Origin: Candidatus Bathyarchaeota archaeon
GTDB taxonomy: Archaea > Thermoproteota > Bathyarchaeia > Bathyarchaeales > Bathycorpusculaceae
Reading direction: 5' to 3'
DNA length: 64,000 nt
Assembly: GCA_963767735.1 (NCBI GenBank)
Contig: CAVYES010000006.1
Coordinates: 480,001 to 544,000, forward strand
In this document: one piece after another, positions 1 through 64,000 of the stretch
Layout: every line of letters begins with the position of its first letter
Position numbering within the stretch: position 1 is the stretch's first letter
Position numbers and translations under genes: made by a program
The notes under the pieces: generated by a model
The model's database searches: none
Told to the model about the DNA's origin: nothing
Seen by the model: only the letters and a program-made list of their open reading frames with translations

Positions 1-1
1 C

Positions 2-1132
2 AGGAAAAAAACCATAGCTCAAGAACCCTGCCCATGCCGAATTCTGTCCGCAGCCGAGAACATGGAGCGCTGGAACCGCATGCTGAGCGGCGGCTACGCT
101 GAAGGCCAAGCTGTTGTTCGTGTTAAAACTGATTTGGAGAATCCTAATCCTGCAGTCCGAGACTGGCCCGCCCTACGGGTGATTGACACAAAGAAGTATC
201 CGCACCCACGAGTCGGAAGCAAATACATCGTTTGGCCCCTCTACAATTTAGCGGCTGGCTTGGACGACCATTTGATGGGCATGACACATATCATCCGCGG
301 AAAAGAGCACTACACCAACATGGTTCGCCAGAAATATATGTATGAGCATTTAGGCTGGACGTACCCTGAAGCCATTCATTACGGGAGACTAAAAATCACA
401 GGCACTTCCCTTAGCAAATCAAAGATTATTCAAGGCGTAAAAGACTGCATCTACGCAGGCTTTGACGACCCCCGCCTAGGCACATTTGCAGCACTTAGAA
501 AACGGGGAATCACCCCCGAAGCAATCAAGAAAATGATAATCGATGTAGGAACAAAATCAAACGATGTGACCTTAAGCTGGGAAAACCTGTATTCGTACAA
601 CCGTAAAATCCTCGACGCCACAAGCAACAGGTACTTCTTCGTTCCTGAGCCAGTAGAACTTAAGGTTTTGCAAGTGCCAAAAACTTTCCTTGCCCGGCTT
701 CCTTTGCATCCCGAGAAACCAGAGCAAGGTTTCAGAGAATTCAAAATAACTCCAGAATCCTCTGAGAAAGCAGTGAATTTTTGGGTTTCAAAAAAAGATG
801 CTGAAGCGTTGGAGCCAGAAAAAGTAGTTAGGCTCATGGAGCTTTTCAACGTCAAAGCCGGCAGCAAAACAGGCAACTCGGTGACCGCAACATTTTCAAG
901 CGAATCTTATGAGGACGTTAGGAAAATTAAAGTTCAGCTTATCCAGTGGATACCAAAAGGCGAGGAGTTCCCTTGCCAAATTGTCATGCCGGGCGCGTCA
1001 GTGACCGAGGGATTTGCTGAAATAGCCTGCAAAAAGTTAAAGCCAGACGATATAATACAGTTTGAACGCTTCGGATTCACACGCATAAACGAAGTAAACC
1101 AAAAACTAATCGCTTATTACGCCCACAAGTAA
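2..1132 (+). CDS. gltX: Glutamate--tRNA ligase, archaeal type; 5' part lies outside the window
   Basis: Frame open from base 2; THIIRGKEH, KMSKS-equivalent LSKSK, DDPRLGT, C-terminal QFERFGF motifs. Confidence 0.95.
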   Translation, partial: RKKTIAQEPCPCRILSAAENMERWNRMLSGGYAEGQAVVRVKTDLENPNPAVRDWPALRVIDTKKYPHPRVGSKYIVWPLYNLAAGLDDHLMGMTHIIRGKEHYTNMVRQKYMYEHLGWTYPEAIHYGRLKITGTSLSKSKIIQGVKDCIYAGFDDPRLGTFAALRKRGITPEAIKKMIIDVGTKSNDVTLSWENLYSYNRKILDATSNRYFFVPEPVELKVLQVPKTFLARLPLHPEKPEQGFREFKITPESSEKAVNFWVSKKDAEALEPEKVVRLMELFNVKAGSKTGNSVTATFSSESYEDVRKIKVQLIQWIPKGEEFPCQIVMPGASVTEGFAEIACKKLKPDDIIQFERFGFTRINEVNQKLIAYYAHK

Positions 1133-1145
1133 GAGATGAACCAAC

Positions 1146-1448
1146 ATGAGAAAACTCGATAAAGCAATAATTTGGCCAATCTACTTCGACGCTTCAAAAT
1201 CAAGAAGAAAAGGACGTCGGGTCCCAAAAAACTTGGCCGTGCAATCCCCAAAAATTGCCGAGCTCAAAGAAGCAGTTGACAAATTAGGTTTAAAAAACGA
1301 AGTTAACCTTGAAGCTCATTTTCCCAAGAATCATTGGGCAAAGACTGGAATGTTGCTTGTCGAAAAGAAAGAAGCAAAAGAAAAGATAATACAGAAAATT
1401 GCTAAACAACTAGTGAAGATTAAAGCCGCAACTGCAAAACCGCAGTAA
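1146..1448 (+). CDS. srp19: Signal recognition particle protein SRP19
   Basis: IIWPIYFDASKSRRKGRRVPK signature, 100 aa. Confidence 0.95.
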   Translation: MRKLDKAIIWPIYFDASKSRRKGRRVPKNLAVQSPKIAELKEAVDKLGLKNEVNLEAHFPKNHWAKTGMLLVEKKEAKEKIIQKIAKQLVKIKAATAKPQ

Positions 1449-1451
1449 AGT

Positions 1452-1847
1452 TTAGCTTTTCTCTTTAGTAGCCATCAAGACAGCGTTAATTATGCCGTCG
1501 GTGCCTGGCCTGCTGGTAACTTTTGCGAGCCCCAATGCGGTTTCTATTTCTGCGCCTTTAGTTATTACGCCTCTTCGGTTATAATCAACGTTAGCGCCGT
1601 TTCTGACCACTCGGGTGATTTCGGTTTTTTGTGTTTTACCGCTTTTAGGATCCGTTACCGAAGCAAATTTGTCACTTAAAGCTTTGATTTTTATGTTGCC
1701 GCCTAAACCTCTGGAAGTTTTCCTTCTGGGTTCACCGAGGGTTGTTTCTGCAGGGTATCCGCCTTGCTCATACTTTTTCTTTGATCTGTACGCTCTTTTT
1801 TTGCCGCCTGTAAGTTTTCTTTTGCGTAAACTGCTATGCCAAGACAT
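1452..1847 (-). CDS. rps8e: 30S ribosomal protein S8e
   Basis: RKRKLTGG, RRGVITKGAEIET, VTSRPGTDG motifs. Confidence 0.97.
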   Translation of the reverse strand: MSWHSSLRKRKLTGGKKRAYRSKKKYEQGGYPAETTLGEPRRKTSRGLGGNIKIKALSDKFASVTDPKSGKTQKTEITRVVRNGANVDYNRRGVITKGAEIETALGLAKVTSRPGTDGIINAVLMATKEKS

Positions 1848-2051
1848 AATCTACATTTCCCTTTTACGATGTTTAATTCGAGTAGTCAGTAAAACCGTTA
1901 ATTTCCATATAAACATATCCGTTTCAAGCTTGTTCTTCATTAGTAAAATGTTCCTTTCTTATACCTTTATCAATCAGTTTTCTTTGGGGTAAGTATCAAA
2001 GTGACCGGCAAGTTTTATTAGACTGTTGTGGGATATTTATGTGGGAAAAAT

Positions 2052-2315
2052 ATGTCAACATCAAGGGTCGATCAAAGACATAGAATAGTTATCGATAAAA
2101 AAACTAGAACAAAAATCCACATTCAAGCAGGAGACATAGTAGTCATTGAACCGCTTGATGATCACAGTTTTAAAGTCAACGTTTTAGACTTCGCATCTGA
2201 GAAGCTTGAGGACGACCCAGCATGGCAGGCGATTCATAAACCCGCTAAACTTAGAAAGTACATTCCTCCAGAAAAACTCGAAAAGATGATGGAAGAAGAG
2301 ATTTGGCAAGAATAA
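2052..2315 (+). CDS. AbrB/MazE-like antitoxin (VapB)
   Basis: SRVDQRHRIVI...IQAGDIV swapped-hairpin pattern; overlaps PIN gene; ATG at 2052. Confidence 0.8.
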   Translation: MSTSRVDQRHRIVIDKKTRTKIHIQAGDIVVIEPLDDHSFKVNVLDFASEKLEDDPAWQAIHKPAKLRKYIPPEKLEKMMEEEIWQE

Positions 2316-2761
2316 GCATTGTAGAATCGAAACCTCTTGCGATAGTTGACTCAAACGTAATAGTCTATGCAATGATTAAGGATTACCCGGACAAGATGCG
2401 ACACGAAAAATGTCTCGCTCTTTTAGATAGAGGCCTCAGAGGAGACTTAAACTATATTTTAACGGTTAATCCAATAATTGTAGTTGAGGTTTTTTCAGTT
2501 CTAAAAAAGCTCTTAAACCTCGCTGAAGCGGAATTCAGAATAAGTGCTCTTCTTCGATCAAGACGACTCGGATTCTTATCAATCTCAAAAGAAAATTGCC
2601 AAAACTCTGTGCAATGGGCAAAAGAAAAGAATATACCAGTAAATGACGCCTTAATAGCTGCAAGCATGATTGAACACGCCCAACTGGTATACACAATTGA
2701 CGAAGAACATTTCAAAAAACTCGAAGAATACAACGTCAAAATCTTCAACCCAACAACATAA
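2303..2761 (+). CDS. vapC: PIN-domain toxin (VapC)
   Basis: IVDSNVIV, VVEV, VNDALIAA, YTIDEEHF acidic PIN motifs. Confidence 0.88.
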   Translation: MARISIVESKPLAIVDSNVIVYAMIKDYPDKMRHEKCLALLDRGLRGDLNYILTVNPIIVVEVFSVLKKLLNLAEAEFRISALLRSRRLGFLSISKENCQNSVQWAKEKNIPVNDALIAASMIEHAQLVYTIDEEHFKKLEEYNVKIFNPTT

Positions 2762-2869
2762 ATCTTTGGAAAGAAATGGCGCAAGTGGCAATAGGAATAC
2801 ATCGATCTCGAGTCATTCTTTTGACGAAAATCAATAAGGCTTTAACGCGATTTGGTCGCTTCTTCCAAT

Positions 2870-3469
2870 CTATGTTTCTTGGAAGTCTTTCAGTGCGTCG
2901 CCGAAAATGTGTTTGAAGTCTTTCTTCATCATGGTTATGTCGTGTGTTAATCCGAAGTAATCTGCGAAATAGTCAGTGGTTTTTAAAGCCGTTGAACGGC
3001 CGCTTCTTTCAGCCACAATTAACCCCATGTCCTTGAGCAGCTTCACGTGGCCATAAGCGTGTTGTCCCCTGACATCAATCACGCGTTTCTGAGAAACAGG
3101 CTGCCGGTAGGCAATGTAGGAGAGCGTTTTGAGAGGCCCAGAAGACAGCAGAGGTCTGTTTACAAGTTTCTTAATCAATGGCGTAAAGTCTGCTTTCACC
3201 TGCAAAACGTAACGTTCATCTTTCAACGCTAAAATTTCAAGCGCCGTGTTCCTTGCCACATATTCTTGTCTCAGAGTGTCTGCGTATTTTTGAGCTTTCT
3301 TCTTAGAGTGGCTGCCTATAACTTGGCATAACTCGTTAAGGTCTAATGGGCGACCAGCCACGAACAACGCAGCCTCGAGCAAAGCTAAGCAATGAGCTTT
3401 CCGTTCGGCATCCTGCGCTTGCTCTACATCAGGGTTTGAATTAACTGTCTGTTCCTTTGGCTTTTCCAA
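2870..3469 (-). CDS. scpB: Segregation and condensation protein B
   Basis: LLEAALFVAGRPL, LKTLSYIAYRQPV, TTDYFADYFGL; in smc-scpA operon; TTG at 3469 is the likely start. Confidence 0.93.
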   Translation of the reverse strand: MEKPKEQTVNSNPDVEQAQDAERKAHCLALLEAALFVAGRPLDLNELCQVIGSHSKKKAQKYADTLRQEYVARNTALEILALKDERYVLQVKADFTPLIKKLVNRPLLSSGPLKTLSYIAYRQPVSQKRVIDVRGQHAYGHVKLLKDMGLIVAERSGRSTALKTTDYFADYFGLTHDITMMKKDFKHIFGDALKDFQET

Positions 3470-4148
3470 TATTGAGTTTCCCCACGGCAATGTATAGTTC
3501 TTCTGTTTCTTCATTCTGCCATAAACTTACTTTGCCATCCTGTGCTAAAAACAAGAGATAAATAAACATTCTTAAGGCTTCGATTCTAGTTGCGTCTTTC
3601 GATAAGGTTGAGAAATCGATTATGCCTGCACCCTTCACTTTCTCGCATAAAATGGCATATAATTTGTCAATTTGCAACTCTAGTTCAGCTACAAACTTGT
3701 CAAACTGCGGCATCAAATCTGTAACCGCTGGAAGAATAGGATGCTGCTCCATTGTATGGTCCAAACGAAGTAGTTTTTCGCCCTTCAACACGTCGTCTAA
3801 GACTTCAAGTAAATGCTGAATAGTTGTAGAGGTTAACTCATGGCGCAAAGGTAAGAACAAGGGCGGAGGAACAAAATCTTGAGGTCCCTTAGCCGGCAGA
3901 GCAGGTGGTTCCTGCAGAGAAAGCAACAGTTTAGACTTCATCAAGTAAATCAAGGCCGAAGAATCCAATGCGACTCCTGAGGCTCGGAAATCAACCTTTT
4001 CTGTTCGCTCCATCTCAGTGAGAAACGACCGCAATAGGTAAGCTATGTTAACGTTCCATGGAGTAAGCTTTTCAAGCTTGCTTACTTCAAACAGTATGTT
4101 CCAAGGAGGACGAAGGTAAAAGGGTTTTCTGAGTGGCGTGGTTGACGT
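3441..4148 (-). CDS. scpA: Segregation and condensation protein A (kleisin); start appears to be ACG at 4148
   Basis: Frame continues upstream of the ORF call through LTPWNVNIAYLL; DFRASGVALDSSA and FIYLLFLAQDGKVSLWQ motifs. Confidence 0.88.
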   Translation of the reverse strand, partial: TSTTPLRKPFYLRPPWNILFEVSKLEKLTPWNVNIAYLLRSFLTEMERTEKVDFRASGVALDSSALIYLMKSKLLLSLQEPPALPAKGPQDFVPPPLFLPLRHELTSTTIQHLLEVLDDVLKGEKLLRLDHTMEQHPILPAVTDLMPQFDKFVAELELQIDKLYAILCEKVKGAGIIDFSTLSKDATRIEALRMFIYLLFLAQDGKVSLWQNEETEELYIAVGKLNIGKAKGTDS

Positions 4149-7100
4149 TAGCGTGGTGCCTCCGGTGGAAACTTTGCTGTGACAACGTTTGAGACTCCGT
4201 TGCGTTCGTAGACTCCGTAGACTTTTTGTGCTTTGTTAACCATTTCAGGACGCAGGCTGATCACTATGAACTGCATTTTTGCTGCTTCTTCGAGGAGTAC
4301 TTCGGCAAGTTTGGTTGTGTGGTAAGCATCTAAGTGTGCATCAACTTCGTCTAGGATGAAGAAGGATGCTGGCGTGAATTCTTTTAGTGAGAATATGAAG
4401 CTGACTGCTGAAACTGAACGTTCACCGCCGCTTGCTCCGCTTACAACGATTGAGGGCTTGTTTGGGAACTGTACAATCATGTCTATGCCGCCGGTGAAAG
4501 GTTCTTCGGGGTTTTCAAGTTTAAGCGTGGCTTCTCCGCCGCCGGTGAGTTTGGAGAAGTATTGTTTGAGGCTGGTGTTGATTTTTTCGAAGGCGCTCAT
4601 GAAGACTTTGCGTTTTTTTGCTTCGATTTCATCCATGAACTGTACGATGGCTTGTTTTTCTTTTTCTAACTCGTTTAAGCGTACTGATAATTCTTTATAG
4701 CGGGACAGTTGGTCGGAATAGTGTGAAAGCGCAAGTTGGTTTATGGCGCCTATTCTTTCCATTTCAAACTGCATCATGCGGATAGTTATTTCGGCTTCCT
4801 CAACCTGTTTCTGATTTGTTTCTAAAGGTTGTTCGTAGCCGAATTGGCGAAGTTGCGATTGGAGTTGCTGGAGACGAAGCTGGCTAGTTTCCATGTTTAG
4901 CTGCAGCTGATTTAGCAGCTTATCTGCCTGTTCATATTCAAAATCAAGCGACCGCAGTTCGGAGTCAATGGCATCTATTTGTGATGTGAATTTTTTGGAT
5001 TCTTCCCGTGCAGAAAAAACAGCTTTTGAAAGCTCAACACGGCTTTTCTCGAATTCTTCGATTCCTTTCTTTAATGACTCGCGTTCTTGAAGTGCGTCTG
5101 CAACTTCTTTCTCAAGCTTTCTTTGTTGCTGTTCAACTTTGACTATCTGTATTTTGATGTTCTTGTATCCATTCCTTAGAACTCTGTCGAATTGTGACTG
5201 ATATGTTGAAATTTCCGTTTGAGTGGACCCTGAGTTTTGGCGGAGCTTGTTTAGTTCTTCTCCCAGTTTTTCCCGTTGCACTTCGAGCTCTTGAATGTGC
5301 GACACATCAGTTTTCAGTCTTAAAGTGGCGATGTCTGCTTGCAATTTTTGGTCTGTTCTCCTGATAGAATTTCGCTCATTCATGTACATGCTCATGCGGC
5401 CTTTGTATGCTGCTGCTTCACGTTCAAGTTTGCCGCCGTATTTTTCCGTATGACGAATGTTGAATTGTGTCCTTTTAACGCTCCGTTTGATGCGCACCAG
5501 TTCCCTGTCCAACGTGGCGATAGATTCTTCAAGCCGTGTCATTTCGATTTTGCTTCGGCTGATTTCTTCTTCGATGCCCGTAATGTCTGTTCCTCGTTGA
5601 GTGAGATGCGTCTGGAGAGCTTTTACTGCTTCATCTAAACTTTTTAATGCATTTTCGCTTGGAATAATTGTTGAGAAATCTATTGGGGCACGGTAATAGC
5701 CGCTTTCAAAAGCGCCGGGTTCGTACAAGTCTCCGTTCACTGTGACTGCTCGGTAGCCTTCATTTGAAAGCGCAAAAGCTACTCTATCGTTAGATACTAC
5801 CACTGTGTCTCCGAAAACATAGTTTACGGCCAGTTCATAGTTGCTGTCAAATTTCATGAAGCTTGAAAGGGCACCTACTACGCCGTCTCGGCTGGGTGTC
5901 CCCTTGTTTTTAACGTTGATAGCTCCCTGCAACGGAATAATTTTTATTCTGCCCAGTTTCATTCGTCTTAGCGTTTCAGTACATGTGAAGGCTGAATCGA
6001 TATTTGCCACCACTAAAGCGTCAAGCCAACCTGTCGCCGCTGCTTCGATAGCTTTCTTATAGTTTTTGTCTATTTTTATCAGGTTCCGTAGCCTGCCGTG
6101 GATTCCAGTTATCGCGCCAACGTTGCCCATTTCTTCTATGCTTCTTAGGGCTTTTTCTTCAGCAGCTATAGTTGCCGCAAGGTCTCTTTGAGTAGCAAAC
6201 TCTATCACGGCGTCTTTGGCGGAGCTGGCTATTTTTTCTGCGTCAGTGATTTCTTTTTCAACGGTTTCTTTTTGGAGTTTTTTACGCTCGATTGTGTGTT
6301 CAAAGTTTTTAAGCGAGTTTTTCTGGTCCTTCTGAACCTGCTCCAGCTCGCCTAATGATTTTTCGATTTCAGTTAGGCTTGTTTGGAATTTTTCTTTTCT
6401 CACGTTTAAGTTTTTGAGTCTTCCACTGCATAGGCGAAGGGCTGATTTGTCTTTGGTGTATTCTGAGCGTAAATACGCCAGCCGTTTAACGTGGTTTTCG
6501 ATTTCTGATTGCTTTACCCGTATTTGCTGGTTGTTATCGCCAAGCCCTTCCCAAAGTTGCGCGGTTTCTTTTGCAGCTGTATCATGCTCCATTTCTTTTT
6601 GAGTTATTTGGTCTTTGGTTTTCACGTATTCACTGCGGAAGGCTCGGATTTTCAGTCGGTTTTCCCGTATCTCCTTCCTAATATTTTCTTGTTGAAGAAG
6701 GTTGTTTTCTCCTACGCGTTTTAAGCTTTCAAGGCTGCCTTGTCCAGAATTAATTTTGCTGTTTAACTCGGTAAGTTTAGATTTTAATTCACCAATCGTT
6801 ATTTGAACCTTAAGAACTTCTGAACCGCCTTGTTCAAGGTTTTCGCCGCTGAGTTTTCGCCAATCAGACTCGATTCCATGGCGTTTAGACCTGCGCAGGT
6901 CACGTTGTTCTTTTAATTTGTCAACTCTGACTTTGACTTTTTCAGTTTGGCTGGTTGCTTCATTTATTCTCGCGTTTAATTGCGTTATGTCGCTTGATAG
7001 TTTGATTGCTTGGAACTTTTTCGTCTCACTCTGAATGAAGTTGTAACGTAAAAGTTGGTTTCGTTCGCGTTCTAAATCGTCGAGGCGTTTTTGCACTTCA

Positions 7101-7699
7101 TCTATTCTGCCCATGGCTGTGCGGATTGAAATGTCGGCAGCGCGAAGTTTTTCTTCCGCATCCGCCTTCTCCGCGTCATACTGACCTATTCCAACGAGGT
7201 CTTCAATGATTCTTCGGCGTTCAATCGGGTTAATCTCCGTTAATCGGGTTAAGGTGCCTTGAGGGATAATGTTTTGGCTGATGCTGCTGATTGAACTCAT
7301 GGACAGGGTTTCTGTAATGTACGTTCTTGACATTCTTCTGCCGTTTAATCGGTAAACGCTTTGGCCGTTTTTAAAAACTTCACGTGAAATCGTAACGGTA
7401 GTTGTATCAACAGGCATTGTGCCATCCGAATTATCAAATTGAATGACAACCTTCGCCATTTTGGCTTTTTCTTCCCCAGCTTTCCCAGCGCCATGAAAGA
7501 TCAGTTGAGCCGCATTTTCAGCGCGGAGCCTTCTTGTACTCAATTCCCCAAGCGAGAAAAGCACTGCATCCATTATGTTGGATTTTCCGCTGCCGTTGGG
7601 ACCAGTTAAAGCTGTGAAGCCCTTGTCCAAGTTTATTTTGACAGTCTGTGGCCCAAAAGACTTAAAGCCTTTTAACTCAATTTTTTTTATGTAGGGCAT
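4148..7699 (-). CDS. smc: Chromosome segregation protein SMC
   Basis: FKSF, GPNGSGKSN, coiled coils, hinge, SGGE signature, LDEVDAHLD. Confidence 0.98.
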   Translation of the reverse strand: MPYIKKIELKGFKSFGPQTVKINLDKGFTALTGPNGSGKSNIMDAVLFSLGELSTRRLRAENAAQLIFHGAGKAGEEKAKMAKVVIQFDNSDGTMPVDTTTVTISREVFKNGQSVYRLNGRRMSRTYITETLSMSSISSISQNIIPQGTLTRLTEINPIERRRIIEDLVGIGQYDAEKADAEEKLRAADISIRTAMGRIDEVQKRLDDLERERNQLLRYNFIQSETKKFQAIKLSSDITQLNARINEATSQTEKVKVRVDKLKEQRDLRRSKRHGIESDWRKLSGENLEQGGSEVLKVQITIGELKSKLTELNSKINSGQGSLESLKRVGENNLLQQENIRKEIRENRLKIRAFRSEYVKTKDQITQKEMEHDTAAKETAQLWEGLGDNNQQIRVKQSEIENHVKRLAYLRSEYTKDKSALRLCSGRLKNLNVRKEKFQTSLTEIEKSLGELEQVQKDQKNSLKNFEHTIERKKLQKETVEKEITDAEKIASSAKDAVIEFATQRDLAATIAAEEKALRSIEEMGNVGAITGIHGRLRNLIKIDKNYKKAIEAAATGWLDALVVANIDSAFTCTETLRRMKLGRIKIIPLQGAINVKNKGTPSRDGVVGALSSFMKFDSNYELAVNYVFGDTVVVSNDRVAFALSNEGYRAVTVNGDLYEPGAFESGYYRAPIDFSTIIPSENALKSLDEAVKALQTHLTQRGTDITGIEEEISRSKIEMTRLEESIATLDRELVRIKRSVKRTQFNIRHTEKYGGKLEREAAAYKGRMSMYMNERNSIRRTDQKLQADIATLRLKTDVSHIQELEVQREKLGEELNKLRQNSGSTQTEISTYQSQFDRVLRNGYKNIKIQIVKVEQQQRKLEKEVADALQERESLKKGIEEFEKSRVELSKAVFSAREESKKFTSQIDAIDSELRSLDFEYEQADKLLNQLQLNMETSQLRLQQLQSQLRQFGYEQPLETNQKQVEEAEITIRMMQFEMERIGAINQLALSHYSDQLSRYKELSVRLNELEKEKQAIVQFMDEIEAKKRKVFMSAFEKINTSLKQYFSKLTGGGEATLKLENPEEPFTGGIDMIVQFPNKPSIVVSGASGGERSVSAVSFIFSLKEFTPASFFILDEVDAHLDAYHTTKLAEVLLEEAAKMQFIVISLRPEMVNKAQKVYGVYERNGVSNVVTAKFPPEAPR

Positions 7700-8065
7700 T
7701 TAGTCTTTACCCTCGCGGCAGCATTGTACATTATTTTAACATCTCATCATCATACGTATAAAAGCTTATTTCAATGCTTCTACATTTACACCTTCCGAAG
7801 AATCCTCTGGTTTTCAAGAAAACAGTGATTCTTTTCATTTTTTTCTTGGTTCAGAATCCGAGTGATTTTAATCGCTGAACCTGGCAAGATGTTATCTTGT
7901 TTCCTAAAAATTACTGTCCGTGTGGAGTCTTCAATTTGAGAAAAGGGCTAAGGGAGGCTTGTCTCTAACTTGTTTCGATTTTGAAGTGCTCCCTGTTTTA
8001 CCGCTAATAATAAAAGATAATAATGATAGGGTTTAAACCAAGCCGAAATTAGCTGCGATTACCAG

Positions 8066-8985
8066 ATGTTGAATCGTCCATACTCAAGAAAGATGCTTTT
8101 TTCAGTGTTAATAGCGGTTTTACTGGTCATCAATTTTTGCACTCTTGTGCTGGCGTATCCTCAAACTTTTAAGCTTGACGGAGGCGGCACTTTAGCAAAA
8201 GATTTTTCGGCGTACTACATAGGCTCTTGGAGGCTGCTGCATGACCCTGCTAAAGTTTACACCCGTGGAACAGTAAATGACGGAGAATACCAGGTTACCC
8301 TCAAACGCAAGCTTACAAATACTTGCCTAGCTTTCTTGTATTGCTCTTTCCTCTTTTGCCCCTGAGTTATCACGATGCCCTCATCGCCTTCGACATCTTC
8401 CAATTCATGCTTCTGCCCCTGATGGCTTTTCTGCTATACAGTTTGCTCGGTAAGAAAAGCCTTGCCGTAACATTAGCGGTTGCAGTGATCGTTTTCATCC
8501 CCCTTCCTCTACCCCACTGGGGACCCATCGCTACATACTATTGGCAGTGGGCTGAGGGGCAGGCAAAGGTTTTTGAAACTTTCCTTTTTCTTCTGGCTTT
8601 TTATTTGGGTACCCGTGGGAAACCTTACCTTTCCGCAGTTGCATATGGTTTTGCGGCCTTCGACCCCAGATTTGCATTACTGGCGCTGCCGCTTTTCTTA
8701 TTCTACAACAAAAGCAACCTTCGGACTGCGGTTGGAGCCGGAGTGGGAGTGATGCTTTTATCAAATTTCTGGTTGTTTTACCCTCCCACAGGCGCAGGAT
8801 TCATTAACATGATTTTCACGGATGGCGTGAATACGGCATTATACGCCTACGCCTATATTCCACTATTAACGCTGGCAGCTTTGATAGTTGTTAACGCTAA
8901 GGAAATGGCTCAAGCTGTTTCTCATTTCGTCACAAAGTTGAAGGGAAAAGTCAATTCCCATAGGGCTCTTATAAAAAGTGCTTGA
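8066..8985 (+). pseudogene. GT87/DUF2029-like membrane glycosyltransferase, split by a 1-bp deletion near 8296
   Basis: KDFSAYY and AYKYLPSFLVL motifs join across frames; multiple hydrophobic helices. Confidence 0.65.
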
Positions 8986-9224
8986 GTAAAGCTACTGCTG
9001 TTGTTACAACAATAAGAATCGCTATTCTTTTTTGTCTGAAACCCCATCTACCTACTCTCCCTTATTCAATTCTGCTTTCGCTTTGAACATTAAACTGCCT
9101 CTACATATTTTGCCGATGCTTAGCCTATTCAGTCACCTCAGGGGGTGCTATCTGCTTTCTTTCGGGGATTATAAATAACTCCGGCAATGAACAACACTAT
9201 TCCAACTGCGGGTAAGATGAGCAC

Positions 9225-10339
9225 GCGCGCTGCCTTGTCCCGATATTACGTGTTGAAGTATGTTGGTGAGACTGCTTTATCGTATCTTCCGAAGTTTTCT
9301 GCCGCCTCTCGGTTCAGAACTAAGCATAGAATGCTAAAGAGCGCATATGAAGCTACGTTGCCTAAGCCTCTTACTTTATTGACGGTTAGGCTGTACTGTG
9401 TCTTTAGGAAGCTGTAGACTGCCTCTACATGAGGTCTTTTGTGGTACTCCTTCTTCTGTTCTTCCGGTCCATAGGCTCGAAACTTCTTGTCCACTCTCAG
9501 CAAGCCCTTAACGTCCCGTTTCTGGTTTGCAACGATACGGAATCACCGCAGCGTCAACAGCGTCTCTGAGTTTGCCGTCGCTGTACTGGCTGTCAGCTAT
9601 CACACTTCTCAGTTTAGCCTCAGACTGCTTGAGAATCAGCTTGGTCTTCTCCAGCAGGTTCAATGAGTGTTTCTGCTCGTTCTGGTTGGCCGAAGCAAAA
9701 ATGCAGGCTAAAGGAAGCATAGTCGCAGAATCGATAGCTAAGTGAAGCTTGTAGCCGAGTCCGAAGGATCTGCCTGCGCGTCCGACTCTGGCTTCCTTGT
9801 CTGAATAGCCAGTCTGGTTGTCCAGTGGATCACGTGTACTCCACGCATTTATAAAGGAAGCATCAAAGATGGAATCAACGTCTCTTGCACTGCTGTGTTT
9901 CGAGAGTTTAACAACTTTCTCCTCTATTATGTTGATGAGGCGGATTTCTCCGACTTTGCGGATGAACCTGCTGAGAACACTTCGTGGGTAGCCTTTTTCG
10001 GCTGGTTTGATGAGGCACAATCTTCTAAGTCTTGGGTCTGCGTCGAGTAGTCTGGTCATTTCTCTTAGGCTGCGAACGCCCTTCATGCGCATGACGATGA
10101 AGGTTCTGAAAAGTCCCAATGGGTTTCTTGGGGGTCTTCCTGGACCATCGGAATGGAAGCAGTCTGAGTAAGGCTGCTTTAGCAAAACTTAAGTCTACGT
10201 TTCTGAAGAGGGTTTCTAGGGTCTCGTGTTCATCTTGTCCCGCTTGGGGTCACCTCCTAAGCTTGGACGTAACTCATTTGAATACGAGACCCCAACTCAA
10301 AAATAAACATTAACTTAATTTAGGGACAAGCCAGCGCGC
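9225..10339 (-). mobile_element. Insertion sequence (IS5/IS1182-like DDE), ~1.1 kb, with 17-bp terminal inverted repeats
   Basis: GCGCGCTGCCTTGTCCC at 9225-9241 and GGGACAAGCCAGCGCGC at 10323-10339 (1 mismatch) enclose a transposase; no clear target duplication. Confidence 0.85.
9246..10243 (-). pseudogene. DDE transposase with two frameshifts (~10175, ~9535)
   Basis: GRPPRNP..SLRE N-terminal domain, DASF, GYKLHLAID, ADSQY, KRPHVE motifs. Confidence 0.85.
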
Positions 10340-10514
10340 ATGCACCTTTAGGTTTTTTGAGCAGCTTTGCCACCTGCAGTGACTTGGGTAGACGAGAACG
10401 GTCCAGTATTAATTTTTTCTCTTATTCCATCTGCGGTTACCAGGTGGTCCTATAAGAAAATAACCTATTAACATAAGAGCAATGGTTACAACGATAATTA
10501 TCACAACTGTTACT

Positions 10515-10757
10515 TCAGTCGTTACTCTCACCTCCATTTTTAGTGTCTAAGTCTAAACATTTCCACTTAGGGCGAGCGTAATTTTTTTCGGTGTTTAGTA
10601 CTTCAACCTGGAACTTTTTTGGCAATGACGAAAAGTGTGATTCATTAACGACTTTTTCGCCATCCACTTCTATCTTGATGTATTTTAGAAGCGCGGTCGC
10701 ATTAACAATAATGGTGTGTTTTTCAGTCTCTCCTATTTCAAACTTGGCTTTTGTCAT
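10515..10757 (-). CDS. Small hypothetical protein, possibly truncated
   Basis: GGAGG upstream; follows ABC permease on the same strand. Confidence 0.5.
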   Translation of the reverse strand: MTKAKFEIGETEKHTIIVNATALLKYIKIEVDGEKVVNESHFSSLPKKFQVEVLNTEKNYARPKWKCLDLDTKNGGESND

Positions 10758-10785
10758 TTTTTTGAACCTCCCTCCTCTAACTTTG

Positions 10786-11530
10786 CTACTTCCACTTTGT
10801 TAGTATTTCCTCCCTTCGGAAAGTGGCTGTGCTAACATAGAACAGCGCCACATCAACCGCTAAAAGTATACCTGAGATTATAAGCAGGCTGTTTACGTCA
10901 AGAGTTATTATGCTTGTCTCACTGGCAAGGTATATGCCCAAGAGTGGAAAGAGGATAAAAATTCCAAAACTGTTAGCGCTGCGCACATCATTAACTCGCG
11001 ATGAAACAATGACGCTGAACAAAACACTCATAACAATGGCGACCGGCATCAGAACCAGGAGCAAAGTGGCGATGTTCCAGTTTGGAAAATAATAGTAGCC
11101 AAGCGTATGGAAAGTAACCTCATCAATGCCCACCATGAAGACTGCTGCAGCCGCATACATTGCTACTAAAGTTGGAATAATTGCGGAAATGGCTTTTCCA
11201 AGCAATATTTCTCCATCAGTAAGGGGCGTGGCTAGAAGCGGTTCCAGACTCTTCTCCACTTTCTCCCCCACTATACTGTAGGAGGCAATCCCTAAGGGAA
11301 CGTATGCTGCTCCTATAACTAAAAAGAAGGAAAAGGAGTTAAGCAAATTTGGAAGCACACCCGGCGCTGCGAGTCCATGGCTCCCCCTTACTGCTAAATA
11401 TTCCAGTATCACCGGAAACAGGACTGAGATAACAACTGGGAAAATAATAATTGAGGTACCAGACGTTTTTTACTCGCCTAAATATTTTGAAGTCCCTGGC
11501 TGCTATAATCCACGCCTTTGAGAGTCTCAT
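10786..11530 (-). CDS. ABC-2 type permease, 1-bp frameshift near 11459
   Basis: MRLSKAWIIAARDFK N-terminus; GEKVEKSLEPLLATPLTDGEILLGK. Confidence 0.85.
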
Positions 11531-11532
11531 AT

Positions 11533-12460
11533 TTATTTCCTCACAAGTTTTAGATAGGTATCTTCTAAAGTTGAGCCAACCACATTGATTGATCGGACAT
11601 GACCGCCCGCCAGCACTATAGCCTCTACAACAGGCGAATTTTCCTTGTCTGGGTCTTCCACGTCAAATGTTATCGTGTCGCCGCCGCTGGACAGGTTTTT
11701 GAGCGCCAGTTTTTTCAGTGCCCCCAAAACCGGCATCGTTCACTTGCTGTTCCAATCCGATAACTGTCTTCCTGCCGCTAACGGACCTTTCAAGTTCCTG
11801 CGGAGTACCAATTGCCCTAAGACTCGTATTCATTATTGCTACCCTGTCGCAGATTCTCTGCGCCTCGTCAAGGTTGTGAGTGTTTAGGAAGATTGTCTTC
11901 TTCTCTTTTTTTAGTTGAAGAATGAAATCTCGGACTGTTTTCGCAGCCTCAGGATCTAAATTTGCAGTAGGCTCGTCCATGAAAAGTACTTGTGGGTCAT
12001 GGATTAGGGCGCGGGCTATGGCGAGTTTTTGTTTCATGCCCTTGGAAAAGGTCCCTGCTAAAACGTTTCTCTTATCCCAAAGCCCTAACATCTCAAGAAA
12101 ACGTTTATTGTTCTCTTTCCTTTGAGCATCGGAGCAGTCGTATATTTTTCCGTAAAAGTCCAGGTTATCGTAAGCAGTAAGATGTTCAGATAATCCAACG
12201 TTATCAGGAACTAACCCGATGATTTTTCGGATTTTCAAAGCATCTTCTTTGTTGCCTATTTCGTAGTCGCCTATTTTGGCGCTTCCGCTCGTCTTTGATA
12301 TTAGGCAACAAAGCATTCTGACGGTGGTGGTTTTTCCTGCTCCGTTGGGTCCGAGGAAGCCGAAAACTTCGCCATCGTTAACATGTAGAGTGAGGTTGTC
12401 GACGGCTGTAAGATCCCCGAATTTTTTTGTTAGGTTTTCAGTATCAATCATTACGGTCAC
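11533..12460 (-). CDS. ABC exporter ATP-binding protein, 1-bp frameshift near 11731
   Basis: GPNGAGKTT, FSKGMKQK, MDEPTANLD; C-terminal TLEDTYLKLV in adjacent frame. Confidence 0.92.
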
Positions 12461-12711
12461 TGAACGCTTGCGTTATTTCCATGCGGTCTTTGAGTGACTC
12501 TGAATCATTTGTTATATAAGCTTTCAAGCGGGTTATGGCAGCTTTTTTTCTAACAAAGCTAACGGAAAAATTTCGTATAGTGCATTACAATATTATGGTA
12601 TACGCCAAATGAATTCTGCCTGCAGGTTTAACAGGGCTTATTGAATAATTATAGGCAGAAAATTAATATTGGGCGCCCGTGCAATGGTGTTAAGAAACGT
12701 TGGTGACGTAA

Positions 12712-12918
12712 TTGAGTTTTGGAACAAAAATCTTCAGTGGCGTTCAAGAAGTGTTTATTTTAGCGTTAATGGTTGTAACTATTTTTGGGCTTTTCTACGT
12801 TCCCATAAGTCTCATGTACAAGGTAGGCATGGCTGCAATTGTGTTCTCAGTAATCTTTTTAATGACGTTGGCAACCCAAATTCTAAGGCAACAAAAAGAA
12901 ACCAAGCCTACCGCCTAA
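12712..12918 (+). CDS. Small two-helix membrane protein
   Basis: Two hydrophobic stretches, basic tail, GGTGA upstream of TTG. Confidence 0.55.
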   Translation: MSFGTKIFSGVQEVFILALMVVTIFGLFYVPISLMYKVGMAAIVFSVIFLMTLATQILRQQKETKPTA

Positions 12919-12927
12919 ACTTACGCT

Positions 12928-12938
12928 TTTCACTTTCA
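12928..12938 (+). promoter_or_regulatory. TTTCACTTTCA box, candidate DNA-damage response element
   Basis: Exact 11-mer ~95 bp upstream of the RadA-like/PolB2 operon; TTTAAAA TATA-like box at ~12979. Confidence 0.6.
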
Positions 12939-13033
12939 CTCTACCCTCCCCTGTTTCGCAACGTCGTTTCTCCGATGCTTTAAAAAGAGTTAGAAGCGCA
13001 CTTGCTGCTCGTCAAGGAATAGGAGAGCAAAGT

Positions 13034-13753
13034 ATGTCTCAAAATTTAATTGTCAAACCTGCAATGGCTCAACCACTATTTTCTTTAAACATGCCAGGTG
13101 TAGACGAGCTTTTTCCAGGATTTGCACCAGGCGACTTCGCCGTGCTTTATGGGTCGCCATCAGTTATTTCATTAACTTCTCTGCTCTGCATAAGAGCGCA
13201 GTTGCCAGTTCAGCTTGGCGGCTTAGGAAGCAACGTTGTCTTTATTGACGGTGGAAACACGTTTAGGCTCTACAAAATCGCTCGTTTAGCTCAACTTCAC
13301 CAGCTAAACCCACGAGAAGTGCTTGAACGCATCTTTATTTCAAGAGCATTCACAGCTTACCAATTAACTTCTCTTATACTTGATAAACTGGAAGAAACCA
13401 TAAAACACTACGATGCCAAACTCGTGGTCATTTCAGACATAGCAGGATTCTTTTTAGATAATGACATTCCACATGAAGAGGCGCAGAGAGTCTACAGCCA
13501 AATCGTCAGTTACCTTTCAAGCTTTGCAAAAAAACACCAAATCATTCTAATCGCAACTTGCCTTCCCTACTCTGACAGCCGAAGAAACAGTTTACTTCAA
13601 GAAATAACCTGCTCAAAAGCAAACACGGTACTATCTTTTAGCAAAACAACCTACACGCGAGAAGTCACATTAGAGAAGCATCCATTTTTCGTTTTAGGCA
13701 CCGCCGAACTTCCCTCCGAAAACCTGACCTTAACCGACTTCATGGGCGCTTGA
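13034..13753 (+). CDS. Inactivated RadA/RecA-like protein (ImuA-like), PolB2-associated
   Basis: RecA-fold motifs VVFIDGGNTF, ISRAFTAYQL, LVVISDI; Walker A degenerate (LYGSPSVISLT). Confidence 0.8.
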   Translation: MSQNLIVKPAMAQPLFSLNMPGVDELFPGFAPGDFAVLYGSPSVISLTSLLCIRAQLPVQLGGLGSNVVFIDGGNTFRLYKIARLAQLHQLNPREVLERIFISRAFTAYQLTSLILDKLEETIKHYDAKLVVISDIAGFFLDNDIPHEEAQRVYSQIVSYLSSFAKKHQIILIATCLPYSDSRRNSLLQEITCSKANTVLSFSKTTYTREVTLEKHPFFVLGTAELPSENLTLTDFMGA

Positions 13754-13754
13754 C

Positions 13755-14027
13755 GTGGGTAAAACAGTTGAATCATACCGCATGGCAATTGAAGATGAAA
13801 TCCGCCGCTGGAACGGTTTCGCAAAAGCATTGCGCAAAGAAGACAGAGAAGCCTTCGACATACTGATGGATGCGTGCAGAAGCTACGCGTCGGCAGGAAG
13901 CAACGCTACTCAACCGTTACCTTTTGAACCAATGATTATGTCAATGCTGGTCTCACAGCAAATCCGTTTGCAGCGGCTGCAGAAGGAATTGGATGGCCTC
14001 AAGCAAAAGCAGCGCGGCGGTTCCTAA
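13755..14027 (+). CDS. Small alpha-helical PolB2 partner (arCOG07300-like)
   Basis: MGKTVESYR...W..FAKALRKEDREAFD pattern, directly upstream of polB2. Confidence 0.78.
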   Translation: MGKTVESYRMAIEDEIRRWNGFAKALRKEDREAFDILMDACRSYASAGSNATQPLPFEPMIMSMLVSQQIRLQRLQKELDGLKQKQRGGS

Positions 14028-16290
14028 TTGCGTTAAAGGATGGCTGCTTGATGTTTATCCCTCTGACCCCGGCAAAGTCGCAGTTTGGGTGATAAGCGAA
14101 AAAGGCGAAAGAATCAAGTTCACTGACACGTTTCAACCCAGCATTTACGTCTCGGGCAAACAAGACGATCTTGAACGTTTAATCAGCCGACTTTTTAACA
14201 ATCAAAAAATCGCTTCAGTAAAGTTCGTGCAAAAATACGTTCAAGCTACAGATACTGAAAAGTCAAGGGTGCTGGAATTAACTGTTAAGGATTGCAGGCA
14301 AATTCCTTCTTTAACGCTTGAAATTTTGCGACTTGGAGATTTCTTGCGTTATGAACTTCACAACTGTGATCTGCAGAATGACCGTTCATACTTTTTTAGC
14401 CGTGACTTGTTTCCGCTTGCACTTGTGGAGTTAAGAGTGGTAAAATCAGGTTTGGATTACACGCTTTTGGATTCGGTTGAAAGCACCGACTACGTTATTC
14501 CTAAACTGCAGGTAATCAAGCTTGACGTGCAAGTTGCTCAGCGGGGGATTATTGCTAATTTTGATGATGCAATCGATAAAATATGTTTAAGGCAAGAGGG
14601 CAAAGAAGATGTTGCCATTGATTACGGTGACGAAGCAACAAAGCTGCTGCAGCTTGTTTATGCAGTAAACGAGTTAGACCCTGACATAATCTTAACAAGC
14701 GCTGGCGACTCGTACCTTTTTCCCTACTTAATTTACAGAGCAACCGTAAACGATGTTTTAGAACAGTTCATTTTAAGCCGAGACAACAAGCCTTTTAAAA
14801 GCAAAACTTCAGCGGGCAACACCTACTTCTCCTATGGACGCACATTTTACAGGGCAGGCACCGTGCGGTTATACGGTAGAATACACATTGACGAAAACAA
14901 CACGTTCATCATAAAGGAAGCAGATTTTGAAGGCTTCATCGAGATAGCGCGAACCTGCCGAGTACCCCTTCACACGGCTGCCCGGTTCTCAATCGGCTCA
15001 AGCATGTCTTCTATGCAGATTTACCAAGCCATAAAAGATGACATTTTAGTGCCTCGAAACAAAAAGATTCCTGAAGCCTTCAAATCAGCCTTTGACTTGC
15101 TTGTGGGCGACCGCGGCGGCTTGGTTTTCGAGCCACGCCTAGGCGTCCATGATTCAGTGGGTGAATTAGATTTCTCTTCCATGTACCCGAGCCTGATGGC
15201 TAAATATAACATTTCGGCTGAAACAGTTCTTTGCAAATGCTGCCCCGATTCACCTATGAGAATGCCTGAGCTGAATTATCATATTTGTACAAAACGGGTT
15301 GGAATAGTACCTAAAACCATCGATTTAGCCTTAACCAAACGGCTGCATTATAAACGCCTAAGAGATGAAACAGGCAACAAACAGCTAAAGCAAGCGTACG
15401 ATATGCGTCAGACAGCGTTAAAATGGATTTTAGTCACATGCTTTGGCTACTTAGGCTTCAAAAACTCAAAATTCGGCACCGTTGACGGACACATAGGCGT
15501 TTGCGCTTTTGGCAGAGACGCTTTTCTTAAGGCAGCACACATTGCTGAAAATCAAGGTTTTGAGGTTGTTCACGGTATCGTCGATTCGTTGTGGCTCAAA
15601 AAGAAAAACGCACCCATAGAAGAATACACTGATTTATGCCGAGTAATCACGCAGGAGATAGGTGTTCCCATAAACTTTGAGGGGCGCTACAAATGGGTGG
15701 CTTTTCTGCCTTCCAAACTGCATCCCCGATTAAGTGTTTTAAACCGTTATTTGGGAGTTATGGAGAACAGTAAGGTTAAGATTAGGGGCTTAGAAGTGCG
15801 GCGTAGAGATACGCCAGGGTTTATTTTTGATGCCCAAACCGAAATGATCAACATATTAGCCTCAGCAGATAATTCATTGGAACTTCAACAGAAAATTCCT
15901 GAAGCATTAAACGTTTTAAAAATTTACAGGCAACGGTTACTTGACGGCGAAGTCCCCATTTCAGATTTGATTGTTACTAAGCATATGTCTAAACAACCGA
16001 AAAACTATAAACAGCATGTTAGCCAAGTTATCGTAGCCCGGCAATTAATTAAGCAAGGCGTGGAAGTTCATGCGGGCAATAACGTGAAATTTGTTTTCAC
16101 GCATTCTGAAGACAAACGATATGAGCGCAGAGTAAAAGCTATGCAGCTTATCGAGAAAGGCGTAACTCCAGACGCGAAAAAATACCTGCTGATGCTTTAT
16201 GTTTCAACCGCTAATCTGTTAAGCTTCTCAGGCTACACCACCAAAAAAGTGTACGACGCCGTCAAAGGGGAGCACCAAAAAACCCTTTAA
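13993..16290 (+). CDS. polB2: Family B DNA polymerase, PolB2 (Dpo2) group
   Basis: Motif A DFSSMYPS; motif B KWILVTCFGY; motif C HGIVDS instead of YGDTDS; KIRGLEVRRRD; exonuclease motifs eroded. Confidence 0.9.
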   Translation: MASSKSSAAVPNCVKGWLLDVYPSDPGKVAVWVISEKGERIKFTDTFQPSIYVSGKQDDLERLISRLFNNQKIASVKFVQKYVQATDTEKSRVLELTVKDCRQIPSLTLEILRLGDFLRYELHNCDLQNDRSYFFSRDLFPLALVELRVVKSGLDYTLLDSVESTDYVIPKLQVIKLDVQVAQRGIIANFDDAIDKICLRQEGKEDVAIDYGDEATKLLQLVYAVNELDPDIILTSAGDSYLFPYLIYRATVNDVLEQFILSRDNKPFKSKTSAGNTYFSYGRTFYRAGTVRLYGRIHIDENNTFIIKEADFEGFIEIARTCRVPLHTAARFSIGSSMSSMQIYQAIKDDILVPRNKKIPEAFKSAFDLLVGDRGGLVFEPRLGVHDSVGELDFSSMYPSLMAKYNISAETVLCKCCPDSPMRMPELNYHICTKRVGIVPKTIDLALTKRLHYKRLRDETGNKQLKQAYDMRQTALKWILVTCFGYLGFKNSKFGTVDGHIGVCAFGRDAFLKAAHIAENQGFEVVHGIVDSLWLKKKNAPIEEYTDLCRVITQEIGVPINFEGRYKWVAFLPSKLHPRLSVLNRYLGVMENSKVKIRGLEVRRRDTPGFIFDAQTEMINILASADNSLELQQKIPEALNVLKIYRQRLLDGEVPISDLIVTKHMSKQPKNYKQHVSQVIVARQLIKQGVEVHAGNNVKFVFTHSEDKRYERRVKAMQLIEKGVTPDAKKYLLMLYVSTANLLSFSGYTTKKVYDAVKGEHQKTL

Positions 16291-16292
16291 CA
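16255..16292 (+). repeat. 38-bp direct repeat copy 1 (3' end of polB2)
   Basis: GACGCCGTCAAAGGGGAGCACCAAAAAACCCTTTAACA; matches 17850-17887 with 1 mismatch. Confidence 0.92.
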
Positions 16293-16463
16293 AAAAATCT
16301 TGCCCAACTTGCATCCAAACACAAAATGGCGCCAGCGATGGACCAATGAGGCAGAGAAATGGCAAGATAAGATTCCTGAGGCAAAAGCTTTTTTGAAGAA
16401 CTTTGTAAGTAAAGAATACTTTATAAGATTATCCAGATATAGGATTATCCTGAGTAGAATAAT

Positions 16464-17828
16464 GTGAAGTTCTATGATAGACGGATTGAACTTAAGGCAT
16501 TAGACGTAGCTTGTTCCCAAAAAGGCGCAGAGATGATAGTAGTTAGTGGGCGCAGGCGAATTGGCAAGAGCAGGCTCATTAATGAATTTCTAAAAGAAAG
16601 AGACGCGGTCAAGATTCTGATAGTACCAAAAGAAGAGAAACAAGTAGCAGGCGATTTTGCAGTTGCCCTCGCTGATGGTTATACTCCTTCACTAAGTAAC
16701 GTGGAACAAGCTCTTGAATACTATTTCAACAACTCAAAGAAACAGATTCTCTACATAGATGAGTTTCCAAATCTTATCGAAGTGAACGCTTCAATACCAT
16801 ACGTCTTTCAAAGGATTTGGGAGAAATACAAGGAAACAAGTTCAAGAAAACTCATTTTTTCAGGCTCGTATGTTAGCATGATGAACAAGATATTTACTCA
16901 TCAGAAAGCACCCCTTTTCAACAGAGCAAGTTATCAGTTCATACTTCAACCATTAACATTAAGAGTTGTTTGGGAAATTCAAGAAGATCTAGGAGTGGAT
17001 GCCTTGGAAAAGATTAGAAACTACTGCATACTTGGAGGAGTGCCTTTCTATTACGAATTGCTTGAAAAAAGGGGAATTGCGAATCCTGTAAATGATCTCT
17101 TTTTTGACGTCGCCGCACCTCTCAAGGAAGAAGGGCAAAATGTACTCAGACAAGAATTTGGATTCTCCTATAAGAAATATTTCTCAATAATAGAAGCGAT
17201 AGGCGCAGGCGTTGTCACAGGCAGCGAAATAGCAAACAGACTTGGTGTGTCGCAGACAACGCTCTCTAAATATATAATTTCACTACAACAAGACTTTCAA
17301 CTTGTAGAGCGGAACGTGCCGTTTGGGCAAAACATCCACAGAAGCAAGAAAGGACTATACTCAATCAAAGATAACACCATCGCCTTCTGGTTCGCCCACG
17401 TTTATGGCAAGCCCGAACAACCCAATAAAGAGATGATTAACGAATTTGTCAGTAAGAGGTTCGAAATGTTTTGCAAGGACTTTTTTGCAGCATACTTAAA
17501 GGTCAAAGGTGAAAAAGTAATCAGAACGGGACGCTGGTGGGGGCAAGTGGAGGTTACGCCAAATAAGTTCGAAGAAAAAGAGATAGACTTCATTACAGAA
17601 ACAGAAAGCTGCATGTATTTTGCAGAGTGCAAATGGACAAACAAAAAAATAGGTCTAATGGGCCTCAACACCACTCTTGAAGAATCATCTAAAGCTATAA
17701 AAACCAAAAAAACTGTTAAGAAAGTGCTCTTTTCAAAATCGGGGTTCGACTTAAATGAAGCCAATGACGTTTTGCTGTTTAATCCTGAAAGGATAGAAAG
17801 TGAAATAAAAAGGCTGCATGGCGTGTGA
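16464..17828 (+). CDS. Archaeal AAA ATPase with wHTH and DUF234/PD-(D/E)XK C-terminus
   Basis: FYDRRIEL, GRRRIGKS, IDEFP, LGGVPFY, EIDF...ECKW. Confidence 0.88.
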   Translation: MKFYDRRIELKALDVACSQKGAEMIVVSGRRRIGKSRLINEFLKERDAVKILIVPKEEKQVAGDFAVALADGYTPSLSNVEQALEYYFNNSKKQILYIDEFPNLIEVNASIPYVFQRIWEKYKETSSRKLIFSGSYVSMMNKIFTHQKAPLFNRASYQFILQPLTLRVVWEIQEDLGVDALEKIRNYCILGGVPFYYELLEKRGIANPVNDLFFDVAAPLKEEGQNVLRQEFGFSYKKYFSIIEAIGAGVVTGSEIANRLGVSQTTLSKYIISLQQDFQLVERNVPFGQNIHRSKKGLYSIKDNTIAFWFAHVYGKPEQPNKEMINEFVSKRFEMFCKDFFAAYLKVKGEKVIRTGRWWGQVEVTPNKFEEKEIDFITETESCMYFAECKWTNKKIGLMGLNTTLEESSKAIKTKKTVKKVLFSKSGFDLNEANDVLLFNPERIESEIKRLHGV

Positions 17829-17849
17829 GATAAACCGTGCAAAACTCAG

Positions 17850-17887
17850 GATGCCGTCAAAGGGGAGCACCAAAAAACCCTTTAACA
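17850..17887 (+). repeat. 38-bp direct repeat copy 2
   Basis: GATGCCGTCAAAGGGGAGCACCAAAAAACCCTTTAACA. Confidence 0.92.
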
Positions 17888-18021
17888 GAAGAATCTTTTT
17901 GCTCCACCCAACTATTAGCTCGTTAAGTCTAAAGCTTGGGGAATCTATTATTTGTCATTAATAATGCATGCTAAACGTTCTCATCCATGAAACTATGAAA
18001 TTGAAGTAAGCGTTTTTCTTT

Positions 18022-18372
18022 TTATTCGGTCAAGTAATTGGCGTTGTTAATTGGTATTATGATGAATTGATTGGTGTGTGGGCTGCGTTTTTTGGTTTTT
18101 ATGAAGATTGGGGATTCTTGGGGTTTGAGCATTGCTGTAAGATTTATCCATGCTTGAGTGAATTTTTGTCCTTCCTTGGTCGTGATGAACTTTTTTGTGC
18201 TAGGTTGAAGTTCCAGAAGATTTGATACTTGAAGCTGCAGGAGATAGCTCTCAAGCAACTTGAAACTTGTGTTTGTGTTGCGTAAAATGCAGGTTTTTGC
18301 CTGAGGCATGCTACATAGTTCAAGAATGTCTTTTAAGACTTGTAGATGATTTCTTCTATTTTCAAAGATCAA
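18022..18372 (-). CDS. Winged-helix transcriptional regulator (HTH_45-like)
   Basis: RRNHLQVLKDIL...KTCILRNTN..YL..L...TTKEG pattern. Confidence 0.75.
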   Translation of the reverse strand: MIFENRRNHLQVLKDILELCSMPQAKTCILRNTNTSFKLLESYLLQLQVSNLLELQPSTKKFITTKEGQKFTQAWINLTAMLKPQESPIFIKTKKRSPHTNQFIIIPINNANYLTE

Positions 18373-18466
18373 ACTCTTTTCAAGCGCTATATAGCTTGTA
18401 TGGTATACATGCGGTAATATGCTTGAATGTACTCTTAAGCTTTATTTCGAAGTCTTAAGTGTTAAA

Positions 18467-18673
18467 TTATCTGCGTTTTAATGATTTCCAGGCAAAGAAC
18501 ATGACTGAGGAGACCAGAAATGCTGAGTCAAGCATGTTTGGGAAAGACGGGAAATAAACCCATTGATTAAAAAACGTAACGAATTTCAATGCAACACCGA
18601 TTGTCCCACACACAAAAGTTATCGTCATGCAATCGTTAAAGAGTTCACTTTTCTTGTTGTGAATTGTTTTCAT
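18467..18673 (-). CDS. Small membrane protein
   Basis: Two hydrophobic segments, basic C-terminus. Confidence 0.45.
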   Translation of the reverse strand: MKTIHNKKSELFNDCMTITFVCGTIGVALKFVTFFNQWVYFPSFPNMLDSAFLVSSVMFFAWKSLKRR

Positions 18674-18773
18674 GTTTCATCGTTGTACGCTTATACACTT
18701 TGTTTAATAATTAAATTATGAATTTCTACTAATTATTTGAAATAAGAAAATTTTTTGTTTAAGGCTGGGGTTG

Positions 18774-19424
18774 TTATGTTATTCTGGTTGCTGTTTCTAT
18801 GAGGAATCCTTTTTTGCCGATTGTGTATGGGATGCTTCTTGAAGGGACAAAGGTGCCTTTCATTTTCTTTACCATGATATCTCGATGTGTGGCATCTGAC
18901 GTCCATGTTGTATTGAATAATATTACGCCGTCGGCGAAGTGTTGCATTGCAGTTTCAGCTTTTGGGTCTTGCATCCCTTCAGTCAAGAGAAGTAAGTGGT
19001 ATTCTTCGCTGTCTTTGTTTTGACGTAACATTGCGGTGAGCAAGTTAATGGCTTCTCCGATTTTCCGGGTTAAGAGCACTTCGGAGAGTGAATCTATAAT
19101 AATTGTTCGATGCCCTCGCATTTCTTCAAGTACGGTTTCCACCAGATTATCGGCTTTTGCCAAGGTTTCAAACTTCCAGTTTCCTGTGGCTTCTAGCGGT
19201 GAGGTATCCCAGTTATAGGCGGCCATCTCTTCTTTCACGTTGTCGGAGGTAACATTTACAGTAAAGTATGTTACCCCAATCTGTTTTGCTCGCAAATAGG
19301 CGATTTGTCTAGCAAAGACTTCGTTTCCCGAGCCTGGCAAGCCTGTTAGAAGCAATATTTTAGGCGGTAGACCTCCAGTTAAGAATTCGTCGAGACCTGC
19401 GATTCCAGTTTTAACAAGTTTCAT
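18774..19424 (-). CDS. KaiC/RAD55-like single-domain ATPase with degenerate Walker A
   Basis: VKTGIAGLDEFLTGG, GLPGSGNE, IIIDSLS, FADGVI, VKKMKG. Confidence 0.85.
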   Translation of the reverse strand: MKLVKTGIAGLDEFLTGGLPPKILLLTGLPGSGNEVFARQIAYLRAKQIGVTYFTVNVTSDNVKEEMAAYNWDTSPLEATGNWKFETLAKADNLVETVLEEMRGHRTIIIDSLSEVLLTRKIGEAINLLTAMLRQNKDSEEYHLLLLTEGMQDPKAETAMQHFADGVILFNTTWTSDATHRDIMVKKMKGTFVPSRSIPYTIGKKGFLIETATRIT

Positions 19425-19571
19425 CTTTAGCTTCCTTCTTCATGTTTTCAATATTTTTGTCGAAACTTTTTTCAACCCGCCGCAAGAAAAAGCGGAAATA
19501 TGCTTTTCTCTAAACTTTTATCACAGTTAAATGTCAATGTTAACTCTATTAAGAAATGTTTCATTTTTAGC

Positions 19572-19616
19572 CTTATAAGAATTCGGGTGGAAGATTGTTC
19601 CTTACCGCTTTTTAAG
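19572..19616. promoter_or_regulatory. Divergent promoter with TGGAAGATTGTTCCT site between two TATA-like boxes
   Basis: CTTATAAG at 19572, site at 19588-19602, TTTTAAG at ~19610; site recurs at 26311 and 33034. Confidence 0.6.
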
Positions 19617-19658
19617 CAAGCGTCCGAGAGTTAGCTTAAGAAAGGAGAGCTTTCTAAG

Positions 19659-20111
19659 ATGAATTTTAGAAAAATTCGAAAAAATATTAAAGCGATTTCG
19701 CCAATAATTTCGGTGCTACTAATGATAGCCATCGCAGTCGTAGCCTCACTCGTAGTCTACGCATGGGTAATGGGATACATAGGATACCAAACCGGCAAAA
19801 CAGGAGACTCGGTAGTAATTCAAAGCGTTACTTTCACCGGCACACCAGGCACCTCGGGAACAGTTAATCTAGTATATCTACAAAATATTGGCAGTACAAC
19901 GATTAAGTTGCAAGCAGGTCAATGTTTGTACGTCGGTGGTGCGCTTGATACACTTGCCGGAGGAGCTCCAGCAACACTAGCTCCAGGCGCTACCGCAGTA
20001 ATTACAGCAACGCCAGCTCAGCAGACCGCATGGACCTCAGGCACAGAACTTACAATTAAAGTAACCACGGTAGGCGGAACATACAGTCAAGTAACTGAAC
20101 AGGTTCCTTGA
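19659..20111 (+). CDS. Archaeal type IV pilin (probable major pilin)
   Basis: Class III signal peptide KA|ISPIISVLLMIAIAV; C-terminal IKVTTVGG; T-rich terminator-like tract follows. Confidence 0.9.
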   Translation: MNFRKIRKNIKAISPIISVLLMIAIAVVASLVVYAWVMGYIGYQTGKTGDSVVIQSVTFTGTPGTSGTVNLVYLQNIGSTTIKLQAGQCLYVGGALDTLAGGAPATLAPGATAVITATPAQQTAWTSGTELTIKVTTVGGTYSQVTEQVP

Positions 20112-20169
20112 AAAAAGTGTTAAATCGCTTTTCATCTCTATCCTTTTTTCTTTTGAACTTTAAAAATAA

Positions 20170-21813
20170 ATGAGGTCGATATTAACGGTATTTAACAAAC
20201 AGATAAGATTGTTTAACAGAAAGAAGTCTTCAAATATTACGCAGAGTACGGTCATTGAAGATAATGTAGCGGAGACTTCGATCTCTTCTAGCTTAATTGA
20301 TGGCGCATCTGGAGTTGAAGTGGAAGCTTCCGTTAAAGATTCTACGGTGTTGGAAAGTTACATGCTTAATGCGCCTTACGCTTCTGTTCAAATTACGCGC
20401 GACACGGTTGGCGGCAACGTCAATTATGTTGTGGAAGAACCAAAGCTCAGCGTGACTGACCTGAAAAGTCTCGAGCGCCTGAAAGGAATTTTAAATGAAG
20501 TTTTGGAATATAGGCCAAAGGAACTGAAATCAAAGCAGGCCGCTGCAGAATATCTAGTAAAAAAGAGCAATGAAATATTAGATAATTACCATTTCAATTT
20601 AGACTCACAGACATGCGGTAAGTTGCTCTATCATGTTCTCAAGGATAATCTTGGTTTCGGAAAAATAGACGCGCTTATGCATGATCCGTTGATCGAAGAT
20701 ATTTCCTGCGATGGAGTCAATGTACCCATTTATATTTGGCACAGAAAATTTGAATCTATCCCGACCAACATTCTTTTTGAAACAGCCGAAGAGCTTGACT
20801 CCTATGCTTTACGACTTGCTTATCTTTGCGGAAGCCATGTTTCAATAGCGCAGCCTATGCTTGATGCATCCTTGCCGGATGGCAGCAGAATCAACTTGAC
20901 ATATGGAAGCGAAGTTACCCGTAAAGGCTCAACTTTCACTATAAGAAAATTCAAGCTTGACCCCTTCACAGTCACAGATCTCGTCACTTTCAAGTCTATG
21001 TCGTCCGAGATGGCTGCTTTCTTCTGGTACGCAGTAGAAAACCGAGTTTCGATTTTGGTGGCAGGCGGCATAGCAGCTGGAAAAACAACATTGCTAAATT
21101 GTTTAAGCATGTTTATTAAGCCCGATTTGAAGGTCGTCTCAATTGAAGATACCCCTGAACTAAATCTTCCCCATAAAAACTGGATTCCCGCTGCTACAAG
21201 AACGCATTTTGGGCTTGCAACAGAAACTTCGGATATCACTCTTTTCGATCTGCTGAAAGCCGCATTGAGACAGAGACCAGACTACATCATTGTGGGAGAA
21301 ATCCGAGGGGCAGAAGCTTACACGCTGTTCCAAGCAGTAAGTACCGGTCACCTTGGAATGTCAACGGTTCATGCAGAATCAGTTGAGTCAGCCGTGTACA
21401 GGTTAGAGTCAGCGCCCATGAATATTCCAAGAACACTTATCGCAGGAATAGACATCATTCTTGTTCAAAAACGAGTCGAATTAAACGGCAAGCCCGTGAG
21501 AAAAACCGTTGCAACCTCAGAAATAGTAGGTTTAGATCCGCGTTCAGGAGAAATTTTAACAAACGAAGTTTACAGATGGAATCCTGCACTAGACACTTTT
21601 GATTTTACAGGCAGAAGCTACATTCTAGAAAAGGTAGCTGAAAAAACAGGCGTGACTCCAGAAGAAGCAAGCGAAGAAATCCAGCGCAGGGCTAAAGTGA
21701 TCCAATGGCTGGTCAAGAAAAATATTCGAAACTACAAAGAAGTCTCAAACATAATCCGAAGCTACCTTGAAAACCCTGAGCCCGTATTAAAGGAGGCTCT
21801 AAACAACGAATAA
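20170..21813 (+). CDS. Type II/IV secretion ATPase (FlaI/TadA family)
   Basis: GGIAAGKTT, SIEDTPEL, LRQRPDYIIVGEIRG, TGH..STVHA. Confidence 0.95.
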   Translation: MRSILTVFNKQIRLFNRKKSSNITQSTVIEDNVAETSISSSLIDGASGVEVEASVKDSTVLESYMLNAPYASVQITRDTVGGNVNYVVEEPKLSVTDLKSLERLKGILNEVLEYRPKELKSKQAAAEYLVKKSNEILDNYHFNLDSQTCGKLLYHVLKDNLGFGKIDALMHDPLIEDISCDGVNVPIYIWHRKFESIPTNILFETAEELDSYALRLAYLCGSHVSIAQPMLDASLPDGSRINLTYGSEVTRKGSTFTIRKFKLDPFTVTDLVTFKSMSSEMAAFFWYAVENRVSILVAGGIAAGKTTLLNCLSMFIKPDLKVVSIEDTPELNLPHKNWIPAATRTHFGLATETSDITLFDLLKAALRQRPDYIIVGEIRGAEAYTLFQAVSTGHLGMSTVHAESVESAVYRLESAPMNIPRTLIAGIDIILVQKRVELNGKPVRKTVATSEIVGLDPRSGEILTNEVYRWNPALDTFDFTGRSYILEKVAEKTGVTPEEASEEIQRRAKVIQWLVKKNIRNYKEVSNIIRSYLENPEPVLKEALNNE

Positions 21814-21817
21814 AACG

Positions 21818-22666
21818 TTGCTGAGCATATCTCTACGAATATTCGACAAGATCCCGAAGAGTTTTCTTTCTTCCTTTACAGGTTTACAGCAAAACCTGGC
21901 TAAAGCTAACTTGAAGATAACCTTCCAAGTTTACGTGGGATTAACGGTTTTCACATCAATTCTCTCAGGAATTGTAGCATTCACTTTGGCAACGATTTTA
22001 TCGCCTTCAATTTTTCTTTCAATCCCGATTGGTTTACTTGTCTTTCTCTCATCATTTGGCATTTGCTACGCTTATCCCCTGCTCGGTATCTCTTCAAAGG
22101 CAAGAAAAATAGATGCAAACCTTCCGCTTACAGCAAACTTTATGGCAGTTCTCGCTAGTGCCGGTATGCCGCCTGAACGAATTTTTCGTTCATTAGCCAA
22201 CGTTGGAGACGAATTTGGTCTTGGTGAAGAAATGGGCAGAATAATCGGCGACATTGAATTGTTAGGGTTAGACCTTAATGAAGCATTAAAGAAGGGTTCT
22301 TTGAGGTCTGCGTCGCGAAAATTCGGGTCATTACTTGACGGTATCGTGGCCACCACACATGTTGGTGGAGATTTGGCTGCTTATCTGCGGGAAGCAGCTG
22401 ATAAGTATAAAAAAGTCAGAATTGCATCAATGAAGAGCTATTTGGAGGGCTTAGCTGGCATGGCTGAAGTCTACGTCAGCTTCATGATTGCTCTTCCGCT
22501 TGCACTTGTGGTCATGCTCTCAATAATGTCCTTTTTGGGCGGAGGCGCATCATTGTTAGGCAACATTAATCCTCAGACGATACTTTTGCTCTTGGTTTAT
22601 GTGATAACACCTGTAGGCTGCACCGTACTTCTATTAATGGTTGATTCGATGACTCCACCGAGGTAA
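21818..22666 (+). CDS. Type II secretion F-family (TadC/FlaJ-like) membrane platform protein
   Basis: IDANLP..MAVLASAGMPP, GGDL..YL; follows the ATPase. Confidence 0.9.
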   Translation: MLSISLRIFDKIPKSFLSSFTGLQQNLAKANLKITFQVYVGLTVFTSILSGIVAFTLATILSPSIFLSIPIGLLVFLSSFGICYAYPLLGISSKARKIDANLPLTANFMAVLASAGMPPERIFRSLANVGDEFGLGEEMGRIIGDIELLGLDLNEALKKGSLRSASRKFGSLLDGIVATTHVGGDLAAYLREAADKYKKVRIASMKSYLEGLAGMAEVYVSFMIALPLALVVMLSIMSFLGGGASLLGNINPQTILLLLVYVITPVGCTVLLLMVDSMTPPR

Positions 22667-22671
22667 CCAAA

Positions 22672-23520
22672 ATGCGCCAAATACCAAAGAAAACACGGCA
22701 GTTTGCAGTCGTTGCCTCCCTTTTATTGATTTTCATAGACGTCATCATATTAGCCATAATTGATCCAAACATCCTGACAACTTATGCCAACGAAATATTC
22801 CTAATTGCGCTTCTTATAATCTTAGTTCCATCCGCCATACTTGACTTCGAAAATCAAAGATGGATTTCAGCCATTGAAGATCAAATGCCTCTTCTAGTAC
22901 GCGGAGTTTCAGAATCTCAGGAAACGGGGTTAACCTTAGTTAAAGCATTAGAAAAAGTCGTTGACGACAAAATGATCGGGCACCCGCTCTCAGACGAAGT
23001 CAAGAAGCTGACCCTTCAAATGGCCTGGGGCGCATCCTTCGAAACGGCCCTGACCAACTTCAAAGAACGAATCAATTCGCCAATAGTAAACAGGTTCTGC
23101 GCTTTGGTGCTTGAGGCAAGTCGTTCGGGCGGCACAATAAAGAAAGTTTTCGCTGCTACATCGGGTTTCATGGAGGAAATGAAAGACATGGATAAGGAAA
23201 CAAGTGCCCAGATGAAACCTTACATAGTCGTAATTTACGCGGCTTTTGCTGTCTTTATAGTTGTAGCAGTTCTCCTTGTGCGGTCTTTCTTTGCTCCTGT
23301 GCAGGGCGCTCCGCAAATCATGGGCCAAGGTGCAGTGGGCAGCATTAGCGGATTGAAAGACTTCTTTTACAAGGACATGCTAGTTTCCGGAGTTACAGGC
23401 GGCTTAATGGCCGGAAAACTTGGAGAGCGAAGAATAACAGGCGGCTTAAAACATGCCATAATTCTAACAGTCGTGGGATATGCGATATTCTTCATTGCAA
23501 TTCCGCCAGTTTGGATATGA
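22672..23520 (+). CDS. Second TadC/FlaJ-like platform protein
   Basis: IEDQMP..ETGLTLVKAL, EASRSGG, GLMAGKL..GLKH. Confidence 0.9.
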   Translation: MRQIPKKTRQFAVVASLLLIFIDVIILAIIDPNILTTYANEIFLIALLIILVPSAILDFENQRWISAIEDQMPLLVRGVSESQETGLTLVKALEKVVDDKMIGHPLSDEVKKLTLQMAWGASFETALTNFKERINSPIVNRFCALVLEASRSGGTIKKVFAATSGFMEEMKDMDKETSAQMKPYIVVIYAAFAVFIVVAVLLVRSFFAPVQGAPQIMGQGAVGSISGLKDFFYKDMLVSGVTGGLMAGKLGERRITGGLKHAIILTVVGYAIFFIAIPPVWI

Positions 23521-23524
23521 AAAA

Positions 23525-23998
23525 ATGAGAAAACTCTACAGAAATAAAAAGGGTCTTTCAACAGTCATAACAACAATCTTGATGATTGTGGTCGTTATGG
23601 TCGGCATGACTATACTATTTGCTTACGTTACTGTCTACGCTAACAATTACCAGACGGGAACCGGCAGCTCCATTCTGGAGTCAATGACGATAGAGGATGT
23701 TTGGATTCAAAATTCGAACGCTGTACAGCTTTCAGTGTACAATACAGGAACAGCAACAAATTTGGGAACAAATGTTGATTTGACCATTGCCTCGATTTAC
23801 GTAAATGGCGTGGCGCTAACTACAACTAATTCTCCCTCAGGACCGATTAGCTCCAACGTCTTAGTAGGTGCTGGTGATCATGTTTCGATTGATGGTTGGT
23901 ATTGGCCATCTGGAGGGTTCCAAAGTGGGCAGACCTATAATTTTAAAATCGTAACCGCGAGGGGTTCAAACTTTGAAGTACTATACACCGACCCTTAA
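23525..23998 (+). CDS. Minor type IV pilin
   Basis: KKG|LSTVITTILMIVV class III signal; IEDV and KIVTARG motifs; ATG at 23525. Confidence 0.85.
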   Translation: MRKLYRNKKGLSTVITTILMIVVVMVGMTILFAYVTVYANNYQTGTGSSILESMTIEDVWIQNSNAVQLSVYNTGTATNLGTNVDLTIASIYVNGVALTTTNSPSGPISSNVLVGAGDHVSIDGWYWPSGGFQSGQTYNFKIVTARGSNFEVLYTDP

Positions 23999-24017
23999 CA
24001 AGGAGTGAAATGGAATA

Positions 24018-24500
24018 ATGAAAAAGCTCATAAAAAATCGTAAAGGAACAGCTGAAGTCATCGGTACAATGTTGTTCATTGTCATACTGCTATTCTTCTT
24101 CACAAATGTCTATCTTTGGCATGATAACGCAACCAAAGATGCAAATCAACTTTTCCTGCAAAAGGTTAACTCAACATTTAAAATAGAACAAGTAGCTGGG
24201 AGTATTGTCGTTACCGCTGACGGGGGATCAACCGTTTATTTGTCTAGAATATGGATAATTGATAATACTTTAAACGCGCACTATTATGCAAACTTAAACG
24301 TGACGGTAGCAGCGGGTGAGTCTTTCAATTTTACTTTTTCAAATAATGAAAACTATTACAATCCATCTAGTCCGGTTAGCGTAAACCCTCCGCAAGATGG
24401 CAGTATGCAACTTAATTTTTACCCGCCAGCATACGCCGTAACAATTGCCGTTATAAATACTCTCGGCATAGAGGAATACACTACTTTCCAGCCATCTTAA
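24018..24500 (+). CDS. Minor pilin-like protein
   Basis: RKG|TAEVIGTMLFIVILL; LSRIWI; INTLG. Confidence 0.8.
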   Translation: MKKLIKNRKGTAEVIGTMLFIVILLFFFTNVYLWHDNATKDANQLFLQKVNSTFKIEQVAGSIVVTADGGSTVYLSRIWIIDNTLNAHYYANLNVTVAAGESFNFTFSNNENYYNPSSPVSVNPPQDGSMQLNFYPPAYAVTIAVINTLGIEEYTTFQPS

Positions 24501-24987
24501 TTCGCCCAAATGTACCTTATTTAGCCTTAACTTGGTTTCACTCAGATTCGCATGGAAACGGATCGTCTTACTGTCCATCGCAAAGTAAAAAGCTTTGACT
24601 TCTTGCTTAGCTGGCTGCCTCTTTTGAAGAAATTGATGCAAAATCGATGGGTTTACTCATCGTAAACATAGTGAGTATGTTGTTTCATGTTTGGCGCCTA
24701 TTGAGACCGTGAGAACTTGAGATAAGCCCTGACAAAATATGCTCTCTTAGGCATAAATGCTCCATTAGAGCCCCATAATTTGGTTGGTTACCATTGGATT
24801 GTTTCGGAAGAAGAAAAACGGTTTCGCCAAGCTACTTCTCTTGATGAGATTTAATCCGCTGAATCTTCACACAGTTTCCATCACGGTCATCTATCAGACC
24901 GAGGGAAGGGCTTAAGACACACAAAATGTAAGGCACAAGTTCTACAAATGAAAAAAGAAAGCTGAACATTCATCAAATGTGAAATGT

Positions 24988-26175
24988 TTATTTTGGCTTT
25001 GAGTAGCGTTCTCTGACTTGAACCCGTATTGGGCGGATAATGTTTAATCCGTTGACTATCCATTCGCCAACTTCTAAGCTAGATAACTGCTCGCCGCTGC
25101 CGCTAATCATGTTTTTGAGAAACGCTAAATCCTCGGGATCGCTTGTTCTTCCAACGATTTGGTTTACCATTTTAGACAAAACTTTTCCGCCCAGCTCAGT
25201 TGGATGGGACGTAATAAGAATGGTTGCTATACCGTTTTTCGACATTAGTATTTCTTGAATTGCCTGAACGGGGAGATTCTCCGCATCTTCAACTACCAAA
25301 AGAAATGGCTGCACCGTTTTTTCTCGTCTACTTTTTGCCAAGGCGTTTAAAATGTTCGCGTAGTATTCGCTTTTTTCGCTGAGACTTAAGTTTTCAGCAG
25401 TAATTATAGTGATTTGCCGTTCTTTAATTTTTTTAGCTGCTGAATCAACGTTTTCTTTATCGGCGCTGATTATTACGGTTTGGGACTTGAATGAATAGTT
25501 CTTGTCTGACGTTGAAGCGGTGCCCACTGTTGAGTATTCGTTGTTTGGGTCTAAAATGACTATGGGTTGGCTAGTTTTGTTGGCAAGCTCTTCAATGATT
25601 ACCGTGGCTGTAAAGGTTTTTCCTGCTCCATCAAGGGCCGAGATAAGAGTGTGCTTGCTGGTTAGGTCAACGGCATCTAAGTAACAAATTATCTGTTGAT
25701 CACCAGCCTCCTGAGAAGCTCCAAAAATTTCCGCTTTGCCCAAATAAACGGGCTGCGCACAGGCTTTTCCATCGGTTCCTCGGCTGAATATATCTTCCAA
25801 GAATGAGGCGTATGGCATGTAGATGCGGCTGCCTGGATTTGGCGGCACAAGCAGTTTGCAAATGGGCTTCGCTTCGTTTCTTAAATCGATGTAACCGATT
25901 ATTTGGGCTATGGCCAACCTTTTGCCTATACGGTCGCCAATGGTTGAGCCTGCAACCTCTTCATAACTGGTTATTTCTTTAATTTCAGCAAGCACTTGAC
26001 ATGCATCGCCATATACTGGGTGGTTAAGGCAAACTATGTCCTGTTTTTCTATGGTTTCGCGATTCTTTGGGGGACTGACCAAGAAACTGAACTGAGTGGT
26101 GTTTGTCTCACTGCTCAACAACCCAAAATGTTCTTTTATGCGTATGTTTGCTGGATCCATTAGCGGTAACTCCAT
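24988..26175 (-). CDS. Shortened HerA-like ATPase (HAS barrel + DUF87-type domain), degenerate motifs
   Basis: HAS-barrel with PPNPGSRIY; KHTLISALDGAGKT; ILDPNNEY; LLVVEDAEN; LEVGEW. Confidence 0.78.
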   Translation of the reverse strand: MELPLMDPANIRIKEHFGLLSSETNTTQFSFLVSPPKNRETIEKQDIVCLNHPVYGDACQVLAEIKEITSYEEVAGSTIGDRIGKRLAIAQIIGYIDLRNEAKPICKLLVPPNPGSRIYMPYASFLEDIFSRGTDGKACAQPVYLGKAEIFGASQEAGDQQIICYLDAVDLTSKHTLISALDGAGKTFTATVIIEELANKTSQPIVILDPNNEYSTVGTASTSDKNYSFKSQTVIISADKENVDSAAKKIKERQITIITAENLSLSEKSEYYANILNALAKSRREKTVQPFLLVVEDAENLPVQAIQEILMSKNGIATILITSHPTELGGKVLSKMVNQIVGRTSDPEDLAFLKNMISGSGEQLSSLEVGEWIVNGLNIIRPIRVQVRERYSKPK

Positions 26176-26295
26176 AAAATTATATGTAAGTATTTGTCTT
26201 TGCGGGGAATTTTAATATATCGGAATGCCAACCAAAGGCTTGAATTCAATTAATACAATTGGTAATGCGTTTGGCTGATTTTGGTCGTTGTTGTA

Positions 26296-26432
26296 GCGCT
26301 TGTTTGGTTGTGGAACAATCCTCCATTCAATCTTATATAGCGCTCAATCTTACCTAACTTCAACTGGAGAGAAGAATTTTACCGATTACTCTCTCCTCAT
26401 AAACCATAAAGGAGAAAAAAATTTTTGCGAAA
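26296..26432 (+). repeat. ~140-bp promoter/leader repeat, copy 1 (inverted copy at 32923-33063)
   Basis: TGGAACAATCCTCCA, TTATATA, GGAGAGA...TCTCTCC hairpin and TTGCGAAA start all shared. Confidence 0.88.
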
Positions 26433-29400
26433 AATAACTAAACTTAGACACTCTATTAAAGCTATATCACCAATAATTTCAGTTTTGCTATTGATAGCGA
26501 TTGCCGTGGTGGCTTCGCTGGTCGTCTATGCATGGGTAATGGGTTACATAGGCGGCGGCACCACCAAAGCAGGATATGCCATAAACATTCAGAGTTTATC
26601 CTCAGCCACAGGAAGCTTAACGATTTATGTACAGAACACCGGCATAGGAGCCGTACAACTCAATCCCACCAGCGCTGTATACGTAAACAATACGCTGGAA
26701 ACCATAACTTCAGTTACACCAACTGGAGATCTAGCCAACGGAATTATCACAATTCCTCAGGGTCAAACTGCAGCACTCGTTGTTCCTTGGGCGTCAAGCG
26801 GACCAGTTACGATCAAAGTAGTTACAACAAGCGGAACATTCATGACAACTACAGGCACATCCACTGCAGGCGGAATATTCTATTCGGTTTCTTTTAGTGC
26901 AAGCGGTGGTGGAGGCTCTTCCACAATTTCCCCAAGTGGTACTGCATCTTACACGGGTGCGGTTCCGATTACCGCTACTGCTGGTGCTGGTTACACGTTC
27001 TCAGGTTGGAGCGCTACTGGATCGATCATATTTGGTGACGCAAGTTCGGCTTCTACTACTGCGACTGTTAATGGTGCTGGCACTGTAACTGCTTCTTTCA
27101 CTCAGACTGATTACCAGGTCAGCTTCAGTACAAGCGGAGGCGGCAGTGGTTCAACAACTTCACCGAGCACTACTGGATCTTACACTATGGGTGAACCAGT
27201 TATGATCACAGCAACTGCAGGTAACGGATACAAGTTTTCAAGTTGGACCGCTACTGGGTCGATTACATTTGCCAGTTCGAGTTCGGCTTCTACTACTGCG
27301 ACTGTTAATGGTGCTGGCAGCATAACTGCCGACTTCGTTAGTTTGGCAGCCAGCATAAAGATCAGTCCAACAACTTCAACTATTCCCGCTGGAAATACTC
27401 AAGGCTATACAGCTACAGCTTACGACATAAACGGCAACAGCTTGGGCGATATCACAAGTTCAACCACTTGGAGTATAACTTCTGGCGCTGCTGGTTCATG
27501 GTCAGGCTCTACCTACACTTCAGCTAACACTGGCGCATGGACAGTAACAGCCACATATTCAGGTCTGACCGCAACAGCTCAACTGACAGTGTACGGTACA
27601 CTCGCAAGCTTTTCGTTTGGACCCATTAATACGCAAAATGCAGGTTCGGCCTTCCAGGTAAGTATTACCGCTCAAGATGCCAATGGTAATCCTGTCACAA
27701 ACTTCGTTGGTTCAGCTACATTAACAGATCTTTCCGGCTCAATTAGCCCCGCAACTACTGGTCCATTTACTAACGGCGTTTGGACTGGTCAGGTCACCAT
27801 CACGAAGGCAATAACGAACGATCTTATCACGGCTACTGATTCAACCATTGCTGGCCAAAGCAGCTTATTCACCGTTAATACAGGCGGCGCTACGAGCTTT
27901 GTTGTTTCTGGTTTCACAAGTCCTGTTACTGCTGGTGCTGCTGGTTCTGTTACGGTTACGGCGATGGATGCTTATGGAAACGTAGTGACTGGCTATGCTG
28001 GTACGGTCGCGATTACTTCAAGTGATAGTCAAGCTGTTTTGCCTCCGAATGCTGTCTTAACTAATGGTATTGGTTCTTTCAGTGTTACTTTGAAAACGGC
28101 TGGTTCTCAATCGATTACTGCTACTGATACTGTGACAAGTTCAATCACTGGTTCTCAGACTGCCATAACGGTTAATGCAGTTACTACTCCAACGAGCTTT
28201 GTTGTTTCTGGTTTCACAAGTCCTGTTACTGCTGGTGCTGCTGGTTCTGTTACGGTTACGGCGATGGATGCTTATGGAAACGTAGTGACTGGCTATGCTG
28301 GTACGGTCGCGATTACTTCGAGTGATAGTCAAGCTGTTTTGCCTCCGAATGCTGTCTTAACTAATGGTATTGGTTCTTTCAGTGTTACTTTGAAAACGGC
28401 TGGTTCTCAATCGATTACTGCTACTGATACTGTGACAAGTTCAATCACTGGCTCTCAAACTGGCATAACGGTTAATTCTGGTGCTTTGGCGAGCTTTACC
28501 ATTAGCACTATTAGTAATCCGCAAACTGCTGGAACAGCTTTCCCCATTACCATAACTGCTTATGATCAATACGGCAATGTTGAGACTGGCTACTCAGGCG
28601 CTGCGATAAGTGATCTTTCTGGCTCGCTTACGAGCACGGGTTCGTTTACTACTGGCGTTTGGACTGGTACGGTGACCATCACGAAGGCAATGGCGAATGA
28701 CGTTATTACTGTGACTGATGCAAGTTCAGGCACAAATGTGCAGAGCGGCGCGTTTACTGTTACTCCTGGTGCTTTGGCAAGCTTTACCATTAGCACTATT
28801 AGTAATCCGCAAACTGCTGGAACAGCTTTCAGCGTAACGATAACTGCTTACGATCAATACAACAACGTCGCGACCAACTATGCTGGTCCGGCAGTGTTAA
28901 GTGATGTTTCTGGATCGCTTAATCCAACTACTGCCACGTTTACTGCTGGTATCTATACTGGTTCGGTGAAGATCACGACGGCTAATGCCAATGATGTTAT
29001 CACTGTGAAAGATTCAAGTACAGGTGTCACAGCGTCGAGCAATCAGTTCAATGTTGTTGCTGGTTCCGTCGATCACTTTGTGTTTAACACTATTAGTCAA
29101 CAAACTGCTGGCACCGCTTTCACGGTAACTATCACGGCTAAAGATTCGAGCGGCAATACCGTAATGACTTATACTGGTTCGGCTACGTTCACTGACGTTT
29201 CAGGCTCAATCAGTCTGAAAAGCACAGGTGTGTTTACTAATGGTGTCTTGCAAGCTTCGGTAGCTATCACTAAGGCATATACAAGCGATGTTATCACTGC
29301 AACTGACATAACTACAGGAGCGAATGGGCAGAGCAACACATTCAATGTCGTTGCCGCTCCAGCTACACAACTTGTCTACACCGCGGGAACAACCCAATCA

Positions 29401-31155
29401 CTCACTACTAGCGCAGTTTCTACAGTGATTACGGTCCAGCTAGAAGACTCGAATGGAAACCCAGTCACTGCAGGAACCGGGGGCGTCACCGTTAACTTAG
29501 GTACAAGTACGACCACTGGAACTTTCTGGAGCAATGCAGGCGGAACCACGAAGATCACTTCGGTTACGATTCCAAGCGGCTCAAGTTCTGCAAGTTTCTA
29601 CTACAGTGATACGGCCGCTGGACAAGCAACTCTTACAGCTTCATCGGGAACATTGACACCGGCAACCACTACATTCACTATCAACGGCGACAAGCTAGTT
29701 TTCACCACGGGAGCAACCCAGAGCTTGGCACCTGGTGAAACTTCAACAGAGATACAAATTACGCAGGAAACCGCGACTGGAGGCGCAGATTACAATTTAT
29801 TTACTTCCACCACGATACAATTGACTTCGAGTTCTTCCACTGGCAAATTCGTTAACTCAGCCGGCACCCAAATATACTCAATCACCGTCGGAGACCTGTC
29901 AGATACTTCAGGCACGTTCTACTACCTCGATAGTTCACCTGGAACACCAACGCTCACAGGTTACGCAGGAGGCTTCACTTCGGCAACCACAGTCTTCACT
30001 ATTTACTCACCTACTCTCAATCACTTCACCGTAACTTCCTCAGGTTACACCCAGGAGACAGGCACAGCCTTCACTATAACAATAACAGCCATAGATCAGA
30101 ACGGCAATACCTACACGGGCTACACAGGCACCGCCGACACCAACACTTTGACCGCGTCTTCAGGAACCATCAGCCCAACAAGTACCACAAATGGGTTTAC
30201 AAATGGTGTCTGGACAGGTTCAGTGACACTTTCTACCGCTGGCAGCATCACTATATCTACTTCGGGCGGAGGAGCAACAGGTACAAGCAACACATTCACA
30301 GTTTACACGCCGACTCTCACTAGTTTCAGCTTCAGCACTATTAGCGGTACTAAGACTGCCGGGACAACTTTCAGCATAACCATTACGGCTAAAGATCAAG
30401 ACGGAAACACAATGACAAGCTATGCTGGTTCAGCCACTTTGACAGAGACCGGTAGCGGTGCAGGCGGAACGGTCAGTCCATCATCGGTTACCTTCACTAA
30501 CGGCGTATATACTGGAAGTGTTTACGTGACTAAGGCAGGTTCAGGCGTTACTATTACTGCGACATCTGGCACAGCGACTACTTCGAGCGGCGCGTTCACA
30601 GTGAACATGGGTGCTGTTGTCAAAGTCACGGTTTCTCCTGCTACAGACTCGGTCACAGCAGGGAGCCAAGTAACCTACACTGCAACTGGTACTGACACTT
30701 ATGGAAACACTGGGAGCATTACAGACTCAGTCACATGGAGCATAAGCTCTGGAGCCGGCGGCTCATGGAGCACCAACGTTTACACCTCTAATACCGCTGG
30801 TACTTGGACAGTTACAGCCAATGCAGGCGGTGGCGTTACAGGCACAGCAACTTTAACCGTTACTGCAGGCGCCCTATCTCAATTCGTCTTCAGCCACATT
30901 GGCACTCAAACTTCCGGTACAGCCTTTAGCGTCACAATAACCGCAGAAGATCAATACGGCAACACAGTAAGCTACTCAGGAACCCAAACATTGCACGTTA
31001 GTTCTGGATCTGCAACTTTAACTCCCACAACCGTAACTTTCACCAACGGCGTAGCAACACCCTCAGTCACTATTACAGTTTCATCATCGCGCAGTCTCGA
31101 TCTATACATTACCTACAACGGAAATCAAAACACAAGCAATACATTCACAGTTTAA
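26425..31155 (+). CDS. Giant (1576 aa) type IV pilin-domain adhesin with tandem Ig-like repeats
   Basis: KA|ISPIISVLLLIAIAV signal, pilin domain, two GY.FS.W repeats, many AG..F.VTITA.D.YGN Ig-like repeats; Thr/Ser/Gly-rich; no C-terminal anchor. Confidence 0.9.
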   Translation: MRKITKLRHSIKAISPIISVLLLIAIAVVASLVVYAWVMGYIGGGTTKAGYAINIQSLSSATGSLTIYVQNTGIGAVQLNPTSAVYVNNTLETITSVTPTGDLANGIITIPQGQTAALVVPWASSGPVTIKVVTTSGTFMTTTGTSTAGGIFYSVSFSASGGGGSSTISPSGTASYTGAVPITATAGAGYTFSGWSATGSIIFGDASSASTTATVNGAGTVTASFTQTDYQVSFSTSGGGSGSTTSPSTTGSYTMGEPVMITATAGNGYKFSSWTATGSITFASSSSASTTATVNGAGSITADFVSLAASIKISPTTSTIPAGNTQGYTATAYDINGNSLGDITSSTTWSITSGAAGSWSGSTYTSANTGAWTVTATYSGLTATAQLTVYGTLASFSFGPINTQNAGSAFQVSITAQDANGNPVTNFVGSATLTDLSGSISPATTGPFTNGVWTGQVTITKAITNDLITATDSTIAGQSSLFTVNTGGATSFVVSGFTSPVTAGAAGSVTVTAMDAYGNVVTGYAGTVAITSSDSQAVLPPNAVLTNGIGSFSVTLKTAGSQSITATDTVTSSITGSQTAITVNAVTTPTSFVVSGFTSPVTAGAAGSVTVTAMDAYGNVVTGYAGTVAITSSDSQAVLPPNAVLTNGIGSFSVTLKTAGSQSITATDTVTSSITGSQTGITVNSGALASFTISTISNPQTAGTAFPITITAYDQYGNVETGYSGAAISDLSGSLTSTGSFTTGVWTGTVTITKAMANDVITVTDASSGTNVQSGAFTVTPGALASFTISTISNPQTAGTAFSVTITAYDQYNNVATNYAGPAVLSDVSGSLNPTTATFTAGIYTGSVKITTANANDVITVKDSSTGVTASSNQFNVVAGSVDHFVFNTISQQTAGTAFTVTITAKDSSGNTVMTYTGSATFTDVSGSISLKSTGVFTNGVLQASVAITKAYTSDVITATDITTGANGQSNTFNVVAAPATQLVYTAGTTQSLTTSAVSTVITVQLEDSNGNPVTAGTGGVTVNLGTSTTTGTFWSNAGGTTKITSVTIPSGSSSASFYYSDTAAGQATLTASSGTLTPATTTFTINGDKLVFTTGATQSLAPGETSTEIQITQETATGGADYNLFTSTTIQLTSSSSTGKFVNSAGTQIYSITVGDLSDTSGTFYYLDSSPGTPTLTGYAGGFTSATTVFTIYSPTLNHFTVTSSGYTQETGTAFTITITAIDQNGNTYTGYTGTADTNTLTASSGTISPTSTTNGFTNGVWTGSVTLSTAGSITISTSGGGATGTSNTFTVYTPTLTSFSFSTISGTKTAGTTFSITITAKDQDGNTMTSYAGSATLTETGSGAGGTVSPSSVTFTNGVYTGSVYVTKAGSGVTITATSGTATTSSGAFTVNMGAVVKVTVSPATDSVTAGSQVTYTATGTDTYGNTGSITDSVTWSISSGAGGSWSTNVYTSNTAGTWTVTANAGGGVTGTATLTVTAGALSQFVFSHIGTQTSGTAFSVTITAEDQYGNTVSYSGTQTLHVSSGSATLTPTTVTFTNGVATPSVTITVSSSRSLDLYITYNGNQNTSNTFTV
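27892..28476 (+). repeat. Near-identical 300-bp-period intragenic tandem duplication
   Basis: 27892-28176 matches 28192-28476 with only a few substitutions. Confidence 0.95.
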
Positions 31156-32108
31156 CCACCCACAGACTACCAACTTCCCTAATATCCCTAATTTTTTATT
31201 TTTTTGTGTTTAGAAATCATTTATTTTAAACGGTTTATTTTCTGACAAATTTACTTAGATTCTCTGCTTGAGCCCTAGTCTTTTTTCTATGAAACCTGCA
31301 GAGTCGAGATCACTTATCGATATTCTAATGGGTTGTTTTTTGAGCTTCAAATTACGTAAAGTTGGCATAGAATCCTGATCCTATCACACTTTATAGAAAC
31401 TTCAACAACATGTGATTTAGTTTCGCAGTTTCGCACCTAAGAATGCCTGTGCATCGCTGAGGCTAAAACTAAAGCGACCGCTGACTCTAAGGCCATTGCT
31501 TAACTGGTTTAAGTTTGGCTGCTTTGCTTTTGACTACTTTTCGGCTGAAAAATAGCCAGATAAGCGAAGGTTAGCTGTTGCTTTCTTTCTGAGTGAATGC
31601 GTTAAGTTGAGGTGGACAGTCAAAAGTGTTTTGTAAAGAATTGAAGCACTATCTGATCAGGCTATTCAAAAAGAAAAAGTGATAGAAGCTTTATTGCCTG
31701 AAAATTAGTCCAGCAAAGTCGATCTGAAATTCTTAAGTCATCGGATAAAGAAACTATGATTCTTTCCCGAAGGTCTGCCTGACGTAGCCAAATGGAACAA
31801 TGCCCTTTGAGTTTTTAAAAAGGTCAGCTTAGTAATCACAACTGATGCTTCAATTAAAATGCCCTTGATTCCGGCCCCTTTTTGCTGATTGAATAAGGAC
31901 ATTGATTAATCGAACCAGGAGCGTCCACGTTATAGTTTCCAAAATTTAAAAATTCCAATCGAATAAACAAATTTACACGAAACTTTGTAGTGTTTAATCC
32001 TAAACAAACGACGTTGCGATTGGTTAGTTTGGTCAGTGCGAGAGCGGTTACTAGTTGCCCAGGGCGAAAGGAAAAATAGGTTAAAAACTTACCGAAGATG
32101 AGATAGGC

Positions 32109-32930
32109 TTACTGTATCCCTATGTTTAACTCTCCGCTGGTGAAGGCCGCACCATTGCCACCGTTAGATGTTTGAAGTTGCACAAGGGGTTCAAAAACAT
32201 TGTTAAATGAATAACTTCCCAAGTAATTTACAGTGTAATATTGGCCTGCCCCGCTGCCTATGAATTCTATGTATGCGTTGGTAACAACAACGTTAACAAC
32301 TCCGTCAACGCAATTTAGGTGACCTTGTGGTCCATTGCCTGCTCCCGTGTTTACCCAATAATAAAAGAACGTGCTGTTCACAAAGTTTACATTCCAAATC
32401 CACAGGTTAGAATTGACATCATTCAACGAGCTTTCAGCCATTATGCCTAGTTGATCTGGTTGAGCCCCAACCGACATAGTGTCCGTAAGAGTAACTGTGT
32501 AGCTGGCTGGAACACTTAAACTCCAGTAATCAATCTCGTTTCCTGTCGTCATTGTTGTGTAACCAACTGTGTGTGTGTCAGAAAATGGAGGCGGAGTCGG
32601 CGTTGGTACTGGCGTAGGAGTTGGTGCTGGTGTCGCTGTAGGTGTTGGAGTGGCAGTTGGTGCTGCGGTGGGTATTGCTGTGGGAGCAGAAGTTGGTGAT
32701 GGCGTGGGGTTTGCTACTTTTATGAGAGTTGGAGTCGGGGAGGGTGAAGGCGTAGGCGTGGCTGTAGGCATGGGCGTAGGATTCGGTGTTGCCAAAGACG
32801 ACGATGAATGTAACTTAATCGCTGCGACGGCTGCCACAACACCACTAATAACGATAATAACAACCAACGCAATAACAACCATTCTTGTAACGCCTGATTT
32901 CGACGAAACAACGCGCATCTTATTTCGCAA
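32109..32930 (-). CDS. Surface protein with class III-like signal peptide and Pro/Thr linker
   Basis: KSG|[13 protein letters not shown]; TPTP repeats; beta-rich C-terminal domain. Confidence 0.75.
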
Positions 32931-33063
32931 AATTTTTTTTCCCCTTTAAGTGTTTTTTGATCAGGAGAGAGTAATCGCTAAGTTCTTCTCTCCAGTTGAA
33001 GCTAGGTAAGTTTGAGATGTATATAAGAATCCATGGAGGATTGTTCCACAACCAAACAAGCGC
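32923..33063 (-). repeat. ~140-bp promoter/leader repeat, copy 2
   Basis: Reverse complement aligns to 26296-26432. Confidence 0.88.
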
Positions 33064-33261
33064 CGTGACCAACTGCACATAAGCTGACATATGGTGTGCA
33101 TTAACAATTAATTTTGAAGAAAGAAATGAGTTGCTGTTTTTCGATACGGGTTTATGGGGCCATATTACAGAATCAGATATAATGAGACAAATGAAACATG
33201 ACTTATAACACGAAACAGCTTAACTCAATTATAGAAAATAACTCTAGACGAGGAGATTAAA

Positions 33262-33597
33262 TTGACGTTAACTCTAATCGAAAATTATCCTAAAAGACGT
33301 GACAAACTCGTAATTATGGCGGAAATCGTAAGCATCGCAAAAAAAGGCACATCGAAAACCCACATAATGTTTAAAGCCAACCTCAGTTTCAGCCAACTCA
33401 ACCAATTCCTCACGCTGCTCTCGCAGACCAGTCTTCTCGAAAAATCAGCATGCGACGGCAGAGTAATCTATAGGGCCACACAAAAAGGCTTAGACTTTAT
33501 GGAGAGACAACAACAAATAATGGATCTGCTAAACGAAGATGTACGTGCCTACAGAAACGGTGTTAAAACTCCACTATTCTGCATTAACAATTTCTAA
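33262..33597 (+). CDS. Winged-helix transcriptional regulator (HTH_45-like)
   Basis: RRDKLVIMAEI...KTHIMFKANLSFSQL...YRATQKG. Confidence 0.85.
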   Translation: MTLTLIENYPKRRDKLVIMAEIVSIAKKGTSKTHIMFKANLSFSQLNQFLTLLSQTSLLEKSACDGRVIYRATQKGLDFMERQQQIMDLLNEDVRAYRNGVKTPLFCINNF

Positions 33598-33704
33598 AGA
33601 AGTTAACCTTTCCCTCACTAACCGCACAAAAAAATTTTCAAATTTCTAACTTGCGTTGCTGAGACGAAAAATTTTCGTTTTTTTGGTGAGGAAGAAATTC
33701 CATC

Positions 33705-33777
33705 GCGCGCTGGTTTGTCCCTAAAATGCTACGAGCAAAGTCAGAAGATTAGAAAAAGTTGCAGCGCACGCTTAAAC
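33705..33777 (+). mobile_element. Truncated copy of the mini-IS end
   Basis: GCGCGCTGGTTTGTCCCTAAAATGCTACGAGCAAAGTC matches the reverse complement of ~36985-37045. Confidence 0.75.
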
Positions 33778-33835
33778 ATAAAGTTAAAAATTCAGATATT
33801 CTTCTAGAAAGAGCGGTGCAATAGGCTGGTTAAGC

Positions 33836-34198
33836 ATGAAAAGATTCGAACCTAGGAGAACAGTTATCAAATGTGAGAAATGCGGCGGACGCATAAAAAG
33901 TGGAGAAGAAATTAAAATTGGAGGTATCAGGAAGAAATACTATCACCCTAAATGTTACGAACAAGTTGAAAAAGTCATAACAACCATGCACACGCCGCGC
34001 GATAATACCGGTGCTTCTGTTAAGAATCTGGTCAAGAGTAATCAAACGTTGACTTATTATTGTCCACATTGTGGGGCACCGCTGAAAATCGAGACAAACT
34101 CGCCTCAAATCCAAAAGTTCTGCAAACGCTGCAGAGGCGACTTGGGCGTCCTCGACATGGGCAAGCTAATGCGCGAATTGGACGGCAAAAGTAAGTGA
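33836..34198 (+). CDS. Double zinc-finger protein
   Basis: CEKC...HPKC and CPHC...CKRC. Confidence 0.7.
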   Translation: MKRFEPRRTVIKCEKCGGRIKSGEEIKIGGIRKKYYHPKCYEQVEKVITTMHTPRDNTGASVKNLVKSNQTLTYYCPHCGAPLKIETNSPQIQKFCKRCRGDLGVLDMGKLMRELDGKSK

Positions 34199-34301
34199 AA
34201 TTGTAGCCCGCGCACTCAAATCATTCTTTTTCTCAGTTGCTCAGTTTTTATGCAGACTAAGGCTTTAATGGAACAGCGAGCCGCGCTGCCTTGTCACGTA
34301 C

Positions 34302-34551
34302 GCGCGCTAAAATGACTCTTTGTGTTAACGGCAAACAAACAACATCCACATAGGATATTCTAGGATATTTTAGGATATTTTAATATACAACCTGCAAACG
34401 ATTTAGGTTTTGCTTCAAAAAAGCAACCCAAACCAGCCTGAACAGAAATGGCAACACCACTGTTGTTGTTCTATCAGACAAAGAAACAATAAAAGCAGTC
34501 ACCAACGCCAAAAAAACAACAAGTTAAACATCCCAAACTAGCGCGGCGCGC
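34302..34551. repeat. GCGCGC-bounded element with a 10-bp-period TAGGATATT array
   Basis: TAGGATATTC/T x3 at 34351-34380, then CAACCTGCAAAC; IS-end fragment GCGCTGCCTTGTC at 34283. Confidence 0.65.
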
Positions 34552-34555
34552 AATA

Positions 34556-34996
34556 TCAAGTTCTGTTCTTTTTTTGCTCAATTGCTTTCTTTGCTAAAAC
34601 AACAGCGTCTTCTCTTGTTTTGCCAAACAGTGCGCCGATTTTGTCTGCGTCTTCTTTAGTTACTGCTGCACCCCCAATCATGATTACAGTTTTGCCCTTT
34701 AGGCCTTCATGTTCAATAGCTGAAATTAGCTTTGGAAGATTCTCCTTAGCGGCTGTGAGCAAAACAGATACTACAATTATGTCGGCATTTACCTCTTTAG
34801 CTTTTGAAGCAAAAGTTTCTGGAGAGACCCCTTTCCCAACATCAACAGTTTTGAACTGCGCGAGTTTAAGAGATCTTCTAACCATGTCTTTAGCAGTGTC
34901 CATTACTTCAGGGTGAAGAGTGCCTATCACAACGGTTCCAATTGGATTGACTGGTTCAGGTGGTTCTTTCTCTCTCATAGCTTTAAGCCAAGACAT
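34556..34996 (-). CDS. Stand-alone cobalamin (B12)-binding domain protein lacking the His ligand
   Basis: VVIGTLHPEVMDTAKDMV (canonical DxHxxG absent), DVGKGVSPETF, IMIGGA. Confidence 0.8.
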   Translation of the reverse strand: MSWLKAMREKEPPEPVNPIGTVVIGTLHPEVMDTAKDMVRRSLKLAQFKTVDVGKGVSPETFASKAKEVNADIIVVSVLLTAAKENLPKLISAIEHEGLKGKTVIMIGGAAVTKEDADKIGALFGKTREDAVVLAKKAIEQKKNRT

Positions 34997-35116
34997 TTCA
35001 AAACTAACTCCTATTTCTTTACTAATTTATATTCAGAGACTCTCTTAATGTTGCTGTTAATTTGCGCGTAATCTGGCACAAAAATAATTGTTGATGAAAG
35101 CCTGTCTCTTGATAGC

Positions 35117-36799
35117 TCATACAACAACACCATTGACATAATCGAGAATTGCTTTTAAATCCTCGTCCGGGGTTTTTAGAGGCTTTATTTTTAGCCTTTC
35201 TATTATTTTTGGGGTCATGAATGCGGGAAGAGTAGGTCCTAAACGAATGTTTACACCTAAATAGAAAAGAGACAACAGAATGGCTACAGCCTTTTGCTCA
35301 TACCACGAAAGTATAAAAAACAACGGCAATTCACTCATCCGAACTTTGAATATTTCTTCAAAAGCTTGGGCTACCTTAACAGCTGAGTAGGCATCGTTGC
35401 ATTGTCCAATATCTAGCAATCTAGGGATGCCGTCGATCTGACCTATGTCCTTGTCGAAAAACCGAAATTTCCCACAAGCCAAAGTCAGTACAAGGGAGTC
35501 ATTAGGGCTCTTCTCAACGAACTCAGTGTAGTAATTGCGTCCTGGTTTGGCACCGTCGCAGCCAGCTACGAGGAAGAAAGAATTGATGTGTCCCTTCATT
35601 ACTGATTCAGTTATGTTTTCTACCAATGAAAGAAAAGATTTTCTGGCATAACCGACAGTCACTTTTTTGTCCGTTTTGTCTTGTGTGAATCCTGGCATTT
35701 CCAATGCTTTTTCTATGACAGGTGAGAAGTCGCCGCACCTAAGGTCAGAACACTCTAAGTGAGTTACCCCTGGCCAGCCTACAGGACCGGAAGTGAATAG
35801 GTTTCCTTTGTAGTTTTCTGCGGGCTTTTGAAGACAGTTCGTGGTCATCAGAATTGCTCCAGGAAAATTCGCGAATTCTTTTTGTTGATTTTGCCATGCA
35901 GTCCCATAGTGGCCGAAAAAGTGAGAATACTTCTTTAACTTGGGATAGCCATGTGATGGGAGCATCTCTCCGTGTGAGTAAACATAGATGCCTTTGCCTT
36001 GGCTTTGCTTTAGAATTTCGTCTAAATCTTTTAAGTCGTGACCTGACACCAGAATTGCCTTGCCTTTCCTATGGCCTAGCGGAACCTGCGTAGGAACTGG
36101 ATGACCGTAGGCTTCTGTGTTTCCACTGTCCAAGAGTTCCATAGCTCTTATGTTGATTTCTCCACATTTCAAAGCGAGATCAAAAAAGTCATCAACACCT
36201 AACGAGTTGTCCAGAGTTGCTGCGAGGCCTTGCTGAATGAACTCGAAGACTTTATCATCCTTTTTTCCAAGGCGATAAGCATGATAGGTGTAAGCTGCTA
36301 CTCCTTTTATCCCGTAAATGAGCAGCCAATGAAGCCCATGCAAGTCAGGGTCGTTTGAGGAATCAAGGTTAATTCCAACATCTTTTCCTTGTCTAATCAG
36401 GCCTTCTTCAGTCTTTTCAAGCAGCATATCGACTGGACCATGAAATTCGACATCTCCTCCGGCTGTTCGCACTTTTTCACGGAGAGCGTCACGAAGCCGC
36501 ACTGACTTGTTAATGTATTCGATTAGTGTGTTTGGGTCAAAGTTAACATTAGTTAATGTGGCGAAAGCCGACTCGCAAATGAACAGGTTTAACTGCTCAT
36601 CTTTAACCCCCATTTTTTGTCCTTCTAACGCTAACTGCGACAATCCTCTCAGCATGTAGATCAATAAATCTTGAAGCGCACTCACTTCGGGATTTTTCCC
36701 GCAAACACCAAAAGTTGTGCAGCCTTTCCCTTCAGCAGTTTGCTCGCATTGATAACAAAACATTTGACTTTTGTTCACCACATTACACCTATTATTCAA
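35117..36799 (-). CDS. hcp: Hybrid cluster protein (hydroxylamine reductase)
   Basis: MFCYQCEQT..CGK, SGHDL, HGEMLPSHGYP, GCDG, GQCNDAYS, SWYEQKA. Confidence 0.97.
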   Translation of the reverse strand: MNNRCNVVNKSQMFCYQCEQTAEGKGCTTFGVCGKNPEVSALQDLLIYMLRGLSQLALEGQKMGVKDEQLNLFICESAFATLTNVNFDPNTLIEYINKSVRLRDALREKVRTAGGDVEFHGPVDMLLEKTEEGLIRQGKDVGINLDSSNDPDLHGLHWLLIYGIKGVAAYTYHAYRLGKKDDKVFEFIQQGLAATLDNSLGVDDFFDLALKCGEINIRAMELLDSGNTEAYGHPVPTQVPLGHRKGKAILVSGHDLKDLDEILKQSQGKGIYVYSHGEMLPSHGYPKLKKYSHFFGHYGTAWQNQQKEFANFPGAILMTTNCLQKPAENYKGNLFTSGPVGWPGVTHLECSDLRCGDFSPVIEKALEMPGFTQDKTDKKVTVGYARKSFLSLVENITESVMKGHINSFFLVAGCDGAKPGRNYYTEFVEKSPNDSLVLTLACGKFRFFDKDIGQIDGIPRLLDIGQCNDAYSAVKVAQAFEEIFKVRMSELPLFFILSWYEQKAVAILLSLFYLGVNIRLGPTLPAFMTPKIIERLKIKPLKTPDEDLKAILDYVNGVVV

Positions 36800-36863
36800 T
36801 TAATCGCCCAACGTAAATATCTCTTCCCTCATTAGTAAGGGCTCCAACGGTTTGGACTGGGTA

Positions 36864-37045
36864 GCGCGCCGCCTTGTCCCGATATTATGTGTTGAAGAAA
36901 GTAGATGAGACTCTTTGTCGTGTCTGCCGATGTTTTCTGCGGCCTCTGTTCAGAACCAAGCACAATATGCTGTGCAAGGCGTAGCATGCAACGTTTTCTA
37001 AGCTTCGGACTTTGTTCGTGGCATTTTAGGGACAAACCAGCGCGC
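36864..37045 (-). mobile_element. 182-bp non-autonomous internal-deletion derivative of the 9225-10339 IS
   Basis: Both termini present (GCGCGCCGCCTTGTCCC / GGGACAAACCAGCGCGC) plus degraded transposase C-terminus (SILCLVLNR). Confidence 0.85.
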
Positions 37046-37242
37046 TGTTGACTTTTATTGACGTTTTTTGACTTTTCTTGACGTCTATTGACTTTTTTTG
37101 ACTTTTATTGACGCAACCTGCAAACAATTCAAACCCTAAACCAAAAAAACAACCCAAAACAAACAGAACAAAAATTTGCGACAAAATAACTGTATTCTGC
37201 ACAAACAATAACACACCAAAAATTAGAGACAGAGCAGCGCGC
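37040..37242. repeat. GCGCGC-bounded element with 7 x TTGAC at 10-bp period
   Basis: TTGAC at 37048, 58, 68, 78, 88, 98, 37108, then CAACCTGCAAAC as in 34302-34551. Confidence 0.75.
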
Positions 37243-37402
37243 TTAAACGCAGAACCTTGAAATTTAATGCTTTAGCCGTCGAGTTTGGGCTGAGCTTGGC
37301 GAGTTTAAAAAAGTTGGTTATTGGGAATTCATAAATCAATTATAGCGTCTGCATCAAAAAGATGGTTCACTTCAGGCTCCAGAAAGAAACGGTGAATGGC
37401 TT

Positions 37403-38929
37403 ATGAAAAAAGTTTGGAATACCCGTATCGGAAATATAACATTAAGTAAAATTTTGCCCATTTCAGTTCTTTGTCTCATATTACTATTTCCAAGTTTTAT
37501 TGATTGCAAAGCGGTAACCGCGACGAGCTCTAGTCCACTCACCTTCGAGAGCATCGCTCAGCCCTTTCAAGCTATTGACAATAACAACTGGTACACAGGC
37601 TCGAATGAGTCAACTCCACTGGTGGATGTGAACTATACGGAAATGATGCCTCAGGCTGATACGCTTGACCGGAGCATGGTGCTAACCTACGGAAAGGATG
37701 CAACTTCCCTCCCAACTACGGTGTCTATGCATCTTATTTACTGGTTCAATCCGGGTGGCATGAACGACTCATTTTCAAGTTACCCAAACTATAACTCGCA
37801 AGTGTTGAACTGGACGCAACTGAACGGCATAGGACTTGTGCTATCTGATACTGGAAGCTTTGGTAGCACTGCAACATGGGATACGACGTATTCGTTCAAT
37901 GGATTCGATATCATTAACGGAACTGCACAACAGTTAAGTCTTAGCCAAATTGGAAATTCAACGGATTACGCGTATATGCTCAACAATCAAGTTGGCAGCA
38001 TCTCGTATGCTAACTGTAGTGCGGCGTCAATCAGTCCCGTAACGTTATCCACTGAAAAAACTAGCTATAATGGTGACGCTGTAACCGACAGTATAGCAAC
38101 ATTCAACGTGACCATGGAAGCGCAGATAATCAACTGTCAACTGACTGCAGGAGGACCAAATACCCCTCCACTTCCACCACATCAAACTTTAAGCAACGTC
38201 CCAGTTACTCTTATGTTTCAAATTACAGAGAACTCCGCTTATACGGCGTACAAGTACGGCGTGAACGTTGATTGGAGCGCAGATAACGCTTTCCCAACTA
38301 CGGGATTGAATAATGGAGACAGCTTCAGTTTAGTATCAGCTGATAGTTTAGGTTTCACAATAATCCAAAATGCCATCGCTTCGACGCCAGTCTCCTTCTT
38401 CCCCACGGATGCTAAGAATGACAGTGCCATCTATTCGATCAACGGCACAGAAATCTGCCAAGAACTCTTCCCATTAAACTACACGATAAATGGGAGCTCA
38501 CAAACGTACAACACCACACGTTTCTACGTTCCAACCCAGAATTACGTTCAAAGCCCAGACCCCAGCCTAGCTAGGAACTCTTCCACGATGTATGTCTGCT
38601 TTGACGGATTCTACTACAATCAAAGCACAGGATTCTCATTTGACCCAACCGTAATCACCTACAACTCAGCTAATAGCACCGGTACCCCCTCTCCCACAAA
38701 TAATCCAAGTCCAAGTCCGACGCCCTCAACCACAGGTTCACAATCAAACCCAAGCCCATCAACTTTCCCAACAACGACAACAGGCACACAGGAACCTTCA
38801 CCAACGATTGCAGAGTTTCCATCGTCACTTGTAATCCTAACAATATTCATGGGAATATCACTATCTATTTCAATACTTGTAGCGTCAAGGAAAAGTAAAA
38901 TAATTCAGGCTCAGAATGCAAAAACGTAA
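37403..38929 (+). CDS. Secreted surface glycoprotein with PEF-CTERM-like sorting signal
   Basis: Signal peptide, many N-x-S/T sites, Ser/Pro/Thr linker, AEFPS + TM helix + basic tail. Confidence 0.8.
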   Translation: MKKVWNTRIGNITLSKILPISVLCLILLFPSFIDCKAVTATSSSPLTFESIAQPFQAIDNNNWYTGSNESTPLVDVNYTEMMPQADTLDRSMVLTYGKDATSLPTTVSMHLIYWFNPGGMNDSFSSYPNYNSQVLNWTQLNGIGLVLSDTGSFGSTATWDTTYSFNGFDIINGTAQQLSLSQIGNSTDYAYMLNNQVGSISYANCSAASISPVTLSTEKTSYNGDAVTDSIATFNVTMEAQIINCQLTAGGPNTPPLPPHQTLSNVPVTLMFQITENSAYTAYKYGVNVDWSADNAFPTTGLNNGDSFSLVSADSLGFTIIQNAIASTPVSFFPTDAKNDSAIYSINGTEICQELFPLNYTINGSSQTYNTTRFYVPTQNYVQSPDPSLARNSSTMYVCFDGFYYNQSTGFSFDPTVITYNSANSTGTPSPTNNPSPSPTPSTTGSQSNPSPSTFPTTTTGTQEPSPTIAEFPSSLVILTIFMGISLSISILVASRKSKIIQAQNAKT

Positions 38930-39252
38930 AAAAGATACCAGAGGTTCCTTCTGCTAATCCTTGCGACCTTGAACCTTTCACCGGCTATCATTTACAACCG
39001 TCAGAATAGCCCTTGTTAGTGAAGGCTCATAGAGGGACTTGGACAATTTTATAAACGAAACTCGGATAGGACTCCATACCTCAGCTAACTATGTGGATTT
39101 TGACTCAATGGAGTCAGATTTGATTTTGGGCAACGTTAATAAAAAAATGCCCAACCTTTTCGGAAAGTGAGTTGTGGGAATTGGGTTTCATCTGTGAGCT
39201 CGATAACTTTGGTAACAGTGCTAACTTAGAAACTTTATCCAGAGTAAAAAAC

Positions 39253-42241
39253 TCATTGTACACTTTGGTGGTTTTCTTGTTCGTTCTTGTTCTGTTTTGG
39301 AATAGCTATGGTGAATTTTGCACCTTGGCCCGGCTCGCCCTCTTCTGCTATTACCCAACCGTAGATACCCATCATTTTCTTTATGAAGAACAGCCCTAAG
39401 CCAGTATTGCTCCCGGTGCTAAAACCCTCAGTAAAAAGCTTTGGTTTGTTCTCTGCCGGAATGCCGACTCCATCATCCTCATAGACCAAGATCAACCCAC
39501 CCGACTTTTCCCGTTCGCAATGCACTTTTATGGTTGTGGCTTTTTCGCCGTATTTTCTTGTGTTATCGATGAAATTGTAGAACATTTGTCTAAGGAACGA
39601 ATCCGCCAGAACTCGCACGCCGTGGCAGTTGTTAACCACCTTGATTGTTAAGCCTGAGAAAAGAGCTACAGCCTCATCCACAGACTTTCCAACATCAACG
39701 TAACTTAACTCTTCAACACCCAGTTGCTCGTACATTTTGGCGAACTCAAAAATCTTTACCGAATCCTTAACTGCCAACTCAATCTTGCTCAATCCCTCAG
39801 CAATGTCTGCCTGATCCGCATGTTTCTTCTTGAGCAAATACGCGTAACCATTCGCCGCTGAAAGCTTGTTTCGGACATCATGTCTAGTTAGGCTGCCAAC
39901 CACACGCAACTTCTCATTCATCAACTCAATTCTAACGTTGTTTTCTTTCAGTTTCTTCTCTGCCTCCTTTCTTTCAGTGACATCTCGCTACACTGAGGAT
40001 TAGTTTTTTGCCTCCTAACTCAATTAGGCGTACATGGAGTTCTACCGGCAACAAGGATTTGGCCTTGCACACCTCCACAGACTCGAAAACTGCACTACCA
40101 TTTCTAAGTAACTCGCTAATTCTGGACTTAACTAATTTTGCAGATTCCGGGGTATCTAAATCTTGAATTTTCATTTTTGCCATTTCTTCTTTGGTGTAGC
40201 CGCGCAGCTTGTAAGCTGCCTCATTAAATTTAACAATGTTTCCATCCATATCATGCACAAAAATCGAGTCAGAAGCTAAATCAAAAATGCTGGCAGCTAT
40301 TTTCAGTTCCACTTCAGCTTTCTTGCGTTCCGTAATATCTATGACCAAACCTCTAACCCCTGTTACTCTGTTTTCAGAAAAGATAGGGCTGATCCTAACA
40401 AGCGAAGAATATGTGGCACCCTTTTTTGTAAAAAGAGTATACTCATGAGTGCCGATGTCTTCTCCTGTCAGTATCTTCTTCAGGTTTTCACTCGCTATTT
40501 CTAACTCTTCAGGAACAACAAAAGACAACATATTCAAACCCTTTTCGAACTCTTCTCGCGTAAAGCCTGTTATCTCAAAACCTTGTCTATTCAAGAATGT
40601 TATCCTACCAGTCAAGTCTGCCTCAAAAACAATCTCTGGCAAAAAATTGGCGAGTTCCCTGTACCTCACCTCACTTTTTCTCATTATCTCTTCGGCTTTC
40701 TTGAGTTCAGAGATATCGGTTACTATTCCCATAATAGCCCTATCGCCGTTGTATTCTATGAGTGCTGTGTTGATTATTGCATTAATTCTCTTGCCATCTC
40801 GCGTGATGAGCACGTATTCATATGGAGGAACGATTTCGCCTCTCATATGCTTTGAATAAGCTAACTTTAATGTTTCAACATATTCGGGGGGATTGAGAGA
40901 AAGAAAATTAAAGTTAGGAGAATAAAAGTCCTCTCTACTGTATCCCGTTATTTCTTCGCTTTTCTTGTTAGCGTAAACTACTCTGCCTTGTTTGTTTATG
41001 AAGATTATATTAGGTGATTCCTCTGCAAGTTTTTTGAATTTTTCCTCGCTTTCTTTTAATGACTCTTCAATTTTCTTGCGTTCAGTGATGTCTTCGCAGA
41101 ATGCAACTAGTTTTCCATCTGGGAGTCTTTTGGAGTTCAAACTGACTTCGATTATTGTACCGTCTCTTTTTCTAAGTCTCATTTCTCCAGCAAAATGTCC
41201 CTTTTCCTTAAGTTTGTTAAACCTGCTTCGGCTATAATGGTCTTCTTTGGGAACAGCTTGATCAGTGGTCATATTCAATAATTCTTCCCTTGAATAACCG
41301 AGCATAGTGCAGGCAGCATCATTTACATACTCATATTTTGCCTCATTATCCGCAACAAAAACAGAAACAGGAGAACTCTCCAAATAAGCCCTAAGAGTCT
41401 TCTCAGAAAGAGAAAGAGCTAACTCAGCGTTTTTGCGTTCAGTAATGTCAATTATTGATCCTTCCACAATTTCTTCTTCAGTATAAATCTTGGATGACAG
41501 TAAGCAGTTCTTGATCTCACCCTGCTTGCTAACCAGCTTTATTTCGACATCAACCAATTGCCCCATAGCTTGAAGAACTTTTACCAACTTTTCTCGCTCC
41601 GCAGCGTCTTTATAGTAAAACGTTGCCGGAGTACCCTTCATTTCTTCACGACTGTAACCGAGAATCTGAAGCAGCTTTTCATTAATATCTAAAATTTCCG
41701 AACTATGCAACCTAGTTCTAAACATTCCCACTTCAGCGGAGTTGAAAAGTCTGAGGTATTTTGCCTCTGACTCTGCAAGACGCCTTATTGAGTTCTTTCG
41801 TTCTGTTGCTTTTGCAATTGTATGGGATAGTTCAGCGTAAACTGTTTCTGGGTCACCCTGCTTGTTAATGTACGCGTCAGCGCCGAGGTTTAGAGCTTTT
41901 ATGGCTACTTCTTCTCTGCCCTTTCCAGTAAACAAGATAAAAGGAATTTCATTAGTTTGTGCACGCAGCTCTTTTAGAAACTGTAAGCCGTCCTTTTGAG
42001 GCATCTCATAATCAGAAATCACAACATCATAGTTGCCATTTGGTATTTTCTTGAAGGCTTCATCCACGCAACAAGCGTGGTCAATTTCGAAGTTGCCCAT
42101 ATCCATCAGAAGCAGCTTTGAGATTTCGAGAACGGTTGGATCATCATCTACATGCAAAATATGAATTATGTTCTTTTCGTTTGAAGGCTTTAAATTGGCC
42201 CCTTCGACGGTGACTCTGCACTCTTGTTCATACGTTTGCAA
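39253..42241 (-). CDS. REC-(PAS)n-histidine kinase hybrid, 2-bp frameshift near 39985
   Basis: ILHVDDD..SDYEMP receiver, five PAS repeats ending DITERK-like, TRHDVRNKL H-box, YEDDGVG and TGLGL. Confidence 0.9.
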
Positions 42242-42510
42242 TAGCCAAAGCTCCAGGTTACCTATGCTTGATTAAATTTGTAATAAATCAGTTATGAATC
42301 TCAAATACTGATTGCAGGTTGCTTCAATTTTCATCAAATGAAAAATGCTCGTTGTTTGCGTTTTGATTTGTTGAGTTGATTTTACGCTCTTTTATGAAAA
42401 CTCAGACATAATCCACTTTACTGGTAAAAACTTGTGGGCTGATTTTCAGAAATATTGGTAAATAAGCTACGACTGCGCCTATTTAGCAAAAATAACCTCG
42501 AAAATGGCTT
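42153..42510. repeat. ~358-bp direct repeat, copy 1 (kinase 5' end, promoter, most of a MITE-like element)
   Basis: Appears identical by eye to 48466-48823. Confidence 0.92.
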
Positions 42511-42559
42511 GCGAAAAAGCGGCGGGAGGGCGATAATAGCCCCAATTTATTAGTAAAAA
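42417..42559. mobile_element. MITE-like element copy A (right end degenerate)
   Basis: TTTACTGGTAAAAA ... GGCGGGAGGG ... TTTATTAGTAAAAA. Confidence 0.65.
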
Positions 42560-42676
42560 GCTTTTGAAGCCATTGCTAGCATACAGTCAACAAGCGCTAT
42601 AGGTACAAATCCCAGCGGCCTACCACTACACCAGAAGCTTTACAACTTTAACTTAGCAAGCAGCCTAAAACGAAAG

Positions 42677-43081
42677 CTACTTTATCTTTTCAATAGTTAC
42701 TTTGTCATCGTACTCTTGGAATGAAATTTTGAATAACTTAAAAAAATCGTATCTTCCTAATATATAGGGCACCTCATTGATCAAAGCCACTGCGATTTTC
42801 ACTTTTACCACGTTATCTTCAAGTCTAAAGCTAACATCCTGTAATGACAGTGGGACTATTGCTTCTCCTATGCCTCTGATTTGGCCTAAACAAGAGGAAA
42901 GGTCTAAGCCTAAAAGTGCCCCGAAATTCCTTGGAACAAGCGATATGTCTGCTCCCGAATCAATATACATAATCACTGGAAACCAATCACAATTTTCAGT
43001 TCCGATCTCCAACTGAGCAACAGGTCTGAGAATGTCTCCTAGAAGCCCTGATTTCTCTTTTCTGTAGACAAATTCAACCAA
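42677..43081 (-). CDS. Retropepsin-like aspartyl protease
   Basis: RPVA, IDSGAD, ILGRYDFF. Confidence 0.85.
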   Translation of the reverse strand: MVEFVYRKEKSGLLGDILRPVAQLEIGTENCDWFPVIMYIDSGADISLVPRNFGALLGLDLSSCLGQIRGIGEAIVPLSLQDVSFRLEDNVVKVKIAVALINEVPYILGRYDFFKLFKISFQEYDDKVTIEKIK

Positions 43082-43283
43082 TCAAGAGCACCAATGTATC
43101 TTCTCTCGGCACGAAAGCTAGAACAGGACGTTTCCCTGGACATTTCTTTTTGGCGCTTTCCCAAACTTCCTTTGGGTCGTATCCACTCGCCACCACTTTG
43201 TCTTCGACTATAGCAATATGTTTTCCACTGTACTTCTTGTTGATTTTATCTGCATTTGTCAGGTAGAAACTGAGTTCTTTCAT
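43074..43283 (-). CDS. DUF5678-like small protein, partner of the aspartyl protease
   Basis: KYSGKHIAIVEDKVVASG..P..P pattern; overlaps the protease start. Confidence 0.8.
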   Translation of the reverse strand: MKELSFYLTNADKINKKYSGKHIAIVEDKVVASGYDPKEVWESAKKKCPGKRPVLAFVPREDTLVLLIG

Positions 43284-43582
43284 AATGATACTTGAAGTAC
43301 AGGGATATATAAATCACTTTTTTGCAGGATCGTGCGTAACCTGAGCTGGAGCAATTTAGTAATACAAACCTTGGAGGGTCTTACGATCAGATATTCTCTT
43401 CCATGTTAACAGTACTGAAGGGGGTAAGGTAAACGTTAAAGGTTAATTCGCGCTACCCAGAATGAACCACTCTCCCATTGAATGTCTCTACTAAGAAGAA
43501 AATGGAAATGGCTTGATAGAAGAAGCAGAATTAGCGAAATCCCCCATATCTTGGTTTAAATTCCAGCAGCCTCTGTTGCTTG

Positions 43583-43725
43583 TTTTTACTGGTAAAAACT
43601 TTGCGCTGATTTCAGAAATTTCGTTGAACAAGCATAAATTGTGCTTATTTAGTAAAAATAACATCAAAACAGCCTGAAAAATTGGCGCCGGGAGGAGGCC
43701 CCCAGCACCTTTTTACCAGTAAAAA
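43583..43725. mobile_element. MITE-like element copy B, perfect 16-bp inverted ends
   Basis: TTTTTACTGGTAAAAA (43583) and TTTTTACCAGTAAAAA (43710), 143 bp. Confidence 0.8.
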
Positions 43726-44219
43726 ATGGTTAGAGTGAGCTAGAACAGACTTGCCTCCAAACCAGGTTATGATTCCCTATCGTTAACTTACTTGCTTTTA
43801 GGTAAAAGAGGCTTTAGGCAAGTTCGCCGAGTTGCCGACCTGAACAGGTTCAAATCCACAATATATATGCAACGCTTTTTCAAAAATCAGCATTTCTTTT
43901 GCTTAACCCGGGTCCGAAAGGACTTGCGCTTCCAAAAGCACATTTACACTGTATCTTTTCTTTTTTTGATAAGTTAATTTATTTTTTTGTCATAAATTTT
44001 TCATAGACTAGTTTAGTCTAGCATTCCGCTGTCGACATTCACACTACAATTTTTGCGTTTTAGCGCTCCCTCTTTTATTGTTCAGTCAGGTTTTTACGCA
44101 TAATGGTTGTTACGCACAAGTTGTTAATACTGAATTTAGTCTTCCTGTAAAGCGGATTAAGTATGAGGCGTTCCAAAATAAAAAGTGGTGGATGTTAAGG
44201 CATAAGTTGGTGTACTTTC

Positions 44220-44588
44220 ATGGAGCTAATCCAGACAGTTAAAGACTTCGATAATCTTTTAGTTCAGGTTACCGAAGAAACAATCAAATACTGTTTAGGA
44301 GACGCAAATGCCACTATTATTTGGAATTATCTTGAAAAACGAAACTGCCCGATAACCGAAGTTCCAATCAGACCTGAAATTTTTTCGGAGGAACTTAGAA
44401 ATATAATGGGTTTTGGGAGACGACAGATTCTTGGGGCGGCGGCAATACTTGAGGAAACAATACTTGAAATATTTTATAAAAAGCTGGGAATCAACTTTGA
44501 ATGTGAAAAACCAATCAATTTTTCATACCAAGTTAGAAAATTACGTAATCAATACAAAACCGGAGACATACGGAGGTGGGAATTATGA
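44220..44588 (+). CDS. Small helical signalling-associated protein (DUF3227/NitrOD5-like)
   Basis: EETIKYCLG..IIWNYLEK..PEIFSEELRNIMG..ILEETI pattern; first gene of the regulator operon. Confidence 0.6.
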   Translation: MELIQTVKDFDNLLVQVTEETIKYCLGDANATIIWNYLEKRNCPITEVPIRPEIFSEELRNIMGFGRRQILGAAAILEETILEIFYKKLGINFECEKPINFSYQVRKLRNQYKTGDIRRWEL

Positions 44589-45037
44589 CAATTGAAAAAT
44601 CCCGAATCCTAATTGTAGATGATGACAATGAGATAACCGAGTCTCTAAGTAGAGTGTTGGAATCTGAAGGGTACCGAACCGATGTAGCTCACACCGTAAA
44701 AGAGGCGATTGAAAAGTCTTACGAAAACGATTACAATTTGACAATTCTAGACATCAAGCTCCCGGATGGGGAAGGCACATGCATTCTAAAGTTGCTGGAG
44801 GAGATTTCGCCGAAGACGATGAAGATCATGCTAACTGGACACCCGATATTAGAAAACGCCGTTAATTCTTTGAATTATGGTGCAAATGCCTACATGATTA
44901 AGCCCGTAGATTTAGATTCCCTTTTAAAGACAATAAAAGACAAAATTGAAGAGCAGAGAGCTGCTGAAACAGCTACTGAAGAAAGTATCGCCATCTTTTT
45001 GCAAACCAGAACAAAAAAACTATTAACGATGAAATAG
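44585..45037 (+). CDS. Response regulator receiver protein
   Basis: ILIVDDD, LDIKLPDGEG, LTGH, KP. Confidence 0.92.
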   Translation: MTIEKSRILIVDDDNEITESLSRVLESEGYRTDVAHTVKEAIEKSYENDYNLTILDIKLPDGEGTCILKLLEEISPKTMKIMLTGHPILENAVNSLNYGANAYMIKPVDLDSLLKTIKDKIEEQRAAETATEESIAIFLQTRTKKLLTMK

Positions 45038-45071
45038 GCTATCCGCCAGAGATTTGGAGTTGCATAAGAAA

Positions 45072-45656
45072 ATGACTCAAGTAATTGGAAAAGAGGATAA
45101 ACCAACCAGAATATTAGTTGAAGAGGACATAAACATGAGAGCAACAGTAGATGCTGTCCTCAAGAAGAATGGGTACTGCATCAATCTTGCTGCTATCCAA
45201 AGCGAAACAGCAACGCGAACCGTTGATGTCCCATTTAATTCGGCTGTAAAAGATGATCGGTTTCCAGACGTGGAACGCATAACGCACTCGCTTCTAAAAG
45301 TTCAAGAAATCACGGAGGCTACTCACTTGCTTTGGCCAAACGAAAAAACCGCAACAAAAATAACCACTGATACCGTCGAAATCATAAATCAAGCTTGCAA
45401 GAAAAATTTCTCATTTTGCAACGGAAAAAGCTTAAAATGCCTAATGGGCGGATTATTCTATCTTCTAGGCTTCAGGTATGATGATCCAAAGAAACAAATA
45501 GAAATAGCATTCGTTCTTCAAATAACGGATGTCTCAGTAAGATCATCTTACAAAAGGTGGTTTAGAGAGTTTCCAGAGTTGTTTCAAAGCGCAATAACAA
45601 AGCTTCCGGAACAAGAGTTTCGTTGTCGTCGTTATCCTATTTCGCGTTCGCAATAG
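45072..45656 (+). CDS. Degenerate receiver-like N-terminus fused to a TFB C-terminal cyclin/HTH-like domain
   Basis: RILVEED..LKKNGY..KDDRFPD; GKSLKCLMGGLFYLL..QIEIAFVLQITDVSVRSSYKRW resembles TFB repeat 2. Confidence 0.6.
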   Translation: MTQVIGKEDKPTRILVEEDINMRATVDAVLKKNGYCINLAAIQSETATRTVDVPFNSAVKDDRFPDVERITHSLLKVQEITEATHLLWPNEKTATKITTDTVEIINQACKKNFSFCNGKSLKCLMGGLFYLLGFRYDDPKKQIEIAFVLQITDVSVRSSYKRWFREFPELFQSAITKLPEQEFRCRRYPISRSQ

Positions 45657-45875
45657 CGGACTTCGCATAATGGACGGCTGGAAAAACGAAGTTAGTAAAT
45701 TAAATAACCAAGGGCCGATTCAAGACTTTTGATTAAATTTTGCACAAGCTACAGACGACGCGTTATTAAGTTTGTCCAATCAAACCGTGGCGGGTCATTT
45801 CAAGAAAGTGGCTCCTGGAATGGGTTTCATCCTTGAGTTTAGTAACTTTGGCAACTTAAAAAATATGGGAAAAAC

Positions 45876-48554
45876 TTATTGTGCAATTTGGTAGTTTTCT
45901 TTTCCATTATTGTTTAATTTTGGAATGATTATTGTGAATTTTGCTCCTTTACCCGGTGTACCGTTCTCTTGAATTTGCCAGCCGTAAACATCCATCATTT
46001 TTTTAGTCAAAAATAGCCCAAAGCCTGTGCTGCCTCCAGTGCTGAAACCCCCCGAGAAAAGACGCGGCTTATTCTCAAAAGGCACGCCTACTCCATCATC
46101 CTCATAAACCAACTTCAGGCTTTCTTGATCACCCCTTTCAAAGTACACTCTGATAGTTGTGGTTTTTTCACCGTATTTTCTTGTATTATCAATAAAATTA
46201 TAGAACATCTGCCTAAGAAAAGAATCCGCAAGCAATGTTAATCCGTGACATTCATTAATCATCTTTGGGACGGGCGCTGAAAAAAGAGCAGTTGCTTCCT
46301 TTAGTTTCTGTTCTGCATCAATGTAAGTTATTTCTTCCTCACCCATTTGTTCGTACATTTTGGCGAAATCGAAAATCCTAACAGTCTCTTTAATAGCGTT
46401 CTCTATCTTGCCTAAATCATCAACAATATCAGCCTGGTCACTATGCTTTTTCTTAAGCAAATAAGCATAACCATTTATCCCTGAAAGCTTGTTGCGGACG
46501 TCGTGCCTAGTTAAACTTCCAACCACTCGAAGTTTTTCATTTAATAGCCCGATTTTATCCAAACTATTCGACAACGATTCTAAAGAAAACGTCAAGTCAG
46601 CCTCTGTATTTTTTTGGTTGATAATGTCTGTAGCAATACTGGCCGCCCCAACAAATCCCCCGTCTTCATTGAAAATAGGTGTTCGATTTAAAATTACTGG
46701 CACCACTGACCCGTCTATGTTCTTATGTGAAATTTCAGTTGACCAGCTTTCACCCGCCCTTAACCTTTTAGTGGCTCCCTCTGCTTCTTCTGGTGAAGTA
46801 CCAAATAGATCAGTAACTTCGCGACCCAGTGCTTGTTCTTCTGACCAACCATAGAGTTTTTCTGCTGCTTTATTCCAAAAGCGAATTGTTCTGTTACTAT
46901 CCGCCATTATGACAGCTTGCCCAACGTGATTTAGCAAATCAGCCTGAAATTTAACGGATTCTTCAGTTTTCTTGCGTTCAGTAATGTCTTCGAATACGGC
47001 TGCAAAAAAACCTTTTCTCGGTGAATAAACTGAGACATTCAGCCAAATATTTAGGGGTTTGAAGAAAATTTCAAACTTTTCTTTTTGACCGGTGACTGCA
47101 ACTCGTCCGTAAATTTCAAAAAGCTCTGGAGTAGTCTCTTTAATTCCTGGTATTGCAAGAGTTACTTTTTTTCCGATAACTTTGTCTTTTTTCAAACCTG
47201 TTATTTGTTCAAATGCCTCATTAATTTGAAGATATACAAAATCATCAGGCTTTCCAGATGCGTCAAATATCATTTGGCAAAATGCAAAACCATCGATCAT
47301 GTTCGAGAAAAGAGAACTATAGTCTTCTTCACTTTTTCTTAACGTTCCCTCAAATTTCTTGAGTTCAGTAATGTCGCGTACAGTAGCCTGCAACACTTCT
47401 CGACCTTTCAGCGGCATTCTTGTTAAAAGTACGTCTGCAGGAAAAGTTGCACCATCCACTCGCTTGTGAATCCAGAAAAAGTGATCGGTACCTGCCTGAA
47501 AACCCTTTTTGATGTGACTCATGGCGGCGTCCATGGATGGTGTGCCGTCTGGTTGAGTTGGAGGAGACAAATCTGATGGATGAAACTTTGTAAACTCCTG
47601 CAATGACTTGCAGCCAAACAATCCGAGCGTAGCTTTGTTGCAGTCAAAAAAACCCTTCTCGTCAAGCAACATTAAAGCATCCATTGATGACTCGAACGTT
47701 GTTTGGTATTTCTCTTCGCTCTCCTTTAGCTTCTCTTCAGCTTCCTTGCGTTCACTGATGTCGATGATTGTTCCTTCTATTATTCCTTGTTCAGGGTAGA
47801 GCTTGAGTGAGGTTAGACAATTTCTGATTCCGTGATGTTTATGTAGCATTTTGCATTCGAAATCTTTAACATACCCGTTGGCTTGGAGCAGGCGAACCAT
47901 CTCTTGTCGCTTAAGTGGGTCAGCCCAAAAACTCGTCGAATGCTTTCCCCGCATTTCTTCACGGGTAAGACCAAAAATACTTAGATATTTCTCGTTGAAG
48001 TCAAGAATTTCAGACCCATCCAGCTTAGTTCTGAACATTCCCACTTCGGAGTTATTAAAAATATTCTGGTACTTTAACTCTTTATCAGTTAGCTCTCGTT
48101 TGGATTTCCAGTGTTCCACGCCTAGTTTCATGCCGTGGACAAGTTCGCCATAGACAGTCTCGGGATTGCCTTGCTTGTTGAAGTAACCGTCTGCGCCAAG
48201 GTTTAGTGCTTTTATGGCTACTTCTTCTCTTCCTTTTCCGGTGAACAAGATGAAAGGGATGTTATTGTTCTGTTTACGCAACTCAGTTAGGAACTCGAGG
48301 CCGTTTTTTTGGGGCATTTCATAATCAGAAATGACAACATCATATTGCCCCGTTGACAGTTTCTTGAGGGCTTCATCTACGCAACAAGCGTGGTCAATTT
48401 CGAAGTTGCCCATATCCATTAGGATTAGCTTTGAGATTTCGAGAATAGTTGGGTCATCGTCAACGTGCAAAATATGAATTATGTTCTTTTCGTTTGAAGG
48501 CTTTAAATTGGCCCCTTCGACGGTGACTCTGCACTCTTGTTCATACGTTTGCAA
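45876..48554 (-). CDS. REC-(PAS)4-histidine kinase hybrid
   Basis: Receiver, four PAS repeats, TRHDVRNKL H-box, HATPase boxes. Confidence 0.93.
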   Translation of the reverse strand: MQTYEQECRVTVEGANLKPSNEKNIIHILHVDDDPTILEISKLILMDMGNFEIDHACCVDEALKKLSTGQYDVVISDYEMPQKNGLEFLTELRKQNNNIPFILFTGKGREEVAIKALNLGADGYFNKQGNPETVYGELVHGMKLGVEHWKSKRELTDKELKYQNIFNNSEVGMFRTKLDGSEILDFNEKYLSIFGLTREEMRGKHSTSFWADPLKRQEMVRLLQANGYVKDFECKMLHKHHGIRNCLTSLKLYPEQGIIEGTIIDISERKEAEEKLKESEEKYQTTFESSMDALMLLDEKGFFDCNKATLGLFGCKSLQEFTKFHPSDLSPPTQPDGTPSMDAAMSHIKKGFQAGTDHFFWIHKRVDGATFPADVLLTRMPLKGREVLQATVRDITELKKFEGTLRKSEEDYSSLFSNMIDGFAFCQMIFDASGKPDDFVYLQINEAFEQITGLKKDKVIGKKVTLAIPGIKETTPELFEIYGRVAVTGQKEKFEIFFKPLNIWLNVSVYSPRKGFFAAVFEDITERKKTEESVKFQADLLNHVGQAVIMADSNRTIRFWNKAAEKLYGWSEEQALGREVTDLFGTSPEEAEGATKRLRAGESWSTEISHKNIDGSVVPVILNRTPIFNEDGGFVGAASIATDIINQKNTEADLTFSLESLSNSLDKIGLLNEKLRVVGSLTRHDVRNKLSGINGYAYLLKKKHSDQADIVDDLGKIENAIKETVRIFDFAKMYEQMGEEEITYIDAEQKLKEATALFSAPVPKMINECHGLTLLADSFLRQMFYNFIDNTRKYGEKTTTIRVYFERGDQESLKLVYEDDGVGVPFENKPRLFSGGFSTGGSTGFGLFLTKKMMDVYGWQIQENGTPGKGAKFTIIIPKLNNNGKENYQIAQ

Positions 48555-48823
48555 TAGCCAAAGCTCCAGGTTACCTATGCTTGATTAAATTTGTAATAAA
48601 TCAGTTATGAATCTCAAATACTGATTGCAGGTTGCTTCAATTTTCATCAAATGAAAAATGCTCGTTGTTTGCGTTTTGATTTGTTGAGTTGATTTTACGC
48701 TCTTTTATGAAAACTCAGACATAATCCACTTTACTGGTAAAAACTTGTGGGCTGATTTTCAGAAATATTGGTAAATAAGCTACGACTGCGCCTATTTAGC
48801 AAAAATAACCTCGAAAATGGCTT
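48466..48823. repeat. ~358-bp direct repeat, copy 2
   Basis: Offset 6313 bp from copy 1. Confidence 0.92.
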
Positions 48824-48874
48824 ACAAAAAATGGCGACGGGAGGGGGATCCCAGCACCTTTTTACCAGTAAAAA
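48730..48874. mobile_element. MITE-like element copy C
   Basis: TTTACTGGTAAAAA ... GGGAGGGGGATCCCAGCACC TTTTTACCAGTAAAAA. Confidence 0.75.
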
Positions 48875-49295
48875 TGAATTTTTGAATGTGTTTCTTGAAG
48901 GAGCGGGTTCGATGGGACCAAACTAGGTGTTAAGCTTAGTACTGCCCGCCTAATTTTGGAAGAGCACAGTGATTTATTTCATTTCTTTTTTATCTCTGCT
49001 TCCAGTCCTTTTTACTTTTGTTTTTCGTTTGGTTTTCTTTTTTCTCGTTAGCAGGTTTGTTTTTCGTTTTGCTTTTTATTTTTATTTCCCTCCTTATTAT
49101 AACTCTCCTCCATGCTTATCCGCTTTGCCTTCCGCCCCCGATTCGTTGACCGCTCAAGTGAGTAATGCTGAGAATGCAGTAGTTTATCTCTTAAGAAAGT
49201 GGAAAGCTTTAAGGAAAACTGCCCATAATATTTATTGCGGAATTTGCACAGAAACTTCATTAGTTTCTTATGTTAAAGGCGCTATAATCTTATTC

Positions 49296-49946
49296 ATGCC
49301 CAATTATTCCAAGAAGTCATTGCTAACTGCTAGCGACGAAGAATACTCAATGTTAATTGAGGTTAGTGAAGAATTTGAAAAACAAAAAACCGACAAAACA
49401 GCCCTCGAAAAATCTGGAACTGCAACAGAATTAGTCATACGCAATCACCTCATTAAGAGAAACCTTAATCTTTCAATGATTCCAAACGTCACAATTCAAG
49501 GATCAAAGATAAAAAATGATCTGCTTCTTTTAAAAGGCGACATAGACCCAAACCAAAAAAACTTCCCGACTACCAGTGTGAAGATGATAATAGAGATTAA
49601 GAACAACGCTGTCGGTGGTAAAATTTTGAAGAACGGAAAGCGGGAAGACCCTAACAAGGTGCTGCGCGCTAAATTCAGTGAGCTTGAAGGAACTACCAAT
49701 GTGAGGAATTTTGGTGTTATCGTTCTTTCTGAAACGCTACTTCCACCAAGAGGTCCTTACAAATGGCGATTTAAAGAAGAGGCGATAGGAAAAGAAAACT
49801 GCAAAGTCTTTACCTTAGTTGCCCGTCAGCTTTATCCTCCTGGCGGACTCTACATCAAGTCCAGCATAATAGAAATGCTTCAAAATGAGCAGATGAAAAA
49901 AACCGGAGAATTTCAACAGCTGATCAATTATCTTCAGAATTTGTAG
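49296..49946 (+). CDS. Putative PD-(D/E)XK nuclease-like protein
   Basis: GTATELVIR..KNDLLLL..IIEIKNN; ATG at 49296, upstream extension is low-complexity. Confidence 0.55.
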   Translation: MPNYSKKSLLTASDEEYSMLIEVSEEFEKQKTDKTALEKSGTATELVIRNHLIKRNLNLSMIPNVTIQGSKIKNDLLLLKGDIDPNQKNFPTTSVKMIIEIKNNAVGGKILKNGKREDPNKVLRAKFSELEGTTNVRNFGVIVLSETLLPPRGPYKWRFKEEAIGKENCKVFTLVARQLYPPGGLYIKSSIIEMLQNEQMKKTGEFQQLINYLQNL

Positions 49947-51480
49947 CCGTAAAAAGGGCAGTCTTAAGCGCGTTTGGGAATAGCTAAGCTTCACAAGCTC
50001 CCTCAGAGTTTCATGATTGACTGTAGAAAGAACCCAAAGTAGAAGGATATAAAAAGAAACGATTTCAGGTTTAACTTGCTTGCTTGTTTGATAGACAAAA
50101 ATGTAATAGAGTAAGTCTATGTCATTCAAGCCATGGTAATCGAAATCTCAACTACATCTCTCCAAGAAATTCTTTCTAAGAAGCGTTTTCTTTCTTTAAC
50201 GAGCCATTGTCCAAGAGTTTTATGATGTTAAAAATAATAAAAACAGAAAACCAAGCAAGAAGGAAAGATAGCTTCAAGAATGAGAATGAGCCATTTCTTT
50301 TGTAAGAAGGAGAGCTTAAATGTCAAAGAAAGGAGAAACCGGAGAACAAGATAGAGGAAAACCTCAGCCTCAGAAGAAGAAGGATAGAGATGCTAAACGC
50401 AAAGATAAAAAGTCCGCCAGACTTGAAAGACAAAAGTCCAGATAGTATAATAGCTACATAATTTCATTTCAAATTTTCTAATTTCTAAACGGATAAACAA
50501 AAGGGAGTAAAGGAAAACATAAAATAGGAAACTAAACCCATTGGCGACTACTGCTATTAGTTCTTTAACTCATTTCCTAATTTGCTGGTCGTCTAAATTA
50601 CCAATTTTACTCAATTTATGAGTTTGTAGACGAGAAGATTATCCCATATTATTTTGCGTGAGGTTTTGAACCCTTTTGGGTCAGGACGGACAGCTTCAAC
50701 CTTGGTCAAAATATGGGAAATATCCTTTTAGTTAGCGAGGTTATAGCAGAGGGGTAAGCTTTCTAAAATCAAAATTCCTCAGAATCTTTGCGTATTTATT
50801 TTTAAATAATTTAAAGCACTGTTCATAGTCACATATCTTAGAGTTATCAATATCAACGTAACTTTTCAATTCGGTTTTAGTCAAAATATCAAATTTCGTT
50901 ATATATAATTTATCACCATAATTACTTAATTACTCTGCTCTATCGCCTATGAAATTTACGATTATGCCGATTGCTTTTTACATAGGCGTTTTTAGGTTTA
51001 GGTTTATTTTCTTCATTAGGTTTAATTTTATTTTCTTCATTTTGGTTACTCAATTTACTTCGACCTCAAACTATTATTAAACATTCGACATGATTACTGT
51101 GACAATTCAGAGGTTAAAAATAAAGGCGTTTAGGGCTATTAAGACAATAGCTAATTTAGAGAATAGTGGCTATTGTTAAACTTTTTGTCTTTTTAAAATT
51201 TCGTTTTCTAGCAACTTTTTTGCATAAGTTGATACTCTCGATGAATACCGATAGTGGTGGTAACGTAACTGCTGAACTTGCAGAGGGCTCTGATAAGGTG
51301 AAAGTCGAAAAATACGGTTTAAATAAGACTTTTGAATTAACGCAAAATGACAGAGTTCTCTTTATTGAACCGAAAAAGCATTGGTGGCAATAAGTCTTAA
51401 ATCTAAAGCTGGCTTAGCGCCAAAACCAAGTTAAAGCGTACTGCATTTGAGTGTTAACTGAATTTAAAGTCCTAATTAGG

Positions 51481-51777
51481 TCATGGAATATACTCTTTAA
51501 CAAGCTCCTCTGCTTGTTCCTTAGACAGGTAATCTGACAGAAATATCTGAATAAGTTCTCTCAAAGCGGTTCTTCGCAGTTCCTTGTTGTATTGGGTATT
51601 AGATGCATCGTTGATTCTGCTATTTTGATTGTTGATCCCGCTACATGGATTGTTGATGTCATAATTTGGATTGTAGAAGTCACTATTTGGGTTATTTAAA
51701 TAGCTATTTGGATTGTCGTCTTGAGCCTTCAACTTTTTGACAATTTGTCTGAATATACAACCGATTGTTACAGGCAT
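51481..51777 (-). CDS. Small hypothetical protein with Asn-Pro-Asn repeats
   Basis: DNPNSYLNNPNSDFYNPNY; AGGT upstream of ATG. Confidence 0.5.
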   Translation of the reverse strand: MPVTIGCIFRQIVKKLKAQDDNPNSYLNNPNSDFYNPNYDINNPCSGINNQNSRINDASNTQYNKELRRTALRELIQIFLSDYLSKEQAEELVKEYIP

Positions 51778-52241
51778 ACAATTACTACCTTTTAAACTGG
51801 TCTATTTCTAAGGGAAAACATTCTTATTAGTCTATAAGGTTCAATGCCAGATCCTTATCTTTCTATGGCAACCGCGCGCTTTCTCGAGTAGCATACTACC
51901 TAGCTCTCATTGGTGGAATACTGCTGGTAATCTTCGGGTTGCTATCACTTGTCGGATATGCTTCCTCATACATTGGATCGTTTTTGGATTATAGCATCAA
52001 TTTATTGGTAAAAAAAAATTTTGTTTTACTGCTTCATCTTTTTTGTTCTAATTATTTACCACTGCAAGCCAAACTGGGCAATAATCCATGACATTTACAC
52101 ACTTAAACACATATACTTATAAGCATGTATATGTATATATGTTTATGTAAATAAGCGAACTCCAAAGGAACAAAAAACGGTCAAACAAGCTGCTATTAAT
52201 CGTAACTCGCTTATTTCAAAAATAGGGACAAGTGACTAAAA

Positions 52242-52385
52242 TTGGGCCGAATAAACGTTGACATCTCAGACGAATTAGAAAAACAGCTGAGATTGAAAAC
52301 TGTGGAGCAATTCGGCGGCAAAAAAGGCGACTTATCTAAAGCCGTCCAAGAAGCCGTAAGAGCATGGATCAACATCAAACAATAA
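52242..52385 (+). CDS. Ribbon-helix-helix protein, 47 aa (not in ORF track)
   Basis: Hand translation: MGRINVDISDELEKQLRLKTVEQFGGKKGDLSKAVQEAVRAWINIKQ. Confidence 0.75.
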   Translation: MGRINVDISDELEKQLRLKTVEQFGGKKGDLSKAVQEAVRAWINIKQ

Positions 52386-52612
52386 AGTTGCTCCTCAAAA
52401 TACTGATACCTAAATTATACGACGCCTAAATAAAAGGCAAGGGCAAGCCAGCTAGCCTGGAACATCCTCGTATGAGGGTTAGGGGCAATCTAGCTGGAAA
52501 GATCCCTTTGAAAAATATCCCAAGCAAAGCTGCGACGCTGTTGCTCGCCAGCTCAGAAAGAAAATTCGAAAATGTTCCTGCAGATTAATAGAAAGATAAT
52601 GGAGTCAGAAAA

Positions 52613-53590
52613 ATGAGTATAACCCAAATGAGTACAAGTAATGAAGTCCCAAAAATTAATCAGCGCTTAGTTGATAAGTGCCCTGAATGTGCAAGCAAAA
52701 ATCTAGTTCATGATTATGACTCGGGCGAAACCATCTGTGGTGACTGCGGTCTAGTTTTGTATGAACAAATGATGGATAAAGGGCCTGAGTGGCGTGCGTT
52801 TACCCAAGAGGAGAAAGCGTCAAGAAGCCGCGTCGGCATGCCCACATCTTATTCAATTCATGATAAAGGCTTATCCACAGCCATCAGCCAAGTGGACCGA
52901 GATGCCTTCGGAAGAAAACTCCCATTATCCACAAGGCTGCAAATGTGGCGTCTTAGGAAATGGCAAATACGCAGCCGAGTACATTCATCCGTCGACCGAA
53001 ACCTCGCTCAAGCAATGGCTGAACTTGAACGTTTGTCGAGCAAAGTTTCTATTTCAGCGCCAATAAAAGAAAAAGCTGCCGTCGCTTACAGAAAAGCACT
53101 CGACAAAGGCTTAGTTCGAGGAAGATCAATCAACGCCATCGCCGCAGCTTCACTTTATGCTGCTTGCCGAAAAAGCGGATCACCAAGAAGCCTTCGCGAA
53201 ATCGCTGAAGCTAGTCTTGTTGCTAAGAAAGATGTTGCAAGATGCTATAGACTTCTGCTGCAAGAGTTAGATTTTCACATGCCAACTTCTGACCCATTGA
53301 CGTATGTATCAAAAATTGCAGAAAAAACTGGAATATCAGGCAAAACACAGGGCGCCGCCATCGCAATACTAAGGATGGCTAGACAAAAACGAGTTTCAGC
53401 AGGAAAAGACCCTATGGGTTTAGCTGCTGCCGCACTCTATATCGCCTGTTTACAGAACGTCGAAAAAGAAACACAAAAAGACATTGCAGAAGCAGCTGGA
53501 GTCACAGAAGTTACAGTTAGAAACAGATACAAGGACCTAATGAAGCGACTGAACCTCGAAACCCCTGATACGCTAAAAATTCGCTTATAG
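52613..53590 (+). CDS. tfb: Transcription initiation factor IIB (TFB paralog)
   Basis: CPEC..CGDCG Zn ribbon, GPEWRAF B-reader, two cyclin repeats, VTEVTVRNRY. Confidence 0.97.
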   Translation: MSITQMSTSNEVPKINQRLVDKCPECASKNLVHDYDSGETICGDCGLVLYEQMMDKGPEWRAFTQEEKASRSRVGMPTSYSIHDKGLSTAISQVDRDAFGRKLPLSTRLQMWRLRKWQIRSRVHSSVDRNLAQAMAELERLSSKVSISAPIKEKAAVAYRKALDKGLVRGRSINAIAAASLYAACRKSGSPRSLREIAEASLVAKKDVARCYRLLLQELDFHMPTSDPLTYVSKIAEKTGISGKTQGAAIAILRMARQKRVSAGKDPMGLAAAALYIACLQNVEKETQKDIAEAAGVTEVTVRNRYKDLMKRLNLETPDTLKIRL

Positions 53591-53619
53591 GCAATATCGA
53601 CTAAATGATCTGCCGATTA

Positions 53620-53840
53620 AGACTATCGCTTATGACAACGTTGGGAATCGCGACATTTCTGGGGGTAATCGGGGTATTCTCTTCCTTTGGAATTCTCTAC
53701 ATCGGGTTAGTTGTCTTGAAGTTAAACCTACTTGTGCTCCAATCTTTCATATACCTGAAGCGATCAGCGGCGGGAAATTTGACCGTGTTTGCGCGGGGAC
53801 TAAGGGTCATTTTTGGTCTGTTAAACCTGCAAAGCCTCTC
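53620..53840 (+). pseudogene. C-terminal fragment of a P-type H+-ATPase
   Basis: LQSFIYLKRSAAGNLTVF then TKGHFWSVKPAKPL in shifted frame, resembling LKLSVAGHLTVFVART..FW..P. Confidence 0.6.
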
Positions 53841-54004
53841 AACCCCAAAAGGGGGCGCGGAACCATATATCAAAATAAGAAACTTTTAAGAAAAATCTGG
53901 AAAAATAACTTACAGAAACCAAGCGGGCACCTATAACATAAGGTAACGCCATCCAACGGTAGCTGTCAGACATGTTGAAGGTGAAAAAGTAGTGCGTAAA
54001 GAAG

Positions 54005-54751
54005 CTACATTCGTTTTCCTTTTTCCCAGTAGTAAAGGAACAAGTCTTTAACCCAGTTGTGGAAGGCGGGGTCGGTGCCGAAGAAGCCAGCATAGTCTAT
54101 CCTGCCTCCAAGTTGCATAAAGCATATGCCAGCCGCTTTCTCGGTAAGAGTGACTATTGCGGGAAGCTCCGATAGTCCACTGTATTCCACGTTTTTCGGC
54201 ATTTCAGAAATGCTTTCAACGGCTGGAAGGCGTTCTTTTGAAATGAGCATTTTCATTTGTATTCCCTGCTTAACGCGTTGATTCATAATTGGAATCATGT
54301 GTTCTGGAATGGTACCTTCGGCGATACCCCAAGCATACTGCTTAGCCTCAGCGAACGCTTGCGCGCCAAAATTCAAGTTCTTAATGCTATCCATCTCAAG
54401 CTCTGCACCTGCAAGCTCGCCTAATCTATTCACGAGTTGACAGGGAAGCCTCATCAAATCATGCGTTGAAAAATACTCCTTGTGCTTGGAGATAAAATCT
54501 AAAGAAGTGGAAATCTGAAGAACCAGCTTGCCATATTCAGCAAGAGCGAAGGTGCCATCAGGCTGACGCTGAATCAACGAAGCAGCACTCAACCGTTCAA
54601 GCTGCCGAAAAGCCTCCGTGGGAGAAATATTAATTCGGCGGGCGATTTCCTGCATTTTAAGAGTTTCAACCCGTAATTCCTTCAAAATGCTCAGTCGACT
54701 CTCACTCGCCAACTCAAAAAATAACTTATCCAATCCTGCGTTATTGCTCAT
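54005..54751 (-). CDS. ArsR-like wHTH regulator with DUF1724-type C-terminal domain
   Basis: FFELASESRLSIL, TEAFRQLERL, FHNWVKDLFLYYW. Confidence 0.8.
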   Translation of the reverse strand: MSNNAGLDKLFFELASESRLSILKELRVETLKMQEIARRINISPTEAFRQLERLSAASLIQRQPDGTFALAEYGKLVLQISTSLDFISKHKEYFSTHDLMRLPCQLVNRLGELAGAELEMDSIKNLNFGAQAFAEAKQYAWGIAEGTIPEHMIPIMNQRVKQGIQMKMLISKERLPAVESISEMPKNVEYSGLSELPAIVTLTEKAAGICFMQLGGRIDYAGFFGTDPAFHNWVKDLFLYYWEKGKRM

Positions 54752-54859
54752 TTTTTTCGCCCTTTACTAAACTTTTGATTCCACTTATTACTTCTTAGCA
54801 TCGGTATCAAATAAAACTAATCACACTCTGCGACTCTTTAGTGACTGAGGAAGACAAAA

Positions 54860-55165
54860 ATGGAAAAAGTCAAGGAACGAATCTTCTCTGTTGAACTTAA
54901 ATCAAAAAGAAACATTCAAAACGTCACTCTAACCAACGGCTCGAGCGCGCGTTGGATTGGTGGTATAGGGCTCTGTGTATTAGCAGTTCTGTTAGGGTTT
55001 TATGGACTTGAAGTTCTGTTAAAAGTCTTTAAATTCGTTGCAACAAGCTTTGTTGCCCCAGTAGGAATAGGTAGTTCAGTGGTAGCGCTCTTCATGTTCC
55101 TATTTGGATGGTATTTATACAAATCGGCAAAGCCACGAGGAACATTAAACGTACATAATCAATAA
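54860..55165 (+). CDS. Small membrane protein, probably chimeric
   Basis: Soluble N-terminus switches abruptly to two TM helices at GCGCGC (~54946). Confidence 0.45.
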   Translation: MEKVKERIFSVELKSKRNIQNVTLTNGSSARWIGGIGLCVLAVLLGFYGLEVLLKVFKFVATSFVAPVGIGSSVVALFMFLFGWYLYKSAKPRGTLNVHNQ

Positions 55166-55177
55166 GATTTCAAGGAA

Positions 55178-55663
55178 TTGAATTACATGAAGATTCTGAT
55201 TATTTATGATACAGCTTCAGTTAATAGGAACACGGATAAAGTTGCCAAGGCGATGAAGGAGGTTCTCAAAGAAAAAGGGTTTGAAGTTGACTGTCTCTAC
55301 GTTAAGGATGTTGACCCTGCAAGTGTGAAGAATTATGATTGTGTCTTGGCTGGGTCACCTACACATTGGCATAGGGCGACTGGACCAGTAATGCAATTTC
55401 TTGACAGGCTTGGCGAAGGCGCGTTTTCTGGAAAACTTGCCGCGGCATTCGACACGCAGTTTCAAATGCCCCTCAGTGGAAACGCTGCAAGCGGGATAGA
55501 GAAAAAGCTCGAAAAACTCGGTTTTAAAATAGTCATGCCATCTTTGGTTACCTACGTTCAAAGCAAGAAGGACGTTGACGGCAAGAGCGGAATGCACCTG
55601 AAAGACGGAGAACTTGAGAAAGCGAAGAAATATGCGGAAGACCTAGCACACAAACTTCACTAA
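55178..55663 (+). CDS. Flavodoxin-like protein
   Basis: ILIIYDT..NTDKVA, AGSPTH, AAAFDT. Confidence 0.85.
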   Translation: MNYMKILIIYDTASVNRNTDKVAKAMKEVLKEKGFEVDCLYVKDVDPASVKNYDCVLAGSPTHWHRATGPVMQFLDRLGEGAFSGKLAAAFDTQFQMPLSGNAASGIEKKLEKLGFKIVMPSLVTYVQSKKDVDGKSGMHLKDGELEKAKKYAEDLAHKLH

Positions 55664-55817
55664 CAACGTTTATTGAATAAGAGCAACCCGTTCTGCGCCA
55701 ACCGTCAGCTTTCGTTAAATTTGAGATTTCAATGCTGATGGTTACGGAAAAGAACAATCTTTATTTCTCTGGTGTGACCTTACTTACGAATTCATATTCG
55801 AGTAGTGGGGTGTAAAA

Positions 55818-55949
55818 ATGTTATCTCGTGATTGTGACGGATGCGAAAGACAACTATCTGAGTGTAAACGTCGTTTTTCTCAGGTTTGTTTAGGTGAGAA
55901 AGTCTTTTGTCCAGACGGCACAGCTCATCTCGTTGACTGCAAAAGTTAA
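55818..55949 (+). CDS. 43-aa Cys-rich microprotein (not in ORF track)
   Basis: MLSRDCDGCERQLSECKRRFSQVCLGEKVFCPDGTAHLVDCKS; GGGGTG upstream. Confidence 0.6.
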   Translation: MLSRDCDGCERQLSECKRRFSQVCLGEKVFCPDGTAHLVDCKS

Positions 55950-56155
55950 TGTCAATAAGTGACGCAGTTTCTTTGCAGGTACCATCAATGAAAGTACCTT
56001 TTCTTGTTTGGGCTGGGATGCGCTTAATTATTTAAGTGTCCTCAATTCAGAAGTAGTGTCCTAACTTGAATAAATAACCAGAAAAACAGTTTAGAGCAAA
56101 CGTCTTTGCACAAAAAAAGGGGGGAATTGGTCCAATCGCCCACGAACTGCGAGTG

Positions 56156-56935
56156 TTAAATTGTTGTGTTTGTGTTGGTAAGGATCTTTTCTTCGTGTCG
56201 TCCTATCTGATAGAGCTTTATGCCTGTCAGAACCCACCATATGAACGTTAGAAAAACACCTCCGACAAGAAATACATTTGGCCAAATAGTTGATCCATAA
56301 AAATTACCGTAAGCCCCATTGTAACCCGCAGGCGCGAGAGCCCAGTAAATGTAAAAACCGATAATGAGTATGTTTCCCAGAGTTCCCACGAGCGCAAGCA
56401 CTTTGTGGAAGACATGGCTTCGCAACATGGCAAATGAAATCATCAAGCCTGCAATAGCTATGAAGAGATACCCCACGCTATAGAACAAGCCTGGGTTCGC
56501 GGCGACCAACGCCTGGCCTTGTTGCAAGAATATGGTGCGTTGTGCGTCTGTTGTTGCAGCTGCGTATTGGTCGCTAACGGCAAGCATCGAGTAGGAGGTA
56601 TTCGTTGCCCAATACGCTGCCATGCCAGCAAAGGCTAAGGGTGTTGCGATTGTAACCCAAGTATTCTTTGCTCGTCTTAGGACAAAGTAGATGGCCAGAA
56701 ACATCGGGCCAAGCAGAGCTACGGCGACTGCGTCGAAGAACGCACTTTCTATGAATGCTAGAACCCTGTTAGTCTGAAAGAGCATGAACCAACCGATGGC
56801 GGTTGTAGGCGAAGGCTTAATGACATAAATGATGGCTTCGATTATGTATATCAGTAATGCAATTTGAGGTGCTATACCGCCGATCTTACATAAATCCTTC
56901 CACTTTGAATCAGCAGCTTCTTGAGAGTTGCTCAA
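56156..56935 (-). CDS. DUF4386-like multi-pass membrane protein
   Basis: WF.LFQ.N, SMLAVSDQYAAATTDAQR..GQAL; about six TM helices. Confidence 0.7.
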   Translation of the reverse strand: MSNSQEAADSKWKDLCKIGGIAPQIALLIYIIEAIIYVIKPSPTTAIGWFMLFQTNRVLAFIESAFFDAVAVALLGPMFLAIYFVLRRAKNTWVTIATPLAFAGMAAYWATNTSYSMLAVSDQYAAATTDAQRTIFLQQGQALVAANPGLFYSVGYLFIAIAGLMISFAMLRSHVFHKVLALVGTLGNILIIGFYIYWALAPAGYNGAYGNFYGSTIWPNVFLVGGVFLTFIWWVLTGIKLYQIGRHEEKILTNTNTTI

Positions 56936-57304
56936 AACGCTCTGCCCTCAAAAGCCCTATATGTGCAGATTTATTCTTAAATTTTTTCTTTTTTGTAGAA
57001 GCCTCAATTTAGGAACAACCATGTGCGCTCTAGCATACGTAATTCCCTGTTAATTTCCAGTCGATAATCCCGCTTATAAAAATGAGCCTGATATTCCACG
57101 CGCACTGATAAACAGTAAATATGTTCTTTTTATGTGGCTTAAGCTTTCACGACCTATCGCAAGAGGTTAATTGGCGTCAATAAGTTGGTTGAGCAAATGT
57201 ATGTGTGATGTTGCAGTAACAAATGTTTAAACATCAGCGATTGTCAATAATGATTTGAGTGTTTTTCTACAGACGAATAATCTTTGGAGGAGCTTGTTTG
57301 ATTC

Positions 57305-57700
57305 ATGGCTGAGAATAAGCGTAGCATACTGATAATTGATGATAACTCTTCTATTCTGAGAACTATGACTCGACTCTTGAGTAGAGAAAGTTACGATGTT
57401 TATACTGCGCAAACGGGCAAAGAGGCTTCAGAAAAACTGTCGACTAAAAAGTTTGATGCAGCTTTGATTGATGTTGGTTTAGGCGAAACATTGGGGACCG
57501 ATCTGTTGCCTCTGATGAATAAAGTAGCCCCCAACATGTTGAAGATTGTATTCACAGGTACGCCTATGTCAAAGGGTACGCTCGACGAGGTAAATAGAGG
57601 AGCCGACGTATTTCTGCTTAAGCCTGTTAAACCAGACACCCTCATTGGAATTCTCGAAGAAAAACTTAAAGGGAAAACAAGTACCGTTTCAACACACTGA
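57305..57700 (+). CDS. Stand-alone response regulator
   Basis: ILIIDDN, LIDVGL, FTG, KPV. Confidence 0.9.
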   Translation: MAENKRSILIIDDNSSILRTMTRLLSRESYDVYTAQTGKEASEKLSTKKFDAALIDVGLGETLGTDLLPLMNKVAPNMLKIVFTGTPMSKGTLDEVNRGADVFLLKPVKPDTLIGILEEKLKGKTSTVSTH

Positions 57701-57921
57701 GATTATACTCGTGCATCAGCTGGCGCCAGTATGGGTTTATGCTAAAAGCTGGAGATGGGTTCTGATTTTAAGTGCGCTTCTCTACCCCGTTTAGGGTGCA
57801 AAGAAGTGGCTTGCATATCCAATTACCTTGGATACTCTAATTAACATGAACTATTCGCCATCATGCTTTTGCGAAATTTAAATGAAGCAAATTACTAATT
57901 CAAATGAACCTCAACTGTGTA

Positions 57922-58010
57922 GATTTTTGACAAAATAAACTCAAAAACAATACAGAAAACCATAAAATGGCGCAGGGAGGGGGATCCCAGCCCCATTTTA
58001 CCAGTAAAAA
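57922..58010. mobile_element. MITE-like element copy D, right half only
   Basis: AAAATGGCGCAGGGAGGGGGATCCCAGCCCCATTTTACCAGTAAAAA. Confidence 0.65.
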
Positions 58011-58222
58011 AGATGTTGAGGGTGCGCGCTCCATTAGAAATGATTATTTAAAATTCCTTCAAGCTTAAAAGTTTTGAGATTCCTCTGGAGTAAGGGATCC
58101 TATTGTATTGGTAGCTGTCAATCAGAACTGATTTTTTTTATCGCTGTTTGCGCTGATAGGTTGGCTTCTTTGTTTTTTCGGCAGAAAGCGCAGAAACGGA
58201 GGAATGCTTAGATGTTAACTAA

Positions 58223-58606
58223 TCAAGGTTTGGTTCTGACTTGCCAAAGACCCATAACATTCCCTTCAGAATCACTGAAGTATGCTGTGTAGCCTCTATC
58301 GCCAAATTCAGTTTTGCCAACAAGTACCTTGCCGCCCTCTTTTGCAATTCTTTTCAATGTATCATCCATGTCTGTCACGGTTACGGTGACAACGGGCGTG
58401 GTTACCTCTTTGGTTCTCTTGATTATTGCACCATTCACTTCAAATGGCCTTGGCAAGACAACCTTATCGTCTACTCTTATTGTCAGCAGCCGGGTGTACT
58501 TGACGCCTGGAACAGGATTTAGCTCCCATTTGAAAACCTTCATATAGAAATTAGTTGCGCGTTCAACATTATCCGCTGGGATTTCAAAATGTTCAACTTT
58601 ATCCAT
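58223..58606 (-). CDS. VOC/glyoxalase family protein
   Basis: VEHFEIPADNVERA.NFY..VFKW, GGKV, AYFSDSEGN. Confidence 0.9.
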   Translation of the reverse strand: MDKVEHFEIPADNVERATNFYMKVFKWELNPVPGVKYTRLLTIRVDDKVVLPRPFEVNGAIIKRTKEVTTPVVTVTVTDMDDTLKRIAKEGGKVLVGKTEFGDRGYTAYFSDSEGNVMGLWQVRTKP

Positions 58607-58728
58607 AAAAATCAACTGTAATAGTAAATAAAATAATTGCATAAAAAAGTAACGGCAAGATGCCTCAGATGGGCCTATTCCAGTTTTTGAAGTTTTATTG
58701 TTTTGGCAGAAAGTGGAGGAAATCTTAG

Positions 58729-59165
58729 ATGGCGATTAATCAAGCCTAGCGGTTTCGGAGTTGCTGCAGGGCAATTGGGAGCTATCAAGTCCGGCGGCTG
58801 CCGCAAATATCTTGTGGCCTACAACTCGAACGGATGCGATTGGAGTGACTCAGGGAAAAGGATCCTTACAAGTAGCTGTCTACAACGCGAGCCCCAGCAT
58901 GCAGGTTGATGCGCTAAGTCGCGAATGTTACCTGGTTACTGAAAAACTTGTCGTCGACATAATTGTTGTTAACGCTAGCCAAAGCACAGCAGATTTGGCG
59001 GCTGCAGAATCTGCTTTGGAGTCCTTGCAGTCTGAAGTTATCCGCATTATACACTTGCAAGATCCAAACTATGTGGTAACCGGAGAACCGATTCATAGTA
59101 ATGCAACTGAGGTAACCCGCGTTATGATCAATGTTGACGCCGTGTACTTCAGCATTTCAAGTTAG
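58729..59165 (+). pseudogene. Probable viral tail-completion/terminator-like protein, frameshift near 58746
   Basis: GGAGG + ATG at 58729; size and alpha/beta pattern fit; call rests mainly on neighbouring gp10 and tail-tube remnants. Confidence 0.4.
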
Positions 59166-59181
59166 TAGGCAGGTGAAACGA

Positions 59182-59301
59182 ATGGCAGAACAAAAAAAGG
59201 CAGCAAACCAGAAGTTCAAGACCAAATTTAGCACTTGGGTTGTAACTTACAAAAATGGAGCTCAGGTTTTAGTTGAGCACAGAGTAACGAAAATAGCTTA
59301 G
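59182..59301 (+). CDS. 39-aa ORF following the putative viral gene
   Basis: AGGTGA RBS; MAEQKKAANQKFKTKFSTWVVTYKNGAQVLVEHRVTKIA. Confidence 0.4.
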   Translation: MAEQKKAANQKFKTKFSTWVVTYKNGAQVLVEHRVTKIA

Positions 59302-59310
59302 AAAATTGGT

Positions 59311-59850
59311 TTATGTTTTAACTGGCTCAGGATATTTGTATTCGTATTCATCTTTTTTCCGTTGGCTCTTGGGCTTTCGGAATGCTCCTAGAATTGCAAG
59401 AATAATTCCAATAATGATGAAGACTGCGCCTGCAAGCGTTAGCAACCCTAATGCAGCTGTTGTTCCAAGTGACCCACTAGTAATCGCTAATCTTGTGTTT
59501 GGTTGAGTAGAGGAAAAGATCACGTAGTAATAATTGCCTGTGATTGAAGTGTAGGCTTCGGTTCCTGCAACAGATGTGGTACTTGATAGAGCATAAGAGC
59601 TGATATTATTCGAATTAACTAAAGTTATGTCTTGAGCAGGAACTAACCCCCCGACACTCGGAGGAGATCTTACAATGATCGATGAAGATGAGTTCAAAAG
59701 AATCTCGCTAGACACGTATTCGCCCGGATTAGATTGATTAAAAACTTTTATTGTACTTGTGGATCCTCGAAGACCAATCACTCCGGACGCAAAAAGTGCA
59801 ATTCCTATGATTAATAAAACTACACCTATCGTTACCATGCGCTTTCTCAT
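59311..59850 (-). CDS. Membrane protein with two TM helices flanking an extracellular domain
   Basis: Hydrophobic N- and C-terminal helices, Ser-rich loop. Confidence 0.7.
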   Translation of the reverse strand: MRKRMVTIGVVLLIIGIALFASGVIGLRGSTSTIKVFNQSNPGEYVSSEILLNSSSSIIVRSPPSVGGLVPAQDITLVNSNNISSYALSSTTSVAGTEAYTSITGNYYYVIFSSTQPNTRLAITSGSLGTTAALGLLTLAGAVFIIIGIILAILGAFRKPKSQRKKDEYEYKYPEPVKT

Positions 59851-60217
59851 ATTTCATGCCTTAGCTTACTCTTTCAGGCAAATTATTTAAACGTGCTGAG
59901 CGCCGTGGTGCTTTCGCTCTTTTAACGCAAAGTCAATAACAAAAATAATTGACAAAATTGCCCCCCAATGATTAGTCCTACCAAATATAGGTTACTAGGC
60001 TGCTGCTTAAACGATTGAAATGCCTGAATTTACTAACCAAAGCAATAACAATTCCGGTAAGAAGAAGAATAATGCCAATTCTGCCAACAATCGTTCCATA
60101 CCTCAAATTTTTCACCTACTGGATACCCATTTGGCGCTAGGTATTTAAATAAAATTGAAGAAAGCGGGACAAAACGTCGCGCATGGATTAGACGGTTGCA
60201 GCATCGAGGTGAAAGGA

Positions 60218-60274
60218 ATGAGTATTTCTGTTCAGGTTAATTTGTCAAATTTTGATATGCTTAGCCGCTGCTAA
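60218..60274 (+). pseudogene. 5' fragment of a second HK97 gp10-like gene
   Basis: GAGGTGA RBS; MSISVQVNLSNFDMLSRC aligns with MSVQISVNLTNFDVLSRC at 61338. Confidence 0.65.
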
Positions 60275-60346
60275 ATGTCAAAAATAAAAACACCCGATGA
60301 AAAACTGAAGTACAAAAACCTAAAGAGCAGCTAGACCCTCAGTGGC

Positions 60347-61087
60347 CTAACCAATTACCATTCTGTGCATGAACGTGCCGAGCCATGAGCAGTATAAGAC
60401 TTGCCCAGTTTGACCGTTGACAGTTGTCATTCCATAGTAGTTGGTTCCTTCGAGCACTTGCATCATGTAGTATCCGTAGAACGTTGTCACTTGTCCGACT
60501 GTGGTTCCTGGGTAGTTGGTGTTTAGGTATTGTTGTGCCGTAGTTTTAGCTTGATCCATTGTAACTGACATCGCTGTGGTTGGTGTTCCTCTAAGCCAGG
60601 TCATCATACCGCCTGAGCCCATCATGCCGCCAGTTGTTGTTCCCGTTTCCAAATAGGCCATCACGCCGGTGCTGCTTGAGATTCCGTATTTGGTGTTCCA
60701 TTCCATCATTGCGCCTTGTTCGGCTGTGACTGCTCCTGTAAAGTTGTTTATGGTTAGCTCGAATGCGCCTGCGCCCGTGTTTGTCTCTACGACTAGTGCG
60801 TAGAAGCAATTTGAGTATTGGTCAACTTCTGCGACTGAAAGATTTGAGTTGCCTAGTTGTGTCACATAGTTTTGGGCGATAGTTGTTGCATTATCGATTG
60901 TTATTGCAGTTGTGGTTGTTGATGGTGCTGTAGGAGTGGCTTGGGTTCCAATTCCTGCGGTTGAAGGTGGCGTTGCGTTCGAGTTTGTGGTCATGGGTAT
61001 GAATAGGAATACGAATGCTGAGGCGGTTACTAACGCTGCTGCGATTACCGCGACGGTTAAAATGATTACTATTTTCTTTGTGTTCAT
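60347..61087 (-). CDS. Membrane-anchored PepSY-like protein with Gly/Met-rich linker
   Basis: AFEL.IN..TG, WNTKYG, GGMMGSGGMM, FYGYY, VNGQTG. Confidence 0.7.
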   Translation of the reverse strand: MNTKKIVIILTVAVIAAALVTASAFVFLFIPMTTNSNATPPSTAGIGTQATPTAPSTTTTAITIDNATTIAQNYVTQLGNSNLSVAEVDQYSNCFYALVVETNTGAGAFELTINNFTGAVTAEQGAMMEWNTKYGISSSTGVMAYLETGTTTGGMMGSGGMMTWLRGTPTTAMSVTMDQAKTTAQQYLNTNYPGTTVGQVTTFYGYYMMQVLEGTNYYGMTTVNGQTGQVLYCSWLGTFMHRMVIG

Positions 61088-61337
61088 TTTTTACTTCTCC
61101 TTGATGTTTACTTAAAGGGCTTTGAGTGATTTGATAGTTGGCTGAAACGGTTGTGAAACAGTTTTGAAAAGTGATGGCTACGTCTGCCCTTAAAGTTGGG
61201 GTATATCTATTTGCGACATACCTAATATGACACGCGTCATAACGCGTTTATAGGCGTTTTCACGCCAAAAACCAAATCCCATGGAAAACAACCCGAAATT
61301 CGTTAAAGTATTACTTCCACCTTGAGGACGGATTTAG

Positions 61338-61686
61338 TTGAGCGTTCAAATTTCAGTTAACTTGACAAATTTCGATGTGCTGAGCAGATGCTTTGATTGT
61401 CTTTGTGAGCAGTACCCGGAGGCGGTGGGGCAAGCTATGAGGAATGTTGCCCAGAATATTTTGGCGACTGCAAACATTTTGGTTCCGGTGCGGACGGGTT
61501 ATTTTAAAAAGTACCTTAACGGCAGAGCAGCTTCTAAGTCATTTTCAAATTAAACTGAAGGCTACGGCGCCATACGCATATTATGTTGAGTTTGGCACCC
61601 GGAAGATGTCAGCGAAACTTTTCCTTACTAACTCGGTTAATCAGCATCTTGGCGATTTCGCGCCGGAAATTGAGCAGCAAATCTAA
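61338..61686 (+). pseudogene. HK97 gp10-like viral morphogenesis protein, frameshift near 61507
   Basis: A..LVPVRTG.LK.., APYAYYVEFGTRKMSAKLFL. Confidence 0.8.
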
Positions 61687-61919
61687 GATTTGTTACTGGG
61701 CTACAATAGAAAATAAGTAAAATCTTGCGTTCAAAATTCTCAAGAGGGCAGAGGGAGATTCTGAGAAGGGTTCTGTTTGTTACATCCAATTCATCCAAGA
61801 GAAAACAACCAAGTTTGCTTGTCATTGTCAGATGACAGGAGTGTGATATTTATTCCTTTTTTCCAGTTTGGTTACTCAGGATCAACGAGGAGATATTAAG
61901 ATCGCTGCATTACAAAAAA

Positions 61920-62930
61920 GTGGTGAAGAAATATATGACCAAAGACAAAGCGATGCGCGCTGTAGTTATAGATCGCTTCGGCGGTCCTGAAGTCATGTCA
62001 GTAAGGAACGTTTCCGTCCCCGAACCTGAGCCAGATCAGATTTTAGTCCAGGTTGAATCAGCGGGGGTTGCAATATGGGATGCCACTGAAAGAGAGGGTC
62101 TTCTTGCAAAGAGATCAGGAGTTCAACCCAAGTTCCCATGGATACTAGGTTCAGAGGGCGCCGGTAAGATCGTGGCTGTCGGAGACAAAGTTAGCGAGTT
62201 TCGGAATGGCGATCTAGTTTACGGAGGCGTATGGACGACAAATCCAAAGGCAGGATTTTACGCTGACTACACCGCCCTAAACGCCGAGAAGGCATGGCCA
62301 ATTCCATCTACGGTAACGACAAAGCAGGCAGGAACCTTGCTGATCGCCGGAGCAACCGCACTAACAGGGTTAGACACGCTCGGTCTGAAGCAAGACGAAA
62401 AACTTATGATCTTTGGCGCCAGCGGTGGTCTGGGGCATTTAGCAATACAACTTGCTAAACGACTCGGGGCACAGGTGTTTGCAGTAGCGTCAGGGGAAGA
62501 CGGAGTGGAGCTTGCCTTAAGGTTGGGAGCCAATACTGCGGTGGATGGACATCATGATGAGATAGCTGCTTCAGCCCGCGAGTTTGCCCCGACTGGTTTT
62601 GATGCAGCACTGCTAACAGTTTCTGGAACGAACCCTGAAGCTTTCAAGGCATCCGAAAATGCATTGACTGCTATGCGCGAAGGAGGACGAGTCGCGTACC
62701 CGTGGATAAGTAGCATCATGTCGGCTCCCAGGGCACCTTCTAACGTTCGCCTACTTGGCTATATGGGCAACACAGGCCGAGATTTTGTGAAGAAGCTCAA
62801 CAAACTAGTCGAAGCCGGTGCGTTCGAAGTGCATCTTGACAAGACCTTCAAGCTTGATCAGGTGGTGGACGCATTCGAATCTTTAAACTCACATCATCTA
62901 GGCAAGTTAGCTCTGCTTCCGAATACTTAA
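61920..62930 (+). CDS. NADP-dependent quinone oxidoreductase-like (MDR family)
   Basis: MRAVVIDRFGGPEV, GSEGAG, GASGGLG; no Zn-binding Cys cluster. Confidence 0.9.
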   Translation: MVKKYMTKDKAMRAVVIDRFGGPEVMSVRNVSVPEPEPDQILVQVESAGVAIWDATEREGLLAKRSGVQPKFPWILGSEGAGKIVAVGDKVSEFRNGDLVYGGVWTTNPKAGFYADYTALNAEKAWPIPSTVTTKQAGTLLIAGATALTGLDTLGLKQDEKLMIFGASGGLGHLAIQLAKRLGAQVFAVASGEDGVELALRLGANTAVDGHHDEIAASAREFAPTGFDAALLTVSGTNPEAFKASENALTAMREGGRVAYPWISSIMSAPRAPSNVRLLGYMGNTGRDFVKKLNKLVEAGAFEVHLDKTFKLDQVVDAFESLNSHHLGKLALLPNT

Positions 62931-62938
62931 AGTGTTGA

Positions 62939-63305
62939 AGCACAGCAATCGGTTTCCTCACTGACTCCACCATGGATGTCAAAGCGGAAATGATTAAGGA
63001 ATACGTTTGCTCCTCAGGCGGATCGCCATCGCCAGCTTTCACCGCAAGCGGCAACCAATCCTATACGTTCAAAGCCTCAGCGCTCTACGTTCCAGCAAAC
63101 TATGCAGCATTACTTACCGATGTTCTCAATGGCTCATTGGTGATGGTTATTTGGGGTCATAGGGCACCACTACAGGTTCGGGACTCCAAAAATCACTTTG
63201 AGCAACGTTGTCTTGACGGCCTTTAGCGTGAAGAACGGGCAGAAAGGCACAATTGCGAACGATATTAGCGGTGAAGTGCAGTCTGTGGCCACAAGCACTT
63301 TCTAG
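62939..63305 (+). pseudogene. Probable viral tail-tube protein, 5'-truncated, frameshift near 63157
   Basis: ...TASGNQSYTFKASALY..., then GTTTGSGTPKITLSNVVLT..NDISGE in shifted frame. Confidence 0.55.
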
Positions 63306-63657
63306 TGCTTTTTACGTTCTTTTCTTTGTTTTTCCAAGTTTCTTAGCCAAAATTAACAATTAGCACGCGTCAGCTTGTTGTTAAATCGATTTCTTTATGT
63401 TAATTTCTGCTTTATCTTGCAAGCATGGTGATGCATCTGGTTTTTTTTGGGACTGTTCAGCATTAAGCTATCTCTGCCGTCAGAAGCATGGCGATCATGC
63501 AGACAGCGCGTGTATTGAGATGTCTCCGAGGCCACACACTTCTTAATCTTGGTTTTTAACATTAGTACGGAGACAATTTTTCAGTAATTTTGGGAAAAGA
63601 TGCCCTGAATCGCAGGTCAAAGTGGTAAGTGAGGCGCAAACCGTTTCTTCATGAGTG

Positions 63658-63831
63658 CTAGTTAAGTTGGATTTTTCCGGTTATTCTCTTCTTTGCAATG
63701 ATAACCACGGACAAGACTATGATCATAGAGACAACTAGCGTAATTATTGACAATTGGGCTGGAAATTCTGGAAATTGCGTTACAGGGGCGAAAGCATGGT
63801 AAAGTGTGCAATATAGGTGTGCAATAAGCAC
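63658..63831 (-). pseudogene. Orphan PEF-CTERM-type sorting tail
   Basis: QFPEFPAQLSIITLVVSMIIVLSVVIIAKKR with no upstream passenger domain. Confidence 0.55.
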
Positions 63832-63985
63832 GGTGAAGTGTGCATTAACCGTTTAACTCTAATTTCATGGTATTCCTTACGGTATTCCACAGCATGGACT
63901 TATGGTATTCCATGCGCACTTTTTGGAATACCGTGAAACTTTAATCGGTTTCAGTGGTTTTCAGTGCTTTTTCGGTTTCGGGTTG
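63798..63985. repeat. Cluster of three short iteron-like repeat sets
   Basis: GTGTGCA x3; GGTATTCC at 63869, 63881, 63904 plus inverted GGAATACC at 63925; GGTTT(T)C x3. Confidence 0.6.
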
Positions 63986-64000
63986 TTAAATCGCTGTGCA

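Follow-up and report, generated by a model that had tools for sequence, protein, structure and literature searches.

A promoter box shared by a known PolB2 mutasome operon, radA and provirus genes of Bathyarchaeia points to a possible common archaeal DNA damage switch

To our knowledge archaea lack LexA, and we know of a defined damage element with its factor (Orc1-2) from the Sulfolobales only; whether a conserved archaeal SOS-like circuit exists has been a question since the first UV transcriptome studies. The Sulfolobus damage-responsive element, 5'-AATAGTTTCRGWDTACTCWS-3' with the core ANTTTC, includes AGTTTC, is bound by Orc1-2 and is required for induction (Sun et al. 2018, PMC6061795), and PolB2/Dpo2 is stated in published work to be damage-inducible in Sulfolobus. 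The 11-mer TTTCACTTTCA was reported upstream of the TATA box at radA1, top6B, vng17 and vng280 of Halobacterium NRC-1, with four of its seven genome matches at UV-B up-regulated genes, radA1 included; the passages of that publication dealing with the motif support its function by correlation and present neither mutagenesis nor binding (Boubriak 2008, PMC2556686). No follow-up of this 2008 motif was found in the literature searched.

The PolB2 mutasome operon has been published (Makarova, Krupovic, Koonin 2014, PMC4104785; Timinskas, Timinskas, Venclovas 2025, PMC11791011), with high-confidence heteropentamer models reported for 40 other operons, and PPB2 is described as a three-helix protein with Pol V as the published analogy. 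The sections of both papers on the mutasome describe no promoter element. Bacterial PolB2 operons are reported to adjoin lexA (Makarova 2014, PMC4104785). Virus-borne switches are also known, namely SNJ2 Orf4/Orf7/Orf8 with an Orc1/Cdc6 homologue (Chen et al. 2023, PMC10123103) and SSV1 F55-RadA.

The window, that is the whole stretch of 64,000 nucleotides of a bathyarchaeal contig that was analysed, carries the following features.

12928..12940, + strand: distal box TTTCACTTTCACT, a tandem of two TTTCAC units, containing the published Halobacterium 11-mer TTTCACTTTCA
12944..12953, + strand: C-rich element CCCTCCCCTG, 3 nt past the distal box
12963..12970, + strand: proximal element GTCGTTTC, about 9 nt upstream of the TATA box
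12979..12986, + strand: TATA-like TTTAAAAA, 40 bp past the end of the 11-mer and 50 bp after the start of the core TTCACTTTCA
13022..13027, + strand: Shine-Dalgarno-like GGAGAG, 7-12 nt before the ATG at 13034, with a presumed function
13034..16290, + strand: three coupled genes iRadA, PPB2 and PolB2 (ORFs and family searches)
13034..13753, + strand: iRadA, a 239-aa RadA-like protein (Pfam Rad51, 8e-15)
13755..14027, + strand: PPB2 (arCOG07300), an ORF of 90 aa with an N-terminal arm, starting MGKTVESYR
13993..16290, + strand: PolB2, a 765-aa family-B polymerase (NF004418, 4.1e-108, a score below that model's own cut-off), its gene overlapping that of PPB2 by 35 nt

ORFs and alignments agreed with the initial annotation in its description of the three genes as coding for a Walker-A-dead RadA-like protein, a small protein and a PolB2 with HGIVDS. 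Alignment with the two RadA proteins of the same genome revealed that iRadA carries no GxxxxGK(S/T), having GS--PSVIS in place of GE(Y/C)(G/D)SGKSQ, and that the N-terminal HhH domain is absent, the first ~100 RadA residues being missing. Its C-terminus NLTLTDFM, compared by eye with the QxxLxxFF quoted in the literature, resembles a putative PCNA-binding tail. PPB2, for which Pfam and NCBIfam gave no match, starts with a GTG one base past the TGA of the iRadA gene; its MG(K/R)T arm and Arg9 agree with the published MGRT motif, and M1, G2, T4, V5 and R9 were invariant in its alignment with the paralogues and one Thermoplasmata PPB2. Compared with the solved PolB 5mdn, motif A of PolB2 (DFSSMYPS) is intact, motif C is HGIVDS instead of YGDTDS with loss of the first Asp (IVD), and Exo I is degraded (DVQ instead of DIE). 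Among 79 polB2-related loci in Bathyarchaeia the PPB2 gene lies immediately 5' of polB2 in 68, and iRadA occupies the first operon position in about 50. Contigs covering iRadA-PPB2 were present in two metatranscriptome runs made with no treatment, and give neither strand nor start.

We are almost certain that the operon is a standard iRadA-PPB2-PolB2 "PolB2 mutasome", with which it shares the gene order and coupling, an ATPase-dead RadA lacking the N-terminal domain, a protein of roughly 90 aa whose N-terminal arm carries MG(K/R)T (the published PPB2 is helical), and a PolB with I-x-D for D-x-D and a dead exonuclease. The proteins differ in nothing essential, Sulfolobus Dpo2 being of the same group, while orc1/cdc6 is not adjacent to the operon here and is adjacent in all three haloarchaeal plasmid loci. 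Such a mutasome would consist of a proofreading-less translesion or extender polymerase with two helper proteins. The initial annotation had presented the locus as an "ImuABC-like" operon; since the operon is the PolB2 mutasome already described, this name holds as an analogy and not as membership. What it has in common with ImuA-ImuB-DnaE2 and Pol V (UmuD'2C-RecA) is the make-up of a damage-linked operon: an error-prone polymerase encoded together with a helper of RecA fold and with an accessory protein that is small or inactive. Membership of ImuA-ImuB-DnaE2 was rejected because the polymerase is of family B and not a C-family DnaE2 (nor of family Y, as UmuC is), and PPB2 was rejected as an inactive Y-family ImuB because it matched neither the Y family nor any other; it is unrelated to ImuB or UmuD. 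The operon promoter sequence is that of an archaeal TATA promoter with a TTTCAC composite and not of a LexA/SOS box.

Inspection of this promoter confirmed the annotated exact 11-mer (12928-12938) some 40 bp upstream of a TATA-like box, and the match continues to TTTCACTTTCACT at 12928-12940. The whole composite spans ~60 bp and comprises TTTCACTTTCACT, CCCTCCCCTG, GTCGTTTC and the TATA box, from which the operon would be transcribed. The columns C.CTC(C) of the C-rich element are kept in the polB2 and radA promoter sets. The proximal element keeps GtcgTT across 55 polB2 promoters, and in the nhmmer alignment it reads (C/A)GTTTC in eight of the nine strong sites of this genome, a form which we infer to resemble the AGTTTC element of Sulfolobus. 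An ANTTTC had also been claimed within the motif; the hexamer ACTTTC is indeed found inside the distal box (12932-12937), though with five bases specified it is a weak test and almost uninformative alone.

Comparison with the Halobacterium motif showed an identical 11-mer, with an identity of 12-13 nt followed by a C-run in the haloarchaeal radA promoters checked, a position upstream of TATA and radA as the core target. They differ in spacing, the box lying 40 bp before TATA here with two further elements between and about 16-17 nt before it in haloarchaea; in content, since here the PolB2 operon and genes of proviruses belong to the regulon and top6B was not seen; and in phylum. The Sulfolobus element is likewise TTTC-centred, near the TATA of damage-induced genes and LexA-independent, and the proximal element of the composite reads (C/A)GTTTC. 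However, it is single and located 23-55 bp before the ATG, and neither a tandem TTTCAC nor a C-run is described for it in the relevant parts of its publication (PMC6061795).

The bare 11-mer was not enriched, the genome containing nine copies and 12 of the reversed control word, and with one mismatch five copies were found in the window against 3.96 expected. A loose genome scan for core plus TATA gave 37 matches versus 35 for the control. Because both searches remained at control level, the signal above chance resides only in the full composite and not in the bare word. The ~60-bp architecture is common to five of the nine exact 11-mer copies and to four one-mismatch copies, and the nine strong sites gave nhmmer E values of 6.5e-18 to 4.2e-12. 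Taken by themselves, the word counts would agree with a chance match to Halobacterium in an ordinary constitutive promoter, a reading that is in practice refuted, being contradicted by conservation across the genome, the Bathyarchaeia, the Thermoplasmata, the haloarchaea and other families of the phylum.

The genes behind the nine strong sites are two copies of radA, the PolB2 operon, a pair of PPB2 paralogues from provirus-like regions, and small uncharacterised genes, while the sequence-only model R1 recovered 12 sites in the genome at E<=1e-3. Start codons follow the motif at +89 to +137 at eight of the nine strong sites and at +91 to +107 at six of them. A genome scan answered the proposal to search radA upstream regions with two copies (C5:134767 and C7:93893), the motif lying 97-98 nt before the radA start codons; the two box-bearing RadA proteins matched Rad51 at 1.6e-84 and 1e-83. 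Neither rpa nor nrd, for which the same had been proposed, nor top6 was among the 12 sites of model R1, the site list being what was checked for these genes. The two PPB2 paralogues are 51% and 64% identical, and 3.4 kb downstream of one of them, on its strand, lie genes for a terminase and a capsid protein. Several of the box-bearing genes code for small proteins without assigned function, and at one site there is no gene closer than 400 nt. Copies of radA are located at contig ends and one adjoins an integrase.

Conservation was evaluated in 77 of the 79 polB2 loci, L037 and L074 being left out as they have no upstream DNA. The core TTCACTTTCA with <=1 mismatch was found upstream on the coding strand in 54 of the 77, and the number with a box rose to 64 once nhmmer matches were added; core density was 0.58 per kb upstream of polB2 loci and 0.070 per kb elsewhere. 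The core was also found at 50 of 80 radA loci, so that the box, expected in orthologous promoters if the annotated element were real, is present in both promoter sets; by the criteria used no box was detected at 13 of the 77 polB2 loci and 30 of the 80 radA loci. For the offset from core to TATA, 45 of 55 polB2 promoters have 50-52 bp, and 45 of 49 radA promoters have 50-51 bp. All 15 congeneric genomes have 2-16 such promoters. Those of the complete congener G009 precede radA, the PolB2 operon and the same small genes, and also a LigD 3'-phosphoesterase gene (PF13298, 6.2e-40).

These data make it very likely that the box is a selected cis-regulatory element. It is highly unlikely that the 60 bp are instead one promoter copied by duplication and mobile elements and not selected for a common factor. 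Two of the nine sites do come from provirus-like regions that are related, and hardly differ from each other; there are several copies of radA, with the integrase and contig-end locations given above; and PolB2 operons are reported to be horizontally mobile. On the contrary, the genes downstream of the other sites are mutually unrelated, the blocks (box, C-run, GTTTC and TATA) are kept while the spacers vary and the 50-52 bp offset stays fixed, the box blocks are kept before orthologous genes whose proteins are just 56-70% identical, and the blocks occur in other phyla at different spacing.

As a selected element, the same composite would drive a small regulon, with some 9-12 promoters in each genome, made up of radA, the PolB2 operon, a few small conserved proteins and the PPB2-like first genes of head-tailed proviruses. 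The box defines a compact, conserved regulon. It probably answers to DNA damage or replication stress, because UV-B-induced Halobacterium genes carry the same 11-mer, as the initial annotation stated and the publication (PMC2556686) reports, and because of the repair content of the regulon. Leaving aside any guess at the factor, we consider it likely that the composite is a LexA-independent DNA-damage regulon promoter. It would serve as the binding platform of the corresponding regulator, and genes for recombination (RadA) and error-prone bypass (PolB2) would respond jointly with those of proviruses. The box offers a way to test how recombination, mutagenesis and virus induction are connected.

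A real regulon promoter that follows another signal, for instance virus infection, growth state, the cell cycle or the phase of replication, with an indirect UV link in Halobacterium, is unlikely. It would accommodate the facts that radA and polymerases are also replication-associated, that several members are small proteins of no assigned function and that rpa, nrd and top6-type genes are not among the 12 sites; a replication-related role was weighed by Makarova 2014 (PMC4104785) given neighbouring arORC2 genes. Against it stand the four of seven Halobacterium genome copies at UV-B-induced genes, the damage inducibility of PolB2/Dpo2 in Sulfolobus, the LigD 3'-phosphoesterase added to the regulon in G009 and the box at provirus first genes, which fits the damage-triggered induction known in other archaeal viruses.

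For the damage-responsive reading, the candidate regulator would be an Orc1/Cdc6 paralogue acting as Orc1-2 does in Sulfolobus. This genome carries two intact Orc1/Cdc6 genes, neither with a box upstream nor near the operon. The second, divergent paralogue (C3:79695-80876) has 1fnn as its best solved match (146 bits), which we take to be of the Orc1-2 clade, while the other matches 2qby_A (376 bits). An Orc1-2-like paralogue is our best guess for the regulator, a tentative one. Small dimeric repressors typically bind short direct repeats in tandem, of which the box is built, so it might instead be the operator of a repressor with LexA-like logic, possibly a small regulon protein of 75-79 aa. 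A 75-aa protein is encoded behind the box in both genomes examined (this genome and G009) and is widespread in Bathyarchaeia (950 clusters), and self-regulation would fit a repressor. We regard this as quite improbable: sites 50 bp upstream of TATA, as here, are commoner for archaeal activators than for repressors, the 75-aa protein had no DNA-binding family match and its predicted model was unusable (pLDDT 56), and the box is found in other phyla while the protein was surveyed within Bathyarchaeia. Activator logic is suggested, though more weakly than the damage link. The box itself is a concrete DNA bait for a regulator pull-down in tractable haloarchaea.

Searches in other lineages bore on the annotated sharing of the element across distant archaea. 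In Thermoplasmata a shorter form with one TTTCAC unit and a C-run lies upstream of polB2-operon genes, with ACTTTCAC followed by CCCCTCCCC; CTTTCA + 2-8 nt + CCCTC gave 21 matches near genes in 18 of 24 polB2 loci and two matches in 260 kb elsewhere. Thermoplasmata radA has a variant AGTTTCAC upstream, GATAGTTTCAC + 3-4 nt + C-run being present in five of five genomes; this variant has only TTTCAC and the C-run in common with the box, and GATAGTTTCAC shares ATAGTTTC with the Sulfolobus consensus. Haloarchaeal megaplasmid radA promoters carry the exact 12-mer TTTCACTTTCAC in three of six and TCACTTCCACT or ACACTTCCACT in two of six, and a C-run follows the box in haloarchaeal radA promoters. 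None of the three haloarchaeal plasmid polB2 operons examined has the exact box; GAGTTTCCTGAAAC occurs in two, and the third has neither. For other families of its own phylum, TTTCAC + <=6 nt + C-run was found <=200 nt upstream of radA at five of 30 loci, at 0.83 per kb versus 0.004 elsewhere (one match). The sharing is thus seen as the box at bathyarchaeal polB2 and radA and at haloarchaeal radA, and as the shorter form in Thermoplasmata and other families of the phylum. One and the same box thus stands at radA in several phyla, and also at an error-prone PolB2 operon and provirus genes, and offers a means of predicting damage regulons in archaea that are uncultured, Bathyarchaeia among them. 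A caveat is that PolB2 operons which are transferred horizontally could bring promoters along.

The operon was already known; its promoter box, shared with radA, proviruses and distant archaea, points to a common archaeal damage switch. That TTTCAC plus C-run is an ancient pan-archaeal damage element read by one conserved regulator, most plausibly of the Orc1-2 type, is possible but doubtful. In such a scheme the winged helix of Orc1/Cdc6 would read TTTCAC and the AAA+ insert the C-run, like initiator Orc1 at origin boxes; the element would link the PolB2 mutasome to radA across Thermoproteota, Thermoplasmatota and Halobacteria, and ANTTTC of Sulfolobus would be its reduced form. Head-tailed viruses would tap the element by having a copy of the box in front of a PPB2-like gene; if so, they would receive a signal for SOS-like induction and might also gain access to the mutasome of the host. 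As in SNJ2 and SSV1, a provirus switch would be tied to the host DNA-damage state without LexA; they differ in that the proviruses here appear to borrow the host box with a PPB2-like gene behind it, and no viral orc1 was found in the provirus stretches examined. Both IMG/VR viral contigs with a PPB2-like gene (2/2) have the box before that gene.

The operon promoter and its counterparts share four conserved blocks at fixed spacing, and this arrangement recurs in front of a compact set of genes that has radA and the PolB2 operon at its centre. In the window the blocks, namely a distal box of tandem TTTCAC units, a C-run, a proximal GTTTC element and a TATA box (together the composite), precede the three genes as follows.

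Promoter and genes of the iRadA-PPB2-PolB2 operon, 13034-16290 (promoter elements, GGAGAG and first ATG by direct sequence reading)
12919-13033: intergenic stretch before the operon
12928-12940: distal box TTTCACTTTCACT
12944-12953: C-rich element CCCTCCCCTG
12963-12970: proximal element GTCGTTTC
12979-12986: TATA-like box TTTAAAAA
13022-13027: GGAGAG
13034: ATG of the first gene
13034-13753: iRadA ORF, 239 aa
13755-14027: PPB2 ORF, 90 aa, GTG start one base past the TGA of the first gene
13993-16290: PolB2 ORF, 765 aa, 35-nt overlap with the small PPB2 gene

Metatranscriptome contigs from two runs, which carry no strand or start information, covered 13047-14079 with 90-99% likeness, and 12748-12944 was additionally covered in one of the two; no contig of either run covered polB2. 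The end of the PolB2 gene is followed, after a gap of 173 nt, by a gene coding for an AAA+ ATPase (PF01637) with DUF234 and HTH (16464-17828). This gene was rejected as a part of the system since it was present in none of the 79 related polB2 loci, and is thus a chance neighbour.

Protein 1 (iRadA) matched the Pfam Rad51 model (8e-15) and also RadA and RadB models, all far under the curated cut-offs. Alignment with the two RadA proteins of the same genome revealed that it has no N-terminal HhH domain and that it reads GS--PSVIS where they read GE(Y/C)(G/D)SGKSQ, which makes it an ATPase-dead RadA. Protein 2 (PPB2, arCOG07300) begins with MGKTVESYR and gave no family match in Pfam or NCBIfam. 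Protein 3 is a family-B polymerase (PF00136, 3.5e-38; NF004418, 4.1e-108) which, aligned to the solved PolB 5mdn, has an intact motif A (LDFSSMYPSL) while motif C is HGIVDS instead of YGDTDS and Exo I is DVQ instead of DIE. These alignments and family searches bore out the three coupled genes of the initial annotation, a Walker-A-dead RadA-like protein, a small protein and PolB2 with HGIVDS; its term ImuABC-like holds as an analogy only, as the operon is no more than a new member of the PolB2 system already in the literature. Makarova et al. 2014 (PMC4104785) linked PolB2, arCOG07300 and an inactivated RadA, and Timinskas et al. 2025 (PMC11791011) introduced the names iRadA and PPB2 for the partners, counted iRadA-PPB2-PolB2 among the main operon types, noted an MGRT arm on PPB2 and likened their model of a PolB2:iRadA:PPB2x3 complex to Pol V. 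Nearly all of the 79 related loci bear a Bathyarchaeia or Bathyarchaeota label; about 50 have the same gene order and 14 have PPB2-PolB2 without a detectable iRadA. Bathyarchaeal-type polB2 or radA contigs (76-84% identity) were also seen in MAGs labelled Limnocylindrales, Nanoarchaeia, Methanocella and Acidiferrales, and a PolB2 with 35% identity on a contig in a MAG labelled Ignavibacteriaceae; these contigs (L029, L121, L128, L157 and L248) are probably mis-binned or mislabelled. The 'Methanocella' MAG was discarded as an entry to another phylum, its only RadA being of bathyarchaeal type.

Counts in the genome and the window showed no enrichment of the bare 11-mer, the Halobacterium UV motif inside the box (4+5 genome copies vs 8+4 for the reversed word), and a looser scan gave 37 matches vs 35 for the control, nothing beyond the control, so that the regulon is small. 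The full architecture was common to five of the nine exact copies and to four one-mismatch copies, and an nhmmer profile built from these nine sites recovered exactly those nine (E 6.5e-18 to 4.2e-12; next match 1.1e-4). A start codon lies 89-137 nt past the motif start at eight of them, and at six of these the distance is 91-107 nt. That the 11-mer match is due to chance, the operon having an ordinary constitutive promoter, is exceedingly improbable.

Genes downstream of the nine box sites of the source genome
one site: RadA, 353 aa
C5:134767: RadA, 422 aa
window 12928: the iRadA-PPB2-PolB2 operon
two sites: PPB2 paralogues (51% and 64% identity with PPB2 of the operon)
one site: 45-aa Cys-rich protein, then a CxxCxxCC-domain protein
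one site: 77-aa protein (own copy L096:350-583)
C6:194389-194728 (L101:390-729): frameshifted-looking gene
C4:486376: no ORF between the site and a PadR gene 400 nt downstream

Both PPB2 paralogues keep the MGKTV arm. No ORF was found that accounts for the site C4:486376, and the nearby PadR gene was rejected as a conserved regulon member, the composite being present at 0 of 24 other PadR-homologue loci (22 in relatives and two in the source genome). The frameshifted-looking gene is split into ORFs of 47 and 72 aa by a frameshift or an assembly error and corresponds to a single 121-aa ORF (L358) in the complete congeneric genome G009. The family of the 77-aa protein (75-79 aa; L363:152-379 and relatives) is highly conserved and comprises 950 clusters, with at least 73% identity among the 120 matches listed; it has no Pfam family, the predicted structure of the 75-aa form has a mean pLDDT of 56, and some source annotations of it (aldolase subunit, aminotransferase) are plainly wrong.

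Scanning of radA and polB2 promoters in the source genome and its relatives, part of the check that the initial annotation had called for, found the motif at both. The core of the box, TTCACTTTCA (at most one mismatch, coding strand), was present in 54 of the 77 Bathyarchaeia loci that could be evaluated, at a distance of 90-1500 nt before polB2, two loci short of upstream DNA being omitted and the related genomes being non-independent samples. Core or an nhmmer match (E<0.01) was present in 64 of the 77, the other 13 having no match, and the rate was 0.58 per kb upstream of polB2 vs 0.070 per kb over the remaining sequence of these loci. The position of the box follows the first gene, at about -1070 to -1100 where iRadA and about -400 where PPB2 alone precedes polB2. 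At radA the core was found in 50 of 80 loci, 60-300 nt upstream in 49 of them, and most of the 20 loci farthest in sequence (70-77% protein identity) were without it. Column statistics revealed conserved blocks with variable spacers between them. From core to TATA box, 45 of the 55 polB2 promoters have an offset of 50-52 bp, and 45 of the 49 radA promoters one of 50-51 bp. A promoter model (R1) built from 29 such promoters, using sequence only, gave 2-16 sites per genome in all 15 congeneric genomes and 0-3 sites in ten genomes from other families of the same order. G009 has 12 box sites in all.

Box sites of the congeneric genome G009
before radA
before the PolB2 operon
before the same 45-aa gene as in the source genome
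before two copies of the source-genome 77-aa gene, 75 and 79 aa
before a 121-aa protein, counterpart of the frameshifted source gene
before a LigD 3'-phosphoesterase (PF13298, 6.2e-40)
before a provirus-like wHTH block
a few sites: no obvious first gene

The operon and the haloarchaeal 11-mer with its UV and radA link were known beforehand, the latter being already published for haloarchaea. Boubriak et al. 2008 (PMC2556686) reported that in Halobacterium NRC-1 TTTCACTTTCA precedes the start of radA1 by about 50 nt, that the genome has seven matches to the 11-mer, four of them at UV-B up-regulated genes, and that radA has similar sequences in other haloarchaea and in Methanospirillum; this agrees with the initial annotation, which placed the 11-mer upstream of UV-induced NRC-1 genes. 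In a search of the openly accessible literature, no published description was found of the extended composite, of the box in Bathyarchaeia, Thermoplasmata or other Thermoproteota, of the box before PolB2 operons, or of its use by viruses with PPB2-like genes.

Among six radA-bearing haloarchaeal megaplasmids, those of Halorussus vallis, Halorussus aquaticus and Natronococcus sp. carry TTTCACTTTCAC at radA, followed by a C-run (CTCTCCAG, CTCCCCAG and CCCCCTG, respectively) and by a TATA box about 17 nt further on; two (Haladaptatus) carry ACACTTCCACT or TCACTTCCACT, and the radA promoter of the sixth has nothing box-like. A representative search for haloarchaeal PolB2 gave none with haloarchaeal acidic composition among the best 150 of 6148 matches, and the haloarchaeal loci were taken from plasmid records. 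Three such plasmids held one-mismatch words of the box only, near control counts on two of them; of the three polB2 operons read on haloarchaeal plasmids, two carry GAGTTTCCTGAAAC ahead of the TATA box, and the third shows neither this nor the exact box.

In high-GC Thermoplasmata, cACTTTCAC(C/G)GACCCCTCCCC was found before PPB2 and again directly before polB2, and the composite also precedes an iRadA gene. CTTTCA followed after 2-8 nt by CCCTC gave 21 matches near genes in 18 of 24 Thermoplasmata loci vs 2 in 260 kb elsewhere. In all five of these genomes radA is preceded by GATAGTTTCAC, then after 3-4 nt by a C-run and, some 12 nt further on, by a TATA box. In two Thermoplasmata genomes (L261/L268 in G002, L262/L269 in G001) the radA frames are 846-848 aa long with the Rad51 match in two pieces, which suggests a putative intein. 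For other families of the phylum to which the source genome belongs, the composite was set beforehand as TTTCAC, at most 6 nt, and C[CT]CTC or CCCC; at 5 of 30 radA loci it occurred in the 200 nt before the gene, with one match elsewhere (0.83 vs 0.004 per kb), and in 7 of 30 with the variant TTTC[AG]C, the other 23 having different sequences, AGTTTCGG in one, or none. The Sulfolobus damage element AATAGTTTCRGWDTACTCWS, reported to be bound by Orc1-2 and needed for induction (Sun et al. 2018, PMC6061795), has ATAGTTTC in common with the box at radA of Thermoplasmata; the links to Thermoplasmata and to Sulfolobus consist of short common words and position. The claim of an element shared across distant archaea stood for the promoter blocks in reduced or compressed form, which occur in at least three phyla, and failed for the exact box at the three haloarchaeal plasmid polB2 operons, all of which lack it.

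As the most likely mechanism we propose that the blocks upstream of the TATA box would recruit a sequence-specific factor that, upon DNA damage, would switch the box promoters together, raising RadA, the PolB2 complex and end-processing functions and also cueing proviruses. That these promoters answer to a signal other than DNA damage is rather unlikely, and that the box is an operator for a repressor is quite improbable. For the proposed damage-responsive factor, the varying number of TTTCAC-type units (Bathyarchaeia have two plus the proximal GTTTC, haloarchaea two and Thermoplasmata one) suggests binding as one or several copies. Our best guess, a tentative one, is that it may be an Orc1-2-type protein, on the grounds of the Sulfolobus precedent (PMC6061795), the enrichment of orc1/cdc6 beside polB2 (PMC11791011, PMC4104785; such a gene adjoins the operon in all three haloarchaeal plasmid loci read here), and a second, divergent Orc1/Cdc6 paralogue in the source genome. 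No box was seen upstream of either orc1/cdc6 gene of that genome. On the Halobacterium sp. GN101 megaplasmid (L283:6517-6850), GGAAACG(T/C)GG repeats, two in the longer form GGAAACGTGGGGTG, lie upstream of orc4, which adjoins the polB2 operon; they resemble origin-recognition boxes and pair a GAAAC word with a G-run like the box studied here, but in reverse order.

Box promoters were also found on provirus-like and viral DNA. Outside the window, a one-strand provirus-like block (L098, C4:155900-169887) has a PPB2 paralogue behind a box at its upstream end (C4:169887), then PadR/MarR-like wHTH genes and a large terminase (PF03237, 2.9e-11); an HK97-type capsid protein (PF25209, 9.2e-8) and what may be a portal are also encoded in the block. 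The other PPB2 paralogue has a same-strand integrase-like gene 2.5 kb downstream, with a Pfam score under the curated cut-off. Only two IMG/VR contigs carry a PPB2 relative, and both have the box in front of it. In L276 the promoter reads TTCACTTTCACcctaCCCCCTACTG...GTCGTTTC...TTTTTAAG and behind the PPB2-like gene come wHTH genes, PadR-like genes and a terminase. The promoter of L277 is the diverged CTCACTTTAAC...GTCTCCACTG, with tail genes upstream and, at 5938-6966, the PPB2-like gene followed directly by a TATA-binding protein gene (PF00352, 1.9e-40). An operon passed on horizontally could take its promoter with it, yet the radA promoters speak for a host regulon, and a composite that is one promoter copied by duplication or mobile elements is very improbable. 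Extra boxes in the polB2 loci of relatives precede PPB2-like fragments and the 422-aa radA form.

The 422-aa RadA of the source genome (L099, C5:134767-139400) has a long acidic N-terminal extension and adjoins a tyrosine integrase, the same form lies downstream of polB2 in L059, and near-identical radA copies, one with three in-frame TGA, are present at two contig starts (C5:1-1278 and C6:1-1276); radA may ride on, or be the target of, a mobile element. In the stretch C4:545267-546411, a weaker box-like site (R1 E 1.1e-6) precedes by about 260 nt the gene of a 295-aa protein judged transposase-like by eye; the arrangement resembles the near-match before the UV-induced transposase npa of Halobacterium.

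Follow-up and report, generated by a model that had tools for sequence, protein, structure and literature searches.

In PhyR, a complete phosphorylatable receiver is combined with a sigma-like domain that binds an anti-sigma factor, and Sulfolobus TFB3 retains the N-terminal zinc ribbon part without the cyclin core. Within TFB, repeat 2 puts its helix-turn-helix (HTH) into the major groove at BREup (PMC4581349). Archaeal response regulators lack the classic DNA-binding output domains of bacteria, according to the survey by Galperin et al. (2018, PMC5847659), and the outputs of archaeal two-component systems are mostly stand-alone receivers, for which contact with neighboring HTH proteins is undemonstrated.

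Here, we describe a locus in a 64,000-nucleotide stretch of a bathyarchaeal genome (the window), where three ORFs run in the same direction at the positions given by a first-pass annotation. They form a testable trio of a receiver, a small partner, and a DNA-reading module from TFB, located in a conserved operon that has a PAS kinase as its neighbor. Since the third ORF joins half a receiver to one TFB repeat within a two-component operon, it may link archaeal signaling to transcription. A literature search covering titles and abstracts gave no description of a single-repeat TFB family or of a receiver-TFB fusion.

Layout and conservation of the operon

The operon comprises ORF1 (44220..44588, + strand), a small protein of 122 aa from an unnamed family and putative partner of the TFB-like domain, the intact stand-alone receiver ORF2 (44576..45037, + strand, 153 aa), and the chimeric ORF3 (45054..45656, + strand, 200 aa), which starts with TTG and has its first ATG at codon 7. 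The conserved 5' leader (44060..44219, + strand), a putative operator or promoter region, contains a direct repeat, GGTTTTTACGCATAA (44089-44103) and GGTTGTTACGCACAA (44105-44119). It can be aligned among the window, L002, L003, L017/L018, and L019 with p-distances of 0.06-0.21 over ~130 columns; beyond the leader, the upstream DNA of the same loci gave no alignment. RNA-library contigs from one study span 45161-45349 and 45519-45761, a weak hint against loss of function, as such libraries can contain DNA; they cover the operon in part only, and stretches outside the contigs carry no weight either way.

The operon had been placed between two hybrid kinases. This holds for the downstream hybrid PAS histidine kinase (45876..48554, − strand; REC, four PAS, HisKA, and HATPase by Pfam), which is whole, while the second one (39253..42241, − strand) is split in two, with Pfam assigning REC and five PAS domains to one part (39974-42241, − strand) and HATPase_c to the other (39253-39924, − strand). 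The whole kinase is convergent with the operon here and hence lies outside its transcript. A second ORF1-like gene overlaps the end of ORF3 and continues downstream as a decayed remnant (45604..45801, + strand), matched by tblastn with the 170-aa ORF1-like protein of L002 (E = 4.6e-4, 29% identity over 66 aa, in-frame stop). L002 and L014 have this gene intact, and L001 has it as a fusion with the ORF3 homolog. This copy of the locus therefore shows decay, both in the downstream ORF1-like remnant with its stop and in the split upstream kinase.

A receiver half was found in ten loci besides the window, including the near-identical pairs L002/L014 and L017/L018. Of these ten, all nine that reach far enough have a receiver gene immediately before the ORF3 homolog; ORF1 lies upstream in 7/7, and a kinase follows downstream in 6/6, with L020 showing the start of a hybrid kinase. 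The downstream kinase is encoded on the same strand in L001, L002, and L003 and on the opposite strand in L015, L016, and L017. In all 11 DNA loci the frame is open, with both halves in one ORF. The arrangement of ORF1, intact receiver, and ORF3 with an adjoining PAS kinase recurs at eight further, distinct loci, each of them from a Bathyarchaeia genome or metagenome, and the fusion is consequently not the one-off chimera that the first-pass annotation had considered as an objection to its own reading.

ORF1 belongs to a conserved partner family that the earlier annotation had overlooked; other members carry the ORF1-like and TFB-like domains in one protein, in either order (P0044/50/52/77/92 and P0053/56/59). 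Its 68 homologs show identities of 51-100%, and its dN/dS is 0.14-0.32. Searches of ORF1 against Pfam and NCBIfam returned zero matches, and the best match of the family profile in the PDB was no lower than E = 0.15. The genome itself encodes six ORF1 paralogs, three of which (this ORF1 counted) lie within two-component operons; in two kinase-receiver operons other than this one, an ORF1-like gene comes first and a TFB-like gene is absent. In the Atlas, the nearest named clusters to ORF1 carry NitrOD5 (0.82 and 0.83; 12% and 24% of members), no more than a lead. An assignment of ORF1 to NitrOD5 (PF11537) was rejected, with no ORF1 match at E ≤ 1; the model matched 2 of 16 ORF1-like proteins at E of about 0.1 and had no match in the genome at E ≤ 1.

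For a complex of the ORF3 core with ORF1, structure prediction gave a score of 0.60 (best control 0.05), with contacts agreeing by at least 91% between runs and a partner pLDDT of at least 80. Of 157 solved complexes, 116 passed the mark applied, as did 2 of the 215 mismatched pairs; scores of 0.60 or less were obtained for only 18 of the 157 and for both passing mismatches. Such a complex is weakly supported by the prediction.

The TFB-repeat core and its family

The C-terminal core of ORF3 (residues 77-185; 45282..45608, + strand) is, by model and profile, a cyclin-like repeat with an HTH of the TFB repeat-2 type. A resemblance to repeat 2 of the TFB in the window (52613-53590) had been noticed by eye and was confirmed: BLASTP aligned ORF3 residues 97-173 to residues 237-313 of this TFB with E = 4e-4, and the family profile matched repeat 2 of 1ais_B (P. 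woesei TFB) with E = 6.7e-8 (A1) and 7.8e-14 (A2). Profile A2 also matched human TFIIB (E = 7.5e-11), and it scored 8.9e-12 for repeat 2 versus 130 for repeat 1. The Pfam TFIIB repeat (PF00382) reached E = 1e-3 in ORF3 alone, under the cut-off and in one stretch (residues 102-168), and was matched by 31 of 33 family members with a best value of 2.1e-7. The core profile found ORF3 and three TFB genes in the genome and nothing else; with the A2-derived core profile, ORF3 scored 7.2e-45.

The structure model from a 149-row alignment shows residues 72-185 as a single five-helix repeat with a pLDDT of about 97; it supersedes an earlier, poor model from a shallow 33-row alignment (pLDDT 54.5). In the VIA comparison, it superimposed on TFB repeat 2 (1d3u_B 1205-1300) with Z = 13.7 and an rmsd of 1.7 Å over 96 residues, so that the C-terminus does have the cyclin fold on which the earlier proposal depended. 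Every chain in Foldseek rows 1-30 was TFB, TFIIB, or Brf. No Foldseek E-value fell to 1e-3 or below, as the score is diluted by the disordered half of the protein; PhyR chains appeared only in the weak rows 41 and 50.

The HTH (H4-H5, residues 146-172; 45489..45569, + strand) is the most TFB-like stretch, with 12 of 27 positions identical to P. woesei TFB versus about 22% overall. Its recognition helix, TDVSVRSSYKRW, aligns with TEVTVRNRYKEL of TFB and with VTIRQSYR of human TFIIB; ORF3 reads TDVSVRSSYK where TFB reads TEVTVRNRYK, and two recognition-helix positions depart from TFB (N to S, R to S). Across 149 family rows, T158, V160, R163 (83%), Y166 (75%), and K/R167 are conserved, as is W169 (92%) within the HTH. 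From residue conservation alone, we infer that ORF3 may bind DNA.

Regarding the features that define TFB and TFIIB, ORF3 has the repeat-2 fold with its HTH recognition helix, but one cyclin repeat instead of two in tandem, and it contains neither TFB repeat 1 nor a zinc ribbon nor a B-reader. The zinc ribbon PF08271 was not detected in ORF3 at E ≤ 1, whereas the window TFB gave 3.3e-17 in the same search. A family-specific C-terminal helix, W-L-x-x-F-P-x-L-F, ends the core. With dN/dS values of 0.20-0.57 and a mean pairwise identity of 72.8%, the core is under purifying selection; it nevertheless changes rather fast, as seen from the upper dN/dS value and amino-acid identities of 60-68% at dS of 0.24-0.8. 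In structure and in sequence, the core is closely related to the BRE-reading TFB repeat.

Related proteins form a narrow, unnamed Bathyarchaeia family of stand-alone single-repeat proteins, referred to as mini-TFB. Its representative clusters number 234 when E ≤ 1e-3 is allowed and 123 when E ≤ 1e-10 is required. The stand-alone proteins have about 120-170 aa; across the clusters, most are 110-170 aa long and match profile positions 78-185 only. ORF3 contains this whole core (78-185) including G-K-S...G-G-L-F-Y-L-L-G and the C-terminal helix motif. The family is rare: a sample of 301 genomes of the class had 4 with a member, and a sample of 401 genomes of the phylum had 3. G000 is part of both counts, and all of these genomes belong to the taxonomic family of the bathyarchaeon itself. 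Among 989 candidates, no fused form of 351-2000 aa scored, and none of 75 pattern matches on viral contigs (A1 scan) encoded a relative. The TFB cyclin/HTH repeat thus also occurs as a diversified family of free-standing proteins, which bears on the idea, discussed in PMC4581349, of initiation factors built from single repeats.

The half-receiver fusion occurs in one mini-TFB subclade, the window included. As to proteins combining REC with a TFIIB repeat, which had been proposed as a search target, fusions with half a receiver occur in the ten other loci; a full receiver (PF00072) was present in 0 of 23 longer family members, and an intact REC + TFB-repeat protein was not found. Core-only genes adjoin an ORF1-like gene in 13 of 28 loci and a receiver in 2 of 28, and an AsnC-type wHTH gene adjoins 3 of 4 genome loci. 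Core-only members thus mostly lack a receiver neighbor, and coupling to two-component systems is not general in the family.

The receiver relic and the intact receiver

The N-terminal part of ORF3 (residues 14-76; 45093..45281, + strand) had been described as an eroded receiver. Its receiver origin was confirmed, but it covers only the first half, receiver residues 1-63, from β1 to the LPD loop past β3 (β1-α1-β2-α2-β3). A profile of residues 12-95 gave six non-self matches (E = 5e-10 to 0.018) among 8,653 ORFs of the genome, and all six are receiver ORFs; a custom REC HMM matched residues 21-87 of ORF3 with E = 3e-6. Pfam alone is nearly blind to the relic, with a receiver match in 1 of 33 family members (E = 0.03). 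ORF3 does not contain a complete (βα)5 receiver domain of ~110 residues, and the region with the β4 Thr/Ser and β5 Lys is absent, the TFB-like core beginning at residue 77.

At position 67, equivalent to the phospho-Asp, the 33 family members carry D (16), E (8), N (6), or other residues (3), with D in the window copy, and the positions of the acidic pair (23-25) are variable among them. The relic shows a mean pairwise identity of 42.6% and dN/dS of 0.42-1.14, compared with 0.20-0.57 for the core; it evolves nearly neutrally and is eroding. In the model, its pLDDT is 54-62 without strands or sheet, and it is predicted to be disordered. A reading as a pseudo-receiver was rejected, as this requires a whole receiver fold. 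Receiver helix α1, considered as a kinase-docking remnant, had a conservation of 0.62 and did not exceed the rest of the relic (0.47-0.74). A conserved internal start at the core boundary was not found, position 73 being Ile in 26 of 33 members. Stop-codon simulations of the relic at 0.12-0.4 substitutions per site put the probability that a lineage has no stop at 0.19-0.51, so that the open frame is only moderate evidence of constraint.

The first-pass annotation had regarded ORF3 as the output of the phosphorelay. As half a receiver without the Thr/Lys region, with an unconserved Asp, near-neutral evolution, and predicted disorder, ORF3 cannot be the phospho-acceptor, and this part of the proposal has to be dropped. 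The candidate for the phospho-accepting output is instead ORF2, which, as annotated, is an intact receiver gene preceding ORF3 (PF00072, E = 1.4e-23, residues 11-120). It is a CheY-like response regulator with a short helical tail at its C-terminus, its alignment shows the DDD, D, T, and K motifs, and its dN/dS is 0.15-0.27.

Possible function and comparison with known systems

On balance, we favor a reading in which ORF3 is a small chimeric regulator that works through its single cyclin/HTH domain of the TFB repeat-2 type, together with ORF1 and ORF2, and consider it reasonably probable. The mini-TFB would bind DNA via its HTH, as TFB repeat 2 does in the major groove upstream of TATA. Since ORF3 has no zinc ribbon, B-reader, or repeat 1, it would not recruit RNA polymerase, and a role as a repressor, competitor, or specific regulator would follow, not one as an initiation factor. 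It would function complexed with ORF1, and the kinase signal would arrive by protein contact with phosphorylated ORF2, not through the relic. The relic itself would be a residue of the gene fusion, and its frame may stay open for no other reason than that the core is translated from a start lying before the relic. Speaking against this reading are the rather fast evolution of the core, the decay at this copy of the locus, the convergent orientation of the kinase, the scarcity of receiver neighbors among core-only members, the rarity of the family, and the weakness of the support from complex prediction.

A more specific reading, a corrected form of the first-pass proposal and tentatively possible, is that the mini-TFB mimics TFB, taking the BRE beside TBP-TATA in place of repeat 2 and blocking assembly of the pre-initiation complex at chosen promoters under the control of ORF2 and ORF1. 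The TFB signature retained in the recognition helix, the top sequence and structure matches to repeat 2 as the BREup reader, and the three full TFBs available as competitors in the genome argue for it. However, contact with the TBP stirrup is made by repeats 1 and 2 jointly (PMC4581349), and repeat 1 is missing here; two recognition-helix positions depart from TFB, the C-terminal helix with FPxLF is extra, and the sole conserved candidate site is the direct repeat in the operon's own leader, with no BRE-like target found. We regard as unlikely an archaeal switch resembling PhyR and its anti-sigma factor, in which an ORF1-like adaptor would hold the BRE-reading repeat, the phosphorylated receiver would release or engage it, and the repeat would compete with full TFB at the BRE of chosen promoters or titrate a TFB-binding partner, the relic marking an ancestral direct fusion of REC and TFB repeat.

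It is quite improbable that ORF3 is a functionless chimera, left over from a rearranged two-component locus heading to loss in this genome. The near-neutral relic, the ORF1-like fragment with its stop, the split adjoining kinase, the raised dN/dS of the core, and the patchy distribution among relatives would fit such decay, but both halves share one open frame in 11/11 DNA loci, the core is under purifying selection, every family-conserved residue is present in a confidently predicted fold, ORF1 and ORF2 are well conserved, and the RNA-library contigs are a further, weak hint. Slightly less probable still is a protein-only decoy in a PhyR-like partner switch, with the TFB-like domain mimicking repeat 2 to bind a TFB-binding protein, e.g., an ORF1-like one, and the receiver controlling the exchange: the repeated tight linkage and fusion with the ORF1-like domain, the weak complex prediction, and the two kinase-receiver operons led by ORF1-like genes without a TFB-like gene are in line with it, but a pure decoy would have no need of the DNA-reading helix, and of the TFB-like parts this helix is the one that the family conserves best.

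Coming back to the favored chimeric regulator, ORF3 shares the five-helix cyclin fold with C-terminal HTH and the recognition-helix motif T-[ED]-V-[TS]-[IV]-R-x-x-Y-[KR] with repeat 2 of TFB/TFIIB (1AIS, 1D3U, 1C9B). It differs in having one repeat, no B-reader/linker, and the added C-terminal helix, at about 24% identity to TFB. With its last cyclin/HTH repeat alone retained, ORF3 is the converse of TFB3, and both are shortened paralogs of a general factor, TFB3 being described as a condition-specific regulator and not a basal factor (PMC6101594). ORF2 resembles the archaeal stand-alone receivers of PMC5847659, where a REC gene lies beside the gene of a predicted DNA-binding protein and output is presumed to proceed via protein-protein contact, but its neighbor is a TFB-derived repeat, unlike the ArsR, wHTH, or HalX-type neighbors given there; TFIIB, cyclin, and COG1405 are absent from the text and the searched supplementary files of that survey. 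Like the pseudo-receivers of PMC12632262, the relic is receiver-derived and has lost the phosphorylation chemistry; those, however, are described as whole receiver folds, whereas ORF3 has receiver residues 1-63 only, predicted to be unfolded. Compared with PhyR, the domain order is reversed and a partner switch is only hypothetical for ORF3, but the concept is the same, in that the DNA-reading module of a general initiation factor is joined to receiver-derived sequence in a signaling locus.

A three-gene operon beside hybrid kinases

Three ORFs run in the same direction at 44220–45656. ORF1 (44220–44588, + strand, 122 aa) has no match in Pfam or NCBIfam and overlaps by 13 nt with ORF2 (44576–45037, + strand, 153 aa), an intact receiver (PF00072, E = 1.4e-23). 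ORF3 (45054–45656, + strand, 200 aa) starts 16 nt past the end of ORF2, and its codon 7 is the first ATG. The first-pass annotation had placed the operon between two hybrid kinases. This holds for the downstream side, where a convergent REC-PAS-HisKA-HATPase gene was found (45876–48554, − strand), whereas the upstream kinase (39253–42241, − strand) is split into an ORF with REC and five PAS domains (39974–42241) and, after a gap of 49 nt, a 223-aa HisKA/HATPase_c part (39253–39924). The first ~65 residues of the split kinase are nearly identical to the start of the downstream kinase, which points to a recent duplication and split, or to a broken gene. A pair of overlapping ORFs immediately precedes the operon (42677–43283, − strand), one coding for a DUF5678 protein (69 aa, E = 7e-18) and the other for a 134-aa product without a Pfam match; the two may form a small two-gene module, for example a toxin-antitoxin-like pair. 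A further stand-alone receiver ORF was detected by the REC profile at 57305–57700 (+ strand; C6:537305–537700 of the genome).

ORF1 is preceded by a leader of approximately 160 bp that is conserved across six loci (p-distance 0.06–0.21). Inside this leader lies a 15-nt direct repeat (GGTTTTTACGCATAA / GGTTGTTACGCACAA, copies 16 nt apart; 44089–44119, + strand), a candidate control site that could serve as operator for the operon's own regulator. RNA-library contigs from one study cover 45161–45349, bridging the junction between the two halves of ORF3 with one difference, and 45519–45761; because libraries of this kind may also contain DNA, the coverage is no more than a hint of expression.

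Half a receiver fused to a TFB repeat

The C-terminal half of ORF3 (core, residues 77–185) is a TFB repeat. Its likeness to TFB repeat 2, noted earlier by eye, was borne out by BLASTP (residues 97–173 against residues 237–313 of the TFB at 52613–53590, E = 4e-4), by family profiles matching P. woesei TFB (E = 6.7e-8 with a shallow alignment, 7.8e-14 with one of 149 rows) and by structure. The segment of residues 72–185 was predicted with a pLDDT of ~97 from a deep alignment and superposes on 1d3u_B 1205–1300 with Z 13.7 and an rmsd of 1.7 Å over 96 residues; the best 30 Foldseek rows were all TFB, TFIIB or Brf chains. The Pfam TFIIB repeat reached E = 1e-3 with ORF3 alone, below the cut-off, and PF00382 matched 31 of 33 family members (best 2.1e-7). 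Human TFIIB was matched by the 149-row profile as well (E = 7.5e-11), and the family profile always matches repeat 2 (8.9e-12 vs 130 for repeat 1). Within its own genome, the core profile recovered ORF3 and three TFB genes only.

The most TFB-like part of the core is the helix-turn-helix (HTH; TDVSVRSSYK in ORF3, TEVTVRNRYK in TFB), and its positions are kept across the 149 rows (T158 62%, V160 57%, R163 83%, Y166 75%, K/R167 73%). A C-terminal helix, W-L-x-x-F-P-x-L-F, is specific to this single-repeat (mini-TFB) family. That the mini-TFB is a TFB mimic at BRE is conceivable, but we consider it rather unlikely.

The N-terminal part (relic, residues 14–76) is half a receiver. When 8,653 ORFs of the genome (10 contigs, 3.04 Mb, 94.9% complete) were searched with a profile of residues 12–95, six non-self ORFs matched (E = 5e-10, 1e-8, 2e-5, 5e-4, 6e-4 and 0.018), all of them receiver ORFs according to an independent REC profile; a second, whole-genome search gave the same result. 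The alignments span receiver residues 1–63 (beta1, alpha1, beta2, alpha2, beta3 and the LPD loop) and end at ORF3 residue 76, and the region of the beta4 Thr and beta5 Lys is missing. The earlier description as an eroded receiver stands as to origin and erosion, but only for half of the domain. The phospho-Asp-equivalent position is D in ORF3 and varies across the family (D16, E8, N6, other 3; n = 33). Mean pairwise identity is 42.6% for the relic vs 72.8% for the core, and dN/dS is 0.42–1.14 for the relic, 0.20–0.57 for the core, 0.14–0.32 for ORF1 and 0.15–0.27 for ORF2. In the predicted structure, the relic has a pLDDT of 54–62 and no sheet.

Conservation and distribution

The fusion is not a one-off, since 32 ORF3 homologs (45–76% identity) were found and relic and core share one ORF at 10 other DNA loci, L001–L003 and L014–L020, which include two near-identical pairs (L002/L014 and L017/L018). 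All seven related genome loci are titled Bathyarchaeia or Bathyarchaeota. Wherever the relic-core loci reach far enough, the context is conserved: the gene immediately before ORF3 encodes a receiver in 9/9, ORF1 lies upstream in 7/7 and a kinase downstream, on either strand, in 6/6; at L020, the start of a hybrid kinase is visible. The core boundary has no conserved start codon (26 of 33 members have Ile at position 73), so production of the core requires translation of the relic. The frame is open in 11/11 DNA loci, which by itself is only moderate evidence of constraint on the relic, as judged by stop-codon simulation. With its eroded N-terminus, ORF3 might be taken for a decaying remnant, which we regard as improbable.

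With a threshold of E ≤ 1e-3, the mini-TFB family comprises 234 clusters among 1.84 billion representatives, and E ≤ 1e-10 leaves 123; most are of 110–170 aa with the match confined to the core. None of 23 longer members carries a receiver, and searches for longer fused forms and for viral relatives found none. Only 2/28 core-only loci have a receiver neighbor. At three of four genome loci, the core-only gene (L004 4420–4893, L006 23–481 and L007 5361–5957, all − strand) is arranged head-to-head with a neighbor for an AsnC-type winged-HTH protein (PF13404, E = 8e-7 to 1e-9). The family occurs in 4/301 genomes of a class sample, all in the same taxonomic family, and in 3/401 of a phylum sample, all in the same genus, the present genome being included in both counts.

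The ORF1-like partner and a possible mode of action

An ORF1-like gene adjoins the core-only gene at 13/28 loci, and the domain is fused to the core in several members, after it in P0044, P0050, P0052, P0077 and P0092 and before it in P0053, P0056 and P0059. The ORF3 homolog of L001 carries it at its C-terminus. A second ORF1-like gene is intact in L002 and L014, as a separate gene downstream of the ORF3 homolog in L002, and is a remnant with an internal stop in the window (45604–45801, + strand). Six ORF1-like paralogs were counted in the genome. Besides ORF1, two head operons with a long PAS kinase and a 150-aa receiver (C3:68682–73256 and C7:192985–196581), whose receivers are the best relic matches. 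The ORF1-like family thus seems to be a standard third member of this genome's two-component operons, even where a TFB-like gene is absent.

Complex prediction for the ORF3 core with ORF1 scored 0.60 (best control 0.05), with at least 91% of contacts agreeing between runs and a partner pLDDT of at least 80. Of 157 solved complexes, 116 reached the mark, as did 2 of 215 mismatched pairs; a score no higher than 0.60 occurred in only 18 of the 157 and in both mismatches that passed. The predicted complex thus lends weak support to an association.

TFB repeat 2 is described as binding DNA through its HTH at BREup (PMC4581349), and the mini-TFB would bind DNA likewise, probably working together with ORF1. 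A pure decoy is improbable and, like a remnant, less likely than mimicry at BRE. In the DNA-binding reading, the intact receiver ORF2 would pass the kinase signal on to the mini-TFB by protein–protein contact. Galperin et al. propose contact from receivers as the prevailing mode in archaea, as yet undemonstrated (PMC5847659), and signaling from ORF2 to the mini-TFB would correspond to the mode put forward there.
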